A stretch of 64,000 nt of DNA from Candidatus Poribacteria bacterium. GTDB taxonomy: Bacteria; Poribacteria; WGA-4E; PCPOR2b. The DNA lies in NCBI GenBank assembly GCA_965116925.1, contig OZ220744.1:2080001-2144000 (forward strand). Direction: 5' to 3'. This document shows positions 1 through 64,000 of the stretch, one piece after another. The translations under genes and the position numbers were made by a program. Numbering within the stretch: the first letter of the stretch is position 1; the number at the start of each line of letters is the position of its first letter. The notes under the pieces are model-generated. The model was not told the origin of the DNA. It saw nothing but the letters and a program-made list of their open reading frames with translations, and did no database searches.

Positions 1-930
1 CTCCATCTTACAGGGACTGACCGAGCAGCATACCTCCACCGCATTATCTCTAATGATGTGGAAGGACTTTCGATTGGAGAGGGAAACTACGCAACCATTC
101 TAACAAATCGTGGGAAGATCATCGCGGACATGAAAGTCTACGTTTTCGAGGAGTCTATCGGTATCGAGACCAACGCCGAAACGACATCAATCCTCTATCA
201 GGAGCTAGACAAATATCTGATTGCCGACGACGTGACCATCGAAGACTTCACTGAGCGCACCGGTGCTGTTGGCATCCACGGACCAAAATCCGCTGAATTG
301 CTTCAGGAGGTCTGTGGATTTGATGTTCGGAATCTCCCGGAATATCACAGCATTGTCGATGAAATTGACGGACGATGGATCGTCTGTGTTCGTGCCAACG
401 AGACCGGCGAGGTTGGATACAATCTGTGCACCGCATCTGAATCGATGGAGTGGCTGTGGGATACTATCCTGACAAAAGGACGAGTCTTTGACACAGAGCC
501 TGTAGGTTTAACCGCCTTGAACAGCCTCCGAATTGAAGCGGGTATCCCGCAATTCGGAGCAGAACTGGGCGATTCGATTTTCCCTGGGGAAGCGGAGTTG
601 GAACAGGCAATTAGTTTTGAGAAAGGATGCTATATCGGTCAGGAGATTGTTGCGCGTATGAAGTATCGAGGGCACCCGAACCGTCTGCTCCGCGGATTTG
701 AAATCGCGAGCGACACCCCACCCCAAAGCGGTGCCCGTCTCTTTGATGAAGATAAGGAGATAGGTTGGCTGACTAGTGCAGTTGTTTCACCCACGCTTGG
801 AAAGACAATTGGGATGGGATATATCCGCGTCGCATTTACAGATGAAGGGAATCAGGTGGAAGTCGAAACAGCAGATAGTCGAGCGAACACCACGGTTAAG
901 TTATTACCCTTTTATCAGTGTGATGCGTGA
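1..930 (+). CDS. GcvT/YgfZ-like folate-binding aminomethyltransferase family protein, 5'-partial
   Basis: Frame is open from base 1 (LHLTGTDRAAYLHRIISND...). It contains the YgfZ-type signature KGCYIGQEIVAR and a GcvT C-terminal barrel (IGWLTSAVVSPTLGKTIGMGYI). Confidence 0.85.
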   Translation, partial: LHLTGTDRAAYLHRIISNDVEGLSIGEGNYATILTNRGKIIADMKVYVFEESIGIETNAETTSILYQELDKYLIADDVTIEDFTERTGAVGIHGPKSAELLQEVCGFDVRNLPEYHSIVDEIDGRWIVCVRANETGEVGYNLCTASESMEWLWDTILTKGRVFDTEPVGLTALNSLRIEAGIPQFGAELGDSIFPGEAELEQAISFEKGCYIGQEIVARMKYRGHPNRLLRGFEIASDTPPQSGARLFDEDKEIGWLTSAVVSPTLGKTIGMGYIRVAFTDEGNQVEVETADSRANTTVKLLPFYQCDA

Positions 931-1005
931 TTTTGAGGCTAGGTGGATTTCACATCGGAAGCCTCCGGGCCCAGACAAGATACCGCTTTGAAGTCACCTT
1001 TTGGT

Positions 1006-1034
1006 TTGACAAAGATATACCTTTTTGTTAAACT
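1006..1034 (+). promoter_or_regulatory. Sigma70-type promoter for the DUF485/actP operon
   Basis: TTGACA (1006-1011), 17-bp spacer, TG-n-TAAACT (1029-1034). Confidence 0.6.
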
Positions 1035-1100
1035 CTGTGCCAATTTGGAGCCAGTTGTCTCCGCGTCTACCGCGAAAACCCAAAGTGAGGGAAGAATAAT

Positions 1101-1373
1101 ATGACAGGAAACGATAAAAACCGTGCCTATTGGAAAAAGAACCTGCAATATCTTGGGACTTTATTGGCAGTATGGTTCATCGTCTCTTACGGCTGTGCTA
1201 TCCTGTTTGTCAACCAGCTCGACAAAATCAAAATTGGCGGTTTCCGTCTCGGTTTTTGGTTCGCACAACAAGGGTCGATTTATGTTTTTGTCGTGTTAAT
1301 TTTCATCTATGTTTGTTTGATGAACCGCCTTGATAAACAGCACCGTGCATCCGAAAAAGAGGGGGAAGAATGA
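1101..1373 (+). CDS. Small membrane protein (DUF485/DUF4212), partner of a sodium:solute symporter
   Basis: YWKKNL...GFRLGFWFAQQGSIYVFV motif, two TM helices; overlaps the SSS gene start (ATGA). Confidence 0.9.
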   Translation: MTGNDKNRAYWKKNLQYLGTLLAVWFIVSYGCAILFVNQLDKIKIGGFRLGFWFAQQGSIYVFVVLIFIYVCLMNRLDKQHRASEKEGEE

Positions 1374-3076
1374 GCGTACAGGCGTGGACATTTGTAATGG
1401 TAGGCTTATCCTTCGCAATCTATATTGGCGTAGCGATCTGGTCTCGGGCAAGTTCAACGGGGGAGTTCTATATTGCCGGTGCGGGTGTGCCTCCAGTTGT
1501 CAACGGCATGGCGACGGCAGCCGATTGGATGAGCGCTGCATCGTTTATTTCGATGGCAGGTCTGATCTCGTTCATGGGACGCGATGGCTCGGTCTATCTC
1601 ATGGGTTGGACGGGTGGCTATGTATTGCTAGCATTATTGTTGGCACCGTATTTGCGAAAGTTCGGGAAGTACACCGTGCCTGATTTTGTCGGTGACCGAT
1701 ACTACTCGCGGACAGCCCGTATTGTTGCGGTTATATGTGCGATTTTTGTGTCCTTCACGTATGTTGCAGGGCAGATGCGCGGTGTCGGCATCGTCTTTTC
1801 AAGGTTTCTGAACGTTGACATCACCTTGGGCGTGCTGATCGGCATGGGCATCGTGTTCTTTTACGCGGTGCTAGGTGGTATGAAGGGGATCACCTATACG
1901 CAGGTCGCACAATATTGTGTCCTCATCTTCGCTTTCCTGGTGCCCGCAATTTTCATATCGCTGTTGATGACAGGTAACATTATCCCGCAGCTCGGTTTTG
2001 GTGGAGTATTGGCAGACGGGTCTGGGGAATTCTTGCTTGACAGACTCAACGGATTAAGTCAAGAACTCGGTTTCGATACATACACCGATGGGCGTAAAGC
2101 GACAATTGATGTTTTCTGTATCACGGCGGCACTGATGGTCGGCACCGCTGGTCTGCCGCATGTGATTGTCCGCTTCTATACGGTGCCGAGGGTTTCTGCA
2201 GCGCGGAGTTCCGCGGGTTGGGCGCTGTTCTTTATTGCTATCCTTTATACAACCGCTCCTGCGGTGGCAGCATTCGCTCGAACCAATCTATTAAATACAG
2301 TTTCGGACGCAAAATACACAGAAGTTCCGGGCTGGTTCAAGAATTGGGAAACGACAGGACTTATCAAATTTGATGACAAGAATGAGGACGGTAGTATTCA
2401 GTATCGGGGGACACACTCGGAGACGGAAAATGAGTTGACGATCGATCGTGACATTATGGTGCTTGCGAACCCTGAAATCGCCAAGCTGCCGAATTGGGTT
2501 GTCGGATTGGTTGCCGCAGGTGGATTGGCGGCTGCGCTCTCAACAGCGGCGGGGTTGTTGTTAGTGATTTCAACGTCGATTGCCCACGACCTATTGAAGC
2601 GAGAGCTAGTCCAGGAGATTAGCGAGAAAGGTGAGTTAATTGCTGCGCGCATCGCAGCAGGTGTTGCCGTTTGTATTGCGGGCTATTTTGGTATCAATCC
2701 GCCCGGCTTCGTTGGACAGGTGGTTGCATTCGCATTCGGCTTGGCTGCTGCCTCATTCTTCCCGGCAATCATTATGGGTATTTTCTGGAAACGGATGAAC
2801 AACATCGGCGCGATCAGTGGCATGATTGTTGGCATTACCTTCACAGCATGTTATATCATTTTCTTTAAGTTCATCAGTCCTGAACTGAATGTTCCCGCGC
2901 ACTGGTTGTTCGGCATATCCCCAGAAGGCATCGGAACGCTTGGCATGGCACTCAACTTTTTGGTGTCAGTTCCCGTCTCTTTACTCACGGCACCACCACC
3001 GTCTGAAGTCCAAGAGCTTGTTGACAATATCCGCAGCCCTCAAGATGCAGGACCGCCCCACGAATTATCTGTTTGA
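1370..3076 (+). CDS. actP: Cation/acetate symporter ActP-like, sodium:solute symporter family
   Basis: NGMATAADWMSAASF, GTAGLPHVIVRFYTVP and AAGGLAAALSTAAGLL motifs; 568 aa, multiple TM helices. Confidence 0.85.
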   Translation: MSVQAWTFVMVGLSFAIYIGVAIWSRASSTGEFYIAGAGVPPVVNGMATAADWMSAASFISMAGLISFMGRDGSVYLMGWTGGYVLLALLLAPYLRKFGKYTVPDFVGDRYYSRTARIVAVICAIFVSFTYVAGQMRGVGIVFSRFLNVDITLGVLIGMGIVFFYAVLGGMKGITYTQVAQYCVLIFAFLVPAIFISLLMTGNIIPQLGFGGVLADGSGEFLLDRLNGLSQELGFDTYTDGRKATIDVFCITAALMVGTAGLPHVIVRFYTVPRVSAARSSAGWALFFIAILYTTAPAVAAFARTNLLNTVSDAKYTEVPGWFKNWETTGLIKFDDKNEDGSIQYRGTHSETENELTIDRDIMVLANPEIAKLPNWVVGLVAAGGLAAALSTAAGLLLVISTSIAHDLLKRELVQEISEKGELIAARIAAGVAVCIAGYFGINPPGFVGQVVAFAFGLAAASFFPAIIMGIFWKRMNNIGAISGMIVGITFTACYIIFFKFISPELNVPAHWLFGISPEGIGTLGMALNFLVSVPVSLLTAPPPSEVQELVDNIRSPQDAGPPHELSV

Positions 3077-3182
3077 TTGACGTTTTTTTGCAAACGATCA
3101 CCGCTACTTTCGCCAATCCATCGGTTTTATACGGGAACCGAAATCTGGACGATTACAACAGAAAAACAGGAACGTGAATAGT

Positions 3183-3221
3183 CTCGTTTTCCCGTTCTCT
3201 CGTTTTCCCGTTTTCTTTCCC
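3183..3221. repeat. Short 9-mer tandem repeat (TTTTCCCG/TTCTCTCG type)
   Basis: CTCGTTTTCCCGTTCTCTCGTTTTCCCGTTTTCTTTCCC; a related tract lies at ~21709-21739. Confidence 0.6.
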
Positions 3222-3287
3222 TGGTGTTTCTACGCCATTGCGACTTTGCGTTACATTTTGAGTCTGTTGGTTTAGATAAGGAAATCT

Positions 3288-4457
3288 ATGCTACCTTGGC
3301 TATCTTGGAATCGTAATTTTCGATTATTGGCAGTAGCCGTCTTCGGAGCTGGCATCTTTTTTGGCGTTAATTCTTCGCTTTTCCATAATTTTATAGTCGA
3401 GGAAATCGGCATTGAAGCCCATGAGTTGGGCTATATGGAATCACTACGAGAAGTCCCCGGTTTTCTTAACGCCCTCTTTATCGCAGTGACAGTCCTTTTG
3501 TCGCCGCCGTTGATTGGTGGAATCGCGCTGATTGTGATGGGATTCGGTTTAGCGTTATACTCGCAAGCAAACAGTTTTGCAGCGGTGCTTATCTATTCAT
3601 TTGTGTGGAGTATCGGGTTTCACGCATGGCTGCCGTTGCGAGGGACAATGTCAATCTTCTATTCAGAAGGAGAGGAGAAAGGAAAGTGGCTTGGTGGCTT
3701 GCGGAGCGTTGAAGGGCTTTCGATGCTAGCCGCAATTATCTTGTGCAAGTTGACCGTGGATGTGTTAGAATTTGGAGGTTTATTCCAAATTGGGGGTACA
3801 ATGGCTGCCATTGGAGGTATTGCCTTAATGTTCGCCTCACGTCAGTTGCAGACTGAGCGTGAAAATCGTTTTGTGTTGAGAAAACGCTACTGGCTCTATT
3901 ATCTGTTATCTTTTCTACAAGGTTGGCGCAGACAAATTTTCATGATCTTTGCCGTTTACACCCTTGTGAAAGTGCACGGCACCGATCGGGACACAATTAT
4001 CAAGCTCGTTTTGATTAATCAATTTGTTGTTTTGCTCTTTTCACCGTTGATGGGTTGGCTCGTGGATAAACTCGGTGAGCGCATTATGTTGAGCGCGAGC
4101 TATATCGGTTTAACTTTTATATTCGTTGGATACGCGCTGCTGAAAAACCCACATCATTTATACGTTCTCTACTGCCTTGATAACTTCCTGTTTGTCGGTG
4201 GAATCGCGATGACGACTTACGTGAACAAGATTGCATCCAGAAGCGACCTTAAGCCAACGCTGGCGATGGGCGTTACCATGAACCACATTTCAGCGGTGGG
4301 TGCCCCGTTAGTCGGGGGATTGGTATGGATGAAATTCGGCTACGAGATCATCTTTCTCAGTGGAGGGGCTGTCGCGTTTATCACGCTAATCGTCACGCAG
4401 TGGATGAAGACCCAGCCTTTACTCGCCGGTGCCGAACCGGAAGTGGCTGCAGATTAG
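3288..4457 (+). CDS. MFS transporter
   Basis: 389 aa, about 12 hydrophobic segments, motif A-like GWLVDKLGER. Confidence 0.85.
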   Translation: MLPWLSWNRNFRLLAVAVFGAGIFFGVNSSLFHNFIVEEIGIEAHELGYMESLREVPGFLNALFIAVTVLLSPPLIGGIALIVMGFGLALYSQANSFAAVLIYSFVWSIGFHAWLPLRGTMSIFYSEGEEKGKWLGGLRSVEGLSMLAAIILCKLTVDVLEFGGLFQIGGTMAAIGGIALMFASRQLQTERENRFVLRKRYWLYYLLSFLQGWRRQIFMIFAVYTLVKVHGTDRDTIIKLVLINQFVVLLFSPLMGWLVDKLGERIMLSASYIGLTFIFVGYALLKNPHHLYVLYCLDNFLFVGGIAMTTYVNKIASRSDLKPTLAMGVTMNHISAVGAPLVGGLVWMKFGYEIIFLSGGAVAFITLIVTQWMKTQPLLAGAEPEVAAD

Positions 4458-4548
4458 AGCATACAACAATCGAGAAACTCCTATTTTATATATTACGTAA
4501 TATCACAATACGTTTTATCGATTTCAATTATTGTCTGGAGCATTTATA

Positions 4549-6825
4549 ATGTCTAAATCATTGGTTGTTGTTGAGTCTCCCGCGAAAGCGAAGACAATCA
4601 ACAAGTTACTTGGTCAAGATTACGTTGTGCGTTCTTCAGTGGGGCACATTCGTGATTTACCTGCGAAAAAGCTGGGTGTGGATGTTGAAAATGGGTTCTC
4701 TCCGGAATATATCACCATCCGGGGCAAAGGTGAAGTCATCAAGAAAATTCAGGCTGAGGCAAAAAAAACTGATGCGATCTACCTCGCTGCCGATCCTGAC
4801 CGAGAAGGTGAAGCGATCTGCTGGCATATTGCAGAAACGCTAAAGAGCGCGAAAAAGCCAATCTACCGGGTAACCTATAACGAGATTACCGAAGGTGCAA
4901 TCCGAGCGGCGATGGAGAATCCCGGTGAAATTGATCAGCGGCTGGTGGATTCCCAACAGGCTCGGCGTGTTTTGGATCGGTTGGTCGGCTATCAAATCAG
5001 CCCAATCTTATGGCGCAATGTGAAACCGGGGTTAAGTGCCGGAAGGGTGCAATCTGTCGCTGTGCGGCTTATATGTGAGCGGGAAGCGGAGATTGAAGCC
5101 TTTGTCCCCCAAGAGTATTGGACGATTACGGCGAATCTAACAGGGAAAATCCCACCGCCGCTTAATGCGAAGTTGCTCCAAATCGGATCGGAGAAGGGGA
5201 CTATAAGCACCTACGGCTTCCCCATTGATGAAGCACGGGCAGCAGCAATCGTCGAAGATGCAAGAACAAAACCATTTATTGTCAAAGACATCAAGAAACA
5301 GGAGCGTAAACGGAGACCTGTTCCGCCATTCATCACGAGTACGTTACAACAGGAAGCATCGCGCAAACTCCGGTTTACCGCCAAACGCACGATGTCGGCT
5401 GCCCAACAGCTGTATGAAGGGTTGAATGTGGGAACGGAGGGGGCGGTTGGTTTGATTACCTACATGCGGACTGATTCAACTCGCGTTGCGGAGGAAGCAC
5501 TCGAAGAAGCGCGAGAATACATCAGAAAAACTTACGGGGCAGACTATCTTCCGAAGAACGCTGTGCGTTACAGGAGCAAAGGGGGAGCGCAGGATGCACA
5601 CGAAGCGATTCGGCCAACTTCGGTTGAACGAACACCTCAATCCCTAAAAGCGTATCTTTCTCCGGAACAACATCGACTGTATGATCTGATTTGGAAACGG
5701 TTCGTCGCTAGTCAGATAAACCCCGCTATTTTGGATGTGACGACGATTGATATTTCCGCGGAGGAATATCTGTTCCGTGCAACCGGGTCAATCCTCAAGT
5801 TCGATGGATTCATGCGGCTCTACCGAGAAGGGCATGACGACAGCAGCACAGGATCTAACAGAGATGACGACACGGATGCAATTTTACCTGCGCTGGAAAT
5901 TGGCGAGCAGCTTGACCTGCGCAAACTGACGCCTAAACAGCACTATACGCAGCCACCACCTCGATATACCGAAGCGACCCTCGTTAAAGCATTGGAAGAG
6001 AAGGGAATCGGCCGTCCGAGTACGTATGCGGCAATTATCTCGACAATTCAAGATCGGGAGTATGTAGTCAAGGAGGAGCGGCGTTTTCAGCCGACGGATG
6101 TTGGGAAGTTAGTCAATCAGTTGTTGATTAAAGGATTCCCTGATATCCTCGATACGCAATTTACGGCAAAGATGGAAGATCAACTCGATGAGATTGCCGA
6201 AGGAAAATCAGACTGGGTAGGCGTTCTGAGTGCGTTTTATGCACCTTTTAATCATGCCTTAGAGGCGGCACCGGCTGTGATGAATGAAGCGCGTAAGGAT
6301 ATGGAGGAAGAGTCTGATGAAGTGTGCGAAAAGTGCAACAGCAAGATGATAATTAAGTGGGGGAGATATGGTCGTTTCCTCGGTTGTTCAAATTTTCCGG
6401 AGTGCCGGAACATCAAACGTCTAACAGAGGACGACACACCCCGCTCTGAAGAGGAGCCTACCGACGAAATCTGTGACAAATGTGGCAGTCCAATGGCAAT
6501 TAAAACCAGTCGTGCCGGTGGGAAATTCCTCGCGTGCACGGGGTATCCCAAGTGCAGAAATGCAAAGCCAATCAACATCGGTGTGGATTGCCCTGAGGCG
6601 GGCTGCGACGGTTATATCGGTGAGCGGCGCAGTAAACGCGGCAACGTCTTTTATGGTTGCAGCAACTATCCGAAATGTAATTTCGTTTCGTGGGATAAAC
6701 CGGTGAACAAGGAATGCCCAGAGTGCCAAGCACCGTTCCTCGTCGAAAAAGCAACGAAAACGAAGGGGCGTTACCTCGCTTGTAACGATAAAGAATGTGG
6801 TCACACGGAACCCTTGAACAGCTAA
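4549..6825 (+). CDS. topA: DNA topoisomerase I (type IA) with C-terminal zinc ribbons
   Basis: LVVVESPAKAKTI, DPDREGEAI, SAGRVQS, ITYMRTDS and GIGRPSTYA motifs plus C4 Zn ribbons. Start moved to ATG 4549, which follows GGAG. Confidence 0.97.
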   Translation: MSKSLVVVESPAKAKTINKLLGQDYVVRSSVGHIRDLPAKKLGVDVENGFSPEYITIRGKGEVIKKIQAEAKKTDAIYLAADPDREGEAICWHIAETLKSAKKPIYRVTYNEITEGAIRAAMENPGEIDQRLVDSQQARRVLDRLVGYQISPILWRNVKPGLSAGRVQSVAVRLICEREAEIEAFVPQEYWTITANLTGKIPPPLNAKLLQIGSEKGTISTYGFPIDEARAAAIVEDARTKPFIVKDIKKQERKRRPVPPFITSTLQQEASRKLRFTAKRTMSAAQQLYEGLNVGTEGAVGLITYMRTDSTRVAEEALEEAREYIRKTYGADYLPKNAVRYRSKGGAQDAHEAIRPTSVERTPQSLKAYLSPEQHRLYDLIWKRFVASQINPAILDVTTIDISAEEYLFRATGSILKFDGFMRLYREGHDDSSTGSNRDDDTDAILPALEIGEQLDLRKLTPKQHYTQPPPRYTEATLVKALEEKGIGRPSTYAAIISTIQDREYVVKEERRFQPTDVGKLVNQLLIKGFPDILDTQFTAKMEDQLDEIAEGKSDWVGVLSAFYAPFNHALEAAPAVMNEARKDMEEESDEVCEKCNSKMIIKWGRYGRFLGCSNFPECRNIKRLTEDDTPRSEEEPTDEICDKCGSPMAIKTSRAGGKFLACTGYPKCRNAKPINIGVDCPEAGCDGYIGERRSKRGNVFYGCSNYPKCNFVSWDKPVNKECPECQAPFLVEKATKTKGRYLACNDKECGHTEPLNS

Positions 6826-6886
6826 GGTGTTATGAGATATTCCCCAGTCAATCGCATTTAATAACGTAGAGGGTATTTTAATTGAA

Positions 6887-7543
6887 ATGATTCAGGTTTA
6901 CAACGTATCAATGAGTTATAAAGAGGACATTGAAGTCCTCCACGAGATTAACTTTGAGGTCAAAAAAGGGGAGTTTGTTTTTCTCGTTGGCACCAGTGGG
7001 GCAGGAAAAACAACGATTCTCCGACTCTTGTACCGGGAGCTAGTCCCCACCTCGGGACACATTGTCCTTGCGGGTCAAAATCTGTCCCAAATTTCTCGAT
7101 CGCAGATACCCTATCTGCGTCGAAGAATGGGCGTTATCTTTCAGGATTTCAAGCTGCTGCCGAATAAAACGGTTCAAGAAAACATTGCGCTTGCCATGAA
7201 AGTAACGGGAGCCAAGCGACCTCAGATTCGTCAGCAGGTCGATCAGCTCCTCCATCAGATGAGCTTGGTCCATCGGAAAGACGCACTGCCAGAGGACATT
7301 TCGGGCGGGGAGCAGCAACGTGTCGCAATCGCCCGGGCAATGGCAAACGACCCCGTGGTGCTCCTCGCTGATGAACCGACAGGGAATTTGGATCCAAAAC
7401 TGTCACTTGATATTATGCATTTCTTTGAGAATTTCAATTTCCGTGGGACAACAGTAATGGTTGCAACGCACGATCTCTCACTCGTCCAGCAACTCGGAAA
7501 GCGTGTGATACGTATTGAAGATGGTAGAAATGTTGAAGAGTGA
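6887..7543 (+). CDS. ftsE: Cell-division ABC ATPase FtsE
   Basis: GTSGAGKTT Walker A, IPYLRRRMGVIFQDFKLL, SGGEQQRVAIARA, ADEPTGNLD. Confidence 0.88.
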   Translation: MIQVYNVSMSYKEDIEVLHEINFEVKKGEFVFLVGTSGAGKTTILRLLYRELVPTSGHIVLAGQNLSQISRSQIPYLRRRMGVIFQDFKLLPNKTVQENIALAMKVTGAKRPQIRQQVDQLLHQMSLVHRKDALPEDISGGEQQRVAIARAMANDPVVLLADEPTGNLDPKLSLDIMHFFENFNFRGTTVMVATHDLSLVQQLGKRVIRIEDGRNVEE

Positions 7544-7705
7544 TGATGCGTAAAAGGAGCAACACTCCCAGATCTGGCAAGTTAGTCTCTAAAGTTGGGT
7601 TCCAAGGTGCAGTTGCCCGCCATTTTGAAGACAGTTTACGCAAGCCAAGTATATAACCGCTGCAGCCAAATTGCCCGGATAGATTGGGATTCCGCTACGC
7701 TCAAC

Positions 7706-8101
7706 ATGACATTGCAATTTTTCAGTCCGCCAGAAGCAAAGATTCTTACAGTTCTCATCAAACGCATGGTGGGGACAGATTTCCCCGATGTAGAGCACTC
7801 TCCCACGGTGACAACTATTGATGCTTTCGTTGTCGGGCTACCGTTAAACTTACGGGTGCAACTCCGCCGAGCACTTCATCTCTTTCAATGGTGCCCGATT
7901 TTGTTTGCCGGAAAGCTGCGTCCCTTTACCCGGCTCTCACCACATGATGCAGATACCTATATTCAATCTTGGGCGCAAAGTCGTATTGGGCTACGACGAC
8001 GTCTCTTTCGAGGCTTGCGAGATCTAACATTTCTCGGCTATTACAGCCAATTCGCTGCCGACATCTACCAAACCTCAGCTGACAATCCAGAGAGAAGATG
8101 A
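7706..8101 (+). CDS. Gluconate-2-dehydrogenase subunit 3-like accessory protein
   Basis: Small helical protein (RPFTRLS...W..SR...RR.LF.GL..L.FLGYY) overlapping the GMC gene start. ATG 7706 is preferred over the upstream TTG. Confidence 0.65.
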   Translation: MTLQFFSPPEAKILTVLIKRMVGTDFPDVEHSPTVTTIDAFVVGLPLNLRVQLRRALHLFQWCPILFAGKLRPFTRLSPHDADTYIQSWAQSRIGLRRRLFRGLRDLTFLGYYSQFAADIYQTSADNPERR

Positions 8102-9699
8102 TTATCCAAGGGCGTACCGTAAGCCAGGATCTTCGCGAAACAGTTGATGTCTGCGTGATTGGATCAGGAGCGGGTGGTGCTGTGGCTGCCAAGGAACTCG
8201 CTCAAGCCGGACTTTCGGTGGTCATACTAGAGGCGGGCGAAAATCATGATTCAACGACATTCAGTCGGCACACGCCGGAGATGATGCTTCGTCTGTTTTG
8301 GGATGGTGGCCTGCGAGCTACCCACGATGGCTCGGTGTTAATCTCTCAAGGACGGGGTGTAGGTGGTTCGACTGTCCATAATCTATGCTATGCAGTGCGT
8401 ACCCCCAACCCAATTTTGGAGAGATGGGAAGCCGAGTTCGGGATTCAGGATCTGTCGCCGAACGATCTCAGCCCTTCCCTCGACCGGGTGGAGGCGACCT
8501 TAGGGGTGAAGCAAATTCAGGAGGAGCAGGTCAACAGGCTTAACGGAATCGTTCGGCGAGGCTGCTTAGCCATGGGTTGGGGTGGGACTATACAGCGACA
8601 CAATCGTGGTCCCTGTCCAGATTGTTCGGCGGACTGTCTGCTAGGGTGTCCCGCTTCCCAACCGGGAATTGGGAAGCAGAGCATGGCGGTCAGCTACATT
8701 CCCCAAGCACTGGAAGCGGGGGCTCGCCTCTACACCGACTGTCTCACCGAAGGGATTGTTGCGGAAAACGGGTGCGTGGTCGGAGTGACTGCCAGCTTGC
8801 TATCAAGGGATGCGGGGCTGCCTAGTCGAGATGATGCGAAAACTGACAGTTCCGATGCCTCAGAGAACAAGCGCAAGCGTGAAGTCTACCGTCTCACTGT
8901 TCGTAGCAAAACAATAGTTCTAGCAGCAGGCGCAATCAACTCGCCGCAACTCTGGTTGAACAGTCGCCTTCCCGATCCGGGAAAGCAGGTGGGACGTAAT
9001 TTGCACCTCCATCCTGCTATCTTTGTAGGCGGTCTTTTCGATGAGGTAGTTGATGCCTATCAGGGCATTCCGCAAAGTTTTTACGTTGACCATTTTCTGG
9101 ATCTGGCGCGTAACCCTGATAGTGGTTATCTACTCATGCCTGCTTTCGGCCCGATGGCACTAGTAGCAGCCAGCATGCCATCCTTCGGGAGAGAACACAA
9201 GGATCTGATGCGTTCTTACAGCAATATCGCTGGACTGCTTGTGTTACTTCATGATCGCTCTTCAGGACGGGTAACGGTGAATCGAAAAGGGAACCCGGTG
9301 ATTCGCTACCGTCTCAATCGCACCGATCGAGCATCATTAATCGAAGGGTTGATACACGGTGCCCAACTTCTTTTTGCCGCCGGTGCAAAGGAGATTACAC
9401 TTCCGTATACGCAACGAATTATTATTAAACGGGAGAGTGACCTTGAGATGATTCGTCAACGCGGCATTGTCGAGAACGATATTCTGATTGCCTCTAGCCA
9501 TCCCCAGGGTACGTTACGGATGGGAAGTCATCCGCATAAAAGTGTGGTAGATTCCTATGGGGAGGCACATGCTGTCAAGGGATTGTTCGTGGCTGATGCG
9601 AGTCTGTTGCCGACTTCAGTTGGCATTCCACCAATGTTGACCATTGCTGCCATGGCTGACCGAATTGCCCGACGAATGGCTGCAAACTGGCTGTCCTGA
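8098..9699 (+). CDS. GMC family FAD oxidoreductase (long-chain alcohol oxidase-like)
   Basis: VIGSGAGG FAD motif, GRGVGGST, SSHPQGTLRMG, VADASLLPTSVGIPPMLTI. Confidence 0.9.
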   Translation: MIIQGRTVSQDLRETVDVCVIGSGAGGAVAAKELAQAGLSVVILEAGENHDSTTFSRHTPEMMLRLFWDGGLRATHDGSVLISQGRGVGGSTVHNLCYAVRTPNPILERWEAEFGIQDLSPNDLSPSLDRVEATLGVKQIQEEQVNRLNGIVRRGCLAMGWGGTIQRHNRGPCPDCSADCLLGCPASQPGIGKQSMAVSYIPQALEAGARLYTDCLTEGIVAENGCVVGVTASLLSRDAGLPSRDDAKTDSSDASENKRKREVYRLTVRSKTIVLAAGAINSPQLWLNSRLPDPGKQVGRNLHLHPAIFVGGLFDEVVDAYQGIPQSFYVDHFLDLARNPDSGYLLMPAFGPMALVAASMPSFGREHKDLMRSYSNIAGLLVLLHDRSSGRVTVNRKGNPVIRYRLNRTDRASLIEGLIHGAQLLFAAGAKEITLPYTQRIIIKRESDLEMIRQRGIVENDILIASSHPQGTLRMGSHPHKSVVDSYGEAHAVKGLFVADASLLPTSVGIPPMLTIAAMADRIARRMAANWLS

Positions 9700-9915
9700 C
9701 TATGTTCCAATCAACTAACCTACCGATCATATTTCAGAAGTATCTATACCTCAGCAAAAACATCGCTTGGTTTCCGATCGAAACGACTCATGCTGGAAGG
9801 ACACTGACCGGACTCATTCACTACATTCAAGCGTATTGGCGTGAAGACCAGCCGATTCTGTCTTGTAATGCGTATGGACGGATATGGTGCTATATCCAAT
9901 AACTAGGAGGTTTCA

Positions 9916-10968
9916 ATGGAAAAGTTAAAAGTTGGAATTATTGGGTTGGGTGGAATCGCCCGTTCTCATTGTGATGCGATCGCAACACTGGACAACGTAG
10001 AGGTTGTGGCGGTTGCTGACCTCTTTGAGGAAAAACGTCGCGAATACATGGAGAAATACAGTATCCCAAGGGGGTATGAAACTCACACCGAACTATTGGA
10101 GGACGATGAAGTTGATGCCGTGGCTGTTGTCCTCGGTCATCAACTCCATCATCGACTTACCGTAGACTCCTGCAACGCTGGTAAGCATGTCTTGGTAGAA
10201 AAGCCGATGGCAATTAACCTACAGCAATGTGACGATATGATAGCAGCGGCGGCTGCTAACAATGTCAAGTTGATGGTTGGGTATAGCCAGCACTATTACG
10301 CCACAAGTGTAAAGGCGAAGGAGATCCTCGATTCGGGCGATCTAGGACCGCTCATAACCGCGGTGTGCTATATGTCCAAGAACTGGGGGTATTCAGGGCG
10401 ACGGCCGCAATACCGCAGTCGTTACCACGGTGGTGGTATGTGGCTGACCAACGGTGTTCATGTGGTAGACCGGCTCACATGGGTGATGGCGTCACAGGCG
10501 GCATCGGTATCAGCATCTATCGGTGCACGTGCACATTACCAAGCAGGTGATGATTCTGCCACTGCTTTTATTCGATACAAAAATGGACTTGCCGGCGTTG
10601 CTGTAGCCATTGGATACGCCGATGGGGCACCGGACTTCAGTTGTCAAGTCATCTGTGCCAACGGCACGTTGCGGTTCAGTCAACACGGCGAAAAATATGT
10701 CAGAGTAGGCAAGGGAGACAAGTGGGAAGATGTGCCATTCGATGATACGCCGGTTGAGATGCACAACGAATGGAAATTTTTTGCTGAAGCAATTGAAAAG
10801 GATATCGAGCCACCGACGCACGGAGAGTGGGGACGCCATATTATGGAGATCCTATTTGCCGCTGAGCAGTCTGCCATCACCGGTCGGGAGGTAGTGTTAG
10901 ATAGCGGTCTCGGTTGGACGAATCAGACGTCTGGCTCTCCTATCACGATTGATCACGGTTGGGTTTAA
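9916..10968 (+). CDS. Gfo/Idh/MocA family oxidoreductase
   Basis: VGIIGLGGIA, GKHVLVEKPMA, GGGMWLTNGVH; strong SD AGGAGG. Confidence 0.92.
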   Translation: MEKLKVGIIGLGGIARSHCDAIATLDNVEVVAVADLFEEKRREYMEKYSIPRGYETHTELLEDDEVDAVAVVLGHQLHHRLTVDSCNAGKHVLVEKPMAINLQQCDDMIAAAAANNVKLMVGYSQHYYATSVKAKEILDSGDLGPLITAVCYMSKNWGYSGRRPQYRSRYHGGGMWLTNGVHVVDRLTWVMASQAASVSASIGARAHYQAGDDSATAFIRYKNGLAGVAVAIGYADGAPDFSCQVICANGTLRFSQHGEKYVRVGKGDKWEDVPFDDTPVEMHNEWKFFAEAIEKDIEPPTHGEWGRHIMEILFAAEQSAITGREVVLDSGLGWTNQTSGSPITIDHGWV

Positions 10969-11042
10969 GGGCATAATGATAGAAGTGTCCAAATGGACAG
11001 AGAGGTGCGTCCGAATCGCTGACGGAAGAAATGGAGGCAAAA

Positions 11043-12317
11043 ATGTCCAATTCAATTTTGCAGGAGAGTTTTGCACGCAGCAATGCAGGTAAAAATGTCT
11101 TTCTACTATCGGAGCACGGTTGCGGTCGTGCCACCGCATACGGCGATTGCAACAAAATTATCACGATTCGGGACAAAACGCACGTAGCATGGCTCGATAC
11201 AATTGCGGAAGGATTTCGCGTGCGTTCCCGGACGCTGGATCGGAACACGAACCGGTGGTCTCCGACATATACCGTCGGAGAGGCATACGATAACCACGGC
11301 GGCCCTGCGTTGACGGTGGACAGTTCGGGATACCTTCACATCGTCTATTACCCGCACCATCATCCCTTCCGATACCGTCGTTCGGTTCGTGCAAACGATG
11401 TATCTGAATGGGGGGACGAAATTGAGTTTGGTGACCGATGTACTTATCCCACGATGGTCTGCGGCTCGGACGACACCCTCTATCTAACAGGCAGAGAAAA
11501 TCGAGGATCTGAACCGTGGTATGTGAACCTTTATATCAAACCACCCAACGCACCATGGCAGGAACCTATCACGGTTTTCCAAGATGATAAGGGTGGGTAT
11601 ATTCGTTATCAGGGAGCGTTGGCGTGGGGCCGAGACCATCGGACGTTGCACACGACTCTCTTGATTTTTGATGAAAACCGATCATACACTGTCGGTTATC
11701 TCCGTACTCCTGACAGTGGCAAAACATGGGAGCGCGCCGATGGCACACCTGTTTCACTTCCTGCCACCCGCGAGACAGTCACGCTCATTGACACCAAGCC
11801 TAGAGATTTGCGTTTCGGGTCTATCGCTGTTGATAGGGAGAGCACCCCTCATATCCTCTACAGTACCTGTCCTTCCTTTGCCATACCGTCCCAAGCATGG
11901 ATTGTGTGGCTGGATGGGTCTGGTAGGTGGTGCCGCCGCTCACTCTCCGACGAACTTCCCAAGGAATGGGAGGGTTGGAGTCTCGCCATGGATGGTGCCC
12001 TCCACATCGCTCCTGACGGTCAGATTTTCGTTGTCCTGGCACTGATGAAGCCCGAAACCGTCAGTGAGGGAAATTGGGCACATAACAGTGCTGAGATCAT
12101 TGGGTTGCACGCCCCGGATATCGGTAGCAAGTTCACCATTGAGTTGCTTTCCAAACCCGATATGACAGTTCCACATTGGCTTCCAACCTTGGAACGTCCC
12201 ACAGGACACAACCGCGTCGACGTCCCTAGCGTGATGTATACTGACGGCGTAGCGGGTGAGGGGTGTCATGATATTCTTTCCAACGGTGTTTATTGGATGG
12301 ACATGCAACCACGGTGA
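11043..12317 (+). CDS. BNR-repeat (BNR_4/sialidase-like beta-propeller) protein
   Basis: DNHGGPALTVDSSGYLHIVY, TYP and the Asp-box TPDSGKTW; SD GGAGG precedes ATG 11043. Confidence 0.75.
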   Translation: MSNSILQESFARSNAGKNVFLLSEHGCGRATAYGDCNKIITIRDKTHVAWLDTIAEGFRVRSRTLDRNTNRWSPTYTVGEAYDNHGGPALTVDSSGYLHIVYYPHHHPFRYRRSVRANDVSEWGDEIEFGDRCTYPTMVCGSDDTLYLTGRENRGSEPWYVNLYIKPPNAPWQEPITVFQDDKGGYIRYQGALAWGRDHRTLHTTLLIFDENRSYTVGYLRTPDSGKTWERADGTPVSLPATRETVTLIDTKPRDLRFGSIAVDRESTPHILYSTCPSFAIPSQAWIVWLDGSGRWCRRSLSDELPKEWEGWSLAMDGALHIAPDGQIFVVLALMKPETVSEGNWAHNSAEIIGLHAPDIGSKFTIELLSKPDMTVPHWLPTLERPTGHNRVDVPSVMYTDGVAGEGCHDILSNGVYWMDMQPR

Positions 12318-12444
12318 TGATCTGTTTTCTCACGTTTTCGTAGGAAAGATCTCCCCTTGAAAAAAGCAGGTTAGGAGAAGTAATGGAGATCGCGGATATT
12401 TCTCAATTGATTAAATCAAGGCAGGTGGTGACAGGAAATTTACG

Positions 12445-13641
12445 GTGCACAAAAGCGGTCAAAAAAGTATCTATCAGATATTAACCCCCATTCTGTTTCT
12501 TACTGGGATTCTCTTTTTTACGTTTCTTTCGCGGGTTGTTTTTTCACCGCTGCTGGTGCTAATTGAGGAAGAGCTTCACCTATCCCATGCGAAATCGGGA
12601 AGTCTGTTTCTCCTCATCTCTATCGGATTTGCTCCGGTAATGTTGGGGTCAGGTTTTGTCTCTCAAAGGCTTACACATCGGGGGACAATCCTGCTTTCGT
12701 CAATAACGTGTGGGTTGGCAGTTCTTCTAATCGCTTTCAACCCTTCGCTGATGGGCATTCAAATCGGTATGGTCGTACTTGGCGTGGGATCTGGACTCTA
12801 TTTTCCATCGGCGATGGCGACGATGACCCGTTTGGTCGGTCCTGAACATTGGGGAAAAGCGATTTCGCTGCATGAGGCGGGACCTACGATGGGATATGTT
12901 CTCGCACCTATGGTTGCCGAATTGGGGTTAAGTTTTACATCGTGGCGGGGTGTCCTAATAATTGTTGGTGTTGCAGGTTTAATGATGGCTGCGATATTCG
13001 CGCTATTTGGCAAGGGCGGCAGATTTGCCGGTGAGCCTCCACGCTTAGATAACGTCGGAGAAATCTTTCGTCAGCCCTCATTTTGGGTGATCGCTATCTT
13101 GATGAGTTTGGCTTGCGGGGCGAGCGTCGGGGTTTACGCAATTCTACCAGTCTATCTTATCAGCGAACAGGGACTAGACCAAGGCTTGGTGAATACCCTC
13201 GTAGGGCTCTCACGGCTATCTGGGCTTGTTGCTGTTTTTCTTGCCGGCTGGTTAGCGGATCGCTTTGGCGCGAAGCGGGTCATGGGAGGGATTTATACCG
13301 CAACCGCTATTTTGACAGGACTGATGGGTTTTGACCAGAAGATTATCCTACTGATTGTGGTATTTCTCCAACCGGCGGTCGTTGCTGCTTTCTTCCCGGT
13401 TGGGCTGTTGGGGCTGGCAAACGTGGGACCTCCCCGCACTCGAAACGTTGCCGTCTCGTTGATGATTCCCTTTGTTTACCTGTTTGGTGCTGGAGTTGTC
13501 CCTGCTGGTATGGGGATCATGGGGGAATACTACGGATTTGCGCTTGGCTTTCTTTTGATGGGAGGGATGCTGTTAGCTAGCTTATGTCTCCTACTGTTTT
13601 TGCGTGACCAGCCAGAACCTGTGCCCGATCTTAGTAGATAG
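12445..13641 (+). CDS. MFS transporter
   Basis: About 12 TM helices, motif A GWLADRFGAKRV. Confidence 0.88.
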   Translation: MHKSGQKSIYQILTPILFLTGILFFTFLSRVVFSPLLVLIEEELHLSHAKSGSLFLLISIGFAPVMLGSGFVSQRLTHRGTILLSSITCGLAVLLIAFNPSLMGIQIGMVVLGVGSGLYFPSAMATMTRLVGPEHWGKAISLHEAGPTMGYVLAPMVAELGLSFTSWRGVLIIVGVAGLMMAAIFALFGKGGRFAGEPPRLDNVGEIFRQPSFWVIAILMSLACGASVGVYAILPVYLISEQGLDQGLVNTLVGLSRLSGLVAVFLAGWLADRFGAKRVMGGIYTATAILTGLMGFDQKIILLIVVFLQPAVVAAFFPVGLLGLANVGPPRTRNVAVSLMIPFVYLFGAGVVPAGMGIMGEYYGFALGFLLMGGMLLASLCLLLFLRDQPEPVPDLSR

Positions 13642-13765
13642 AGGAAAGCCTATCAGTGTAGCAGTTAGATATGAGCATACGATATTTCTACATGGAGTAG
13701 ATATTGTAAATCTTTATCGGTATCGGTAGATACAGAAAACCAATGCCGAAATGAGGTCAGAAACG

Positions 13766-14893
13766 ATGAAGATTCGACATATTCAAGCCTTTCCGCTTGC
13801 CTATCCAGAGCCACATTACAAAGGCATTGAACGGTATATCACGCTTGCCCGCGTAGAGACAGAAGATGGGGTGGTCGGTTGGGGGGAATGTATTTCACAG
13901 TTCCGGGAGGCGGCACTGGCAACCAAGATCATTATTGAGCAGGGGCTTGCACCCTTGCTTATCGGTGAGGATGCGATAGATGTAGACCGGCTCTGGCACA
14001 TAATGCAGTCCCGTATCTGGTGGTATGGACCTGAAGGGATTGCTGCCTTCGGGGTGAGTGCCTTGGATATGGCACTCTGGGATGTGAAAGGGAAAGCACT
14101 GGGCTTGCCCGTTTGCCGATTGCTAGGAGGACAGTTGCACGACAAAGTCGTTGCGATGGCGTCCTTTATCTTTGATATGGAAGATTTTGACTGGACGCTC
14201 AATGAATTTCGTTTTCTCAAGGAGGCGGGATATCAGGTTGTCAAAGCTGGCTGGGGTATGCGACCGGAGGCACTCTTCGGTCAAAATCGGCAGCGCGACA
14301 TTGAAATTGTCCGACGGGTGCGAGAGGTTATCGGCGATGACTTGGAACTAATTGTTGATACACCTGGGCATCACCGTCTCTGGGACGTTCCGACCGCGAT
14401 TCAGCGTTTCCGAGACCTGGAGCCGTATCGACTTCGATGGATTGAGCAGCCACTGCCGCCTCACGACCTTGAAGGACATGCCCGACTCCGGGCAGCGGTT
14501 GCCACTCCCATCGGCACGGGTGAGGATGAGTGGAACGTCGAGAGTTACCGGCGTCTGATTCAGTCAGGGGGTATTGACGTGGTGCAGATAGACCCTGGTC
14601 GTTGCCACGGCATCACCGGTTCTCTCCACGTCATCAAACTTATCGAGGCAGAAAGTCTGGAGTTCAGCTTTCACACGTGGAGCAGTGCGCTTAACACGGC
14701 TGCTAGCCTACACCTGCTTGCCGGTTCGACACATGGTGTGGCAATGGATTTCAAGCCGCATGAATCACCAATGCAACACGAATTGGTCAGCGATCCATGG
14801 GTTCAGGAAGATGGTTATCTCACCGTGCGGGAAACCCCTGGCTTGGGGGTTCAGGTACGCGAAGATACTGTACAGAAATATTTATTTAGCTGA
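13766..14893 (+). CDS. Mandelate racemase/muconate lactonizing enzyme family protein
   Basis: VETEDGVVGWGE, SALDMALWDVKGKALGLPV, WIEQP, TGEDE; start at ATG 13766 after GAGG. Confidence 0.92.
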   Translation: MKIRHIQAFPLAYPEPHYKGIERYITLARVETEDGVVGWGECISQFREAALATKIIIEQGLAPLLIGEDAIDVDRLWHIMQSRIWWYGPEGIAAFGVSALDMALWDVKGKALGLPVCRLLGGQLHDKVVAMASFIFDMEDFDWTLNEFRFLKEAGYQVVKAGWGMRPEALFGQNRQRDIEIVRRVREVIGDDLELIVDTPGHHRLWDVPTAIQRFRDLEPYRLRWIEQPLPPHDLEGHARLRAAVATPIGTGEDEWNVESYRRLIQSGGIDVVQIDPGRCHGITGSLHVIKLIEAESLEFSFHTWSSALNTAASLHLLAGSTHGVAMDFKPHESPMQHELVSDPWVQEDGYLTVRETPGLGVQVREDTVQKYLFS

Positions 14894-14905
14894 GAGCGTT
14901 TACAG

Positions 14906-15865
14906 ATGAGTTCACATGTCGTCGGTATCGACATCGGTGGAACAAAACTTGCCACGGTTGTCGCTGATAAAGATGGAAATATACTTCAAAAGGTGCGTAA
15001 GCCGACCGAATCAGAGAGGGGCCCTCGTCATGCAGTACAGCTGCTTCTGCAGATGGTTAATGAGGTGATCGATTTGGGGGGATTGCGGCGCGAAGACATC
15101 TCCGGGATTGGTGTAAGCTGCGGTGGCCCCCTCGACACGAAAACTGGTATTATCTATTCTCCGCCAAATCTGCCGGGGTGGGATGCACTGCCGTTGAAGG
15201 AGATGATTGAGTCAGAGTACCATATTCCTACCATCATTGAGAATGATGCAAATGCTAGCGCACTTGCGGAAGCGCGATTTGGAGGTGGACGTGGCTACGA
15301 CTATGTCCTCTATATGACAATGAGTACAGGCATCGGCGGCGGCATCGTTGCAAATGGAAAAATCTATCACGGTGCGAATGACAGCGCAGGGGAGGTTGGG
15401 CATCAGATCTTGCTCCCCGACGGTCCCCTCTGTGGGTGTGGTCAGTATGGGTGTCTGGAAGCCTTGTGTTCAGGACCTGCCATTGCGCGTCGTGCACAGG
15501 GGGCGATTACGGATCAACCTCATACGAGAATTCTAGTGCTCGCGGACGGGCAGATTGATCGCGTCAGATCGGAGCATGTGCTCCAAGCTGCGCGGGATGG
15601 TGATGCGTTGGCAATCGCTTTAGTGGAAGAGACAGCGTACTACATGGGTTGGGGGATTGCGAATCTCGTCAATATCTTAAACCCCCAAATCGTTTTACTC
15701 GGAACAATTGCGGTTGCTGCCGGTGACTTGCTACTAGACCCAATTCGACGCACCGTAACGGAAATGGCAATGCAACGTCCCTTGGAATCTGTTAAAATTA
15801 TGCCAGCGGAATTGGGTAATTCCATCGGTGACCTTGCTGCAATTTCGTTGGTAATTGACAGTTAG
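14906..15865 (+). CDS. ROK family sugar kinase
   Basis: VGIDIGGTK, ENDANASALAE, STGIGGG, GEVGH...CGCGQYGCLEA. Confidence 0.93.
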   Translation: MSSHVVGIDIGGTKLATVVADKDGNILQKVRKPTESERGPRHAVQLLLQMVNEVIDLGGLRREDISGIGVSCGGPLDTKTGIIYSPPNLPGWDALPLKEMIESEYHIPTIIENDANASALAEARFGGGRGYDYVLYMTMSTGIGGGIVANGKIYHGANDSAGEVGHQILLPDGPLCGCGQYGCLEALCSGPAIARRAQGAITDQPHTRILVLADGQIDRVRSEHVLQAARDGDALAIALVEETAYYMGWGIANLVNILNPQIVLLGTIAVAAGDLLLDPIRRTVTEMAMQRPLESVKIMPAELGNSIGDLAAISLVIDS

Positions 15866-15953
15866 CGTGGAAGGAATCGGTTTAACCAGTGCTGACAAAA
15901 ACCAATTTCGCAGAACTATACACTATCTGACTGAAATTTGGAGATGATGATTC

Positions 15954-16532
15954 ATGGATCGTATACAAGAGTATATTTCACATCTACAGGGTGTGTTGGA
16001 ACGTCTTTCTTTAGCCGATGTTCGCCAATCTATCGATCTTGTGATGGAGACATATCAGGCGGATCGGCAAATTTTCGTCATCGGCAACGGCGGCAGCGCG
16101 TCTACTGCGTCACACATTGCCACTGATTTGGGTAAAGGAGCAAGTGTACCCGGAGTGCGTCGCTTTCGGGTGATTAGTCTAACCGATAATGTTGCCACAA
16201 TGACGGCGTGGTCAAACGATGTGTGTTATGAAGATGTGTTTGTTGAGCAACTCAAAAACTTGGTCAATCCGGGCGATTTGGTGATTGCCATCAGCGCGAG
16301 CGGTAACTCTGAAAACGTCATTCGGGCGATCTACCACGCTAAGGCTATTGGTTGTAAAACCATCGGTTGGACAGGGTTCGGCGGCGGAAAGCTCCGGGAG
16401 ATGACGGATGTCAGTGTTGTTGTGGACAGCCATGACTACGGACCTGTTGAAGATGTGCACCTCATCCTCAACCATATCCTTCATTCTTGGATTCGGAAAG
16501 AGCTTACAGATTCAGAATTGAAGTTGGATTAG
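15954..16532 (+). CDS. SIS-domain phosphosugar isomerase (GmhA-like)
   Basis: IGNGGSASTASH, AWSND...VFVEQL, ISASGNSENV, VEDVHL. Confidence 0.9.
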   Translation: MDRIQEYISHLQGVLERLSLADVRQSIDLVMETYQADRQIFVIGNGGSASTASHIATDLGKGASVPGVRRFRVISLTDNVATMTAWSNDVCYEDVFVEQLKNLVNPGDLVIAISASGNSENVIRAIYHAKAIGCKTIGWTGFGGGKLREMTDVSVVVDSHDYGPVEDVHLILNHILHSWIRKELTDSELKLD

Positions 16533-16557
16533 GATAAAAACAGAAAGGAGACAGCAC

Positions 16558-17457
16558 GTGCAATATAGGAAACTTGGACGCACAGAGCTAGAGGTGTCGG
16601 AACTCGGTTTCGGGGCATGGCACATCGGTTGGACACCGCCGCAAGAGGGAGATGAAGTCGGACAGCTTCTGAATCGCGCGCTTGATGCTGGTGTCAATTT
16701 TATTGATTCATCGGCGGCGTATCGTTGGAGCGAAGAACTGATTGCCAAGTACATCGGTCATCGTCAAGATGAGTTTTATTTCGCCACCAAGTGTGGATCA
16801 TGGCGGGTGCAGCAACCAGATGGTGAATGGGTACAAACCTTGGACTACTCCGCCAAAGCTATTGAGCCGCAGATTGACCGGAGCCTGCAGCGACTGAAGA
16901 CGGACTGTATTGATATCATGCAACTGCACAGTCCCAAGTATGATGATGTCGCTTTCGGCGACGGGTTGGAAGGACTCAAGAAGGCGCAGAAAGCAGGGAA
17001 AATTCGATTTGTCAGCCTATCTGCGGACGGGGATACTGCGCTCAAGGCAATTGAGATTGGTGAGTACGATACGCTGCAGCTCACCTACAATGTGCTGCAG
17101 CAGGACCCCGCGGAAGTCATTGCTGCCGCACGCGAAAAGGATATGGGCATCATCATCAAAGGTCCAATTGCGAATGCCATTTATGAACAATCACATCCTG
17201 ATGAAAGCAACGCCAAGACGTGGTACAACGCCCGGAAGATTCTTGCCCCGGAGGTGATAGGCGATATGTCCCGCGTAGAGGCTTCACTGCGGTGGCTGCT
17301 CTGCGATTCAGATGTTCACACCGCCATTGTTGGCACAACCAACATCGATCACTTTGAGGATAATCTCGCCGCTACAGAGCGCGGTCGGTTACCTGACGAG
17401 ATGCTATCGGAAATTAGAAGTCGGTTTGAACAGGTAAGGGCGGAGGGTGTTGAATAG
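16558..17457 (+). CDS. Aldo/keto reductase
   Basis: YRKLGRTELEVSELGFG, GVNFIDSSAAY, SLQRLKTDCIDIMQLH. Confidence 0.92.
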   Translation: MQYRKLGRTELEVSELGFGAWHIGWTPPQEGDEVGQLLNRALDAGVNFIDSSAAYRWSEELIAKYIGHRQDEFYFATKCGSWRVQQPDGEWVQTLDYSAKAIEPQIDRSLQRLKTDCIDIMQLHSPKYDDVAFGDGLEGLKKAQKAGKIRFVSLSADGDTALKAIEIGEYDTLQLTYNVLQQDPAEVIAAAREKDMGIIIKGPIANAIYEQSHPDESNAKTWYNARKILAPEVIGDMSRVEASLRWLLCDSDVHTAIVGTTNIDHFEDNLAATERGRLPDEMLSEIRSRFEQVRAEGVE

Positions 17458-17489
17458 GAATTATCACACATCTGAAACTTAAAGAAAGG

Positions 17490-17548
17490 AACGCAAGGAT
17501 GCAAAGAAAAAAAAATAAAAAAACCTTGTGCCTTTGCGTCTTTGCGTT
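17490..17548. repeat. Inverted repeat of CTTTGCGT-type 8-mers around an A-rich loop (possible terminator or repeat element)
   Basis: AACGCAAGGATGCAAAG ... CTTTGCGTCTTTGCGTT. Confidence 0.55.
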
Positions 17549-17559
17549 AAAATAACAAT

Positions 17560-18423
17560 ATGCTACGATATGTTTTTGCCGTGATGTTTTTTGTATTGAC
17601 AGCGTCCATCTCGCACGGCTTGAAGGTGGGTGATAGTGCTTTAGAAACTACCTTCACGTCCGGTGACAAGCAGCTTAAATTCGCTGATTTTCATGGGAAA
17701 TCCAACCTCATCGTTGTAGGAGATGCAGCGAAGTACCCACAATTTATTTCCCAGCTGGAGCGGAAAGCAGAAGAATTCAAAACTGCGTATGACGCAACAA
17801 TCTTGCGTGTACAAGAGGAGATTGGAATCTTTGTCATTGATAAGTCGGGATATGTGCGTTGGAAGTTTCTCGCTGATGTTGGTCTGGCACAGTCTGCAAT
17901 TGGAAAACTCGAATCTGAGTTGGTAAAGCTCAAACGCGATAGTCCATTGCCGATTGGTTCACCGGCACCGGATTTTCGGCTCGTGGATGCAGAAAGTGGC
18001 CTCCTTTTCAGCCTTTCCACATACAAAGAGAAAAAGCATGTATTGGTTACGCTGTTGTTGCAAACCTACTGACCACATTGTGCCAATTTTACGTCGCAGT
18101 TTGCGACGAATCGTCAGTTATTGGATGAGAAGTATGATACCGTTGTTGTTGCTATCAAACCCGAACCGAAACCGGTTGTCTTTCGCTTCAAGGACCCGGT
18201 AACAATGGACGTGCCGCTGTTAGCCGATCCCGGATCCTCTATTCATGAAGCATACGGAATTGTTAAACCGTATCGCTTTCACAACCGGGATATGTATCTA
18301 CCGGCAACACTCCTCATTGACAAACAGGGCATTTTGAGGTGGATGTATATTGGGGTGAAAAACTCGGACCGCCCTAGTTTGGATTCGATTGTCGAACAAC
18401 TTGAAAAATTGAACACCGAATGA
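17560..18423 (+). CDS. Predicted selenoprotein: exported AhpC/TSA (peroxiredoxin-like) protein with UxxC motif, 287 aa
   Basis: ORFs 17560..18072 and 18121..18423 are in the same frame. Reading through TGA 18070-72 gives LLLQTY-U-PHC-ANFTSQF..., at the CxxC position of a Prx-like fold (GSPAPDFRL ... PLLADPG ... PATLLIDKQGILRW). A SECIS hairpin follows, and there is an N-terminal signal peptide. Confidence 0.88.
18068..18118 (+). promoter_or_regulatory. Bacterial SECIS element
   Basis: Stem CGTCGCA (18092-98)/TGCGACG (18102-08) with a G-first apical loop GTT 26 nt after UGA. A lower stem ACTGAC (18068-73)/GTCAGT (18113-18) includes the UGA. Confidence 0.8.
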
Positions 18424-18439
18424 ATCGTAGGAGTATACC

Positions 18440-19687
18440 ATGACCTCAAAAGATTTTATCGTCAAAGACATTGAACGGATTGTGCTAAACATACCTTTCC
18501 ACCCCCGTTGTGCCCATGTAAAAGAGGTGCGTGTCTCCGACTGGTCGATCGTGGAGTTGTGCAAGGTGACCACAGCTTCGGGAGTTGTTGGAATCGGGGA
18601 GACGCTTCCGCATTACACATGGGGCAGATCAGGAGACGAACAGTTTAATCGGGTGCGCGATCGGAATATCTTTGAATTTCTAATGGACGACAGTCTCGGT
18701 GCTGGGCTACAAATGGCACTGTTCGATGCCGCCGGCAAATTGCTGGATGTGCCGTGCCATCGCCTGATGGGATCGCAGTATCGCGAGACCTGTCCGGTGT
18801 CTTGGTGGGCACAAGACATGAAACCCGAAGAGTGGGCAGCCGAAGCAAAAACGGCGGAAGCACACGGTTTTACAAATATTAAGGTGAAAGCGCGTCCTTG
18901 GTTTGACATTGACCAACAGTTAGGGGCGGTCTGTGAAGCGGTATCACCTCACTTTAAGTTGGACGCAGATTTCAATGGATTGCTGTTGCGTATAGATTTG
19001 GCTGCGCCGTTAATCAGTCGTCTGGAACAGAAATACAGCAATCTGGCGATTGTGGAATCCCCTATTCCACAAGAGGATGTGGAGGGAAATGCGCTGCTCC
19101 GACAAAAAATCCGTACTCCGATTGCCATGCACATGGGTAACCCGCCGGTTATGACCGCGATCCGGGAGGGTGTGTGTGATGGATTTGTCATTGGTGGAGG
19201 TGTTAACCGCACCTTGAAGGATGGTATTCTGGCAGAACGGGCGCAGATGCCGTTCTGGTTGCAGATGGTCGGAACTGGGTTGACCACGATGTTCTCTGTC
19301 CATTTGGGAGCGGTGTTGGAGAGTGCTCGTTGGCCTGCCATTCCATGTATCAATATTTTCTCTCACAACTTGCTCAAGGAATTTAAGGTGGAGGGTGGCC
19401 ATGTCAAAGTGCCAGAAAGTCCGGGGCTGGGCGTTGAACTCGACTGGGAGGCGATAGAGCAGTGTCGTGTTGAACCCGATTTCAAGAAACCGGTTGCACG
19501 TCAGATTCACACTATTTTGTGGCCCGATGGGCGGCAAACGCACTATCCGGATGGTAGTTATCGATCGGTTTTTCTTGCGGGCAAACTTCCGCCGTTCCTA
19601 CCGGGTGTTTCCTTAGAACGTCGCTTGGATGACGGCTCGGAAACGTTTGATCGGGAGTATCGGGAACTATTCCCCGAAACAAGTTGA
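18440..19687 (+). CDS. Enolase-superfamily (mandelate racemase/MLE-like) enzyme
   Basis: GVVGIGET, MALFDAAGK, KVKARP, DADFN, VESP, PESPGLGVELD. Confidence 0.88.
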   Translation: MTSKDFIVKDIERIVLNIPFHPRCAHVKEVRVSDWSIVELCKVTTASGVVGIGETLPHYTWGRSGDEQFNRVRDRNIFEFLMDDSLGAGLQMALFDAAGKLLDVPCHRLMGSQYRETCPVSWWAQDMKPEEWAAEAKTAEAHGFTNIKVKARPWFDIDQQLGAVCEAVSPHFKLDADFNGLLLRIDLAAPLISRLEQKYSNLAIVESPIPQEDVEGNALLRQKIRTPIAMHMGNPPVMTAIREGVCDGFVIGGGVNRTLKDGILAERAQMPFWLQMVGTGLTTMFSVHLGAVLESARWPAIPCINIFSHNLLKEFKVEGGHVKVPESPGLGVELDWEAIEQCRVEPDFKKPVARQIHTILWPDGRQTHYPDGSYRSVFLAGKLPPFLPGVSLERRLDDGSETFDREYRELFPETS

Positions 19688-19725
19688 CAATACCTACCTC
19701 ACTGGCTTTAGCCAAAGGAGTGGCG

Positions 19726-20913
19726 ATGAACTTTTCAAATTCGGGGGTATCTTCCTTTACAATTCCGCCGACCGTTATCACCGGTATCGGTGCGGCGGAG
19801 CAGGTCGGCGAGCAAGCGAAACGCTTGGACGGAGAGAAGGCGTTGGTTGTGACTGATCCGGGGATTTCCAAACTCGGTTATGCCGATGGGACTGTAAAAC
19901 AGCTGAACGCCGTGGGGATTGACGCGTCCATTTTTGAGGACGTGACACCGGATCCAACGCTGCAAAACGTCAATGACGGTTTGGAACAGTACTGTAGCGA
20001 TGCTTGCAATCTGATTGTCAGTATTGGCGGCGGCAGCGCGATTGATTGTGGAAAGGGTATCGCTGTAAAATTGACCAACGATGCCCCCCTTGTAGAGTAT
20101 ATGGGTGTGAACAAGATTCCCAATCCGGGGGCCCCGCTTATCGCCATCCCGACGACAGCCGGGACCGGCAGCGAGTGTACAAAAGTTACGGTGCTTACCG
20201 ACACTGAGCGAAACGTGAAGATGATGCTCAGTAGCCCGTGTCTGCTGGCGCAGGTCGCGCTTATCGATCCGCTGTTGTCGTTGACGACACCGCCACATCT
20301 GACAGCAGCAGTTGGGATTGATGCCCTGACACATGCTATCGAAGCTTACATCTCCAAACGTGCTCAACCGATCACCGACGCCCTGTCCCTGAAGGCGGTT
20401 CGTTTAATCTCCGGTTCCATGCGGCAAGCGTGGGCGAGTGGTGAGAATATTGAGGCGCGAACGGATATGATGATTGGGGCTTCCATCGCTGGTATGGCGT
20501 TTAGCAATTCATCTGTGGCGTTGGTGCACGGGATGTCCCGCCCGATCGGGGCATACTTCCATATCCACCACGGCTTATCAAACTCCGTTTTGCTGTTAGA
20601 TGTTATGGAGTTCAGCGTTGTTGGCACCCCTGCTCGCTTCGCCGATATTGCCCGGGCAATGGGTGAACCGACTGAGGGGTTGTCACTGATGGGGCAGGCA
20701 GATCGCGCAGTTGCAGCGGTAGAGCGATTGATTAACGATATTCAAATGCCGCGCCTGGGGGAGATTGGCATTGATCTGAACAAGTTTGAGGCGGTCGTGG
20801 ATCAGATGGCATCGGACGCCATTGAGAGCGGTAGCCCCGCCAATAACCCGCGCCAGCCAACACACGAAGAGATTGTCGCGTTGTATCGGAGATGCTTCGC
20901 AGAACGGAAGTAG
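19726..20913 (+). CDS. Iron-containing alcohol dehydrogenase
   Basis: IGGGSAIDCGK, IPTTAGTGSE, DALTHAIEAY, HGMS...HIHHG; SD AAGGAG before ATG 19726. Confidence 0.94.
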   Translation: MNFSNSGVSSFTIPPTVITGIGAAEQVGEQAKRLDGEKALVVTDPGISKLGYADGTVKQLNAVGIDASIFEDVTPDPTLQNVNDGLEQYCSDACNLIVSIGGGSAIDCGKGIAVKLTNDAPLVEYMGVNKIPNPGAPLIAIPTTAGTGSECTKVTVLTDTERNVKMMLSSPCLLAQVALIDPLLSLTTPPHLTAAVGIDALTHAIEAYISKRAQPITDALSLKAVRLISGSMRQAWASGENIEARTDMMIGASIAGMAFSNSSVALVHGMSRPIGAYFHIHHGLSNSVLLLDVMEFSVVGTPARFADIARAMGEPTEGLSLMGQADRAVAAVERLINDIQMPRLGEIGIDLNKFEAVVDQMASDAIESGSPANNPRQPTHEEIVALYRRCFAERK

Positions 20914-20918
20914 ACGCT

Positions 20919-21677
20919 TCAAATCGATAAGATATATCTTTGTGCCTCGCTCAGACGAGCGTGTGTTTCTGGATGGATAAATTTGCGTTGGTCGGTCAAC
21001 TGCTTGTGATCGCGACGGCAGTAGTAAGCGAGCATCCCGTGGCGTAGGGAGCCGGTTTGATTCAACCCGCCCGCGTGCCAGAGATGTGAATTAAAGACAA
21101 TGACAGTTCCTGCTGCTGCTATCAATTGGATTTCCTCTGGGTGATGTTGTGTTGCGTCCTCCAATGCGTCCTTGGGGTGTTTACCGCTACGATGGGAACC
21201 CGGTACAACCCGCGTTGCGCCGTTCTCCTCCGTAAAATCGTCTAGTAGCCACATGGAGTTACAAACGTAGTAATCGCCCGGCTCTACCCCTGAACGCCAG
21301 TCTGCGTGAAACGCTTGGTGCCCTTGCCCGGGCAGCGCCATCCGGCAATCCAGCGAGGACAACTTGAACCTAGGACCGATAACATGCTCTATGGCAGCAA
21401 GCACGCGCGGGTGTGAAAAGCCTATCTGGAACATTGGACCTTTATTGACAAGATTGCTTACCCGGATTGTTCCGTCCTCCTGATGAAGTTCCTTACCGGC
21501 ATCTTCTCCTTCCAGTTCTGCCAATTTGTCCAACCGACGAATCATGTTCGCAATCTGTTCTGGGGTGAGAATCCTCCCAAGTGGGAGATAGCCGTTTAGA
21601 TCCAAGAAGTCCTTTTCTTTTTCCGATAGTGTGTTGTTCCGGACACCAGATTCTAGTAAGGCTTGATTCATGTTCAT
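20919..21677 (-). CDS. Phytanoyl-CoA dioxygenase (PhyH) family Fe(II)/2OG oxygenase
   Basis: HAD ... ENGATRVVPGSH ... LWHAG facial triad; SD GGAGA before ATG 21677. Confidence 0.9.
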   Translation of the reverse strand: MNMNQALLESGVRNNTLSEKEKDFLDLNGYLPLGRILTPEQIANMIRRLDKLAELEGEDAGKELHQEDGTIRVSNLVNKGPMFQIGFSHPRVLAAIEHVIGPRFKLSSLDCRMALPGQGHQAFHADWRSGVEPGDYYVCNSMWLLDDFTEENGATRVVPGSHRSGKHPKDALEDATQHHPEEIQLIAAAGTVIVFNSHLWHAGGLNQTGSLRHGMLAYYCRRDHKQLTDQRKFIHPETHARLSEAQRYILSI

Positions 21678-21737
21678 TGTCAATCTCTCCTTTTTCAACT
21701 CTCCGCTGTCCCGTTTTCAGGTTTTCTCGTTTTCCCG

Positions 21738-22619
21738 TTATCCTATTTTATCTGAAGGGGTTCTTTTTGCCTCCCACATCTCCCAAGATTCGACCGTCTC
21801 TGGTTGCTGACTGCGTGCGACAAAACCGGGCCACTTTTCAAGCAGCCATTCCAATGGACTACCTGTTGGACTGTAGCGCAGGTCGATACTCCAGCGAATA
21901 TCATCACTAGTATTCTCTAGGGACCGGTGAAAAGTAAGATTGCCGAACACGAGGACATCCCCCACCTTCATGCACACGTTCTGGACCTCTCCCCAACTCT
22001 CAACATCCTCTATAGGAACGAGTCGCCCATTTTCGTCGCGGCGCGGTGGTCGAAGCCCCTGTTTGTGGCTTCCGGGAATTATTTGCAAACAGCCGTTGTG
22101 CTCATCAACATCTACCATGGGGATCCATACCGTCAGGATTTGGCTCTCCTCCGAAAAAGTGACTTGCTGACCGGGATCGGCGTTGCCATTGTAGTAGATG
22201 CTGTCTTGGTGCCACGGAAAGACAGACTCTCCTCCAGTCGGCATCTTGAAGCGAATCCAATAATCTCCATTGACGGTAATCTCCGGACCAATTAGCGAGT
22301 CGACGATATCCAAGATCTTCGGATGGGTCAATAGTCCATAAACCTCGCGACTGAAGACCTCTTTATTCCAATTCCAACTTAAGAGCGGTCCTTTCTGAGA
22401 CTCACGCTGAATCTGTGTGAGTCGATTATAAAAGGACATATTTTCATACAGACTTGAGATTTTGCCTTGGGCGTAGAGCTCTCTGGCGCGATCGTCAATG
22501 GCAGATGAAATGACCCGGCGAAGCGGATCGAAATCCCCTTCATCGAGCACACCACGAACTAGCAAATACCCTTGCTCGTGGAATGCTTGGCGTTGCGCTG
22601 TGGTTGGCAAATTATCCAT
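21738..22619 (-). CDS. PhyH family Fe(II)/2OG oxygenase
   Basis: PWHQDS, NGCLQIIPGSH, TFHRS...R; start moved to ATG 22619. Confidence 0.9.
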   Translation of the reverse strand: MDNLPTTAQRQAFHEQGYLLVRGVLDEGDFDPLRRVISSAIDDRARELYAQGKISSLYENMSFYNRLTQIQRESQKGPLLSWNWNKEVFSREVYGLLTHPKILDIVDSLIGPEITVNGDYWIRFKMPTGGESVFPWHQDSIYYNGNADPGQQVTFSEESQILTVWIPMVDVDEHNGCLQIIPGSHKQGLRPPRRDENGRLVPIEDVESWGEVQNVCMKVGDVLVFGNLTFHRSLENTSDDIRWSIDLRYSPTGSPLEWLLEKWPGFVARSQQPETVESWEMWEAKRTPSDKIG

Positions 22620-22671
22620 AACAAACCCTTCTGCTATGATGAGATTAGGATTTAAGAGTAGAGAATTCCTG

Positions 22672-23520
22672 TTATCCCCAACGCTGCTCCGGCGGGTCAA
22701 ATAAGAAACCGTGGAAGAGCTTACGTTGTTCTGGAGAAAGACGACTGTTGTAGAACCCTTTGGAATAGCCCCAATGCTCTTGGGAGGCGATCATCCACGG
22801 ATGTTCATAGGCATAGTAGAGCATGAACCGATACCCCTCCGTTTGGGTAAATGGTCCCGCTGAGTGCCAGAGGGCGTTGTGGAACAGGATTGCTGTCCCC
22901 GCAGGGGCGCAGATCTGCACCGCGCCGGGAAACAGGTCAGGACGCTGCAAATCATCTTGCGGTGGCTCGTATGTTGCTTTGTGGCTCGCAGGAACGACGC
23001 AGAGATTCCCCTGTCCGGGCGATGTCATATCGTTCAAGTAGTAGCCGATCTTGAGTTGGAGAAAGGGAATCGGTGCCCCAAGCCCACGGTATCCCTGATC
23101 GTGACCGTCAATATGCCACCCCATCCCTCGATGTGTTAGGTCGGTTTCATACTCGACGATAGCGTCGGAAGCGTGATGGTGTGGCATTTCATTGAATAGC
23201 CCCTTGACGTAAGGCATCATCGGTGACCAATCCAGCATCTCAAGGAACAGGGGATCGTCATCTAGGATATAGAAGATGCGGGTGCTTTTCTCGCCCTTAA
23301 TATCCGTCTTACCGGTATGGGGAATTTCTTTTTCCTGTTTTTCACGTCGCTGGGCTATCACGCGAAACAACGCCTCTCGGAGTTCGTTAACATGGCTTTC
23401 CGCCAAGAAGTTTTCCAGTACCAGATAGCCGTTATTGTCGAAAAAGAAACGCTCCGATTGTGTTGGCCCTGCTTCGTGTGCTGAGCACGATACCTGTGTT
23501 ACATTGTTTTCTGACATCAT
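22672..23520 (-). CDS. PhyH family Fe(II)/2OG oxygenase
   Basis: GWHIDG, GNLCVVPASH, LWHSA...R; SD GGAGAGG. Confidence 0.9.
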   Translation of the reverse strand: MMSENNVTQVSCSAHEAGPTQSERFFFDNNGYLVLENFLAESHVNELREALFRVIAQRREKQEKEIPHTGKTDIKGEKSTRIFYILDDDPLFLEMLDWSPMMPYVKGLFNEMPHHHASDAIVEYETDLTHRGMGWHIDGHDQGYRGLGAPIPFLQLKIGYYLNDMTSPGQGNLCVVPASHKATYEPPQDDLQRPDLFPGAVQICAPAGTAILFHNALWHSAGPFTQTEGYRFMLYYAYEHPWMIASQEHWGYSKGFYNSRLSPEQRKLFHGFLFDPPEQRWG

Positions 23521-23546
23521 ATAGGAACCTCTCCAATCTTAGTTAT

Positions 23547-23860
23547 GTCAACTACCCCGCCCTGAAGGACGGGGTAGTTGATACCGTCCAACGGGACTTA
23601 CGCTTGGGCAATTATCTTACCCGTGACGCTACCTTGGTGCTTTGAAAAGCCCTAAGAGATAGCGCGGTTATGCGGCTCTGGCTCGTAACTTTACACACCC
23701 GCCACCGCACGGTCACAGCAACCGTTTAGAAGGATTGACCATGTAGCGGTGCTATCATGGTTTCACCTTCCGGGTGACACCTCAGACAAACCACACCTTT
23801 CACATTGAAGTGAGAAGGCAGCGAAAAACGAGCGTTTTTCCTAAGTCGTCGAGTTACGGC
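23547..23860 (-). ncRNA. Candidate large structured RNA (TnpB reRNA/omegaRNA-like) inside the IS200/IS605 element
   Basis: Extended -10 TGaTAGAAT at 23873-65. Long-range stem 23860-52/23690-81 and hairpins at 23823-40, 23796-818, 23763-77, 23738-61, 23627-64, 23606-22 and 23548-81. Several mismatches become G-U pairs only on the minus strand. Confidence 0.6.
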
Positions 23861-23974
23861 ATATATTCTATCATACATTTACCTGAAAAGGGTAGGGCAG
23901 ATTACAAAAACAACAAAAAGGGGGCGCAGTTCCCTCATCGCCCTAACGGGTGAGGCTTCCACTGCGAAGATTTG
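23547..23974 (-). mobile_element. Non-autonomous IS200/IS605-family element (PATE-like), no tnpA/tnpB/iscB ORF
   Basis: Minus strand: target TTCAC (23979-75), then left end CAAATCTTCGCAGTG-GAAG-CCTCACCCGTTAGGGCGATGAGG-GAACTGCG, where GAAG is the guide expected for TCAC under IS608-type pairing rules. Right end CCCCGTCCTTCAGGGCGGGGTAGTTGAC. No TIRs or TSD. Confidence 0.8.
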
Positions 23975-23993
23975 GTGAATTTTGACGTACTCT

Positions 23994-24326
23994 CTAGGAG
24001 GTATTGGCAGTCACGCGGATGACTTGTCCGGGTTGAACTTCTCTTAGAACTTCGTTCACTCTCAACATAGCAGGTTGGATGTCCTCAGTACGATTGCTTC
24101 TCGCAGAAATTAAAATAACACCAATATTGTATTTGCTGAGGTCCTATTGATGTTCGATGCTTCCATCCATTGTCACCAGCACATCAAACGCTGCCTCGGC
24201 TTGCTGGAGTAGTTCGCTATTTCGCTGTCCTTTCCAACCTTGCCGGGAAACAGTCGTCACTTGAAAATCAGCATCAAAATACCGTACTAATCGCCAGTCT
24301 AAGTTTTCGTCAAGTAGTACGCGCAT
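23994..24326 (-). pseudogene. DUF5615 PIN-like toxin (VapC45-like) interrupted by in-frame TAG
   Basis: MRVLLDENL...LVTMDGSIEHQ*DLSKYNIGVILISARSNRTEDI...; TAG at 24146-44 sits where homologues typically have Gln (EHQQNL). The frame continues to TAG at 23996-94. Confidence 0.8.
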
Positions 24327-24597
24327 ATTGCTTTGAGTCCCGGTCTGACCAAGGGTGAGATCCTATTGTTGCTATCAATGCTATTTCTAAAAAGGCGATT
24401 GCCTGTTCACGAGAAACAGAAGGGAAACCTTCAAGGAAGTAGTCAAGACTATCTCCTGCTTTTAAATGGTCAATCAGAGACTTTACAGGGACACGGGTGC
24501 CAGTGAACACCGGCGTTCCCCCGTGAATGTCGGGGTCTTGGTTTATCACTTGCTCTGGCTTCATCATTCTTTTCGCGGCGGAGACTCTCACAGCCAC
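24310..24597 (-). CDS. DUF433 antitoxin (VapB45-like)
   Basis: DPDIHGGTPVFTGTRVPV...GDSLDYFLEGFPSVSREQA; overlaps the PIN gene start. Confidence 0.9.
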   Translation of the reverse strand: MAVRVSAAKRMMKPEQVINQDPDIHGGTPVFTGTRVPVKSLIDHLKAGDSLDYFLEGFPSVSREQAIAFLEIALIATIGSHPWSDRDSKQYARTT

Positions 24598-24650
24598 GCC
24601 CTTTCTTTTTTATTATGTTGGTGTCTTCTCTGAATAACGGGATTGCTCAC

Positions 24651-25472
24651 TCAAATCAGCAACTGCACACGCGAGCGATTTTCCGGTGAAAGCACGGCGT
24701 GAATCCGCTTCCGAATCATTTCAGGAGAGTAACGCCGCGAAAAATGGGTTAAGATAATGTGTTCGCTCTCAAACATCTCTAGCAATTCGGGCAACGTATC
24801 TAGGTGCAGGTGCATCGTTGTTGCTGCCCGTTCTTGATGTTCAGGCAAGAGGAAAGTGCACTCGCAAATCAACACTTGACACCCCTTGAGTAACGGGTGA
24901 GAGTCAATAGGGACGGTACGGGTGTCTCCTAGATAAGCAATAAGCGGCAATTCTACTCGGTTTGTTACTGTTACACCGTTGCGTCGCAGCCGAGCAATCT
25001 CAGGTCCCGGCAAACCGAAGTACTCGGATTTGAGCTTGTCACGTGTCTCACAAACAAGGTAACCTACCGATGGCACACGGTGATCGAGCGGTAAAACATG
25101 CGCCACAAGGTTCTCACGAAACGGAATCTTGTCTCCGGCCTGCACCGGTGTCAAGCAGTAGTCCCACACTTTTCCGCAATCCAACAGCGAAATCCGTTCG
25201 ATGAGGTCTCGTAGCTGATTAGCCCCTTCTTGGGGGACGTAGATGTTCCCTGGCGGTATACCGTTAAGCCATCGCTGGCTGACATAAATTGGGATTCCAA
25301 AATAGTGATCCAAATGAAAGTGGGAGATGAACACGTGGCCGGTGCCGATAAAACTCATCGGGCATCTGCCGAGGTCAAAGATGAGATCAAGCTCTTTGAC
25401 CCGTAGATAGGTCGCTACGGCGGAGCTTGATTCACCTTCAATCGCTAGATTTCCACAGCGTAATGACACCAT
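24651..25472 (-). CDS. Metallo-beta-lactamase fold hydrolase, RNase Z-like
   Basis: SHFHLDH, LDHRVPSVGY, YLGDT, ECTF, HFSRRY; ATG 25472 after GAGGGG. Confidence 0.85.
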   Translation of the reverse strand: MVSLRCGNLAIEGESSSAVATYLRVKELDLIFDLGRCPMSFIGTGHVFISHFHLDHYFGIPIYVSQRWLNGIPPGNIYVPQEGANQLRDLIERISLLDCGKVWDYCLTPVQAGDKIPFRENLVAHVLPLDHRVPSVGYLVCETRDKLKSEYFGLPGPEIARLRRNGVTVTNRVELPLIAYLGDTRTVPIDSHPLLKGCQVLICECTFLLPEHQERAATTMHLHLDTLPELLEMFESEHIILTHFSRRYSPEMIRKRIHAVLSPENRSRVQLLI

Positions 25473-25488
25473 ATAATCCAAGCCCCTC

Positions 25489-26442
25489 TTATACCAATGC
25501 GCCGGTACAGGATGACCCGCTCCCCGCTGTACAACCGAAACAGTAATTTCCAGTGACGATTCTCCGACGCGCAAACACGTCCGGATCGAAATCTTTTATA
25601 TGTTGCGGCAGGCCTTTTGCCACTGGCAATTTGAGTGCTAAGTTGAAATCACAGTCGTACATGCTCCCATCCCACCCGATGTTAATCTGGTGGCGACACA
25701 TCAATCCATCCAGTGTTGCTGAATTAAAGGAATCTCGGAGGAGTTGATTATACGCCTCAAGCCCATTTTCCCGCTTCAGGTCGCTACGAAATCGACCGAT
25801 AGGCATATTGGCGATTGTCAGTAGATAGGTAAATTCTATGCCGTATTTTGATCGTAGTTCTTCTTTGTAGTCTACTTCAAGTTCAGCTTGTTCAGGAGGC
25901 AGTATGGGGCCGACAGGGTTGTATACAAGGTTCAGAGGAAGGTGGGGCACGATGCCATATCCATAGCTGTTGAGGTGCTTTAATGCCTTGATACTATCCT
26001 CAAAAACACCTGTGCCGCGCTGCATATCAACATTCTCTTCGAGGTAACAGGGAAGAGACGCACAGAGTTGGACCGACTGCTCTTGGAAGAAAGCAGGGAA
26101 GGATTCAAAGCCCGGCTGAAGTAAAATCGTAAGATTGGTTCTCACCATGACAGGGAACCCTTTTTCACGTACTGTTTTCACAAACCGACGAAACTGTGGG
26201 TGCATTTCTGGAGCGCCGCCTGTAATATCTATTAACTTGGCGTTTGTCTTTTCTGCTGCGGCTATCACATGCTCCATCGTTTCCCAATCCATCATCTCTT
26301 TCCGGCGTGGCGAGGATACTACATGGCAATGAGCGCACTCCAGATTACATTTCAACCCGATGTTCACTTGGATTGTCTCAATGTCTAGGCTGTGTAGCCC
26401 TTTTCCATTGTAATTTGCGATCGCCTTTTCAAACCCATTCAT
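25489..26442 (-). CDS. arsS: Radical SAM protein of the ArsS/DUF3641 family (Cys-type C-terminus)
   Basis: CNLECAHCH, DITGGAPE, ASLPCY, LMCRHQ, YDCDFN and C-terminal CFGCTAGSGSSCTGAL. Confidence 0.85.
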   Translation of the reverse strand: MNGFEKAIANYNGKGLHSLDIETIQVNIGLKCNLECAHCHVVSSPRRKEMMDWETMEHVIAAAEKTNAKLIDITGGAPEMHPQFRRFVKTVREKGFPVMVRTNLTILLQPGFESFPAFFQEQSVQLCASLPCYLEENVDMQRGTGVFEDSIKALKHLNSYGYGIVPHLPLNLVYNPVGPILPPEQAELEVDYKEELRSKYGIEFTYLLTIANMPIGRFRSDLKRENGLEAYNQLLRDSFNSATLDGLMCRHQINIGWDGSMYDCDFNLALKLPVAKGLPQHIKDFDPDVFARRRIVTGNYCFGCTAGSGSSCTGALV

Positions 26443-26632
26443 GATCTGGATCTCCTTCTTTACTGAAAATCGTTTGAAAACCGTGTGCCGATCTGATAAA
26501 ATAGCAAGGCACTTTTTGCTTGATCGAGGAATACCTCCGGGCTTGTCAACGATAGGAAGTATAATGTCTTAAATGGAATAGGCAATGTGATAGTTTACTC
26601 TTTCCCAATTCATTAAATAGAATGGAGAACTC

Positions 26633-27496
26633 ATGAGTGTTAAAATTGGCGTGATTGGCGGTTCAGGATTTTATCAGATGGAAGGGCTAACGGACGTTGA
26701 AGAAATAGAGGTTGAGACTCCCTTTGGAAAACCGAGTGATTCGTTAGTTTTAGGTACAATCGAAGGAACACGTATTGTATTTCTACCACGCCACGGCGTG
26801 GGGCATCGGCTGCTGCCGTCAGAGATAAATGTTCGTGCTAATGTCTACGCTTTAAAAAGCTTAGGGGTTGAATGGATTATCTCTGTAAGCGCAGTCGGTA
26901 GCCTCAGAACCGAGATCGAGCCACGTCACTTTATTGTTCCAGACCAACTCTATGACCACACCAAGAATCGTGTGAGTACCTTTTTTGGTGAAGGACTTTC
27001 CGCCCATGTTAGTCTCGCCCATCCGTTTTGTCCTATCTTGAGTCAACTGCTACACGACGGTGCCGGCAATGTCGGTGCAACGGTTCATAAAGGCGGTACA
27101 TATATCTGTATGGAGGGGCCCGCTTTCTCTACAGAAGCCGAGTCGAATGTGTATAGACACCTCGGATTCGATGTCATCGGTATGACGGCTGCGCCAGAGG
27201 CGAAGCTTACCCGCGAGGCAGAAATTTGTTACGGTGTCCTCGCCTGTTCAACCGATTACGACTGTTGGCATCCGGATCATGACGCCGTCACAGCAGAGCT
27301 GATTTTCGAGAATTTGTCTGCAAATGTAGAAACCGCCAAACGCATTGTCAGAGATGTCATCTCTAAAATTCCTGAGAAACGGACTGGCTGTCCTTGCCCC
27401 CAAGCGCTTGAAAAGTCTATTGCCACAGATCCAATGCGAACACCCGCCTCAACGAAGCAAAAGCTCGATTTGCTAGTGGGCAAGTATCTAAATTGA
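26633..27496 (+). CDS. mtnP: S-methyl-5'-thioadenosine phosphorylase
   Basis: IGVIGGSG, FLPRHG, SAVGSL, MEGPAFSTEAES, GMT, TDYDCWH. Confidence 0.93.
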   Translation: MSVKIGVIGGSGFYQMEGLTDVEEIEVETPFGKPSDSLVLGTIEGTRIVFLPRHGVGHRLLPSEINVRANVYALKSLGVEWIISVSAVGSLRTEIEPRHFIVPDQLYDHTKNRVSTFFGEGLSAHVSLAHPFCPILSQLLHDGAGNVGATVHKGGTYICMEGPAFSTEAESNVYRHLGFDVIGMTAAPEAKLTREAEICYGVLACSTDYDCWHPDHDAVTAELIFENLSANVETAKRIVRDVISKIPEKRTGCPCPQALEKSIATDPMRTPASTKQKLDLLVGKYLN

Positions 27497-27507
27497 CCTC
27501 GCAAAAA

Positions 27508-28515
27508 CTATTGTGTATCAAGCGTTGCGAGTAGGTCCGCTGCCCTCTCCCGTTTCGCCGGATCTGTGTCACGGGCAACGATCCGCTGAAGCACCGAGAT
27601 CGAGTCTTTGTCGCCTTTTTCTGCCATTTCGATTCCCATCTGGTCCCGTTTTTCGTGGTAGCTATTGTCGTATTCCTTGACTTCCATATTCCATTTCTGC
27701 CAGTAGTATTGCAGATTATTGGGGGGCCAGTCTGCGTAAATCTCGTCCCAAGTAGCCGGCTGGGCGTGTGGTAGCAAGCTACCCGGTGCAATCGGGTCAC
27801 TGATTTTCTGGTATCTGGCGTCGATCGACATACGCAGTCGGTCACTGGAGTTGGACACGCCTTTGTGCACCGCCATGCTATGAAATATTAGCACATCTCC
27901 CTGCTCAAACGGATTGTTTACCCAAGTCCCTTCAAGTGGGTTGGTGACTGCAATGCCGCCGGCACCCATTGCGGGCTGAAATTCGTAAATGCCGTGCCGA
28001 TGTGAGCCGGACGCAATCTGGAGTCCACCTAGTTCCGGCGGTATGTCGGTTAATGGTATCCATGCGGTGTAGGTGTCAGCGGTGCCTTGGATAGGGATAA
28101 AGTCTTGATGCGGCGGGGTGGTAAACACCTCTCGTTGCGGAAAAATTGTCCGCCCGATGATGCGTGCGTGGGGCATCACTGGCTCGCCCAATATTCCCTC
28201 CATTACCCCAATCAGGTTTGGGTGATGCTGGAGTACCTGAAACTCTTGGAGTTTGTACATGTGGAGATACACCCCCATGTAGTCGGGCTGTGGTTCCACG
28301 CAGAAACCGTCCAGATCTGCGATGGCGTCTTTCAGCGGGGCGCCCTTCTTAACCCAACCTGCGTCACGCGCGATCTCAAGACACTGAAGCCGTAGACTTT
28401 CCAACACGTCGGCAGGCAGCAGCCCACGAATGAACAGATATCCATCTCGCTCTGCACGTGCTCGCAGTTCAAGCTTATCATTTACAACATCCGTCGAATC
28501 GAGAAAAGGTTGCAT
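27508..28515 (-). CDS. PhyH family Fe(II)/2OG oxygenase
   Basis: TPPHQD, GGLQIASGSH, AVHKG...RMSIDARYQ. Confidence 0.9.
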   Translation of the reverse strand: MQPFLDSTDVVNDKLELRARAERDGYLFIRGLLPADVLESLRLQCLEIARDAGWVKKGAPLKDAIADLDGFCVEPQPDYMGVYLHMYKLQEFQVLQHHPNLIGVMEGILGEPVMPHARIIGRTIFPQREVFTTPPHQDFIPIQGTADTYTAWIPLTDIPPELGGLQIASGSHRHGIYEFQPAMGAGGIAVTNPLEGTWVNNPFEQGDVLIFHSMAVHKGVSNSSDRLRMSIDARYQKISDPIAPGSLLPHAQPATWDEIYADWPPNNLQYYWQKWNMEVKEYDNSYHEKRDQMGIEMAEKGDKDSISVLQRIVARDTDPAKRERAADLLATLDTQ

Positions 28516-28595
28516 CTGGTTCCCTCCTTAAAAATTCCATATAAAAGAGATTATCATGAAACCTGAAGAGTGTCAACTTCCTTTTTCAGAATGGA

Positions 28596-29939
28596 TCAAT
28601 GTCTTACCTGTTTCAAGGCGTCTATCAGGCTTTTTTCGATCAGGTCGCACAGTTCATCTATGTCCGATTCTTCCGCGATTAACGCGGGCGCGACTGCGAA
28701 CCAAGTTGGATCAACGCGGATAACCAGTCCATTTTTGAGCGCAGTCCGTTTCAAGGTACTTCCCAGCTCAGGATACGGCTGCATCGTCTGAGTATCCTTC
28801 ACCAACTCCACGCCGCGCAACACACCTTTGCCACGAACCTCGCGGACAACGCCGTACTGCTTCAATCCCTCAAGTTTTGCTGCGAGATAATCCCCTAACT
28901 CACGCGCTTTGTGGTCGAGTTGTTTCTCCGAAATTTCATCAATGACAGCGAGGCCTACGGCACATGCGAGCGGGTTGCCGGCAAATGTGTGGCCGTGTGC
29001 AAAATTCACGTCATCCGCTGCGGGACCGTAGAAGACCTCTCCCATGTCCTCTCGTGCAATCATAGCACCCAAGGGAATTGCCCCGCTTGATAATCCTTTG
29101 CCGCCGCAGATGATATCCGGTGTCACGCCGAAAGTCTGTGCTGCAAACATAGATCCCGTCCGAGCGAATCCGGTGATGATTTCATCGTAGATTAGGATAA
29201 CATTATAGCGGTTGCAAATTTCGCGGATTATCTGAAAATACTCTGCGGTTGGGGTTATGATGCCTCCTGTGTTACCGATAGGCTCGATGATAACGCCGGC
29301 AACCGTATCCGGATCTTCGTTGATAATCACGTCCTCGAACATCTGTGCACAAAAACGGTTGCACTCTTCCCAAGAGGAGAAGCGTTCACGGTAGTAGGTA
29401 GGCGGAAAAACCTTGAGAAAGCCCCCCATCTGAGGCTCAAAGGCGGTCTTGCGTTTGCCGGTGCCGCTAGCAGACATGGCACCAAAGGTCGCCCCGTGAT
29501 ACCCAAAGTATCGGCTGATGAACTTGTATTTTCCCGGCTGCCCGCTCTGCTTGAAATACTGACGGGTGAACTTCATGGCGGACTCAATTGACTCGGAGCC
29601 ACCGCTGTAGGGTTTGATATAGTTCAAATTACCAGGGGTGACCTCGCCTAACTTCTCGATGAAATCCAACGTGATGTCCGCAATCCCGTGCATCGAAGGA
29701 ACAAAACTCAATGTGTCCATCTGTCGCTGCATCGCTGCCATAAGTCGCGGGTGTTTGTGTCCAAGCGTGGCAACGAATATCCCGCCGATGCCATCAAAAT
29801 AACGCTTCCCTTCCACATCCCAATAGTAAAGCCCTTCTGCCCGTTGTACGATGAGCGGATTCTTGAAAAATTCCGCTGTCTGTTGGTAGTCCAGAAAGGT
29901 ACGCTTGAGCAGTTTTTTTTGACGTTCGTTAAGATTCAC
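28596..29939 (-). CDS. Class III PLP aminotransferase (omega-amino acid:pyruvate transaminase/BioA-like)
   Basis: SGGSESIESAMK, YHGAT, DEIITGFARTG, PDIICGGKGLSSG, HGHTFAGNP. Confidence 0.92.
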   Translation of the reverse strand: MNLNERQKKLLKRTFLDYQQTAEFFKNPLIVQRAEGLYYWDVEGKRYFDGIGGIFVATLGHKHPRLMAAMQRQMDTLSFVPSMHGIADITLDFIEKLGEVTPGNLNYIKPYSGGSESIESAMKFTRQYFKQSGQPGKYKFISRYFGYHGATFGAMSASGTGKRKTAFEPQMGGFLKVFPPTYYRERFSSWEECNRFCAQMFEDVIINEDPDTVAGVIIEPIGNTGGIITPTAEYFQIIREICNRYNVILIYDEIITGFARTGSMFAAQTFGVTPDIICGGKGLSSGAIPLGAMIAREDMGEVFYGPAADDVNFAHGHTFAGNPLACAVGLAVIDEISEKQLDHKARELGDYLAAKLEGLKQYGVVREVRGKGVLRGVELVKDTQTMQPYPELGSTLKRTALKNGLVIRVDPTWFAVAPALIAEESDIDELCDLIEKSLIDALKQVRH

Positions 29940-30454
29940 TCCGTTTTCCTTTCTTGGTTCAAGAACTGTCGCTGGCTTCTGAGCGCGAAGGATTTATTGT
30001 CGATTGCTCTTTGCACTGCTAATATACCGTCGAGATGATCGACCTCGTGCTGTAAGAGTTCCGAGAAATCTCCCTCAAGTGTCATACTCTGCTCCTCCCA
30101 ATTCTTATCTCGATACGTAATCCGACATTTCTGATGACGATACACCTTTATAAGGAGTTCAGGAAAGCTCATGCAGTCGTCCCAAAGTTCCATCATCTCT
30201 GTGCTTTTAAGATCCAAGACCGGATTGATAAAGATCACTGGCTCCCCAATGTGCATGTATACCACCCGCTTCATCGTACCGATCTGTGGTGCAGCGATGG
30301 CGCGTCCGGCGTTGTATTTTTTCCTGAAAGCCATCAGTGTATCGTGCAGATCTTGGATGATAGGCTTGATCTGATCCACCTGCGACTCTTGGATAGGCTC
30401 ACATATCTCAAAAAGTTTAGGATTTCCCAACAGGAGGATTTCCCTAACTGCCAT
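29936..30454 (-). CDS. def: Peptide deformylase-like protein (atypical motifs)
   Basis: GRAIAAPQIG, DDCMS (canonical EGCLS) and QHEVDHLDG. Confidence 0.8.
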   Translation of the reverse strand: MAVREILLLGNPKLFEICEPIQESQVDQIKPIIQDLHDTLMAFRKKYNAGRAIAAPQIGTMKRVVYMHIGEPVIFINPVLDLKSTEMMELWDDCMSFPELLIKVYRHQKCRITYRDKNWEEQSMTLEGDFSELLQHEVDHLDGILAVQRAIDNKSFALRSQRQFLNQERKTE

Positions 30455-30473
30455 TTCATACCTCGCTTTAAGG

Positions 30474-31658
30474 TTAGGAGTGATCTAATTCCCAGATCGG
30501 GACGTAGACTGGGAATATTGTATTCAGGATCTCACCCGTTGCGCCGCTAAAGTCGAGCGATTGGGCAGCGGGATGTGGACCAAAAATCAGTTGCGTTAGT
30601 TCACGGCGGGTTAATACCACAGTTTCTGTTAATCGCTTTGCCGAGAGATCGACCTCCCCATCGCGGAACCTGAGAGTTACAGCTTCGTCGGTTTCACGGC
30701 AGACAAGGCAGATAATCCCGTGCAGCCCGACTGACCGACTTCGCAGATGATGCTTAATCTGTCTTAACAATTTTTCAAGGCTATTGACGCGCATCATCTG
30801 GTAGCCGACACCTTTGGCTTCCTCAATAGGGTGTCCACTCCCCGGCTTCTTCTCTTCTATCAACTGTCCTAGGTTCGATGGGACTAGTGGCAGGAGCACT
30901 TGGATTTCTGAGTCGGCTTCTCGTTCTAACAGGACATGTTTAACTAGTGTCTCCAATCCCCCTATATCGCCTCCGCCTTCGATTAATCCGGGTTTGTTGA
31001 CTCCTTCTCCAAACATCAGATAGGCAATCGTTTCTTCACCATTCATCGCCAAGCAGGTCGTTGTTTGAGGCAAAGAAAAAAGTGCACGATATTCTTCACT
31101 AGAACGGGCGATTCGGTGCGGTTCCGTATCGTGGAGATTCACCATTGCATTAAACGAATTGGCGTTACTTGGGTCATATTGAACCACGTCGAAAGCACCA
31201 CTCTCAAAAAGCACATGTTCTTCTGGGCGAAGCTGATAAAGCCAGCCCTGCGACCCAACCGCCTCCCAGCCGGACTGTTGATAGAAGGGAAACGTCGCCT
31301 CCAGCGTCCACAGCACGGATATAGGGACATCCGCTTCATCCATGATGCGGATACAGTCCCGCAGGCAGCGGGTAGCGTATCCACGTCTACGGTAGTCCGG
31401 GTGCGTTACGGTCGGGCTGATGATGCCAATCCGTAATCTGTCGTCTCCTATGATTGCCTCGCGTAGCCAAACCGGCACATGAGCAACGACCACCCCGTCC
31501 ATCTTGAGGATACGCATGTACTCCATTTTTGAATGATTAAACACCAACGGATAGTCGGTGCGAATATCTTGGTCTGTTCCCGCCCTGAACACTTGATTGA
31601 TCAGGGCAATTACCTCTTCAAAATCTGATGCCTGACATGCGCGTGGTCCATCTACCAT
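30474..31658 (-). CDS. Eis-like GNAT acetyltransferase with C-terminal SCP2-like domain
   Basis: VTHPDYRRRGYA acetyl-CoA motif, FYQQSGWE; 394 aa. Confidence 0.82.
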   Translation of the reverse strand: MVDGPRACQASDFEEVIALINQVFRAGTDQDIRTDYPLVFNHSKMEYMRILKMDGVVVAHVPVWLREAIIGDDRLRIGIISPTVTHPDYRRRGYATRCLRDCIRIMDEADVPISVLWTLEATFPFYQQSGWEAVGSQGWLYQLRPEEHVLFESGAFDVVQYDPSNANSFNAMVNLHDTEPHRIARSSEEYRALFSLPQTTTCLAMNGEETIAYLMFGEGVNKPGLIEGGGDIGGLETLVKHVLLEREADSEIQVLLPLVPSNLGQLIEEKKPGSGHPIEEAKGVGYQMMRVNSLEKLLRQIKHHLRSRSVGLHGIICLVCRETDEAVTLRFRDGEVDLSAKRLTETVVLTRRELTQLIFGPHPAAQSLDFSGATGEILNTIFPVYVPIWELDHS

Positions 31659-31688
31659 CGGTTTTTCTCCTCAAATCAATCAAATGAA

Positions 31689-31804
31689 TAGGACTTACGC
31701 ATTTCAGGACGGAGCAAGATGCCTCGTCTACAGGCTAACCCATTTCAGCGTAGGAGGTGCGGGGAAACCAGATGCCCCGCCTACGGTTGGCTGTGTAAGT
31801 CCTG
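31689..31804. mobile_element. MITE-like element, family A (TIR TAGGACTTACGCA)
   Basis: TAGGACTTACGCA...TGTGTAAGTCCTG enclosing GTAG/CTAC REP-like hairpins. Confidence 0.75.
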
Positions 31805-31823
31805 ATGAAGTTAGGGAAGTACC

Positions 31824-33536
31824 TCATCGGGGTATGAGCGGCAGGATGAGTCGAGACGGATACTCTACACTGTGGAACACGGTTTGGTGTGCGACCCGCA
31901 GCTCCGTATCCGACCAGAAATCCGCGCCGGTGTTGTGGTTGCGATCAAAGTTAGGGAAATCGGAACTTGATACATCAAGCCGAATCCGATGTCCCTGTCG
32001 GAACAAGATGCCCGTCGGATTGAGACGGATGGTATATTCATAAGGCTGCCCCGGCTCGATGAGGCTCGGATTGTCATAACCTTCTCGATACCTTGCTCGC
32101 ATAATGCCGTATGTCAGATTCACCGCCAACCCGTTGGGGTGAACATCAATCAGCTTGGCAGTGAAGTCAGTGTCAGGTGCACTTGATGCTGCCCATAACT
32201 TCAGCACTACCGGTCCGGTCACCTCAATATCTTCATGCAGTGGTGGTGTTTGGTAGACCAGAATGTCCCGTCGTCCGTTCAGTGGGGATTGATCTCTCGG
32301 TGCCGCTTGCGCGTCGATTCCCATCAGACTCATCACCGGATCCTTGGGATCATAGTCGTACCTATCGGGGGATTCTTCTTCCGGTTCAGAGATGGAAAGC
32401 ACACCGTCACCGTGCACAGTGTTGGCGGAGCCGCCGCTGTGCAGGAAAAACTCGGTGTATTGTGTGCGAGCAGGGGGCCACTCATGCTCAAAGCGCCACC
32501 TATTTTCACCCATGATAAATAACTTCACCGACGGCTCAGATCCGATTCCATTATCAATCCCTTTGAAGCGGTAATCGTACCATCGAGTAACTTCTTGAGG
32601 ATAGGTGGTATCTGCATCGGGACCGAAGTCCAACGGTCCTTGGGTTCGAGTTAGGTTATTGCTATTATGTCCCCACGGACCGACGATTAGCCGGTGCTGG
32701 TTTCGTAGCGATTCGGGCCCTTCTTTTACCATACCTGTGAAGTTGTCAATCGTCCCGATGAGCCGGTCATACCAGCCCGTCAACTGGCACGTGGGAACGT
32801 TGACCTTGTGGTGGATCTCTTGAAACGCCCAGAACTCCTTATCCTGTTCCCTGAGATAGGTTTTGAGGAGCGGAGTCAGAGTAGAAAACAGATAGTTGGG
32901 GAGTCCATCCAGCGGCAGATACCAGATCCACTTGCCGCGTTCCACCTCGTGCCACTGTGCATCGGCCTCATCCTCGGATTTGGGGCCAAACTCGTCTCCG
33001 ACTCGGTGCCGTGCGTTGACCGCCATCTTGTAGGTCCACTGGAGGCGCCGCCCTGTTTCAAATATGCCGAAGTTTAGGTCAAGCAGCCGCGCTGACATAC
33101 CGCTCGCGAACAACGCCTTGAGGGAGGGAGGCTGCGTTCCAGCAAGACGCCAGATGCACCACGATGGGTAGGAATGTCCCCATGTCCCGACCTGCCCGTC
33201 GCTGCCGGGAATATCCGCTGCCCATTCGACGGTGTCGTACCCATCCTGCGGGTCAAAGGTTTCGGTGTTGTTCTGAAATTGCCAGAAATACTCTCCATCG
33301 GAAATACCTCTGCCCCGGATATCTTGGACAATAGCGATGTAACCGCTGGAAGCCAAGGCTTGTGCAATCTGGATGTAGGTGTTTTGGCTCTTGTCATACG
33401 GTGTACGGCATAACAATACTGGACAGGCTGCAGCCCCCATAGGTCTATATATATCTGACCGCAGCAGTACACCATCGCGCATTTCGGTGGGAACGTCCCG
33501 CTCGATATTTACGGCAAAATCAGTGCTTTTAGTCAT
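31824..33536 (-). CDS. CocE/NonD family serine hydrolase
   Basis: MRDGVLL, RTPYDK, QDIRGRGISDG, WGHSY nucleophile, GWYD, GPWGH, VSSSDFPNFDRN. Confidence 0.92.
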   Translation of the reverse strand: MTKSTDFAVNIERDVPTEMRDGVLLRSDIYRPMGAAACPVLLCRTPYDKSQNTYIQIAQALASSGYIAIVQDIRGRGISDGEYFWQFQNNTETFDPQDGYDTVEWAADIPGSDGQVGTWGHSYPSWCIWRLAGTQPPSLKALFASGMSARLLDLNFGIFETGRRLQWTYKMAVNARHRVGDEFGPKSEDEADAQWHEVERGKWIWYLPLDGLPNYLFSTLTPLLKTYLREQDKEFWAFQEIHHKVNVPTCQLTGWYDRLIGTIDNFTGMVKEGPESLRNQHRLIVGPWGHNSNNLTRTQGPLDFGPDADTTYPQEVTRWYDYRFKGIDNGIGSEPSVKLFIMGENRWRFEHEWPPARTQYTEFFLHSGGSANTVHGDGVLSISEPEEESPDRYDYDPKDPVMSLMGIDAQAAPRDQSPLNGRRDILVYQTPPLHEDIEVTGPVVLKLWAASSAPDTDFTAKLIDVHPNGLAVNLTYGIMRARYREGYDNPSLIEPGQPYEYTIRLNPTGILFRQGHRIRLDVSSSDFPNFDRNHNTGADFWSDTELRVAHQTVFHSVEYPSRLILPLIPR

Positions 33537-33552
33537 GGACTGTTCTGTCCTT

Positions 33553-34145
33553 ACTTTTCCAAGCTCAACGGTCGTTGTGTCAAGATGTGAATCTCGACCT
33601 ACAGTTACGCGATTATTTTAACGCGATTGTTACGGCGTGTTGACATTTTGCTGTTGCTCATTCAGCAAACGCTATAATCATTGGGTAATCTGGCATAAGT
33701 AGTACAAACTGTTAGTTTGCGAACTAAGATCACAATCTAACAGATCGTGGTACAATCGACTCCTTTTAGGACTTTTAGGAAATAAGTTTTTGAAAAGGAG
33801 GCTTCTCGATGAAAAACGGAGTTGGGTTTCACTCTATCTGTGTCTCAACAAGCGTTGTTGAACGACTGAACCTCTATTATAGTTGATAGGGATTGGCATT
33901 TAACCGTTCAACCCAACCTACGGGCTGTCAACTTTTCCAAGCTCAACGGTCGTTGTGTCGAGATGTGAATCTCGACCTACAGATTACTGAGTTGGGTTTC
34001 ACTTTATCTGTGTATCAATAGGTGTTGTTGAACAACTGAACCTCTATTATAGTTGATAGGGATTGGCGTTTAACCGTTCAACCCAACCTACGGGCTGTCA
34101 ACTGTCAACAGAACCTAGTGTCGAGATGTGAATCTCGACCTACAG
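33553..34145. repeat. Mosaic of REP-like repeat units A..B-A-B-A' (BIME-like)
   Basis: Unit A (...GTCGAGATGTGAATCTCGACCTAC) at 33553-604, 33931-82 and partially 34118-45. Unit B (GAGTTGGGTTTCACT...TTCAACCCAACCTACGGGCTGTCAACT) at 33819-933 and 33989-34103; period 170 bp. Confidence 0.85.
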
Positions 34146-34149
34146 GTTG

Positions 34150-35376
34150 CTACAGTGGTAGCCTCGCAGCACTGGGGTTTACCGGTTCTACGCCGAGCAC
34201 TTTGGCGATGGTGTACACATCTTTATCTCCGCGCCCGGAGAGACATAGGACGATTATCTGGTCTCGATCGAGTGTGGGTGCGAGTTTACGGATGTAAGCC
34301 ATTGCGTGCGCTGCTTCTAGCGCGGGGATGATCCCTTCCGTTTCTGAAAGTAGCTTGAACCCTTCAATCGACTCCTCATCGGTGACGGAGACATATTCGG
34401 CACGACCCGTTGCTTTGTAGAAGCTATGTTCGGGACCGACTCCGGGGTAATCCAGACCCGCTGAGATAGAGTGTGCTGGCGTGATTTGCCCGTCCTCTTC
34501 CTGTAGCACGTAGCATTTCGCACCGTGGAACACGCCAACACTGCCCGCACTGATGGTCGCTGCGTGTTTACCACTCAGTATGCTTTCGCCCGCTGCTTCG
34601 ACACCGACTAATTTCACACCGTTATCCGAGTAAAATGGGTAAAACATACCTATTGAGTTACTGCCACCGCCGACGCAAGCAACCACGTAATCTGGCAATT
34701 GTCCTGCCCCCTCAAGGGTCTGCGATCTCGCTTCCTGACCGATGACAGCTTGAAAATCCCGGACAATCATCGGATATGGGTGGGGACCGACGACAGATCC
34801 GATCAGATAGTATGTCGTCCGTACATTCGTCACCCAATCGCGGAATGCAGCGTTGATTGCATCCTTGAGGGTGCGCGAGCCGGAGTTCACCGGGACCACC
34901 GTTGTCCCCAGCAGTTTCATGCGAAAAACGTTCAGGGCTTGCCGTTCGATGTCTTCTTCGCCCATATATACTTCGCATTCCATGTTGAACTTTGCTGCCA
35001 CGGTTGCTGTTGCAACGCCGTGTTGTCCTGCACCTGTCTCGGCGATGATCCGATTCTTGCCCATCCGTCGGGCGAGCAAGATCTGTCCGATTGTATTGTT
35101 GATTTTGTGTGCGCCTGTATGGTTGAGATCCTCGCGCTTGAGATAGATTCTTGCCCCACCGAGTGCCTGAGTCAGTCGCTCGGCGTAGTACAGCGGGTTG
35201 GGACGCCCGACGTATTCGCGGAGATAGTATTGAAATTCCTCTTGGAAGTCGGCATCCTCTCTCAGAGACATATAGGCGTCTTCTAGTTCCAGTAGTGGGG
35301 ACATTAACGTCTCCGGGGCGTATCTGCCGCCGAATTCTCCGAAATGTCCCGTTGCGTCGGGTAAATTCTGATTCAA
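34150..35376 (-). CDS. trpB: Tryptophan synthase beta chain
   Basis: [53 protein letters not shown]. Confidence 0.97.
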
Positions 35377-35429
35377 TTTATAGCTCCTCCTGTTTTTGAT
35401 ATGCTACTATAATTCAATTTTCGCTCATG

Positions 35430-35568
35430 TAGAACTTACGCAGTTGAACGTTCAACGCCTTGTAGTTCGGCGATTTATCGCCCGTCCCCCCCTCTATCCC
35501 CCCGCAAGCAGAGGGAGGGAAGAACGCGCAATGAATTGCGCTACTACAAACTGGAGTGCGTAACTTCG
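35430..35568. mobile_element. MITE-like element, family A (degenerate TIRs)
   Basis: TAGAACTTACGCAGTTGAACGTTCAA...ACGCGCAATGAATTGCGCTACTACAAACTGGAGTGCGTAACTTC; shares subterminal sequence with 48597-48735. Confidence 0.7.
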
Positions 35569-35628
35569 ATCATGCTAAGAAATAGTACAAAGAAAGCGAG
35601 TTTTCTTTTAATATGAACCTTAATTTTA

Positions 35629-37962
35629 TCACGCCAAACCCCGTCGTTTGCGTAAAAACCACTCTAGTCCCAAAAGTAGGATAACGATTACAAAAATGAG
35701 CGGCATATCCCAAACCTCCTCCTCAACGAGACGCGATGTTGCACTCTCGACTAAGGGGATATGGTTTACCATCTGTGGCGCGTCTTCGAGGGTATAATAC
35801 CTGCCACCGCTGGTATTGGCAAGCGTTTGCAGCAGTTGTGCGTTGAGTTCTGCATTTGTAAACTCAGCGTAGGATTCGGCAACCTCAAAGAGACCGCTCT
35901 GCTCACCGAGACTTTTGCCCCTTAGTGCCCCAACCAGAGTGACCCGATACTCGCCGCGCCGAGGTGGAATATATCGCACCGTATAAAGTCCGTCCTGCCC
36001 AAGCACCTGTTCAAGCGACAGCTCCCGCTTTCTGCCATTTTCGTCTGTAATGATAGCACGGACTTTCGCCTGATTGGTCAATTCAAACTGGTGATCGTAG
36101 GCGGTTGCATTGATAATCACCGCTTCCTTCAGGGCATAAGAGGTTTTTGGGATATCTAACTTGAGTTGATCTTTCTGAACGGTTGTCAGCCACTTTGCCG
36201 TCTGACGCCAAAAGCGTTCATGGCTGTCATCTTCATGCGGCATGTTCATTTGCCAATCCCACGAAGTGACAGCTGTGAAGACCATGACCCGGCCGGCATT
36301 GTAGTTGTGGGTTGCAATAAGGATACGATTGCCGAATTCATTCCGATCTGTGGGATGTACCGCAAGGATTGTTGCGCCCGCTTTCGCTCGCCGCACCCGG
36401 TTATAGCTAGATAAGGTCAACTGTTCCCAACGCATTACGTTCTCACGTGGTTCGTCCGCTAGAGCCATCAACGGATCTGCTTTCCCTTCGGCGGTCAACT
36501 GTAAGGCATATTTCGGGATCGAGGTCCTCTGACCGCGTCGTTGAGGGGTTGCAAACCGGCGTATCGGTGGAGACGGTGCTGGTGGCGTTCCTAGCTCAAG
36601 TTCGACCGGAAGCACCTGTGCAATCGGTGTATTGATGTAAGAATTCGCCATTTCGTGATTGCCCAACGAATGTTTCCCGCCTAGCATCAGGAATCCACCG
36701 CCTCGTGTGCGGATAAACTCAACCGTGTTTTCAAGTTGCTGTTTGGTAAATTTTGATGACGCTATATTTCCGATAATAATTGCGTCGTAATCAAAGAGCA
36801 CCTCTTTCGATGTTGGATAGAGATCGAACTGGTGTCCAGTGCCGTCACTCGCACCTCCGATAGTTGTATCAGAAGTGAAATATCGAAGTGTCAATTGGAT
36901 ATTTGGATCGTTCTCCAAAGCACGTCTGATGATTCCGATTTCCTTACGCAGCCCGCCCTCAACGTACAAAATCTTGACGCGCTTGCTGGGTGCGACTTTT
37001 AACAGAAACTTCTTGGTATTGTTTTGTGGGACAGCCTCGTCGGTTTCGGTTGGGATTTCTACCACATACTTCTGCGTCCCCGGATTCCGGGGAATGAACT
37101 TGATTCGTATGCGGCGGGTGGGACGTTCTTTGTTAAGGTTGACGTTGAACGTCTTGACAACACGGTTTTCATCTCTGAGCCTCAGCGTTATCTCCCTTGG
37201 ACCGTAGCCTTTGCGGCGGATAGTCGCCCAAATCTCGACTGGGAAATCCTCTTCTGCCGTCCGTGGGGCATCAACTTTCACCACCTCAATATCTTTGATC
37301 CCCTCCGGAGAACCGATCCCGACGGTGTGCACAGGCACTTTCCGATCACGCATCCGGAACGCAAGTTTGGTGATGTCTTCACCGCTCGCATCTGCACCGT
37401 CAGAGAACATCACGACACCCGACAGCGGCACCCCTTGCAGATTGTCCAATGTATCATTCAGCGCAGCGGGGATATTTGTGGTTTCGCCGTTTGCTTCGGT
37501 CAACGCAGCGGGAGTCATCCGTTTGGGACCGTCAGAAAAGGAGAACAGTCGTGTTTTGAACTTTTCGTTGAGCGAATTGAGTATCCCGCCTTCGGGGTCA
37601 AAGAGCAGATTGTTGACGCTGCTCAGACGGGGTTCCTGATTTACGGAATCGGTCACCTGCATACTTTTCGATTCATCCAACAGCACCGCAAGGTAGGAAT
37701 CGTCCGGGCTGGTTTGGTAGATCGTCACAAAGGGCTTTAGCAGACAGAATGCCAATCCACAAAGTGCGAGGGTGCGGAGGAAGATCAGAAAGCCGCGGAA
37801 TCCTCGATGCGTCCGTCCCTGCGTCGTTCGATATGCCCAGATCGAGGCTGCGATTAAGCCCACGAAGATCAGGAATAGGATGAGCCCCGGCAGGCGGATC
37901 CCGAAATAGAAATCGCCCTGGCGGAAGATGTCAATTGGATATTTTAGTAGTTGCTCAAACAT
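35629..37962 (-). CDS. Membrane-anchored vWA-like / glutamine-amidotransferase-like domain protein
   Basis: N-terminal TMs, MIDAS-like LLDESKSM and FSDG, GGGFLMLGG, GRVMVF...W.W...FWRQ, C-terminal TM ending EWFLRKRRGLA. Confidence 0.75.
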   Translation of the reverse strand: MFEQLLKYPIDIFRQGDFYFGIRLPGLILFLIFVGLIAASIWAYRTTQGRTHRGFRGFLIFLRTLALCGLAFCLLKPFVTIYQTSPDDSYLAVLLDESKSMQVTDSVNQEPRLSSVNNLLFDPEGGILNSLNEKFKTRLFSFSDGPKRMTPAALTEANGETTNIPAALNDTLDNLQGVPLSGVVMFSDGADASGEDITKLAFRMRDRKVPVHTVGIGSPEGIKDIEVVKVDAPRTAEEDFPVEIWATIRRKGYGPREITLRLRDENRVVKTFNVNLNKERPTRRIRIKFIPRNPGTQKYVVEIPTETDEAVPQNNTKKFLLKVAPSKRVKILYVEGGLRKEIGIIRRALENDPNIQLTLRYFTSDTTIGGASDGTGHQFDLYPTSKEVLFDYDAIIIGNIASSKFTKQQLENTVEFIRTRGGGFLMLGGKHSLGNHEMANSYINTPIAQVLPVELELGTPPAPSPPIRRFATPQRRGQRTSIPKYALQLTAEGKADPLMALADEPRENVMRWEQLTLSSYNRVRRAKAGATILAVHPTDRNEFGNRILIATHNYNAGRVMVFTAVTSWDWQMNMPHEDDSHERFWRQTAKWLTTVQKDQLKLDIPKTSYALKEAVIINATAYDHQFELTNQAKVRAIITDENGRKRELSLEQVLGQDGLYTVRYIPPRRGEYRVTLVGALRGKSLGEQSGLFEVAESYAEFTNAELNAQLLQTLANTSGGRYYTLEDAPQMVNHIPLVESATSRLVEEEVWDMPLIFVIVILLLGLEWFLRKRRGLA

Positions 37963-38117
37963 CTAAGTGTCCTTGTTATTTTCTGAAAGCACCAATCACT
38001 AACTTTGGTATGTGAGGCAATGCCTGGGGGTGGATTGCTCGTTCGGTTGGCGGTATCGTGCCGTCTTGGCATTGAGTTATTTCCTCATAGGGTGAGGGGA
38101 TTTGTCCCCAAAATAGT

Positions 38118-38483
38118 TAGGACTTACGCAGTTGAACGGTAAAATCCAACCCCTTCTGCTACGCGGAACCTATACCTCTGTTTCAATGATTCACCGGCAC
38201 GATTCGGTGATTTGGCAGGGCACTGGCAGGTCCAAAAAAAAATTTCAACCTCACATCGGGGGTTCATCATTGGTGCGTGTCTCTCTGAACCCTTATGGGG
38301 CCTAGCTTCAGGGCGTTTGTAGATTTTTACCACCCAACAGCGGGTGCGTCTAGACGGCTTTTTGACCTGCCAAATACGCACTGTTCATGACCCATTTTTC
38401 ACTGAAATGGCACCATAATTCGCCAAATGTTAGGGATTTGGCAGGTCCCTGACAGGTCAAAACTCTGAAATGCGTAAGTCCTG
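38118..38483. mobile_element. MITE-like element, family A, long (366 bp) variant
   Basis: TAGGACTTACGCAGTTGAACG...AAATGCGTAAGTCCTG with internal TTTGGCAGGTC direct and inverted repeats. Confidence 0.75.
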
Positions 38484-38565
38484 GTGCGGTTATATTCGGT
38501 GTATTTGAGTGGGTGCATTGCCTCTATTATACCCTATTTTTTGATCATGTGCGTAGGTCCTAAAA

Positions 38566-38675
38566 TTATAGTGGATCCTAGAATTAATGAGATACTCCAA
38601 ATCGGCGCAGTTGGAAACAGCACCTACCAAACATGAGGAGCGAAAGTGTCTATTTATTTTTTGAGTTCACTATAA
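38566..38675. mobile_element. MITE-like element, family B (TIR TTATAGTG...CACTATAA), 110 bp
   Basis: Near-identical same-length copy at 48750-48859; imperfect ~30-bp terminal inverted repeats. Confidence 0.8.
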
Positions 38676-38772
38676 GCATATTGGTCTGCGATTAGAATAA
38701 GATGCTGGTATTTCTGCGGCAGCATTATTCGTTTGTCTTTCGCTGCTCCATTTCGACTTTGCTCTTTGCTCC

Positions 38773-40056
38773 TCAATCGCTCATCTCATCACCAAAGAAG
38801 TATTGTTGCCAATTGGTAATGTTGCCGTACTCGTCCATGTTGAGCTGTTCAATTTCGGAAGTGCCATCGTTGACTTGGCAGAAATAGAGTGCCGTATCAG
38901 ACGCTGGAATCTCCTCCTCGGCGATGCGTCGTTGCAGGCGTCGCAGCAGATGTTCGCTGTGGGTCTCAAGGATAATCTGGATATTCCGATTTTTTACCAC
39001 GTCGATGAGGATATCCGTTAGATCCGCCTGCGCTTTCGGATGCAGATGTGCCTCAGGTTGTTCAAGGATGAGGATTGAACCTTCGGGGACATAATAGCAG
39101 AGTGCCAACGTCGGCAGGATCTGGAAAACACCCAAGCCGATGTCAGTGAGTCGGACTTCGGGACCGTCCTTGTACTGTTTGAGGCGAAATTCGTAGTCCT
39201 TCTCCCCATCAGGATCCGCTTGGAGACGATAGGAATCAATCAGTTCCAGTCGTTGTAACCATTTCAATATCTGCTCATCGATGGAGAGGAGTTGAATCCG
39301 TCCGGAAAGCAGTGCGGCAATTGCCTGTTCCCCGTACTGTCCGACACCTTTCGGGTGTTCACCGCCGTATGCGTAGCGATGTCGAGGCGGTTCACGGAGC
39401 GGGCTAAGGTGATAGATTCGAGAAAACAGGTCCTTGAAAGCCCGTTCAAACGACAAGAAAGGGGTATCTGGCACTCTAGTCGATCCGTCCCGAATCCCGT
39501 AGCATCGGAACGGGAATGAGGAGAGTGCCCCTTGGGGTTTATGGTTGGGGGGACATACTATTTTGTACTGACTGTCAGCATCCCGCACGATTCCAAAAAA
39601 TTCGTACCCATCGGACATATAACCGAAGCCATCGACAGCAACCGAATCATTTCCTGCAGCGACAATAGTGGTTGAAAAGGAGAGCGCGCCAATTTCGAGG
39701 CGATTGGAACCTTGAGGGGTTCGGGGCAGTGCCTGCCCAAGCGTACTCCCACCTCCAATAGTCAGCTTTTCAGGCAACTGCCACGACACAGAGATGTCGA
39801 GACTTAAACCCGTTTTGTGTCGATGGATGACCTCATTAAAGTTGGATAAGTTGACCACCGATCTCTCATCGCCGAAATCAATTACCCCGTTCCAATCCGG
39901 CGGACGCTCCGCGGTCTGCTTGAGCATGAGCAGCGTTTGAAAAATGCTGGTTTTGCCGGAGCTATTCGCGCCGAAGAACCCTGTCAATGGGGCTATCTGC
40001 AACTGACCCGTATTTTCCCACGACTTAAAATTCTGCGCGCTGAGTTCGGTAATCAT
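38773..40056 (-). CDS. ABC-type AAA ATPase (AAA_21/DUF3696-like), possibly truncated by a late nonsense codon
   Basis: NFKS, GANSSGKTS Walker A, LTDIGLGVFQILP, ILEQPEAHLHP, ETHSEH. After TGA the frame runs 15 more codons to TAA at 38727-25. Confidence 0.8.
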   Translation of the reverse strand: MITELSAQNFKSWENTGQLQIAPLTGFFGANSSGKTSIFQTLLMLKQTAERPPDWNGVIDFGDERSVVNLSNFNEVIHRHKTGLSLDISVSWQLPEKLTIGGGSTLGQALPRTPQGSNRLEIGALSFSTTIVAAGNDSVAVDGFGYMSDGYEFFGIVRDADSQYKIVCPPNHKPQGALSSFPFRCYGIRDGSTRVPDTPFLSFERAFKDLFSRIYHLSPLREPPRHRYAYGGEHPKGVGQYGEQAIAALLSGRIQLLSIDEQILKWLQRLELIDSYRLQADPDGEKDYEFRLKQYKDGPEVRLTDIGLGVFQILPTLALCYYVPEGSILILEQPEAHLHPKAQADLTDILIDVVKNRNIQIILETHSEHLLRRLQRRIAEEEIPASDTALYFCQVNDGTSEIEQLNMDEYGNITNWQQYFFGDEMSD

Positions 40057-40131
40057 AACGGATACCTCGCTTACTATTTTTTACGCATTACGTTGCCTAT
40101 ACACATTGCGCTCCTCTGGAGCGCGGTCTCA

Positions 40132-40521
40132 TAGGTATTAGCATTCTATAGACATATCGCTCCTCTGGAGCGAAAGATAAAGCACTGAACGGGCGGGGTG
40201 CGCCCCTACACAGAGCCGACGGATTTTCAATACGTAGCAATTTGGTTTATTTTAATTCAACACGCTGTCCTGTGTGGGCTGACTCGTGCAGACCACCAAT
40301 CACACGCCTGTTCCCTAACGCATCCGCTTAGGTATTAGATTCTATAGACATATCGCTCCTCTGGAGCGAAAGATAAAGCACTGAGCGGGCGGGGTGACCC
40401 CCTACACAGAACCGATGGATTCTCAAGGCATAGCGATTTGGGTTATTTCAATTCAACACGGCGACCTGTGTGGGCTGACTCGTGCAGACCATCAATCACG
40501 CGCATGTTCCCTGATGCATCT
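40132..40521. repeat. Diverged ~197-bp tandem duplication including REP hairpins and the 3' end of the adjacent oxidoreductase gene
   Basis: TAGGTATTAG..ATTCTATAGACATATCGCTCCTCTGGAGCGAAAGATAAAGCACTGA...CCCCTACACAGA...TGTGTGGGCTGACTCGTGCAGACC occurs twice, starting ~40132 and ~40329. Confidence 0.85.
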
Positions 40522-41435
40522 GATATTGGTAGGAGCGGAGGCTTCCCGGTGGAGATGGCTTCGCACAAGCTCAAGAGTTCAGCGGCATACGGATTTACCC
40601 CTTCGACTGTCACCGTCTCGGTTTTGCCCTCTCGAATCAGCGTGAAGCTACATTCGCCTTCGCTGTTTCCCCATGCCTTGGGCGCGACAATTGTCCCTTC
40701 CGTGCCAGCTACCTCATAGGACTCACGCCATGTCCAGCCGAAACTGCAATCAAACTGCCCAGTAATGCCATCGCCGAAATCGAGCGTTCCAATCAGTGTA
40801 TCCCATACATCACTGATTGGTTCAAACTTGCCGGTCGCCCAGACAGCTTGCGGTTCCGTCCCAATCATATAACGGATGACATTGATGCAGTAGCAGCCCA
40901 AATCCATCACCGCGCCGCCGCCCTGATCGCCGCGCAGCCGCCAGTTTGTTCGATCTGTCAATCCAGTCGAAAAGGAGGATCCGGCAAAACGGACATCGCC
41001 GATCGCGCCGTCAAGGATATGCTGCTTGACAGAAAGCGTCAGGGGGTGGTGGCGATACATGAATCCCTCCATCAACAGCACGTCGGCAGATGAGGTGACT
41101 TGAATCATCTGTTCAAGCTGCGTTGCGTTGACAGCAATCGGCTTTTCGCAAAGGATTGCCTTCACACCGCCGCGGACTCCTTCCAAGATATGTTTCAGAT
41201 GGAGTGTGGGCCATGTTGCGACTATCAATACGTCTGGTTTTTGCTGCTCAAGCATCCGTCTCAAGTCGTTATAAGTGTTTTTAACATTGAATTGCTCTGC
41301 GAAGTTTTTGACTGCTTCGAACTTAACATCACAGGCACCGACGAAGTCGATCTCCGGGAGGTTTTGTGAGGCGTTTCCGTGTGCTCTGGAAATCCCGCCA
41401 CAACCGACTATGGCAACCTTATACTTTTCGCTCAT
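40443..41435 (-). CDS. Gfo/Idh/MocA family oxidoreductase
   Basis: IVGCGGIS, LCEKP, MEGFMYRHHP, GGGAVMDLGCY. Confidence 0.92.
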   Translation of the reverse strand: MSEKYKVAIVGCGGISRAHGNASQNLPEIDFVGACDVKFEAVKNFAEQFNVKNTYNDLRRMLEQQKPDVLIVATWPTLHLKHILEGVRGGVKAILCEKPIAVNATQLEQMIQVTSSADVLLMEGFMYRHHPLTLSVKQHILDGAIGDVRFAGSSFSTGLTDRTNWRLRGDQGGGAVMDLGCYCINVIRYMIGTEPQAVWATGKFEPISDVWDTLIGTLDFGDGITGQFDCSFGWTWRESYEVAGTEGTIVAPKAWGNSEGECSFTLIREGKTETVTVEGVNPYAAELLSLCEAISTGKPPLLPISDASGNMRVIDGLHESAHTGRRVELK

Positions 41436-41459
41436 GGTTTCTCCTTATCAACCGAGTGT

Positions 41460-41483
41460 GGAACGCAGATCTGCGTTCCCTAC
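41460..41483. repeat. REP-like palindrome ending in CTAC
   Basis: GGAACGCAGATCTGCGTTCC-CTAC between two co-oriented genes. Confidence 0.65.
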
Positions 41484-41494
41484 ACCGACTACTC

Positions 41495-42472
41495 TTACCC
41501 TATAGAGGATATAGATACTGGACTTCCCGTCTCACTTGACTGAATGGCTGCTAGTGAAATTGCCAGACTCTTAACGGCATCACTGTAGGGACTCAGGATC
41601 TTGGATGCATCCGTGTTTCGGATAGCATCGACAAACACCTCGTCAATGCTCGGTCCCGGTGCTGTTTTGGTAACAACTTCTCCATTTTCCCTCACCTCCA
41701 AACCACCAACACCCCAGTGAATCAGTTGATTCTCATACAAGATGTCCAACACGTTTGCGTGTGACCAATCGCCTGGATCATAGGACCAAGAGGTGGTCAA
41801 CGATCCAACTGCTCCGTTGACGAACTTCATTGTCACGCAGTTATTGTCGGGGCAATCAATCTCCTTTAGCACACGGTTTGCGCTGATTGCGTAGACCTCC
41901 TCCACCTCGCCGACGAGGTAACGCATCATGTCGATGGTGTGGGTCGCCTGTTCCAAGATCTGTCCGCCGGATTTGCTCATCTGTCGCTGCCAAGAATTGG
42001 GATCGCCGCGTCCGCTGCCGGACCAATATTTGCCGATGGCTATGTTGACCACTTTTTCACTGAGCACCTGACGTGCCAATTGCGTTGAGCCTAGATAGCG
42101 TAGTTGATAGCCAACACAGGTGATGATGCCAGCGGTATTCACGGCTTCCTCAATCTGCCGTGCGGTCTCGATGTTGACCGCCACCGGTTTCTCAACAAGA
42201 AACGGCAATCCACGCTCGATTACGTCCAACTCCGGCGTTCCGTGTGCAAACACAGGAAGGCTCAGGTAGATGCCATCCAGATCATCACGTTCCAGCATGA
42301 GATTGTGATTGGTGTAAGGTTGGGCATTGTAACTCTCGGCGGCGTTTTGCGCGCGTTCTTCCTGAACATCGCAGGTCCCAATGATACGGACGCCTTCCAG
42401 ATCGGACAACCGTCGCATGTGTCCATTGGCGTTGCCTCCACAGCCGATAAAACCGATTTTGACTTCTTGCAT
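41495..42472 (-). CDS. Gfo/Idh/MocA family oxidoreductase
   Basis: IGFIGCGGNA, LVEKP, SGGQILEQATH. Confidence 0.92.
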   Translation of the reverse strand: MQEVKIGFIGCGGNANGHMRRLSDLEGVRIIGTCDVQEERAQNAAESYNAQPYTNHNLMLERDDLDGIYLSLPVFAHGTPELDVIERGLPFLVEKPVAVNIETARQIEEAVNTAGIITCVGYQLRYLGSTQLARQVLSEKVVNIAIGKYWSGSGRGDPNSWQRQMSKSGGQILEQATHTIDMMRYLVGEVEEVYAISANRVLKEIDCPDNNCVTMKFVNGAVGSLTTSWSYDPGDWSHANVLDILYENQLIHWGVGGLEVRENGEVVTKTAPGPSIDEVFVDAIRNTDASKILSPYSDAVKSLAISLAAIQSSETGSPVSISSIG

Positions 42473-42513
42473 TGCCTTCCTCTTCTAATTTATGATTGGG
42501 TTTTTCTTCTCAA

Positions 42514-42542
42514 ATTGTAGCAAATCGGAGCGTGTCCGTCAA
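42514..42542 (-). promoter_or_regulatory. Sigma70-type promoter for the Gfo/Idh/MocA pair
   Basis: Minus strand TTGACG-17 bp-(TGc)TACAAT. Confidence 0.6.
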
Positions 42543-42778
42543 TCTCTTTATCGTGAGCCTACGCTGTAATTCTTCGGTCAGTCTCACACGACTACAACAC
42601 CTCTGTAAAAAAGGAGACAAATAAACGTAGAAGTTTCGCTTCAGCAGAAAATTTTTCCACAGAACGGACGATTAAATCAGATTTTGCTTATTTATAATTA
42701 GACGTTTTATCGTAGTTTCCGTCATAGAAATAAATCAATTATAAATTTCAATTGACATAAAAAGAAAATTGACAATAA

Positions 42779-42933
42779 TAGGAGTTACGCGCTTCGCTGG
42801 CAAACATCGCACACCCCGTACAGGTTAGGCAACCTGTACCCACTATTACAGACTGGGAGCCCCCAATTTCTTCAAGAGCAGGCACCGCCCCCCGAAGGCA
42901 GCGGCGATAGTTATATCAACTGCGTAAGTCCTA
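42779..42933. mobile_element. MITE-like element, family A
   Basis: TAGGAGTTACGC...AACTGCGTAAGTCCTA with an internal hairpin GTACAGGTTAGGCAACCTGTAC. Confidence 0.75.
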
Positions 42934-43000
42934 AATAAATAACTTGAAGGATAATATTTGGGAGTTAGTTTATCGTTATGGGAAACGAGGAAGCAAACCG

Positions 43001-44737
43001 ATGAGAAAAGAAAAAATAGAAGATAGAAAGCCCGAAATTCCATTTTTATCAATCGGTAGGTTATCCCAATGGTTTGGTTGGATCTGCTTATTTCTATGTT
43101 ATTCGGCTGCAAAAACTGCCTACACAGATGACTATTTTGACCGGGTAACGGTTGCCTCGAATGGTCGTCTGACGCGGTTTGATCGCGATCGCATTACGGT
43201 CTATACGGATACTATTCCATTTGAATCGGGGGTTTACGAGGAAGCATTGCACCAATCGTTGTCGCTATGGGAGCAGAAAACCCACGGCCAATTGCAATTT
43301 GAATTGACACCAGATGCTGCCGCAGCAGACATTCGGATAAAGTGGGCATATCAGCAGGACAGACGACAAAGCAACGAATATATCGGCGAGGCGATGTTGG
43401 TTCGAGAAGACGAGGGATTTCATGTAGAAATTGAGGTTGCGCTGCGTGACCGAACATCGCTGAAGCCTCACTCATCTGACGTTATTCAAACCGTCTTGCT
43501 GCATGAGATTGGACACGCTATCGGGCTATGGGGCCACAGCGACGATCCGCACGATGTAATGTATTTCGCTGCAACGGCGAAAGCACCGACAGCGCGAGAT
43601 ATTGCAACGTGGACGAAGGTGAACGAAACGCCGGGTGATACCCCCTTTCACAGACGTGCCCTTCAGACACTAGCGGCTGAAATTGAGGAAGATCCGAAGA
43701 TTGCCGGCAATCACTATCTCATCGGTATGGTCTACGCGGATTTGGGCGATTATCATTTGGCGATTAACGCCTTCCAGCGTGCCCTTGAGATAGAGCCACA
43801 GCTCGGTGTTTCATCGGTGCAAATCGGCCGTATCTTCCAGCAGAGGGGGATATATGACCAAGCAATTAGGCACTACACAGAGGCGTTGAAAACCGCACCT
43901 TCCGCCGAGGTGTTTGGTGCTTTAGGGACACTCTGGTTACTTCAGGGTGAGTTTGATCAAGCGGTGAACTCCCTGCAACGCGCACTTACTTTTGCCCCGG
44001 CTTCCGCAACGTTAAACCAGAACCTCCTAGCAGCGTACCATCGTTGGGGTGTTCATTACCTGAAGACAGATCAGCTTTCTGAGGCGTTCAAATGCTTCGA
44101 GCGAGGCTTGAAGCGATTCCCGTTTTCTGAAATCCTACTTTCCGATCTCGCTGCGGCACACACCGCCGCGGAGGAATACCAAAAAGCCTTAGACATCTAT
44201 CAACGGGTCCTCCAGATTAACCCTAAATATACCGCTGCAAGAGTTGGGATGGGAACCACCTTAAACAACTGGGGATCACAATATGCCCGTAATAAAGATT
44301 GGGAGCAGGCACTTGATTGTTATGAACAGGCGTTGGGATACGATCCAGCGTGCCGATCCGCGCTTCAGAATCTGGGCGAGACGCTGATGCGGATCGGTTG
44401 GGAGCAGGGAGCAAACGGAGATATGGAGGGGGCGATCGGTACATATCAAAAGCTGATAGCAGTTGCCCCCGATAATGCGGAAGTTCACAATAATTTAGGT
44501 GTCATCCACTTCAGAAAGCGGGAATACGGCAAGGCAAAAACCTACTTTGAAACTGCACTTGCATTGGACGCGAACTATGATGAAGCACACGCGAATTTGA
44601 GTTATGTCCGGCGGGAACGGGTCTATAGCATAGTCAAACAGTGGGTTGTACCGGTGGGGGTCGTTTTGCTAGTTGGGTTTGCCTGTGTAAAAATGATAAA
44701 CAGACGCCGGAAAACGATGCGTCTGAAACCGATGTAG
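43001..44737 (+). CDS. Matrixin-type (metzincin) zinc protease fused to TPR repeats, with C-terminal membrane anchor
   Basis: HEIGHAIGLWGHS..DVMY (Met-turn), many TPRs (e.g. AEVHNNLGVIHFRKREYGKAKTYFETAL), C-terminal hydrophobic helix plus RRRK; SD GAGG before ATG 43001. Confidence 0.85.
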   Translation: MRKEKIEDRKPEIPFLSIGRLSQWFGWICLFLCYSAAKTAYTDDYFDRVTVASNGRLTRFDRDRITVYTDTIPFESGVYEEALHQSLSLWEQKTHGQLQFELTPDAAAADIRIKWAYQQDRRQSNEYIGEAMLVREDEGFHVEIEVALRDRTSLKPHSSDVIQTVLLHEIGHAIGLWGHSDDPHDVMYFAATAKAPTARDIATWTKVNETPGDTPFHRRALQTLAAEIEEDPKIAGNHYLIGMVYADLGDYHLAINAFQRALEIEPQLGVSSVQIGRIFQQRGIYDQAIRHYTEALKTAPSAEVFGALGTLWLLQGEFDQAVNSLQRALTFAPASATLNQNLLAAYHRWGVHYLKTDQLSEAFKCFERGLKRFPFSEILLSDLAAAHTAAEEYQKALDIYQRVLQINPKYTAARVGMGTTLNNWGSQYARNKDWEQALDCYEQALGYDPACRSALQNLGETLMRIGWEQGANGDMEGAIGTYQKLIAVAPDNAEVHNNLGVIHFRKREYGKAKTYFETALALDANYDEAHANLSYVRRERVYSIVKQWVVPVGVVLLVGFACVKMINRRRKTMRLKPM

Positions 44738-44775
44738 CACAACTTATATGCTCCTTGCTTTGGGATTTTTAATAC

Positions 44776-44897
44776 GCTCATGTTAAGATTTAGTGCAAAG
44801 AAACCGAATGTTCGTAGGAGTTGGGTCCCCCAACCCTTACGGCGGGCGGGGAGACCCCGCCCCTACGATTTCGCTTCGTGTTTTGCACTTTCTTTAA
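44776..44897. mobile_element. MITE-like element, family C (GCTCATGTTAAG left end) carrying a GTAG-REP doublet
   Basis: GCTCATGTTAAG..AGTGCAAAGAAACCG...GTAGGAGTTGGG...GCCCCTAC...TTTGCACTTTCTT; related to 56959-57048. Confidence 0.65.
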
Positions 44898-46915
44898 TTT
44901 ACATTTGAAATCACCAGGGGTTCTATGCCCAATTCTGCTACTTGACTGATGAGCTCTGCGGCATCTTCTCTGTTGTGGAATCCTCCGATTGTTACACGAT
45001 ACCACAGTCTTGATCGGATCACCACCTCGGTGAGATGAGTTTTCGCCCCTAATTTCAACGCTTCCAATGAATCAACCAGCGATTCGGCGTTCGTGCGATT
45101 TTGGAATGAACCGACCATTATGGTGTATTTTGGCGGCGTGCGGGAAACCTCCACTTCTTCCTGCTTTTCCTCACTTGATGTTGCTACAACTTTGTCTTCC
45201 CTATTGTCTAAATCTTCTTTATCAACTCTGATAGTTGAAAATGATGCTTCGCCGGTGCTGCGATTGCCCGCAATATCGTGGACTGTCAATACACAGCGAT
45301 AGGTGGCTTTTTGAGTGTTATCCGATTGCTCCCAGTTGTTCCAAACAACGGTATCGGACGGTTCGCCTTCTTCATCGATGCGATGAACCAATTTTTGATC
45401 TGCATCGAAAAATTGTAGCTGCCAACGGGCGAGCGGATTCAGATCTGACGCTTGGAGATGCACTTTCGGCATTTGGAGAACAGTTCCCTCGTCAGAGGCG
45501 GCAAAGACAGGTGGTTCTGCTGATATCTCAAGTGAGGCGGGTGTCGTATCGACAGTGATTTTTACTTCACTCTGCAACTGGCGGTCACCTGCAGCATCAA
45601 TGGTGAACCACTGGGCGGTGTATATGCCGTCACTCACCCGGTTACCTGCGTCATCTTCGCCTTCCCACACTATCTTTGTCGATGGCAAGCCAGTGCCGGA
45701 ATAGCGCTGGAGAATCCTGTTCAGTTTATCCTTCTCAGTACGCTGCTGAATCTCTAGTTCCCACGCTACTTCTTCGCCAACTTCCAGATCGAAAGTGATT
45801 TGGTCTTTCACGCCATCTCGGTTAGGAGAGATTATTTTCTCTGGGATGTGCAGCACAGCGGGAATTGGCTTGGGCATAACAATCGGTGCCGGCCGAGTCG
45901 GCGTAGCAGGCGGCACTTCGACGACTGGGGGAATTGAAACCTTGATTCCAGCGTCACCTTCTCCCCAGCGTAGGGTGGCAGAGATCCAGTGCATCGCTCC
46001 CTCCAACTCATTGCCTCTGACATAAGCGTAATCAAGCTGTCCGGAGGGACTTTGAATACTTAGACCCGTTGACCATTCCCCCGTTGTGAGTCGGCTGGGA
46101 ACCGCTGTGTATCCGAGCCGGAGTCCCAATCCTTTCCTAAACAGCCAACGTTCGACACCGAGATGGGTGCGTAGCCGTTCTCCGAAGCCAATACGGGTGT
46201 CGTTGTGCAGTACAAAATCTCCAGATAGGGTTGTATACTGATTAAAAGAGTGGGCTGCGCCAAGGCGTGTCACCGTGGGTATTCTTGCGACGGTTTCGGC
46301 GTTCTCCCAGATGTGTCCAGCAAGATCCTCCAGAGCCAAGCCGAATGTGATTTCCTCCCCGGGACGATCCAGCTCACGAACGAAGCGGATACCCAAGTCG
46401 AAGCTCCAAGCATACCGAGGACTAACAGAACTTCTGTGGCGGTAGTGCCGAAGGTTCGTACCGGCAGCGATACCTTTTCCCAAGGAAGCCCCGTATCCCA
46501 CAAGCACCATTCGGTTCTTTTCGGCGTCATTTCCCCAGCCATCAAACCAAGAAGATATTGAGAAATTCCCTACATTTGTTGATGCGATTCCGAGCTGCTG
46601 CGGATTTAACCCCAGCGAGAACGCCCCTTCTCGATCATCGGCGGATGCCGGAAAAGGGAGCCCAATGAGAGAGAGTTCTGTTGCGTCCAACAACCCGAGC
46701 GATGAGGGATTCCAGAATGAACTATCACTTGATGCGGGTCCCGCCGTGAACGCGCCTCCCATCCCTAAGGCGCGTGCGCTTGTTCCTACGAAGATCTGTC
46801 GGTTCTTGATGCCCGATTCTGCCTCGGCGAGTGCTACATTGAAGACAATGAGAGTGAATATGCCTAACACTGTAGTTATGAGATTCTTTTGATTTTTCAT
46901 GCCGTGCTGCTCCAT
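44894..46915 (-). CDS. Exported protein: PorV/UPF0164-like N-terminal domain + FlgD-like Ig domains + SPOR domain
   Basis: Signal peptide, SARALGMGGAFTA...FWNPSSL, ISPNRDGVKD...VWEGEDDAGNRVSDGIY, and C-terminal YTIMVGSFQNRTNA...WYRVTIGGF. Confidence 0.75.
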   Translation of the reverse strand: MEQHGMKNQKNLITTVLGIFTLIVFNVALAEAESGIKNRQIFVGTSARALGMGGAFTAGPASSDSSFWNPSSLGLLDATELSLIGLPFPASADDREGAFSLGLNPQQLGIASTNVGNFSISSWFDGWGNDAEKNRMVLVGYGASLGKGIAAGTNLRHYRHRSSVSPRYAWSFDLGIRFVRELDRPGEEITFGLALEDLAGHIWENAETVARIPTVTRLGAAHSFNQYTTLSGDFVLHNDTRIGFGERLRTHLGVERWLFRKGLGLRLGYTAVPSRLTTGEWSTGLSIQSPSGQLDYAYVRGNELEGAMHWISATLRWGEGDAGIKVSIPPVVEVPPATPTRPAPIVMPKPIPAVLHIPEKIISPNRDGVKDQITFDLEVGEEVAWELEIQQRTEKDKLNRILQRYSGTGLPSTKIVWEGEDDAGNRVSDGIYTAQWFTIDAAGDRQLQSEVKITVDTTPASLEISAEPPVFAASDEGTVLQMPKVHLQASDLNPLARWQLQFFDADQKLVHRIDEEGEPSDTVVWNNWEQSDNTQKATYRCVLTVHDIAGNRSTGEASFSTIRVDKEDLDNREDKVVATSSEEKQEEVEVSRTPPKYTIMVGSFQNRTNAESLVDSLEALKLGAKTHLTEVVIRSRLWYRVTIGGFHNREDAAELISQVAELGIEPLVISNVN

Positions 46916-47084
46916 TATTTTATGTTTTTTGGAAGTGATTGACTATCGGTTACAATTAACGCCTATCCTCCAATAATTGATACAGAAAACAGCGTCCTAG
47001 GAGAATACCGTCTCCAAGCCCATAGGTGGTTTTCACTCACGCTGCATCGCTGCGGCTAGGTGAACAGGATTCAATTGCAGGCAT

Positions 47085-47138
47085 AAAAAAAGGCGAGGGA
47101 GTGCCAAGTATATCATACTTAACAGTCTCCTCGCCTTT
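47085..47138 (-). terminator. Intrinsic terminator after the AlsT-like symporter
   Basis: Minus strand AAAGGCGAGGAG...CTCCCTCGCCTTTTTTT. Confidence 0.65.
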
Positions 47139-47197
47139 AGAAAAACAGCATCAACTGTAGCGATTCAATCCGTATGCGTTCGGCGCACCGGGACGTG

Positions 47198-48571
47198 CTA
47201 TGATTTGATTATATCTTTGTATTGCTCAAAATATGTTCGCGTCGCCTGCATCACTTTTGGTGCTAGCAGAAGTGTGGAGATCATCGTCGGAATCGCCATG
47301 AGAGCAAACGCACCATCAATGAGACTGATTGCGGCATCCAAAGAGACCACGGCAGCGACCACCATCAGTACCACATAGAAATAGTTGTAGATATGCTGAC
47401 GCTCTGCACCGATTAAAAAGCCCATACATTTCGCGCCGTAGTAGGAGTAGGCAAACATGGTGCTGGTGCTGAAGCAGACTACGCAGAGGGTGAGTAGATA
47501 GGGTCCGAAGCCGGGCATCGCTTTGTTAAAAGCCATTACTGTCAGCGTGATGCCGTTGGCTTCGCTGCTCTGCCATACCCCCGATGTGAGAATGATAAGT
47601 GCTGTGACAGTGCAGACAATAAGCGTGTCAATCGCAGGACCAAGCATGGCGATAAGCCCTTCTCGGACCGGCTCGGTGGTCTTAGCAGCACCGTGAGCCA
47701 AAGCTGCAGTGCCAATGCCTGCCTCGTTTGAATAAGCTGCTCGACGTATGCCCGTCATAATAACGGCACCAATCGCTCCACCGGCGACTGCCTGTCCGGA
47801 AAATGCGTCTGTTATAATTAGCCAGAGGCATTTCGGAATATTGGCGTAATTAACAGCAAGAATCCACACAGCGGCTGCCATATAGAGAATCAACATCCCC
47901 GGCACTAATTTTGAGGCGACTGTGCCAATCCGTAGGATACCGCCAAATATAATGAGCGCGACCACTCCTGCGATGATAATGCCGGCTATCAAATTAAAGG
48001 TAAAGTGCGATTCACCGATCCATCCGTTTGGAATAAAGATTACGTCCCGGAGAATCTGAACGAGTTGATTCACTTGGAACGCGGGCAAGGCACCTATCAG
48101 CGCGGCTACACAGAAGAAAGCCCCCAGAGGTTTCCATTTTTTCCCAAGCCCCTCAACAATTGCATACATCGGTCCGCCCTGCGTTGTCCCGCGGCTGTCC
48201 GTCCCTCGATACATGATGGCTAGGGTGCACGTGAAGAACTTTGTTGCCATCCCCACCACGGCACTGAGCCACATCCAGAAGATCGCCCCCGGTCCACCGA
48301 CTGTTACAGCGACTGCCACACCGGCGATATTTCCGACTCCAATTGTTGCTGCCAAGGCACTAGATAGTGCCGCAAAGTGCGAAATATCCCCAGGATCGCT
48401 GGGGTCATCGTATTTTCCACGTAAGATGTCAATGGCGTGCCTAATAAACCGAAAAGGCAAAAACCGGGAATAGCAGAGAAAAAAGGCGCCGCCTCCTAGG
48501 AGCAAGACCAGTAGCCAAGGTCCCCAAGCAACATCAGCAAAGCCAATTATGATTTTCTCGATCTGTTGCAT
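47198..48571 (-). CDS. Alanine/glycine:cation symporter (AGCS, AlsT-like)
   Basis: AATIGVGNIAGVA, GGPGAIFWMW, GGPMY, SNEAGIG, DTLIVCT. Confidence 0.93.
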   Translation of the reverse strand: MQQIEKIIIGFADVAWGPWLLVLLLGGGAFFLCYSRFLPFRFIRHAIDILRGKYDDPSDPGDISHFAALSSALAATIGVGNIAGVAVAVTVGGPGAIFWMWLSAVVGMATKFFTCTLAIMYRGTDSRGTTQGGPMYAIVEGLGKKWKPLGAFFCVAALIGALPAFQVNQLVQILRDVIFIPNGWIGESHFTFNLIAGIIIAGVVALIIFGGILRIGTVASKLVPGMLILYMAAAVWILAVNYANIPKCLWLIITDAFSGQAVAGGAIGAVIMTGIRRAAYSNEAGIGTAALAHGAAKTTEPVREGLIAMLGPAIDTLIVCTVTALIILTSGVWQSSEANGITLTVMAFNKAMPGFGPYLLTLCVVCFSTSTMFAYSYYGAKCMGFLIGAERQHIYNYFYVVLMVVAAVVSLDAAISLIDGAFALMAIPTMISTLLLAPKVMQATRTYFEQYKDIIKS

Positions 48572-48596
48572 ATTGTCAATCCTTTCTCATATTGGG

Positions 48597-48735
48597 TAGG
48601 ACTTACGCACTTGAACGTTCAAAGCGGGCAACCACAAGGGTTGCCCCTACAGTCAGATTTTCGGTTTATAGTCGGGCAAGCCTGTCGGGACGCGCAATGA
48701 ATTGCGCTACTACAAACTGAACTGCGTAACTCCTA
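48597..48735. mobile_element. MITE-like element, family A
   Basis: TAGGACTTACGCA...TGCGTAACTCCTA enclosing GGGCAACCACAAGGGTTGCCCCTAC and GCGCAATGAATTGCGCTACTAC hairpins. Confidence 0.8.
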
Positions 48736-48749
48736 ATTGGGTTTAATTC

Positions 48750-48859
48750 TTATAGTAGGTTTTAGAATTAATGAGACACTCCAGATCGGCGCAGTTGAAA
48801 ACAGCACCTACCAAACATGGGGGGCGAAAGTGTCTATTTATTTTTTGAATTCACTATAA
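48750..48859. mobile_element. MITE-like element, family B, 110 bp
   Basis: Copy of 38566-38675. Confidence 0.8.
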
Positions 48860-48967
48860 AATCTGTTTTCCGGCACATTTTCCACGCCTAAAGATAAAAA
48901 TTGACACGCTATTCCATCTATGTTACGATAAAAAAGTGGCTGATGGTAAGATATGCGGATGGCTGTG

Positions 48968-49354
48968 CTACTGCTTATCTGTCTCATCCCCTTTTTTAGT
49001 TGGTAAGCCCGCCGCTTTCCAGCCTCGGAATCCTCCCGTCAAGACGGAAGCGTTCTTGTATCCCATAATCTGCAAGGTGTGTGCGGACAGCGAACCGCGG
49101 GTGTTACCGCCACAATGCGCGACAATGTACGTGTCCTGATCGGGGGCGAGTTCATCAATTTCTAACTCGATAGCTGCGCGGGGCAGTGAGATGGCACCGG
49201 GCAGATGTTCTGCGTCGTACTGTTCTTTATCACGCACATCTAGGATGACGACGGGGTCGTTGTTATCAATAGCGGTTTTCAGTGTTTCTGCAGCGGTATG
49301 TCCAATCTGTGCTTGGGCTTCAGCAACCAGTTGTTCTAAGGTTTTTCCACGCAT
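48968..49354 (-). CDS. Rhodanese-like sulfurtransferase
   Basis: ILDVRD..Y..EHLPGA, active-site HCGGNTRG, LTGGFRGWKAAGLP; SD AAGGAG before ATG 49354. Confidence 0.9.
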   Translation of the reverse strand: MRGKTLEQLVAEAQAQIGHTAAETLKTAIDNNDPVVILDVRDKEQYDAEHLPGAISLPRAAIELEIDELAPDQDTYIVAHCGGNTRGSLSAHTLQIMGYKNASVLTGGFRGWKAAGLPTKKGDETDKQ

Positions 49355-49461
49355 AATTCTCATCTCCTTATGTGAAAATGTCCTACGCCTTGAGGCACAT
49401 TGAGCGCGTCGATATGAAGGATTAAATGATTCCATTTTATTTTGCAACGATAAATGACCGC

Positions 49462-49490
49462 ATTTTAGCACAGGTCTTAAATATGGTCAA
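49462..49490 (-). promoter_or_regulatory. Sigma70-type promoter for the rhodanese gene
   Basis: Minus strand TTGACC-17 bp-(TGc)TAAAAT. Confidence 0.6.
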
Positions 49491-49610
49491 GCAAGCCCTA
49501 ACATTTTTCACTTCTTTGATTCGGTAGAGATTTCGGATTCGGTTCGCGGTGGATTCCTACCGTGCCTGATCCTGCGTTAATGACATCCCTATTAATGGAG
49601 GTTTTTTTTT

Positions 49611-50066
49611 ATGATACAGTCACTTCAACAATCCGTGCAATCGGTCATCGATGAGGGACGAATTGGCAGTCCTGTGTTTTTACGCTGCATCGTGTACGCA
49701 CCGATCGAAGCGGCGGACACAGTGGAGGGGATTGCCGCCTTGACTGGGGTTGCCAATAATTGGATGCCCGATCTGCCAGAACAGGTCTACGCCTTAGACA
49801 ACGCGGACAAAACACAGATTACCGCGATGGTGAAGTATGCCGGCGGACAGTCTGCGCTGCTAAGTGTGAATCGTCTCCCAGCAGGTGGAGAGGTAACTGT
49901 CGATTTAAGATTAGTTGGAAACAACGGGATCATCTATCATGAAACGCCTACGGGGCCGTATCGCCTCATGAATGAGCCTCTCAGCTTCAGTGGTGGGGAA
50001 GATATAGTAGATGCGATTCGTCAGGGATTAGAAACAAAACAGCCAATCAGCGTGACGGAGGGTTAA
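49611..50066 (+). CDS. Hypothetical protein resembling a stand-alone Gfo/Idh/MocA C-terminal domain
   Basis: SD GGAGG; VQSVIDEGRIGSPVFLR and P.QVYA...LRLVGNNG resemble the C-terminal half of Gfo/Idh/MocA. Coupled to the next gene. Confidence 0.6.
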   Translation: MIQSLQQSVQSVIDEGRIGSPVFLRCIVYAPIEAADTVEGIAALTGVANNWMPDLPEQVYALDNADKTQITAMVKYAGGQSALLSVNRLPAGGEVTVDLRLVGNNGIIYHETPTGPYRLMNEPLSFSGGEDIVDAIRQGLETKQPISVTEG

Positions 50067-50067
50067 A

Positions 50068-51213
50068 ATGAAAAACGGAAGATACGGCGTATTGGTGATA
50101 GGTGGACGACGGACGCACCAGGAAAGCTATGCCCGCTGCTTTGCCGAGGATGAGCGGTGTGAACTGATAGCAGCCTCAGATGAACTTGATGCGCCGCCTG
50201 AATATGTCAAATTGAATCGACAGCTTGCCGAAGACCTGCAAATTCCTTATATTCCGGATATAGACGAAGCGTTGGCACGTGATGATGTCGATATCGTCAG
50301 TTCGTGTGTCCAGAACGAGCGGCGGGGGCGTGTGAACGTGAAATGTGCAGAGGCTGGAAAGCATCTCTACTTGGATAAACCGTTGGCAATGAGTGTTGAA
50401 GATGCCCAAGCGATTACAGCGGCGGTGCAGAAGGCAGGTATTTGTAACCAGATGTTCAGCAACATGCACACGCCATGGGCGCAAGCTGCCAAAAAGGCGT
50501 TGAATGATGGTGAAATCGGAGATCTCCGCGCCATCCACTGTGATGTACTCTTCGCTAAGGGACATGTTGGAACCGCACCCGTGGGGAAAAAAAGAATAGA
50601 AAAGCCGACCGTCGATAGATACACCTTCATTGAGGCGAAGCGGGAGATGTTTGATGTTGGCATCTATCCTGTATCACTGATTAATTGGCTGACGCAGAAA
50701 CGGGTTACAACGGTTTTTGGTACTACTGCCAACTTCTTCTTTGAAGAACACATCGCATGTGGTATTGAGGACTTTGGTGCGTTGATGATGACGCTGGAGG
50801 ATGGCGTTGTAGCAACCATCATCGGTGGACGTGCGGGGTGGATGAGCCATCCGAAAGGCGGGGTGCAGCGGCTGCATCTCATCGGTACGCGTGGCACATT
50901 GGCATTTGACGGCGCGCAACCGCGTCTTGAGGTGTTCGCTGACGAAGAACCTTTCCAACAAACGCCGCCGCATCCGATGGATCCAATGGGCATGTGGTCG
51001 AGCACACAGACCGAATCGGGGATGATCCCTAAACGTCAGTGGGTTGCTGTGAATCAGGCAGCCGAAGGGCAGGGACCCGATATGGTGGGGTTTGTGGATT
51101 GCATCGAAGCGGGGAGAGAGAGCGAGATGAACGCCGCGGTCGCCGCACAATCGGTCGCTGTCATTCGTGCCGGATACGAATCGGCAGCCAATGGCGAAAT
51201 TATCACGCTTTGA
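50068..51213 (+). CDS. Gfo/Idh/MocA family oxidoreductase
   Basis: AGKHLYLDKPLA, GEIGDLRAI, MFDVGIYP, EDFG. Confidence 0.88.
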   Translation: MKNGRYGVLVIGGRRTHQESYARCFAEDERCELIAASDELDAPPEYVKLNRQLAEDLQIPYIPDIDEALARDDVDIVSSCVQNERRGRVNVKCAEAGKHLYLDKPLAMSVEDAQAITAAVQKAGICNQMFSNMHTPWAQAAKKALNDGEIGDLRAIHCDVLFAKGHVGTAPVGKKRIEKPTVDRYTFIEAKREMFDVGIYPVSLINWLTQKRVTTVFGTTANFFFEEHIACGIEDFGALMMTLEDGVVATIIGGRAGWMSHPKGGVQRLHLIGTRGTLAFDGAQPRLEVFADEEPFQQTPPHPMDPMGMWSSTQTESGMIPKRQWVAVNQAAEGQGPDMVGFVDCIEAGRESEMNAAVAAQSVAVIRAGYESAANGEIITL

Positions 51214-51330
51214 AATTCAACCGCTTGTTTGTTCCTTAAGCCTTTAATCCCTTTGTACCCATGAACAACTGAATTCGCGTTTCACGTGGTGTCTTTTACG
51301 CATTACGTTTCACTTGAATGGAGTCTAGCC

Positions 51331-53400
51331 ATGCGAACTTTTGGTGCCAATGTTAATGGTTACCACGACGTTTCAGATCAGATGATTGATAATCTGCGTC
51401 GACGGGCAGAAGCGCACTTCCGTCGGCAGGAAGTAGAAAAAGCAGGGTTGACATCGATCGCTGCTTTTGAGGAACACCGCAAACGGGTGCGCGATCACTT
51501 TATGACCGCTATCGGTGGATTGCCGGAAGAACGTACACCGTTGAACGTGCAATGTACGGGTAGCGTCGATCGCGGTGGATTTACAATCGAGAAGTTAATC
51601 TATGAAAGCCTGCCCGAATTTTATGTCACGGCTGCACTGTACCTCCCGAAAGGCATCGTCTCTCCCCAACCCGCCGTTGTTTTCGTGCATGGACATAGTG
51701 ATCTTGGAAAGTCTTATCCGGTCTATCAGGCGGTGTGCGTTGACCTTGCTGCGAACGGCTTTGTCGTGCTTGCGGTTGATCCACCGGGTCAGGGTGAGCG
51801 ATTTCAGTATTTCGATCCAGAAAAAGGTGAGCGGATTATTGGTGGTTGCACAACGGAGCACACCTACGCTGGACTACAATTTACCCTCGGCGGTGCTAGC
51901 ATCGGTCGGCATTTTATTTGGGACGTTATGCGCGGCATTGATTACTTGGAAACACGTCCAGAGGTTGACCCGACGCGCATCGGCTTAACTGGCAATTCGG
52001 GCGGAGGCACCCAATCCTGCTTGCTGATGATGAGCGAACCGCGCTTTGCGATATCCGTGCCGTGTACTTTCGTTATGACGTTGGAGTCTTACATGAAAAC
52101 GGGACAGGCACAGGACAGCGAACAGATTGTGCCGGGCTGTTTCGTCAACGGACCTGACCATGACGATTATATCACCGCTATGGCACCGAAGCCGGTACTC
52201 GTCGGTGCAGCAGCTTACGACTACTTCCCAATTGAAGGCGCGATCGAAGCTGTGGAAAGAGCCAAGCGGATCTATTCTCTCTATGATGCCGAAGACAAAG
52301 TTGACATCGCAATTGCCCCGACGCGGCATCAGTATTCCTCATATCTGCGTGAAGCGTGTGTCAACTGGTACAAGCGGCATTTTCGCGGTGAATCGCCCGA
52401 CTTTACAACCGGTGAATTGGAAACTTTGCCTGATGAGGCACTCTGGGCAACACCAAACGGTCAAGTACTTGATCTGTATCCGAACAGTAGAACGGTGTTC
52501 GACCTTAACAGGGAACGGTTAGAAGTCTCACATGTCTCCGGATTTGGGATTAACCACAGTGTAGGTCAGAATGGGTACGATACAGATCAGATGCGAGAAA
52601 CAGTCACGGAAGTTCTCGGAATTCCAGAGGGACGTAATCAAAAGATCTATCCTCGCATTGTCGCTGAAAATGTCGTTGATGGTTACCAGACGGAGGAGAT
52701 TTTTTTCTTCAGCGAACCCAATATCGTGGTTACCGGGACCTTCATCCACCCACTTGAAGGAACTACTGTTGAACAGACCGACCTGATTCTGTTTGAAAAT
52801 GGCACAAACGATACCCCTGACAAACAGGAATGGCTCGAAGCGCGGCTTGCATCCGGTCGCCAGTTGTTTGTCTTTGACCCGCGTGGCATCGGCGGTGTGC
52901 AGGCGCGCCCGTTCAATCGAGGCGGCAATCCGCATGGAAGCGAATATAAACTCGGTTCGGATGCCATGATGCTCGGTATCTCAACGATGGGCTTACGCGT
53001 CTTTGACATCCTGCGTGGATATGACTATCTCCGCACACGGGCAGATGTTGATCAGATCGGGCTATACGGAATCGGCAAAAGTGCGTTTTACGCCTACTTC
53101 GCTGGGGTGTTAGAGGACGGATTTGCATCGCTCGAATTTGAAGATCTGCTCTACTCATATCGCAACCTGACGAACACGCGCTACTACGATCAAGAACGCT
53201 ACGATCTCGAAGTCATGGCGTGGGGAATCCTACGACACTTCGATCTGGTGGAGTTGGCAGCGTGCTTTGGAAATCGTCCCGTCCAATGGGTTGCACCGAG
53301 AAATGCCAAAGGGGAAATTTTGACAGATGAAGTGTTTGATCGAGAATTTCTCACTGCTGCGAGGGAACGGGGATATTTGGGTGAAGGGACAAGGGCGTGA
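51331..53400 (+). CDS. Tandem alpha/beta-hydrolase (acetylxylan esterase/glucuronoyl esterase-like)
   Basis: VHGH, DPPGQGER, RIGLTGNSGGG nucleophile; second degenerate hydrolase domain (DPRGIG, LYGIGKSA). Confidence 0.82.
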   Translation: MRTFGANVNGYHDVSDQMIDNLRRRAEAHFRRQEVEKAGLTSIAAFEEHRKRVRDHFMTAIGGLPEERTPLNVQCTGSVDRGGFTIEKLIYESLPEFYVTAALYLPKGIVSPQPAVVFVHGHSDLGKSYPVYQAVCVDLAANGFVVLAVDPPGQGERFQYFDPEKGERIIGGCTTEHTYAGLQFTLGGASIGRHFIWDVMRGIDYLETRPEVDPTRIGLTGNSGGGTQSCLLMMSEPRFAISVPCTFVMTLESYMKTGQAQDSEQIVPGCFVNGPDHDDYITAMAPKPVLVGAAAYDYFPIEGAIEAVERAKRIYSLYDAEDKVDIAIAPTRHQYSSYLREACVNWYKRHFRGESPDFTTGELETLPDEALWATPNGQVLDLYPNSRTVFDLNRERLEVSHVSGFGINHSVGQNGYDTDQMRETVTEVLGIPEGRNQKIYPRIVAENVVDGYQTEEIFFFSEPNIVVTGTFIHPLEGTTVEQTDLILFENGTNDTPDKQEWLEARLASGRQLFVFDPRGIGGVQARPFNRGGNPHGSEYKLGSDAMMLGISTMGLRVFDILRGYDYLRTRADVDQIGLYGIGKSAFYAYFAGVLEDGFASLEFEDLLYSYRNLTNTRYYDQERYDLEVMAWGILRHFDLVELAACFGNRPVQWVAPRNAKGEILTDEVFDREFLTAARERGYLGEGTRA

Positions 53401-53455
53401 ATATTTCGACGAGAGATAGGTGCACTGAATAAAGGTTCGCTTTTCTGTTTTGCTA

Positions 53456-53484
53456 TTGACGCTCGCTTAGGGGAATGTTATACT
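53456..53484 (+). promoter_or_regulatory. Sigma70-type promoter
   Basis: TTGACG-17 bp-(TGt)TATACT. Confidence 0.65.
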
Positions 53485-53572
53485 GCCTTGAATCGCTAAA
53501 TTGAAAGTGGCAAGCCATTATCAGTCTTTTGCTGTACAAACGAATTCAGGGCTTCTACGAAGCGGAGGATGT

Positions 53573-55807
53573 ATGAACCGGAAGTTTATCCTGTTTTTAA
53601 TCAGTTTTTTCCTGTTATGGGGATGCCAGTCCCAAGATCAGAATACACAGCCAACCTCGAAACCGAAATCTCAACCGGAATCCCAGCTAAAAAGCCCACC
53701 TGTCGTTCCTGCGGTGCCGACCCGTCCCGAAGATTGGCCCATGTTCATGTACGATTTGCACTTTTCTGGTAGAAGCCCTGATCAAACACTCAAACCCCCG
53801 CTCAAGCTACTTTGGAAATATAAAACCGGTGGTCCCATTCAAGCAAGTCCTGTTGTTGCCAACGGCACGGTGTACGTCGCCTCCACAGACCACTGGCTTT
53901 ACGCGCTCGACGCAAAGCAATGGGGAATCAAATGGAGATTCAAAGCTGGTGGTATAATCCGATACGCGCCAGCAATTTGGAATAACCGTGTCTATTTTAG
54001 TGCACGAAACAATCATGTTTACGCTCTCAACGCTGAAACTGGTGAATGGCTTTGGGAATTTCGATCGGAAACGTGGATGGATTCTCCGCCGATCTTGTCG
54101 AAGGGAAGACTATATATTGGGGCGTATACCAAGAAGATCCACGTTATTAATGCGACAACCGGTGAACTAGAATCGCAGCCGCAGGGACGGGTATATATTG
54201 ATGGGATTGAATACGTATGTTCTCGAGGGCAGCTGCGTCCCATCTCACCTCAGCATAACGTCAACGCTTGGCGCGAGCTCACACCGCTAACTTACAGCTA
54301 TCCCGCAACCGCCAACGGTGTGGTGTATATCGGGGCGCGGGACAATCAGATTCACGCCTTAGATATTGAATCGCGTGAGGAGATCTGGTCTTATCCAACG
54401 AAAGGTTTTATTGATGCTGCGCCCGCTATTTCCGACGGAGTACTTTATGTGACATCGGATGATGGGTATGTATACGCCTTTACCAATCAGGAAGGTGAGG
54501 ATCCTCAAGTCCTACCACAGGAACGGACCGCCCAAACCTCGCCGGAGGAACGTCCAATCGGCACGGTGGTGCGTGATCAAGCTCCCGTTTATACGGAAAG
54601 GGATGCAGAATCTCCTATCAAACTGACCCTCAATGACGGAGTGGTGCTTCCAATTTTGAATCAAACAGAGGGGTGGTATGAGATTGAGCTTCCAAACGGC
54701 GAAGTGGGTTGGATGGACAGGGGCGGGATAGGTGTGTTTGTAGAGGCGGATGACATCCATTTCAACACAGCAATCTGTAAGTACAATCGGACATTGGCAT
54801 TGATTCAAGGGGCGGAATATCCCCACTGGTCTCCTCGTGGAAAAAGGCTTGCGTTTTTGAAGCGGACCAACCTGTCCGGGCAGTATTGGCAGGCGAGCGA
54901 GCTTTGGATTTCTGATGCTTGGGCAAAGCAAGCTCGGCCTTTGCATAAAGGTGTCTTTTTCAATCCCCATCTTTCGTGGTCACTTGATTCTAATTTTATT
55001 GCCTTTGAGGCTTACGATGAGTCAAATGAGAGTTATATCTGGGCAATTGATTGGCAAACGTTGCGCCTAATTAAGTTAGTCCGAGGCGACGCGCCTGCCT
55101 GGTCCCCAACCGCCAATCAAATTGCATTTAGACGTTGGGAAGACGGGACAGATGTCCTTTATCGGATTAATATCGACAAAACGGGCCTTACGGCAATGGC
55201 GAGAGTTCCAATTGATGGACGGATTGTACCGTTCAGCTATTTGGATCCGCCGGTGTGGTCTCCCGACGGCAAGCGTATCGCAGTTGGGCTAGACCACCAG
55301 CATTATCAGTCCGGGCATTCTCGGATTCGGATCCATAATGTGGATGGAACCAAGTTCGGGGAGATTCCTACCCAATCTCAGCGCGTTACAGAGATCGCAT
55401 GGTCGCCGGATGGTTCGCATCTAGCTTACGTGCTTCGGGGCAATCCAACACCAGATCCTGCACTTGATAAACAGCTGCATATTGTCAATGTTTCCGCGAT
55501 GGAATCCGCTAATACCGTTGGTAATAGGCAAGTTCTGAAGCATACTTCTCCGTCATGGTCGCCGCAAGGAAATCGGCTCGCATACATGGAACGCGAGGAT
55601 TGTATGGGGCTGCGTTGGAAAGTATGGATTCTGGACCGGGATACGAATCGTACCCTGCCGGTGGCGCGGACAACACTCTCTTTGACTGCTGTTACTTGGT
55701 TGCCGGATGGTCAACGTCTGTGTTTATGGCATACGTCAGAGTATTTGCGCGGTGGAGAGTACAAACCTGCCAAGACGAGAGGCTGGATTGTGGAAATCAA
55801 TCAATGA
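53573..55807 (+). CDS. Lipoprotein with PQQ-type (BamB-like) propeller, SH3b domain and TolB/PD40-like propeller
   Basis: Lipobox LWGC, WPMF, repeated SP.V....VY....D..LYALDA..W, GWYEIELPNGEVGW, repeated P.WSPDG; SD GGAGG. Confidence 0.82.
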   Translation: MNRKFILFLISFFLLWGCQSQDQNTQPTSKPKSQPESQLKSPPVVPAVPTRPEDWPMFMYDLHFSGRSPDQTLKPPLKLLWKYKTGGPIQASPVVANGTVYVASTDHWLYALDAKQWGIKWRFKAGGIIRYAPAIWNNRVYFSARNNHVYALNAETGEWLWEFRSETWMDSPPILSKGRLYIGAYTKKIHVINATTGELESQPQGRVYIDGIEYVCSRGQLRPISPQHNVNAWRELTPLTYSYPATANGVVYIGARDNQIHALDIESREEIWSYPTKGFIDAAPAISDGVLYVTSDDGYVYAFTNQEGEDPQVLPQERTAQTSPEERPIGTVVRDQAPVYTERDAESPIKLTLNDGVVLPILNQTEGWYEIELPNGEVGWMDRGGIGVFVEADDIHFNTAICKYNRTLALIQGAEYPHWSPRGKRLAFLKRTNLSGQYWQASELWISDAWAKQARPLHKGVFFNPHLSWSLDSNFIAFEAYDESNESYIWAIDWQTLRLIKLVRGDAPAWSPTANQIAFRRWEDGTDVLYRINIDKTGLTAMARVPIDGRIVPFSYLDPPVWSPDGKRIAVGLDHQHYQSGHSRIRIHNVDGTKFGEIPTQSQRVTEIAWSPDGSHLAYVLRGNPTPDPALDKQLHIVNVSAMESANTVGNRQVLKHTSPSWSPQGNRLAYMEREDCMGLRWKVWILDRDTNRTLPVARTTLSLTAVTWLPDGQRLCLWHTSEYLRGGEYKPAKTRGWIVEINQ

Positions 55808-55862
55808 GCAGATTGTGGGAGATCCAAGGACTCAGCAACCCCAGTGACGGAAAGGAATCACA

Positions 55863-56930
55863 ATGAAACAACTCATCTTTGATGACATCTACAGTTGGTC
55901 AATTTTCAGCGATATGCGTCAAGTTGATTTCAACGGACATTTATGGGTTCGTCCTGAGGGCAACATTCTCATAGATCCTGTCCCAATGATTGATTCGGAT
56001 TTGAACCAGTTTGATAAACTCGGTGGTGCGCGGCTAATCGTGCTTACCAATGCTGACCATGAGCGGGAAGCGGAGTTCTTTCGGCAACGCACAGGGGCGG
56101 ATATTGTAATCCACGAGGCGGATATGGCTGCGTTAGAGGTTGCGGCAAACCGTCAAATCACCGATGGTGAGGAGATTGTGCCGGGGTTGCAGGCAATCCA
56201 TCTGCGTTACGGAAAAAGTCCGGGTGAGATCGCACTCTACTTCCCCGAAAAGCGTGCGGTGCTGTCGGGTGATCTCATTGTTGGATCCCCAATTGGCTCG
56301 TTGACGCTGCTAGCAGATGAAAAGTTAGTGGATCCACCGAAAGCCGCGTTGGAACTGCGAAAAATCCTCGCTTTGCCCTTTGACGCGATTTTGGTTGGAG
56401 ATGGCCACTCAATTCTCCAAAATGCCCGTCAGCGATTGACCGAATGCCTCCAACAGCGCACAGATATCTACATTAATCGAATCAACATTGATGAGATTGA
56501 TTGGGCTAAACGCGATGCCCCCGAACCGTACGACTTTGAGGATAAAGATATTGATCCACTCATTGGGGCGCAGCTGTTAGGATATCGACTCATCCGCCTG
56601 CACCCCAACAACGCCAGTTTCCCCATGCACTTTCATCACTTCAGCGACGAGATGTTCTATGTCATGGAGGGAGAGTGTACGCTCAAAACACCGCGGGGCG
56701 ATCTGACGATTACCACCGGAGATTTTATCGCCTTTCCGCCGGGGGAGGCGGGTGCCCACAAAATAGTCAATACGGGGCAGGCACCGTGCACGGTACTGGC
56801 GGTAGGGATGAGTCAACCACACGGTGTCAGCGAGTATCCGGATTCCAATAAAGTCTTCCCTTATGTTTCTGGACGGTTGTTCCGCAAAGATAATAATGTG
56901 AGTTACTGGGACGGTGAGGTGGAAGAATAA
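55863..56930 (+). CDS. MBL-fold domain + cupin fusion protein
   Basis: LTNADHER, GKSPGE, LSGD, LVGDG; cupin PMHFHHFSDEMFYVMEG...GDFIAFPPG..GAH. Confidence 0.82.
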   Translation: MKQLIFDDIYSWSIFSDMRQVDFNGHLWVRPEGNILIDPVPMIDSDLNQFDKLGGARLIVLTNADHEREAEFFRQRTGADIVIHEADMAALEVAANRQITDGEEIVPGLQAIHLRYGKSPGEIALYFPEKRAVLSGDLIVGSPIGSLTLLADEKLVDPPKAALELRKILALPFDAILVGDGHSILQNARQRLTECLQQRTDIYINRINIDEIDWAKRDAPEPYDFEDKDIDPLIGAQLLGYRLIRLHPNNASFPMHFHHFSDEMFYVMEGECTLKTPRGDLTITTGDFIAFPPGEAGAHKIVNTGQAPCTVLAVGMSQPHGVSEYPDSNKVFPYVSGRLFRKDNNVSYWDGEVEE

Positions 56931-56958
56931 GCAGCTATTCAAAATGTCTCACGGGTTG

Positions 56959-57048
56959 GCTCATGTTAAGAAACCGTGCAACAGAAACCGAGTTTTTTCG
57001 GCAAAACTCGGTTTCTCTGTGCACTTTGCACTTTCTTTTGACATGAGC
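56959..57048. mobile_element. MITE-like element, family C
   Basis: TIR GCTCATGTTAAGAAA...TTTCTTTTGACATGAGC with internal hairpin AGAAACCGAGTTTT..AAAACTCGGTTTCT. Confidence 0.7.
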
Positions 57049-57060
57049 CCAAGAGCTTTA

Positions 57061-57946
57061 GAACCTGTTTTAAAAAGATCCATTCTACTCAAGAGTTCAT
57101 GTTTACGTTTATTCATTGGAGCTGTAAATACCATTCCAATGAAAGGGCTAAACATGACCCAAACAACCTATCCCACAGATTTGACCGATGCCCAGTGGGA
57201 CAACCTGTTACCCTATCTGCCAGAACCTTCACCGGTAGGCAGACCACTCAAATGGGGGTTGCGCGCAATTATCAACGCTATTTTTTATGTAGTCAAATCC
57301 GGCTGTCAATGGCGAATGCTCCCCCATCAGATGCCACCATGGCAAACGGTCTATTCCCGTTTCAGAAAATGGAAAACTGATGGCACATGGATTCTGATTC
57401 ATCAAGCACTTCATAACCAAATCCGTTGTGATATTGGCAAAGCCCCTTCACCGACAGTCGCTATCATTGACAGCCAATCGGTCAAGACGACCGAACTGGC
57501 AGATAGTAGCGGCTTTGATGCACATAAGAAAGTCAAAGGGCGTAAACGTCATATAGTCACCGATACCATTGGCATCCCATTGGGAGTCAAGGTCACCGAT
57601 GCCAATGTCAGTGATAATCAAGTCGCAATAGAGTTACTCAAAGAGGTCTTTAATTGGCACATAACGATTCAATTAGTCTGTGCTGATGCTGGTTATCGTG
57701 GAGAATTAGGTGACTGGTTATATATGGCGCATCAGTGTCGATTGGACATTGCGCCATCTGTTAAGCAATCAGGATTTACAGGGGTCCCATTGCGATGGAT
57801 TGTGGAGCGCACCTTTTCTTGGTTCGCTTGGTTTCGCCGATTGACTGTGGACTATGAACGGTCTGCTCAGACTGCTGAAGCTATGGTGTATATTGCTTCC
57901 ATTTACTTGATGCAAAACCATATCAAATGAATTTTAAAACAGGCTC
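57061..57946 (+). mobile_element. IS5-family insertion sequence (IS1031 group), 886 bp
   Basis: TIRs GAACCTGTTTTAAAA / TTTTAAAACAGGCTC, flanked by TTA direct repeats (57058-60 and 57947-49). Confidence 0.92.
57154..57930 (+). CDS. IS5-family DDE transposase
   Basis: YPTDLTDAQW, GCQWRMLP, IDSQSVKT, KGRKRH, ADAGY, RWIVERTFSW; single intact ORF. Confidence 0.95.
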   Translation: MTQTTYPTDLTDAQWDNLLPYLPEPSPVGRPLKWGLRAIINAIFYVVKSGCQWRMLPHQMPPWQTVYSRFRKWKTDGTWILIHQALHNQIRCDIGKAPSPTVAIIDSQSVKTTELADSSGFDAHKKVKGRKRHIVTDTIGIPLGVKVTDANVSDNQVAIELLKEVFNWHITIQLVCADAGYRGELGDWLYMAHQCRLDIAPSVKQSGFTGVPLRWIVERTFSWFAWFRRLTVDYERSAQTAEAMVYIASIYLMQNHIK

Positions 57947-57975
57947 TTAACCATCGGAAGGCTAGTTGTTATAAG

Positions 57976-58266
57976 TCATGTGTTGCGTTCCGTTTTGTCC
58001 ATTGGCTGCGCGGAGAGATCGGTTCGTGGGGGAATATCCCACGAGATATGACCACATACCGGACACTCGAGTTCTGCTTCAACAAGATTCCTAAACTTTC
58101 CTGTTTTCCGCGGCTTTCGTTGGGTGTTGCACTGTGGGCAGCGAACAGATCGTAAATCGTAAGATTCACCGCGCCCGAAACGGGTTAAGAGATAGAAAAG
58201 TCCCCAAATCGCTCCCACGATAGCAATACAGCAAAGGATAAAAAGTAGGAAAGGGACAATCTCCAT
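57976..58266 (-). CDS. Small membrane protein with C4 zinc ribbon
   Basis: N-terminal TM helix, CPQC...CPVCG; coupled to the upstream gene. Confidence 0.6.
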   Translation of the reverse strand: MEIVPFLLFILCCIAIVGAIWGLFYLLTRFGRGESYDLRSVRCPQCNTQRKPRKTGKFRNLVEAELECPVCGHISWDIPPRTDLSAQPMDKTERNT

Positions 58267-58270
58267 TCTC

Positions 58271-60304
58271 TCAAACCTTATGTAAGTGCAGCACGCTCAA
58301 GCCGTAAACAATCACGCTTGGGATTGTGAAGTGAATCCGCTCGTCAAGCGTTTCGTGAGGTAGGGTAGCCGATTCGCCCTTCTCCGGATAGAGCCACTCG
58401 ACCTTATTTACCAGACAGCCCTTCGGCACCTTACACGCTACTTGAACGGGTCCTGTTGGTTGCGGTGTTTCGATATCCGCTTCCTCATCCTGTCGGTAAT
58501 TGACCCAATGCAGCACCAAAGCATCATGCCCTTCGGGCATCCAAGCGCGTACCCGAACAAACCAAGGCGCGTCGGTTTCCAAGTATACTTCCCCAAGCAA
58601 ATCTTCCAAATCCCTCAGAAAACCTTGTCCAAAGGAATCAGCCTCTGGGGAGGGATATACCGGTAGTTGTACACCATCTCGCACTTCCACCGAATCGGGT
58701 TCCCATTGTCCCTCCGCGACATAGCACACACTTTCCGGTTTTGTGCTCTGGTGCTCCTCCTCGGTTAGCGTCCAATCTGCTAACAACTCTTCCGGGTAGG
58801 GTTGTCCGTCAAGTTGATGTTTTCCGGTGTCCCCTGTAAAGACGAGTTTTCCACCATTTTCGACGAACTGCTTGAGGTGTGCGCCCTCCTGTGGGGATAG
58901 ACGTTTTACGTCGGGTAGGATGAGCGTATCGTAGTTAGTGGCGCGATCGAGAAGTTGTTCATCGAGAACAGTGTCGAAGAGTAGATGCTTGTCCTCCAAC
59001 AACCGACCAATCCGCTTGAGCGGTTCTAGGCAATCCGATTCGTCCTCTAATTCAGCGCGGCGCGGATAGACCAGTGCTAGCTGGGCCCAGGGTTGGGCGG
59101 GATGTAGAAGGGCTTCATGATCGGCGAGAAAACGTTGATAGCGGATAACGGGAGCGTAGTAATCCTCCACAGCAAAATCCGGGTTTTCATCATAGCCCCA
59201 ATGATATGCAAGTGCTGCGGCATGGTTTGCTGCGGCTTCGGCAATCGACAGTCGCAAGCGACGAAAATCGTATTTGTTAATTACAAAAGGCTTGCCGCCG
59301 CCAGCCGCATAGATGAACCGAGCGGGCAGCCCCATATCCGCCAGATAACGGTGCTTGATGAAACTCATCCCTTTATATCCGCCCTGACTGTACCAGATAT
59401 AATCCTCGTTTTTTGCCCATAGCCCACTCGGCAGCAGGCTGCGCTCGTCATGGGGCATGAAATCGTACTTGTGATACCACTGTGCTAGCAGGAGATCCGG
59501 CTTCAACGATCGACCATACGCGATGTATACTTCGTCCAGTGCCTCTTTGCGGCGAAGGTGGGTTGCACGGTTGATGGTTAGCTGAAACCGTTGTGCCAGA
59601 TCTTCCGGACATTCTGAGGACGGGGTTAAGTAATCTGCGACTTCGGTGAGGTCGTGCCCCCCAAAAATCCGTCGCAGGTCGGTAGTGTCGAAGGCTTGCT
59701 GTAGTTTGTCTCGCACATAATCTTGGCAATAACCGCATTGGCAGAAGTACTCGAAGTTATGATGCACATTGAATCCATCTATCCCCAATTCGATGGCTTT
59801 TTTCACCATCGGCTTCAGGGTGGCAAGCCAGTGCGGATTGCACATGCAACCGCTATATGTTAGATACGGACGACCTTCGATGTCCCATCGGCGCAATGTC
59901 CCGTCTGCGAGTCGTTGTTGGGTATCCTCTGCGCTAGCACAAGGAGCTTCTCCGAGAAGATCCTCCGTCCAGATTCGTTCCCACGCACCGAACAGTCCTT
60001 GTCCTTCTTCGTGGTTTCCGTAGTTCCACGCCATGCTCATCTGCCCGACAACCCGCGCGCCGGCTTCTTGGAGTTGGGGGATAAGTTCCGCTGCACAGGC
60101 AAGGTTTTCTCTTACCCCAACTAGCGGCATACCCACCCAGTGGCGATTAACTTCGGGGTCGTCCGCCAAGCTGTAGAACATTGGTCCGAAGGTTCCCACC
60201 TGCACAACTTGCAATTTTGCCCTTCTCACATGCTCCACTAGATCTAGCCGCTGTGGGATACTCCAGTGTTCAGCCATGCGATTAAACCAGAAATTTTCTG
60301 CCAT
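58271..60304 (-). CDS. Putative glycoside hydrolase-like protein (TIM barrel + GH42-type trimerisation domain)
   Basis: CMCNPHW, GIDGF..H..FEY.CQCGYC, LALVYP, YDTLILP...FVENGGKLVFTG; SD AAGGAGG. Confidence 0.6.
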   Translation of the reverse strand: MAENFWFNRMAEHWSIPQRLDLVEHVRRAKLQVVQVGTFGPMFYSLADDPEVNRHWVGMPLVGVRENLACAAELIPQLQEAGARVVGQMSMAWNYGNHEEGQGLFGAWERIWTEDLLGEAPCASAEDTQQRLADGTLRRWDIEGRPYLTYSGCMCNPHWLATLKPMVKKAIELGIDGFNVHHNFEYFCQCGYCQDYVRDKLQQAFDTTDLRRIFGGHDLTEVADYLTPSSECPEDLAQRFQLTINRATHLRRKEALDEVYIAYGRSLKPDLLLAQWYHKYDFMPHDERSLLPSGLWAKNEDYIWYSQGGYKGMSFIKHRYLADMGLPARFIYAAGGGKPFVINKYDFRRLRLSIAEAAANHAAALAYHWGYDENPDFAVEDYYAPVIRYQRFLADHEALLHPAQPWAQLALVYPRRAELEDESDCLEPLKRIGRLLEDKHLLFDTVLDEQLLDRATNYDTLILPDVKRLSPQEGAHLKQFVENGGKLVFTGDTGKHQLDGQPYPEELLADWTLTEEEHQSTKPESVCYVAEGQWEPDSVEVRDGVQLPVYPSPEADSFGQGFLRDLEDLLGEVYLETDAPWFVRVRAWMPEGHDALVLHWVNYRQDEEADIETPQPTGPVQVACKVPKGCLVNKVEWLYPEKGESATLPHETLDERIHFTIPSVIVYGLSVLHLHKV

Positions 60305-60409
60305 ATTTCCTCCTTAACTATGGTGAATTCTTCTCTGCATTTCTCTGCGTTCTCTGTGCCTCGGCGGTCAGGTTTGGATAAAAGCCGGCAACGATTAATC
60401 TTGTACTGG

Positions 60410-61645
60410 TTATGCGAGTGCCTCTAACAGACGCGAGACATCTTCTTGGTTGTTGAAAACAGAGGGAGAGATCCGCATCTTGTTGCCGTGGCGCATTGCG
60501 ACGTGAACGCCGGCGTTTCTAAGCTTCTCGATTGTCGTTCTTGGATTTGGCACCAGAAAAGTCACAATGGGGCTTTCGTTCCCCTTGGGGGTGATAGTAG
60601 GATAGCCGAGAGCGGGCAGTTCCTCCATCAGCCGATCGGTGAGGGTGCGTACATGGTTGCGAATATTGTGAACACCCAACCGGAGAATATACTTCAGGCT
60701 CTCTTGAGCACAGATGGCACCCTCGTAGGACGGATAGCTAACTTCGTAACAGGTGGGTCCGGGCGTTGGTGTAAAGGTGTACTCCGGTATGTCCGGATCA
60801 GGTGCTTCAACCCAAGGAGGGTAATTGAAACTTATACCTCCGCAATGCTGGGTGGGTTTCACCACAGTTTCTTGGAGGTCTGAGCGCACGTAGAGGAAGC
60901 CGAACCCCTTGACACCCATTAGCCACTTAAAGGTAGAACAGGCAGCGAAGTCGATGCCCATCGCTTGTACATCTACCGGCACAGCCCCTACGCCCTGAAT
61001 AATATCGACATAGAGATAAGCACCGTGCGCGTGGGCGAGGTCACTGATGGCTTTCACATCCGAGAGATAGCCGTTGACGTTCGATACCAGTGTTATGGAG
61101 ACCAGTTTGGTATTGTGATCAATTGCGCGTTCCATGTCGTGGTAGTTGATCTGCCAATCGCGGTGTTTGACGATGCGGAGGATCTCACCGTTCCTGCTGC
61201 AAAAGAGTGGCGATTCCTGTTCCCGCATTTTATAGTTGTAAAGGGATGCGGCGTAGTGCAGGTCGTGGGTGACGATGTTGCCACCGGAGAGGTGCTCCTG
61301 CATACCGTTGATTAGGTTGCTCTCTGCTTCAACAGCACTGCGGGCAAAGGCGATATCTTCCGGTTGGGCGTTGATGAGTTTGGCGAAAAGACGTTTGGAT
61401 TCGTCCCGTGGTGCTGCCCAAGGGGGCCACCACGGCTCGCCGACCTCGTGCGTGACCCAGTCGATATAGCGGTGTAGGGCAGCGGCGGAGTGAACACTGA
61501 GTGGGTGTGATGAGGCGTTATCGAAGTACGCAGCGGTCTTTGCCCGCGGAAAGTCGTTGCGGACTGCGTCGAAGTCGGGTTTTTCCACCGAGGCTGTAAC
61601 GGATGCCGGCTGCTCGTCAATAGAAGTGACTTGGTGATGATTCAT
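60410..61645 (-). CDS. Class V PLP enzyme (kynureninase/isopenicillin-N-epimerase/C-S lyase-like)
   Basis: YFDNAS, VDIIQGVGA, STFKWLMG (PLP Lys), MRISPSVFN. It lacks the desulfurase RxGHHC cysteine. Confidence 0.85.
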   Translation of the reverse strand: MNHHQVTSIDEQPASVTASVEKPDFDAVRNDFPRAKTAAYFDNASSHPLSVHSAAALHRYIDWVTHEVGEPWWPPWAAPRDESKRLFAKLINAQPEDIAFARSAVEAESNLINGMQEHLSGGNIVTHDLHYAASLYNYKMREQESPLFCSRNGEILRIVKHRDWQINYHDMERAIDHNTKLVSITLVSNVNGYLSDVKAISDLAHAHGAYLYVDIIQGVGAVPVDVQAMGIDFAACSTFKWLMGVKGFGFLYVRSDLQETVVKPTQHCGGISFNYPPWVEAPDPDIPEYTFTPTPGPTCYEVSYPSYEGAICAQESLKYILRLGVHNIRNHVRTLTDRLMEELPALGYPTITPKGNESPIVTFLVPNPRTTIEKLRNAGVHVAMRHGNKMRISPSVFNNQEDVSRLLEALA

Positions 61646-61866
61646 GATGGATCTCCAACGCTATGTTGAGGAAATATCTGAGGTTTTCGCGATTATCTTA
61701 TCAGTGTTTTATCAATTTTACAACAAAAATGCGATTAGTCTGTAATGGCATTGTTTTATCGCTAATATTGAGAAAGGGTGGTATAATAAATATATAGAAT
61801 TTCTTATGATCACATTGGCGGCTATTCATCATACAAAACTGGTTATATGACAACGGAGGTGCTTTT

Positions 61867-62892
61867 ATGCCGTTTGGAGGCAATGACTGGCTTGCTTTAA
61901 CCCCGGAACCGACCTTGGAGCCGGAGATTCCTATCTGTGATCCCCATCATCACTTCTGGGACTTTCGGACAGAGCGGGTTCCTTATCAACGGTATCTGCT
62001 TCACGAGCTAGCTGATGATGTGAACAGTGGTCACAATGTGCGATCCACGGTGTTTGTTGAAGCAAGAGCGATGTACCGCGCTGACGGACCGGAGGAGATG
62101 CGTCCTGTGGGCGAAGTTGAATTTGTGCAAGGGTTGGCAGCCGCCAGCGCGAGCGGGTTATACGGACCTTGCCGGGCTGCAGCAGCAATCGTCGGCCACG
62201 CCAACCTGAACTTGGGGGAGCGGGTTGAACCGGTGCTTCAAGCGTTGCAGGCAGCGAGTCCTAATCGCTTTCGGGGTATCCGCCATGCTGTAACTTGGGA
62301 TCCCCATCCAGAGGTCGAAAACACGAGTGCTCACAGAATGCAGGGACAGTTGGCTACCGATAATTTTCGGGCTGGTGCACGGGTGCTAGCAGGTATGGGG
62401 CTGTCCTTTGAGGCTTGGATGTACTTCCCCCAGCTGCCCGAATTGGCGGATTTTGCCAAAGCTGTGCCTGACCTGACTATTATTCTCAATCATATCGGAG
62501 GTTTGCTACGGGTTGGTCCTTATGCCAACCGGGACGACGAGGTACTCGCCACTTGGCGGAACGGCATCGCTGCTGTGGCAAAATGTCCCAATATCAACCT
62601 TAAACTGGGCGGCATCGGAATGCCCCGCACCGGTTTTGACTGGCACGACCGAACAACACCCGCTGGGTCGGAAGAGCTTGCATCGGATATGGCACCCTTG
62701 ATGAATTACTGCATTGAACAGTTCGGTCCCGACCGGTGTATGTTTGAGAGCAATTTCCCCGTCGATAAAGTGTCGTATTCCTACCACGTGATGTATAACG
62801 CTTTCAAACGTTTATCATCGGGTTACTCGGCTGACGAGCGTGCTGCTATGTTTCACGATACCGCTGTGCGTGTATATAAGATAGATCTGTGA
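61867..62892 (+). CDS. Amidohydrolase_2 family protein (L-fuconolactonase-like)
   Basis: DPHHHFW, RFRGIRH, ILNHIG, KLGG, MFESNFPVD. Confidence 0.88.
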   Translation: MPFGGNDWLALTPEPTLEPEIPICDPHHHFWDFRTERVPYQRYLLHELADDVNSGHNVRSTVFVEARAMYRADGPEEMRPVGEVEFVQGLAAASASGLYGPCRAAAAIVGHANLNLGERVEPVLQALQAASPNRFRGIRHAVTWDPHPEVENTSAHRMQGQLATDNFRAGARVLAGMGLSFEAWMYFPQLPELADFAKAVPDLTIILNHIGGLLRVGPYANRDDEVLATWRNGIAAVAKCPNINLKLGGIGMPRTGFDWHDRTTPAGSEELASDMAPLMNYCIEQFGPDRCMFESNFPVDKVSYSYHVMYNAFKRLSSGYSADERAAMFHDTAVRVYKIDL

Positions 62893-62994
62893 ACTAACGA
62901 TAACGGTTTGGAACTGTTATTGACGTGAAATGTGATGCGTGATGCGTAAAAAGTTGGGGCATGAACCAGTGCCCCCTTGAACAATGAGGATATT

Positions 62995-64000
62995 ATGCAA
63001 ATTAAAAATCCGTCAGGCATCAAAAGCGGCTTAACAAACTACGGGGATCCAGAGTTCAGCGTCTACATCCGTAAGGCGTTTGCCAAGGCGATGGGATATT
63101 CGGATCAGGAGTTGGAACGTCCTATCGTGGGCATCATCAACACCTTCAGCGGTTTCAACAGTTGTCATCACAATTTTGCCGACCTTATCGAAGCGGTGAA
63201 ACGAGGGGTGTTGTCTCACGGTGGGCTGCCGATTGAATTCCCGACAATTTCGCTTGGCGAGATGTTTACATCGCCCACTACGATGATGTTTCGCAACCTG
63301 ATGGCAATGGACACGGAGGAGATGATTCGTGCCCAGCCGATGGACGGTGTTGTCCTGTTGGGTGGGTGCGATAAGACAGTTCCCGCTCAGTTGATGGGAG
63401 CAGTGAGTGCAGATCGTCCGGCGATCTGTCTGGTTGCGGGCCCGATGATTACCGGGGATTATCAGGGACAACGACTTGGGGCTTGCACCGACTGCCGTCG
63501 GTTCTGGGGTGAATATCGCGCTGGTCGTTTGAACGAAGACGAGCTGGCTGAGGTCGAGAGTCGATTGTGTTCTAGCACAGGAACTTGTATGGTGATGGGC
63601 ACAGCCAGCACGATGGCGACGTTGGCGGAGGCACTCGGACTGATGTTGCCCGGCGGTGCGGCTATCCCTGCGGTGATGTCGGAACGGCGGCGTCATGCGG
63701 AAGCGGCGGGTAGGATGATTGTTTCAATGATTAAGAACGATCTCCGTCCCTCGAAGATTTTGACAGAACGGTCTTTCGAGAACGCGATCCGTCTTCTGAT
63801 GGCGATTGGTGGTTCAACAAACGGTGTCATCCATTTGACAGCGATTGCGCGGCGACTCGGCATTAAGCTTGAACTCACGGATTTTGATCGGATCAGCGAT
63901 GAGACACCGGTCATAGTAAATCTCAAACCGAGCGGTGCGTATTATATGGAAGATCTCTTTAAGGCGGGCGGAATCCCTGTGGTGATGAAGGCACTCGAAG
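62995..64000 (+). CDS. IlvD/Edd family dehydratase (sugar-acid dehydratase-like), 3'-partial; absent from the ORF track
   Basis: ATG 62995 after GAGG: MQIKNPSG...RPIVGIINTFSGFNSCH...RNLMAMDTEE...GGCDKTVPA...GTCMVMGTASTM...AIGGSTN; open to the window end. Confidence 0.92.
   Translation, partial: MQIKNPSGIKSGLTNYGDPEFSVYIRKAFAKAMGYSDQELERPIVGIINTFSGFNSCHHNFADLIEAVKRGVLSHGGLPIEFPTISLGEMFTSPTTMMFRNLMAMDTEEMIRAQPMDGVVLLGGCDKTVPAQLMGAVSADRPAICLVAGPMITGDYQGQRLGACTDCRRFWGEYRAGRLNEDELAEVESRLCSSTGTCMVMGTASTMATLAEALGLMLPGGAAIPAVMSERRRHAEAAGRMIVSMIKNDLRPSKILTERSFENAIRLLMAIGGSTNGVIHLTAIARRLGIKLELTDFDRISDETPVIVNLKPSGAYYMEDLFKAGGIPVVMKALE

Follow-up and report, generated by a model that had tools for sequence, protein, structure and literature searches.

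A Poribacteria gene apparently split by a stop codon almost certainly encodes a two-domain Prx-like selenoprotein with a predicted signal peptide

Selenoproteins designated "Prx-like thiol:disulfide oxidoreductase", which carry the PF00578 domain and a UxxC or UxxU motif, are listed in Table 1 of PMC13188914. A "Prx-like protein" with UxxC instead of TxxU was defined in PMC1088965, and 225 GOS sequences are assigned to "Prx-like 1" in PMC2398784. For the bacterial SECIS element (bSECIS), the consensus given in PMC13188914 comprises a loop of 3–9 nt with G in one of its first two positions and a stem of 4–16 bp, at a distance of 16–37 nt after the UGA. The class has been known since the mid-2000s and is abundant in marine data; a layout that combines a signal peptide with a Cys-free domain copy has apparently not been described. 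This agrees with a sequence-only reading of the DNA studied here, which had called Prx-like selenoproteins known and suspected that the secreted two-domain form was not: a search of the open-access literature, covering supplements only in the case of GOS, turned up no published work that deals with the protein, its layout or the selenoproteins of Poribacteria. Neither QTYU nor GTWUP occurs in the four GOS supplementary files of PMC2398784.

The gene described here lies in a window of 64,000 nucleotides from a Candidatus Poribacteria bacterium (contig OZ220744.1, positions 2,080,001 to 2,144,000), and all positions without a contig label refer to this whole stretch. Like the described Prx-like UxxC selenoproteins, its predicted product scores over the AhpC/TSA cut-off, carries UxxC rather than TxxU, has a putative SECIS element right after the UGA, possesses Cys homologues and comes from a marine source; on these features it fits within that PF00578 class. 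Unlike them, it has a predicted signal peptide, what is likely a second copy of the domain, free of Cys and shortened by internal deletion, and a subfamily signature composed of LLQTY-U-P-x-C, KP, YxFH and NxDR. The locus adds a well-supported, mis-annotated selenoprotein and supplies a Sec member for a widespread, unstudied CxxC subfamily, and it does not change the understanding of Sec insertion or of Prx-like proteins.

An in-frame TGA and a conserved hairpin

With TGA translated as U, positions 17560–18420 of the forward strand form one open frame of 287 residues with a single internal TGA, closed by a terminal TGA at 18421–18423. Across the phylum, 46 of the 176 genomes searched have an orthologue of the whole gene (17560–18423). 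Under translation table 11, the same stretch yields two ORFs of 170 aa (17560–18072) and 100 aa (18121–18423), which are the two frames that the sequence-only reading had joined through one UGA, and correctly so. The in-frame TGA (18070–18072) encodes the predicted selenocysteine U171, the first position of a UxxC motif (18070–18081) in the context LLQTY-U-PH-C. The expectation that standard annotation would split the gene is borne out by close database homologues: among the best 120 of 242, 118 end at this codon (QTY or QPY), two run out of frame before the Sec codon, and none reads through.

A profile search of the 176 genomes returned 47 matches at E<=1e-25. Orthologues account for 46 of these (E<1e-100), and every one contains an internal TGA; the 47th is a different protein. 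Forty-two of the 46 orthologous loci were fetched, the remaining four genomes having one TGA inside the match. All 42 carry TGA, never TAA or TAG, at the Sec codon, which excludes a sequencing error, one of the doubts raised from the sequence alone. The final stop varies (TGA 28, TAG 9, TAA 4 in the 41 intact loci), and UxxC is present in 41/41 orthologues. Counts over 41 loci leave out L071 (genome G111), where the Sec TGA is preceded, at a distance of some 20 codons, by an extra in-frame TAG, either a lineage-specific loss or an assembly error.

The coding evidence extends across the codon. The Pfam AhpC-TSA match (residues 132–261) runs over the TGA, and in-frame dN/dS among 20 same-genus sequences is 0.11 before it and 0.10 after it. 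In 144 aligned domains drawn from the best 150 distant representatives, the motif reads CxxC in 120, TxxC in 13 and WxxC in 2, and the closest Cys homologue, P0129, has LLLETVCPFC. No TGG was seen at the Sec codon among the orthologues. Homologues accordingly offer TGA or Cys rather than Trp, and the WxxC of P0132 is probably a gene-caller reading, because P0132 resembles a gene of G156 with a stop codon there.

The genome also encodes the machinery for insertion. A search for selA, selB, selC and selD, proposed earlier as a check, recovered all four: selA (532 bits), selB (373) and tRNA-Sec (selC, 76.6) are clustered at C1:2373933-2377236, and selD (369 bits) has an internal TGA of its own, all scoring over curated cut-offs. 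SelD (L025, G000:C1:6018658) is itself a predicted selenoprotein with the motif CG-U-AAK, and the hairpin there has a 4-nt loop with G in second position.

The candidate bacterial SECIS hairpin of the present gene occupies 18092–18108 (+) and consists of a 7-bp stem and a GUU loop, with a conserved core at 18095–18105. Its loop G is position 18099 (+27), which gives a spacing of 26 nt after the UGA. Stem, loop and distance lie within the bSECIS criteria of PMC13188914, and the G-first loop at bacterial SECIS spacing that had been noticed by eye is thereby confirmed. Stability alone is unremarkable: z is -1.64 at best, and 15 of 200 shuffles of 18080–18120 are equal or better. The 674 TGAs that terminate long stop-to-stop ORFs served as a control: 91 are followed by a loose bSECIS-like hairpin, 26 by one whose stem has at least 7 bp. 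Hairpin stability was rejected as evidence for a SECIS element, as it is not significant against shuffles or terminal-TGA controls.

It is the conservation of the hairpin, not its stability, that is beyond chance. The core CGCAG-x-T-x-GCG is kept in 42/42 loci, with three core pairs invariant in every one. Codons +7, +8 and +11, all in the stem, are the three most conserved of 46 synonymous columns (four- or six-fold degenerate codons with a conserved residue, 23 orthologues), and dS over the hairpin codons is 0.32 versus 0.77–1.01 in the two domains. Codon +8 is TCG (Ser, 28 loci) or GCG (Ala, 13 loci), the paired CG being kept in 41/41. The first 23 loci show a single compensatory replacement of G-C by A-U and are divided 12/11 between U-A and U-G; a covariation test based on counts gave a weak result (17 of 500 shuffles). 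Such clean evidence, in which the residue changes and the stem bases are kept, is useful for models of SelB recognition. A lower stem over the UGA (18068–18073 with 18113–18118), which the sequence-only reading took to sequester the codon, does form in some folds of the window's own sequence. It was dropped because it is not conserved across orthologues: its A-U pair occurs in 6 of 23 and 6 of 42, and its other pairs in 20–40 of 42.

Against recoding stands the reading of the TGA as a true stop (two genes or a pseudogene), as a Trp codon or as an error. TGA is common here (it ends 674 of 2255 long stop-to-stop ORFs), the hairpin does not reach significance by itself, and one genome has the extra upstream TAG. 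These readings are opposed by a codon that is TGA throughout the orthologues, with no TGG seen in any of them, that interrupts a single Pfam domain where CxxC has its first Cys, and that has purifying selection on both sides and a hairpin conserved at synonymous sites behind it. A contig of run X2, possibly the source sample itself, moreover spans 17773–18468 without a difference. We therefore give this group of explanations next to no credence. One Poribacteria gene, apparently split by a stop, almost certainly reads that codon as selenocysteine, and it is close to certain in our view that SelB would bind the hairpin 26 nt downstream and insert Sec171.

The region upstream of the gene (17538–17559) is A-rich and contains no Shine-Dalgarno motif, as is also the case in most orthologues of genus g1; GGAG precedes the gene in several other orthologues. 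A scan for sigma-70 promoters and terminators gave results at chance level. The sequence is present in sponge metagenome runs, and metatranscriptome contigs (X5, X6) cover the gene, from RNA libraries that may include DNA.

Signal peptide and Cys-free N-terminal domain

Residues 1–20 (17560–17619, +) constitute a predicted cleavable signal peptide, with one Arg, a hydrophobic core, S at -3, G at -1 and no lipobox Cys. The hydrophobic N-terminus that had suggested export at first sight is present, and its assignment follows a hand-made rule only, which identifies a signal peptide in 37 of 41 orthologues; the -1 residue is G, A or S in 39 of 41. Beyond this N-terminus, the protein has no hydrophobic segment. 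Export through the predicted signal peptide is probable on these sequence features, and the peptide would deliver the protein to the Sec translocon, with cleavage after Gly20 to be expected with good confidence.

The segment that follows, residues 21–126 (17620–17937, +), is a shortened, Cys-free thioredoxin-fold domain, which likely arose as a tandem copy of the catalytic one and then degenerated. The description of a shortened Cys-less Prx-like domain given in the sequence-only reading holds: both LKVGDSA and GIFVIDKSGYVRWKF are present, and the mature N-terminal domain of the window's copy has no Cys. Scattered Cys residues occur in only 3 of 41 orthologues. Domain length is 101–106 aa in 39 of the 41 and reaches 116 in G020 and 146 in G024. 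The 146-aa form (L050) is informative, as it scores as AhpC-TSA and aligns end to end with its own C-terminal domain, at 37% identity over 128 columns, with QQIDT replacing YUxxC. Used as a query against 151 genomes at E<=1e-12, this form matched only the present gene, mostly in the C-terminal domain.

The short forms have no Pfam match, are missing 40–50 internal residues and lack the central helix region. In the two-domain structure model (pLDDT 75.8), residues 32–125 match thioredoxins at Z 8.1–8.3, with an rmsd of 2.6–2.9 over 85–90 aligned residues. When the N-terminal domain was modelled by itself, the result was weak (pLDDT 57); its matches included many thioredoxin folds but were headed by an RNA cyclase domain (Z 7.4), a likeness that was taken as a common arrangement only. 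The dN/dS of the domain is 0.19, and it is therefore still under purifying selection.

Phylogenetic trees place the N-terminal domains just outside the C-terminal domains plus their Cys sisters, with unstarred support of 82/82 and, in a second tree that omits eight short N-terminal domains, 85/89. An exclusive sister relation between the N- and C-terminal domains was not recovered in either of the two trees, and a clade of the two is not rejected by an AU test (p 0.277). On the simplest reading, the catalytic domain was duplicated in tandem, and the N-terminal copy then lost its active site and was shortened by successive deletions. The orthologues offer what is probably a natural series in which a duplicated catalytic domain loses its active site, shrinks and stays under selection.

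The catalytic domain and its probable chemistry

The C-terminal domain, residues 129–287 (17944–18420, +), is a Prx-like (AhpC/TSA) domain with a PF00578 score of 66.1 bits against a cut-off of 26. In predicted fold it is close to AhpE and PRDX4 (Z 13.1), and its best neighbours in sequence and fold are peroxiredoxins of the BCP/AhpE/Prx1/4 type. The likeness to the peroxiredoxins BCP/PrxQ, AhpE and Sec-Prx amounts to fold matches at Z 12–13 and about 20–27% identity. Unlike these proteins, it has no PxxxT and no Arg, and its Sec stands at the Thr rather than the peroxidatic position: in an alignment to BCP, U171 falls on the Thr of PxxxTxxC and C174 on the peroxidatic residue, and PxxxT is absent in all orthologues. 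A true peroxiredoxin was rejected on the missing PxxxTxxC/U motif, on Pro in place of Arg and on 34 bits to NF006960 against a cut-off of 140. Of the earlier claim of a catalytic Sec domain, the Sec of UxxC and the PF00578 assignment stand, and the family is better described as Prx-like or thioredoxin-like than as a peroxiredoxin proper.

The Arg conserved in peroxiredoxins is catalytic. In the present protein, Pro248 (18301–18303, +) occupies the corresponding column. Pro is found there in 41/41 orthologues and in 101 CxxC homologue domains, whereas Bcp4 (3hjp) has Arg; the column is gapped and ambiguous in 3drn. Pro248 presumably represents the cis-Pro position of thioredoxins. Since Pro replaces the catalytic Arg of peroxiredoxins, the domain likely acts by thiol-disulfide exchange, possibly fed by the DsbD of this genome, which is encoded with N, TM and thioredoxin domains and is not adjacent to the gene.

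No NCBIfam model exceeds its cut-off for this protein. SelL-related redox protein NF040769 was discarded at 29.3 bits against 120, and ResA, TlpA and DsbE at 31/170, 13/230 and 15/359 bits, all far below cut-off. The protein resembles ResA/TlpA/DsbE(CcmG), which are periplasmic and DsbD-fed, in being a predicted exported CxxC-type thioredoxin-fold protein with Pro (Z 8.6–11), and it differs from them in its Sec, in its soluble rather than anchored form and in the extra dead domain.

Our main reading is of one 287-residue selenoprotein, likely an extracytoplasmic thiol-disulfide reductase that works through U-x-x-C, in which the dead domain docks or stabilises and DsbD recharges the active site; we put its probability at about 0.55. 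Recoding, family and architecture rest on the results presented here, and we infer substrate, partner and location. An envelope protein with a disulfide or an oxidised cysteine would be attacked there by the Sec171 selenolate; Cys174 would then resolve the mixed bond, leaving a selenenyl-sulfide. The full-length DsbD of the genome may then re-reduce this bond, a step proposed only from its presence. Non-catalytic thioredoxin domains act as docking or stabilising modules in PDI, and by analogy the N-terminal copy, having lost UxxC and about 40–50 internal residues, may serve the same purpose.

Against a reductase, the best sequence and fold matches are BCP, AhpE and Prx1/4, not the TlpA/ResA reductases, and this is where a peroxide or endoperoxide reductase gains ground. 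In such a protein, a selenolate reactive enough to dispense with Arg would reduce the peroxide and Cys174 would resolve the selenenic acid, protecting the envelope from host-derived oxidants. PRXL2B (prostamide/prostaglandin F synthase), a CxxC relative with a Prx-like fold and the same Pro, reduces the PGH2 endoperoxide with that Pro in trans, as described in PMC12938796, so peroxide-type chemistry is possible without Arg. It matches the model at Z 9.8 (rmsd 3.6, 123 aligned), and it differs in being eukaryotic and single-domain. Further hints are the fusion of the Cys homologue P0129 to a BCP-type domain and the Atlas clusters of the Cys sister P0205, which are automatically named "Peroxiredoxin Q/BCP", although automatic names are no tests. 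The lack of both PxxxT and Arg in all orthologues, together with a TxxU tandem peroxiredoxin already present in the genome, makes a peroxide reductase rather unlikely.

The pairing of catalytic and non-catalytic thioredoxin-fold domains, the export signal, the purifying selection on the N-terminal domain and a CPHC-type spacer in the window's copy would also suit a protein that isomerises disulfides or helps secreted proteins to fold, and whose dead domain binds unfolded clients as in PDI or DsbC. The spacer residue within UxxC varies freely among orthologues (H, S, F, R, V, Y, I), the N-terminal domain is eroding and has no central helix region, and the Cys sister subfamily is mostly one-domain, with 75 of 80 loci (the best 80 of 309) ending 119–136 residues past the motif. 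An isomerase is for these reasons improbable.

The subfamily signature K200-P201, Y238-x-F240-H241 and N268-x-D270-R271 (18157–18372, +) is invariant or nearly so in alignments A2 and A4, and A4, which includes the sister subfamily, has 18 invariant columns. These residues, common to the CxxC sisters, are a candidate substrate-binding surface. As a tentative extension to which we give well under even odds, the protein might be a Poribacteria-specific exported selenoenzyme that arose by domain doubling, its front copy, once a full Prx-like domain, cut down in steps (146, 116, then 101–106 residues) to little more than a thioredoxin core and kept as a dedicated non-catalytic module in a PDI-like "b-a" arrangement; the KP/YxFH/NxDR surface would then recognise a specific envelope substrate common to hundreds of Cys homologues.

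Cys sisters, distribution and further candidate selenoproteins

Both domains, P0129 and the CxxC subfamily with the motif HFLLKTECPxC form one clade in the two trees (99/96 and 99/95). This sister subfamily, with 309 confirmed loci in the genome collection, includes members from Bacteroidota, Verrucomicrobiota, Sumerlaeota and others; the best 80 of the 309 loci are labelled mostly Bacteroidota and Verrucomicrobiota. CxxC is present in all 80, by construction for the first Cys, as the scan pattern required it. The sisters share N-terminal signal-like segments (judged by eye) with the Poribacteria protein and differ from it in having Cys instead of Sec, in being mostly single-domain and in showing no dead copy.

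Some members of the subfamily are fused to YHS, TlpA-like or BCP domains. The YHS fusions (NF041384) are found in P0179, P0255, P0142 and P0230 and at loci L130, L144 and L149, with P0179 and P0255 over the cut-off. As the NF041384 family has selenoprotein members, this fusion may hint at a shared redox pathway. No dominant common neighbour emerged among the best 80 of 309 sister loci. Two Cys sisters, P0231 and P0243, have an anti-sigma-like N-terminus and a membrane segment; the likeness consists of weak, below-cut-off zf-HC2/DUF4880 matches in P0231 and was judged by eye in P0243. At 11 of the best 80 of 309 loci (L095, L106, L109 and eight more), the gene adjoins a presumably ECF-sigma-like ORF.

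These N-termini and neighbours could indicate a redox or metal sensor rather than an enzyme, in which UxxC reports envelope oxidation to a partner. The Poribacteria loci show no membrane anchor and no signalling neighbour, and in thioredoxins the conserved Pro reportedly works against the binding of metals; a sensor is accordingly very improbable.

Within the phylum, the distribution of the selenoprotein gene is patchy: it is found in 22 of 28 genomes of its own family and in 23 of 112 of a second family, and no orthologue was found in the other families searched. Neighbours differ between genera, so no pathway is defined and no substrate is given. The loci of genus g1 have an aldo-keto reductase gene on one side (19/20) and a mandelate-racemase-family gene on the other (17/20), and the gene belongs there to a same-strand run of sugar-acid type comprising MFS, two mandelate-racemase-family genes, ROK, SIS, aldo-keto reductase and Fe-ADH. 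This sugar-acid catabolism-like run of g1 stands apart from the tsaB-like gene that adjoins the selenoprotein gene elsewhere, the places concerned being window 12445–21698 and G000:C1:98151-98798. In the other genera, the gene is flanked by a TsaB/TsaD-family gene (19/22 loci) and a polysaccharide flippase gene (21/22); the flippase was not found in the window's genome with one query, and therefore no functional link is drawn. At locus L033 (G008), the usual downstream gene is replaced by a 439-codon ORF on the opposite strand, 354–1671 nt downstream of the TGA, whose start presumably resembles an IS605-family TnpB.

Other in-frame TGAs were encountered along the way. A crude scan picked out seven further TGAs joining open stretches with a Cys three residues away, at window positions 39517, 41101 and 27945 (+), 54764 (-) and three more; by eye, none is gene-like. 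Elsewhere in the window's genome (G000), three Prx-like genes (L090–L092) have in-frame TGAs, at C1:1526684-1527175 (+), 996556-997044 (+) and 4745366-4746229 (+), with the redox motifs W-U-P-N-S, W-U-G-S-C and a tandem pair each reading TGG-U-T; a clear G-loop hairpin follows three of their four TGAs. Locus L089 (G156:C867) has three in-frame stops in frame 2, two of them in Y-*-S-*-P, followed by HEAT repeats and a Prx-like domain with W-*-G-Y-C. The part with the Y-*-S-*-P motif is, we presume, rhodanese-like, and P0132, an apparent relative of L089, is called with W at the stop position of W-*-G-Y-C. L089 is a candidate triple selenoprotein.

What the first reader, a model, noticed from the sequence alone, without database searches (positions are those of the whole stretch)
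23528..23979. ORF-less IS200/IS605 element that appears to be a self-expressing guide-RNA cassette
Seen: TTCAC target, a left end with GAAG guide plus hairpin, an extended -10 promoter (TGaTAGAAT), ~310 nt with at least seven hairpins, and a right end ...CAGGGCGGGGTAGTTGAC. G-U pairing favours the minus strand. There is no tnpA/tnpB/iscB coding remnant (ATG-CCG-TAA follows the promoter). Established: TnpB uses an RNA from the right end plus flanking DNA as guide and needs the left-end target motif as TAM; ORF-less PATEs and trans-acting omegaRNAs exist. Inference: this copy makes a reRNA with guide ATAACTAAGATTGGAGAGG that would direct a TnpB-like protein encoded elsewhere to the empty site TTCAC|ATAACTAAG.
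Basis: partly seen in the sequence, partly recalled or inferred. Interest (0 to 1): 0.85.

Follow-up and report, generated by a model that had tools for sequence, protein, structure and literature searches.

The report
Gene-less transposon carrying a guide-RNA cassette
This 428-base insert is a gene-less miniature of a tnpB-type (IS200/IS605) transposon that keeps both transposon ends, a promoter-like box and a highly folded RNA resembling the guide RNA of its nuclease-bearing relatives; the kind is already known, but this sponge-symbiont family has an extra RNA domain and tends to sit between a gene's ribosome-binding site and its start codon.

Summary
Window 23547-23974 (read on the minus strand) is a precisely bounded, ORF-less IS200/IS605-type element inserted 3' of TTCAC. 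Four congeneric genomes carry the empty site TTCAC|ATAACTAAG.

The genome holds 4 such short copies, and 9 full-length 1.3-1.4 kb relatives that share only the ends. These relatives encode an ISDra2-like TnpB.

The interior is a structured RNA, not decayed tnpB:
- 23 of 53 modelled pairs carry compensatory changes.
- 97.6% of cells pair, against 33-41% in slid controls.
- G-U pairs (298) far outnumber A-C (12), which fixes the minus strand.

Its 3' ~190 nt are homologous in sequence and helices to the tnpB 3' end and right end, the omegaRNA region. Its 5' ~125 nt domain has no counterpart in tnpB elements. A -10 box (TGATAGAAT) lies 7-8 nt upstream; distant copies carry TTGACA-17-TATTAT.

The concept is in print (Meers et al. 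2023), and this scan noted a relative earlier (e1-782713).

New here:
- The family is seen only in Poribacteria records.
- It has the extra 5' domain.
- In 24 of 44 sites it sits antisense between a Shine-Dalgarno box and a start codon.

The parts
23975..23979 (-). Target / presumed TAM: TTCAC, immediately 5' of the left end
   Evidence: Sequence. Across 44 distinct insertion sites of the family the preceding 4-mer is TCAT in 38 and TCAC in 6. Empty sites in G018, G014, G005 and G008 join exactly here.
23905..23974 (-). Left end (LE): CAAATCTTCG, a subterminal hairpin (~23966-23925), then a C/T-rich T-run (terminator-like on this strand)
   Evidence: It is shared at about 75-80% identity with the LE of the full-length tnpB elements. 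The hairpin pairs covary, e.g. A1 columns 13-51 are GC 17, CG 13, UG 3 and columns 14-50 are AU 15, GC 15.
23865..23873 (-). Extended -10 promoter box TGATAGAAT; predicted start near 23858-23856
   Evidence: The TG-N-TA(G/A/C)AAT motif is kept at the same alignment columns in most of the 33 copies; S3 and S4 have the weaker TGAGAGAAT. Distant-genus copies have TTGACA-17-TATTAT (11 of 12 matches, plus TG) in the same orientation. The two-hexamer scan of this copy finds none. Function is inferred.
23735..23857 (-). 5' RNA domain (GTAACTCGA..., several covarying hairpins) with no counterpart in tnpB elements
   Evidence: Covariation is strong: helices 1-5 of the R1 structure hold 17 pairs with changes on both sides. 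The profile search finds positions 1-128 only in the 4 short copies of the own genome. The tblastn search with TnpB is negative. It is conserved across 4 genera.
23547..23734 (-). omegaRNA-like scaffold: hairpin GGTTGCTGTGACC, the invariant GGTGGCGGG...GTAAAGTTACGAGCC core, closing helix, and the right end
   Evidence: nhmmer matches the last ~150 nt of 8 of the 9 tnpB elements at E = 2.5e-11 to 4e-8; the ninth (F3) matches over its last 57 nt only, E = 2.6e-11. In the S+F alignment the shared helices are 96.5% paired against 39-50% when slid, with S/F compensatory pairs at columns 37-45 and 84-158.
23605..23666 (-). Variable ~62-nt insertion inside the scaffold (two extra hairpins); absent from copies S3 and S4 and from other short forms
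   Evidence: Alignment A1, columns 432-525. Some relatives carry other insertions at the same place.
23547..23602 (-). Right end (RE) with hairpin ACCCCGTCC-TTCA-GGGCGGGGT (23575-23554) and terminus GTAGTTGAC
   Evidence: It is 78-89% identical to the RE of the tnpB elements, best to F3 at 89%. The element boundary is fixed by the empty sites.
23527..23546 (-). Flank that would form the guide (ATAACTAAGATTGGAGAGGT); it contains the Shine-Dalgarno box of the downstream PhyH-family gene
   Evidence: Assigned by position only. Its first 16 nt occur once in the genome, here. The only other 12-nt match has no TTCAY in front.
22672..23520 (-). Downstream co-oriented gene (PhyH dioxygenase family); its ATG lies 27 nt beyond the RE and it could be read through from the element's promoter
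   Evidence: ORF list; Pfam PF05721, E = 1.8e-13.

Best explanation
Window 23547-23974 is a non-autonomous, ORF-less member of the IS200/IS605 family. It is PATE-like and shares its ends with tnpB-only, ISDra2-like elements. It inserted precisely 3' of TTCAC in the 5' leader of a PhyH-family gene.

Its interior is an RNA gene on the minus strand. An internal extended -10 promoter (23873-23865) starts a ~310-nt folded RNA near 23857. The RNA runs through the right end (23547) into the flank. Its 3' ~190 nt are the counterpart of the omegaRNA scaffold that the full-length relatives encode over the 3' end of tnpB and the right end.

The most likely mechanism has three steps:
1. The RNA is loaded in trans by a TnpB made from one of the full-length copies.
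2. Its 3' flank-derived guide (ATAACTAAGATTGGAG...) directs that nuclease to the element's own vacated site (TTCAC followed by the guide match).
3. The element is restored there by break-induced recombination. This is the homing and retention role shown for TnpB by Meers et al. 2023.

Shown here:
- element boundaries and past mobility
- absence of coding capacity
- RNA structure with covariation, and the RNA strand
- homology of the 3' half to the tnpB 3' end and RE
- an intact ISDra2-like tnpB gene with matching ends
- conservation of a promoter at the same place

Inferred: transcription, the RNA's 3' end, TnpB binding, and TAM-dependent cleavage.

The role of the conserved 5' domain is unknown. 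My guess is stabilisation, or efficient trans-loading, of an RNA that is not made as part of a tnpB message.

The confidence of 0.62 is for the trans-guide mechanism. That this is an ORF-less IS200/IS605 derivative carrying a structured RNA is near certain.
For: **Mobility and precise insertion**
- 4 own copies have unrelated flanks.
- Across 44 distinct sites the element is preceded by TCAT (38) or TCAC (6).
- The S1 site is empty in 4 congeners. The S4 site is empty in G007, checked in an alignment, and in G009 and G010 by coordinates only.

**No coding remnant**
- The largest internal ORFs are 50 and 59 aa.
- tblastn of 9 TnpB ORFs gives only end matches; the best interior match has E = 1.7.

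**Structured RNA**
- 30 of 81 predicted pairs are compensatory.
- 53-pair model: 97.6% of cells pair against 33-41% slid, the covariation score is 0.302 against 0.04-0.085, and 0 of 500 shuffles reach it.
- G-U cells number 298 against 12 A-C cells.

**omegaRNA homology**
- The short-element profile hits the last ~150 nt of 8 of the 9 tnpB elements (E = 2.5e-11 to 4e-8) and the last 57 nt of the ninth (E = 2.6e-11).
- Shared helices carry S/F compensatory changes.
- In ISDra2 the functional scaffold is the last 116 nt (Nakagawa 2023, PMC10097598, passages read).
- A candidate pseudoknot, UGGC near -96 with G(U/C)UG at -6 to -3, is pairable in all 33 copies.

**Partner nuclease**
- P0001 (407 aa) matches the ISDra2 TnpB structures 8bf8, 8exa and 8h1j at E = 5e-64, and carries the OrfB_IS605, TNB and HTH domains.
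- The GIDVGL, VAVENL and DRDHNAAINI motifs are present by eye.

**Promoter**
- The -10 box is kept across copies.
- Copies in other genera have a near-consensus TTGACA-17-TATTAT.

**Guide**
- The guide has no other TAM-adjacent target in the genome, as expected for homing.

**Literature**
- The concept is stated in Meers et al. 2023, preprint 10.1101/2023.03.14.532601 (passages read).
Against: - **No transcript is shown.** The only RNA data are assembled contigs of related copies in metatranscriptomes. Contigs give neither strand nor ends and may contain DNA.
- **The S1 promoter is only an extended -10 box.** The two-hexamer scan finds nothing. Copies S3 and S4 have a weaker GAGAAT.
- **No Rfam support.** No family matches at gathering level. 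At E <= 10 only chance-level hits appear, with HEARO at 14.6 bits.
- **The 5' domain is not explained by the omegaRNA model.** In ISDra2 the 5' region of the omegaRNA is dispensable.
- **Some genomes have the RNA element but no close partner.** G001, G003 and G013 hold the short RNA element but no close homologue of P0001 at E <= 1e-60. Weaker thresholds and other TnpB families were not searched there.
- **No transposase with these ends was found.** None of the 5 Y1-transposase ORFs of the own genome is flanked by these ends.
- **The pseudoknot candidate rests on one-sided variation only.**
- **There is no terminator after the guide,** so in S1 the RNA may simply run into the PhyH gene.
Confidence: 0.62

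Rival explanations
1. The element is mainly a host-gene regulator. The family sits between the Shine-Dalgarno box and the start codon of opposite-strand genes, or, as in S1, in the leader of a co-oriented gene. Insertion and precise excision would then switch translation, and the element's outward RNA, whose flank part is antisense to the ribosome-binding region, would modulate the neighbour. TnpB would be irrelevant or secondary.
For: **Site bias of the short elements**
- In 30 of 44 sites the complement of the TAM is the start codon of an ORF of at least 60 aa.
- 31 of 44 sites have an SD complement within 20 nt of the RE.
- 24 of 44 sites have both.

**Controls on the own genome**
- TCAT sites outside long ORFs show both features in 10.9% of cases, TTCAT in 13.6% and TTTCAT in 22.9%.

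**Direct check**
- The G007 empty site shows the SD box, 5 nt, then ATG, split exactly by S4.

**Comparison with tnpB-bearing relatives**
- They show both features in 4 of 18 sites and 1 of 9.

**Other points**
- 28 of the 44 interrupted ORFs are at least 100 aa long.
- In S1 the cassette promoter points into the PhyH gene 27 nt away.
Against: - S1 itself is not at an SD|ATG junction.
- The conserved omegaRNA-like 3' half and right end are not needed for such a role.
- No outward promoter toward the interrupted gene was found.
- The sites are not independent: some are orthologous between genomes, e.g. L135 and L181.
- The bias could be target preference plus selection.
- No expression data exist.
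Confidence: 0.15
2. The 5' domain is a separate functional RNA (for example a protein-binding or catalytic RNA) that uses the transposon ends only as a vehicle. The omegaRNA-like part would be a leftover needed for transposition of the right end.
For: The 5' ~125 nt have no homology to tnpB elements yet covary strongly. They are kept, with a promoter, in 4 genera. 0 of 80 loci have tnpB upstream.
Against: - No Rfam family, ribozymes and group I introns included, matches even at E <= 10.
- The most invariant block (GGTGGCGGG..GTAAAGTTACGAGCC) lies in the omegaRNA-homologous half.
- A long-range helix ties the 5' end to the region just before the RE hairpin, which suggests one RNA.
Confidence: 0.1
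3. The element is a decaying, functionless deletion derivative. Its apparent structure reflects only recent amplification of one master copy.
For: Many copies in G002 and G004 are close to each other. Only one of the nine full-length copies was tested against solved TnpB structures, and no transposase with these ends was found.
Against: - Copies 72-88% identical, and copies from other genera, keep the helices through compensatory changes.
- The promoter is kept or replaced by a stronger one.
- The interior is not a deletion product of any tnpB element found.
Confidence: 0.05

Closest known systems
PATE-like ORF-less IS200/IS605 elements that encode omegaRNAs (Meers et al. 2023, preprint 10.1101/2023.03.14.532601, passages read; PATEs of haloarchaea, Dyall-Smith 2011, recalled only)
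   Same: It has no ORF and subterminal hairpin ends shared with tnpB elements. It inserts 3' of a short motif without duplication. It has an omegaRNA-like region at the right end that would need TnpB in trans.
   Different: It has its own conserved promoter, and an additional ~125-nt covarying 5' domain absent from the tnpB elements. It shows a strong site bias for the SD|start-codon junction. The core motif was seen only in Candidatus Poribacteria records.
ISDra2 TnpB-omegaRNA (reRNA) system (Karvelis 2021, PMC8612924, search listing only; Nakagawa 2023, PMC10097598, passages read)
   Same: The partner protein family is the same: P0001 against 8bf8/8exa/8h1j gives E = 5e-64. The scaffold occupies the last ~120-190 nt up to the right end. 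The 5-nt TAM is of similar type (TTCAY here; TTGAT for ISDra2 is recalled). A candidate pseudoknot joins -6 to -3 with about -96.
   Different: Here the RNA is uncoupled from tnpB. It does not overlap an ORF, has its own promoter, and carries a different 5' part. No biochemical data exist.
Stand-alone, trans-acting omegaRNA loci reported for IscB in Ktedonobacter racemifer (Altae-Tran 2021; recalled, not read here) and HEARO RNA (Rfam RF02033)
   Same: The idea is the same: guide RNAs encoded apart from the nuclease gene.
   Different: The nuclease family and the RNA are different. HEARO scores 14.6 bits against a gathering score of 83, and only over the RE hairpin on the other strand.
IStrons and IStron-derived PATEs (Zedaveinyte et al. 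2023 preprint 10.1101/2023.11.20.567912, passages read)
   Same: An IS200/IS605-family element whose interior is a large structured RNA, with ORF-less derivatives known.
   Different: There is no group I intron signature (no Rfam hit at E <= 10). The conserved internal promoter lies downstream of the LE, which does not fit splicing out of a host transcript. Most copies lie antisense to the interrupted gene.
IS200 left-end terminator hairpin / leader structures, and the tnpB leader RNA noted earlier in this genome (e1-7797088)
   Same: The LE hairpin followed by a T-run looks like a read-in terminator.
   Different: That feature concerns the LE only. The RNA described here is a separate, promoter-driven RNA toward the RE.

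Membership tests
IS200/IS605 family, non-autonomous ORF-less derivative (PATE-like) | Subterminal imperfect palindromes (hairpins) at both ends, no terminal inverted repeats | tested here: met
   The LE and RE hairpins are present. The LE pairs covary; the RE pairs are nearly invariant.
IS200/IS605 family, non-autonomous ORF-less derivative (PATE-like) | Insertion 3' of a specific 4-5 nt motif without target-site duplication; scarless empty site | tested here: met
   TCAT in 38 and TCAC in 6 of 44 sites. Empty sites in 4 congeners for S1 and in G007 for S4.
IS200/IS605 family, non-autonomous ORF-less derivative (PATE-like) | No protein-coding gene inside | tested here: met
   The largest internal ORFs are 50 and 59 aa. 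tblastn with TnpB gives a best interior E of 1.7. Frame-breaking indels separate the copies.
IS200/IS605 family, non-autonomous ORF-less derivative (PATE-like) | Ends shared with protein-coding members of the family in the same genome | tested here: met
   9 tnpB-only elements share ~65 nt of the LE and ~55 nt of the RE in the same orientation.
IS200/IS605 family, non-autonomous ORF-less derivative (PATE-like) | A Y1 (HUH) TnpA that recognises these ends | tested here: inconclusive
   The own genome has 5 Y1_Tnp matches. None is flanked by this LE or RE within 1.5 kb. Activity in trans cannot be tested here.
TnpB omegaRNA (reRNA) | Lies at the 3' end of the element, runs through the RE in the LE-to-RE direction, and takes its guide from the flank | tested here: inconclusive
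   Position and strand fit: G-U 298 against A-C 12, and the promoter is oriented toward the RE. The RNA ends are not observed.
TnpB omegaRNA (reRNA) | Homology to the omegaRNA-encoding region of cognate tnpB elements | tested here: met
   nhmmer gives E = 2.5e-11 to 4e-8 over the last ~150 nt of 8 of the 9 elements; the ninth matches over its last 57 nt only. Shared helices are 96.5% paired against 39-50% slid, with S/F compensatory pairs.
TnpB omegaRNA (reRNA) | Pseudoknot between the last nucleotides before the guide and a site ~100 nt upstream (ISDra2: -5..-3 with -105..-103) | tested here: inconclusive
   The candidate UGGC (about -96) with G(U/C)UG (-6..-3) is pairable in 33 of 33 copies, but it varies on one side only and there are competing candidates.
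TnpB omegaRNA (reRNA) | Binds TnpB and directs TAM-dependent DNA cleavage | not testable with these tools
   Needs RIP and interference assays.
HEARO / IscB omegaRNA (Rfam RF02033) | Match to the covariance model at or above the gathering score | tested here: not met
   14.6 bits against 83, on the plus strand over the RE hairpin only. No hit at gathering level.
Group I intron / IStron | Group I intron core recognised by Rfam; splice sites at the element ends | tested here: not met
   No intron family appears among the matches at E <= 10. The internal promoter lies downstream of the LE.

The most novel reading that the evidence does not exclude
The short elements are more than parasites of TnpB. 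They would be a Poribacteria-wide family of promoter-driven RNA cassettes that preferentially occupy the gap between a gene's Shine-Dalgarno box and its start codon, antisense to the gene.

In that position the flank-derived 'guide' of their RNA is complementary to the ribosome-binding region of the interrupted gene. Scarless excision would restore the gene. The family would then act as a reversible, transposon-borne switch or riboregulator of host genes. The extra 5' RNA domain would serve this role or recruit a partner other than the known TnpB.
Probability: 0.12. Interest if true: 0.8.

Novelty: new variant of a known kind. Interest (0 to 1): 0.5.

Why it matters
ORF-less IS200/IS605 elements that carry a guide RNA for a nuclease encoded elsewhere are mentioned in the literature but little characterised.

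This family offers a natural, well-sampled case. At least 98 loci carry the core motif, and 33-38 diverged copies were aligned. The guide-RNA scaffold has been uncoupled from tnpB, given its own promoter, and extended by a conserved 5' domain.

If the trans-loading model holds, three things follow:
- It shows how a hyper-parasitic RNA element exploits a transposon nuclease.
- It defines which scaffold parts are really needed, since one F-type hairpin is absent and variable insertions are tolerated.
- It gives a compact natural design for separately expressed omegaRNAs.

The unexpected bias for the SD|start-codon junction, if confirmed on independent insertions, points to a target preference or a selected effect on host gene expression. 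I found no paper holding both 'Poribacteria' and 'TnpB' (search), and I ran no literature search for the site bias itself.

Tried and rejected
- **Rfam.** Nothing at gathering level in the whole window. At E <= 10 over 23300-24250 there are only chance-level hits (PK-IAV, snoRNAs, CRISPR repeats, HEARO at 14.6 bits).
- **Decayed tnpB.** Rejected by tblastn.
- **A parent element with the same interior plus tnpB.**
  - The G008 copy with a 1.37-kb insert is a nested, unrelated IS: a 421-aa ORF lies on the other strand.
  - 0 of 80 motif-bearing loci have tnpB upstream on the same strand. 2 of 80 have a TnpB-like hit downstream on the opposite strand.
- **RNA evidence.**
  - One run search gave 9 runs. 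Four were laid (X1, X2, X5, X6).
  - Only short conserved pieces of related copies lie on the window (23547-23572, 23679-23732, 23812-23857).
  - One is a 716-nt contig of depth 1651 that skips the S1-specific insert. A 43-nt contig has depth 10038. A contig holding a conserved piece of the neighbouring PhyH gene has depth 62.8.
  - Contigs show neither strand, ends nor expression, so this is not used as evidence.
- **Two-hexamer promoter scan of S1.** 0 sites.
- **Cognate TnpA.** 5 Y1 ORFs, none with these ends.
- **Hammerhead-like reading of CUGAGG...GAAAC.** Considered by eye and dropped. The core does not fit and Rfam gives no hit.
- **LE as a replacement ribosome-binding site for the interrupted gene.** The idea was an SD-like GGAG just 5' of the LE hairpin on the other strand, with the hairpin bridging to the ATG. 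I considered it, but the same bases form the terminator-like stem on the element strand, so it was not pursued.
- **First regexes.** Those for element ends failed and were corrected.
Full report
**Observation**

- TTCAC at 23979-23975.
- An element starting CAAATCTTCG at 23974, with a hairpin and a T-run.
- The box TGATAGAAT at 23873-23865.
- About 310 nt without an ORF longer than 59 aa.
- The terminus ...CAGGGCGGGGTAGTTGAC, ending at 23547.

The flank ATAACTAAGATTGGAGAGG follows. The ATG of a PhyH-family gene lies 27 nt further on.

**It is a mobile element with precise ends**

The window's genome is a single 6.47-Mb contig. It holds four short copies with unrelated flanks:
- S1, this one.
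- S2, 87% identical.
- S3 and S4, about 75% identical and 36 nt shorter.

Congeners hold many more. 23 of 61 related genomes have some match, 18 of 19 in the same genus.

In four congeneric genomes (G018, G014, G005, G008) the two flanks of S1 are contiguous and join at ...AAAATTCAC|ATAAC.... This is a scarless empty site, 3' of the pentanucleotide and without duplication, which is the hallmark of IS200/IS605 transposition.

**Full-length relatives**

Nine elements of 1.3-1.4 kb in the same genome share only about 65 nt of the left end and about 55 nt of the right end with the short copies. Each encodes one long ORF running from LE to RE.

The copy closest to S1 at the right end gives protein P0001 (407 aa). 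Evidence that it is an ISDra2-like TnpB:
- It has the HTH_OrfB_IS605, OrfB_IS605 and TNB domains.
- It matches the solved ISDra2 TnpB structures at E = 5e-64 over residues 3-370.
- The RuvC-type motifs and the zinc-finger cysteines are visible in the printed sequences. Their assignment is from recall.

The genome has 26 TNB-domain matches in all. It has 5 Y1-transposase matches, none flanked by these ends. P0001-like genes at E <= 1e-60 occur in 15 of 20 genomes of the genus, up to 29 per genome.

**The interior is RNA, not a decayed gene**

tblastn with the nine TnpB ORFs hits only the shared ends, which the stop-to-stop ORFs read through. The best interior match has E = 1.7.

Structure evidence:
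- 33 distinct copies align (A1). RNAalifold predicts 81 pairs, 30 of them with compensatory changes.
- On a 38-copy alignment of the core (A2), the 53-pair structure is 97.6% paired against 33-41% when partners are slid.
- 23 pairs change on both sides against 7-10 in the slid controls. The covariation score is 0.302 against 0.04-0.085. None of 500 shuffles reaches the observed values.
- G-U cells outnumber A-C cells 298 to 12, so the RNA strand is the window's minus strand. This count leans on a structure predicted on that strand.

Rfam offers no family.

**Two halves**

A profile of the transcribed part finds all four short copies in the own genome. With profile positions ~128-310 only, it also finds the last ~150 nt of eight of the nine tnpB elements (E = 2.5e-11 to 4e-8). 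The ninth, F3, matches only its last 57 nt.

In a joint alignment of 7 short-form and 19 tnpB-element 3' regions (A5), three features line up and are 96.5% paired against 39-50% slid:
- the first hairpin (GGTTGCTGCGACC against GGCTGCTGTAGCC),
- the closing helix,
- the right-end hairpin.

Two pairs are compensatory between the two groups.

In ISDra2 the functional omegaRNA scaffold is the last 116 nt before the guide. The region further 5' is dispensable, and a pseudoknot joins -5..-3 to -105..-103 (Nakagawa 2023, passages read). The short elements keep just this part. A candidate equivalent pseudoknot, UGGC near -96 with G(U/C)UG at -6..-3, is pairable in all 33 copies. It is supported only by one-sided variation.

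The 5' ~125 nt (23857-23735) have no counterpart in any tnpB element searched.

**Promoter**

The -10 box with an upstream TG sits 7-8 nt before the conserved 5' motif GTAACTCGA in most copies. In copies from other genera the same place carries TTGACA-17-TATTAT, 11 of 12 matches plus TG, in the right orientation. The S1 copy itself has no recognisable -35. Promoter activity is inferred.

**Distribution**

A covariance model of the 195-nt core (R1) finds the RNA in 43 of 151 genomes of the order, in 4 of 17 genera:

| Genus | Genomes with the RNA |
|---|---|
| g1 | 12 of 19 |
| g8 | 4 of 38 |
| g12 | 2 of 3 |
| g14 | 24 of 60 |

All examined distant copies are ORF-less.

An exact core motif occurs in 98 stretches of the 185,579-species collection. 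All 80 listed are records titled Candidatus (or uncultured) Poribacteria MAGs. None of the 80 has tnpB upstream of the RNA. The family is therefore an RNA-only lineage, not a set of recent deletions.

Three genomes (G001, G003, G013) have the RNA element but no close P0001 homologue.

**Mechanism**

A promoter-driven RNA carries a TnpB-type scaffold ending at the right end. Its flank-derived 3' segment would guide a TnpB made elsewhere to the element's own vacated site (TTCAC plus flank), promoting its restoration.

The 16-nt guide matches nothing else in the genome, and no other 12-nt match has a TAM. This fits homing better than remote targeting.

The idea that PATE-like elements encode omegaRNAs used in trans is stated by Meers et al. 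2023 (passages read). An ORF-less PATE with IStron ends is shown by Zedaveinyte et al. 2023 (legend read). No paper in the library holds both 'Poribacteria' and 'TnpB'.

Transcription, RNA ends and TnpB use are not shown. The RNA runs available gave only contigs of related copies.

**An unexpected site bias**

*How the sites were chosen.* I examined 84 loci: 80 motif loci plus the 4 own copies. Both ends could be placed in 48. Four of these were dropped for unclear boundaries (L130, L132, L145, L175), leaving 44 distinct sites.

*Result for the short elements.*

| Feature | Sites |
|---|---|
| Complement of the TAM is the start codon of an ORF of at least 60 aa on the other strand | 30 of 44 |
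| SD complement within the first 20 nt after the RE, mostly at offset 8-10 | 31 of 44 |
| Both | 24 of 44 |

*Controls on the own genome.* The share of sites outside long ORFs that show both features is 10.9% for TCAT, 13.6% for TTCAT and 22.9% for TTTCAT.

*Direct check.* The empty site of S4 in G007 reads, on the gene's strand, SD box, 5 nt, ATG. The element splits it exactly.

*tnpB-bearing relatives.* They show both features in 4 of 18 sites in the genus. Of the 30 loci examined, 8 candidate LE/RE pairs were dropped for unclear boundaries. In the own genome the figure is 1 of 9. Two copies are common to both sets.

*Caveats.* The sites are not phylogenetically independent, the gene calls are crude, and S1 itself is not such a case.

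My count extends that single case.

**Verdict**

This is a real, well-bounded, ORF-less IS200/IS605 derivative with a conserved promoter and a strongly covarying RNA. The 3' half of that RNA is an omegaRNA homologue. The kind is known. The extra 5' domain, the RNA-only lineage restricted to Poribacteria records, and the SD|start-codon bias make it a new variant.

Noticed in passing
44 insertion sites of the family (loci L110-L189, and own copies S2-S4 at G000:C1:5806550, 4161432 and 4433301): The short elements sit antisense between a Shine-Dalgarno box and the start codon of an intact-looking gene far more often than expected. Both features occur in 24 of 44 sites, against 11-23% of control sites. 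tnpB-bearing relatives show this less (4 of 18 and 1 of 9).
   Followed up: partly
L004:1957-2213 (right flank of copy S4, own genome about 4433750-4434010): Another ~250-nt repeat family lies here, with dozens of copies across the genus. Many matches fall at query 957-1214. I did not examine it.
   Followed up: no
Full-length elements F1-F9 of the own genome (e.g. G000:C1:4081315-4082733): The long tnpB reading frames stay open through the whole omegaRNA region and stop at the TGA inside the terminal ...CTGAC of the right end. The part beyond residue ~370 has no counterpart in the ISDra2 alignment.
   Followed up: no
L030 (G008:C1:3459561-3461364): A copy of the short element is interrupted by a 1.37-kb unrelated insertion sequence. 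It carries a 421-aa ORF on the other strand and is flanked by a short repeated TATCTTTTA-like stretch.
   Followed up: partly
window 24144-24597, minus strand: A DUF433 (95 aa) / DUF5615 (60 aa) gene pair overlaps by 17 nt and lies just upstream of the element. It looks like a small toxin-antitoxin-type pair. The DUF5615 match covers only profile positions 1-55 of 110.
   Followed up: no
A1 columns 560-584 (e.g. L050, L065, L067-L072): A sub-lineage of copies carries an extra hairpin (GTTTCTTAATCCCGAYTTRTCGGGG) inserted inside the right end, just before the RE hairpin. Other copies carry different insertions at A1 columns 223-240, 265-300 and 480-510. These mark positions where the RNA tolerates additions.
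   Followed up: no
G001, G003, G013: These genomes have the short RNA element but no P0001-like TnpB at E <= 1e-60. Either another TnpB family serves them or their copies are relics.
   Followed up: no
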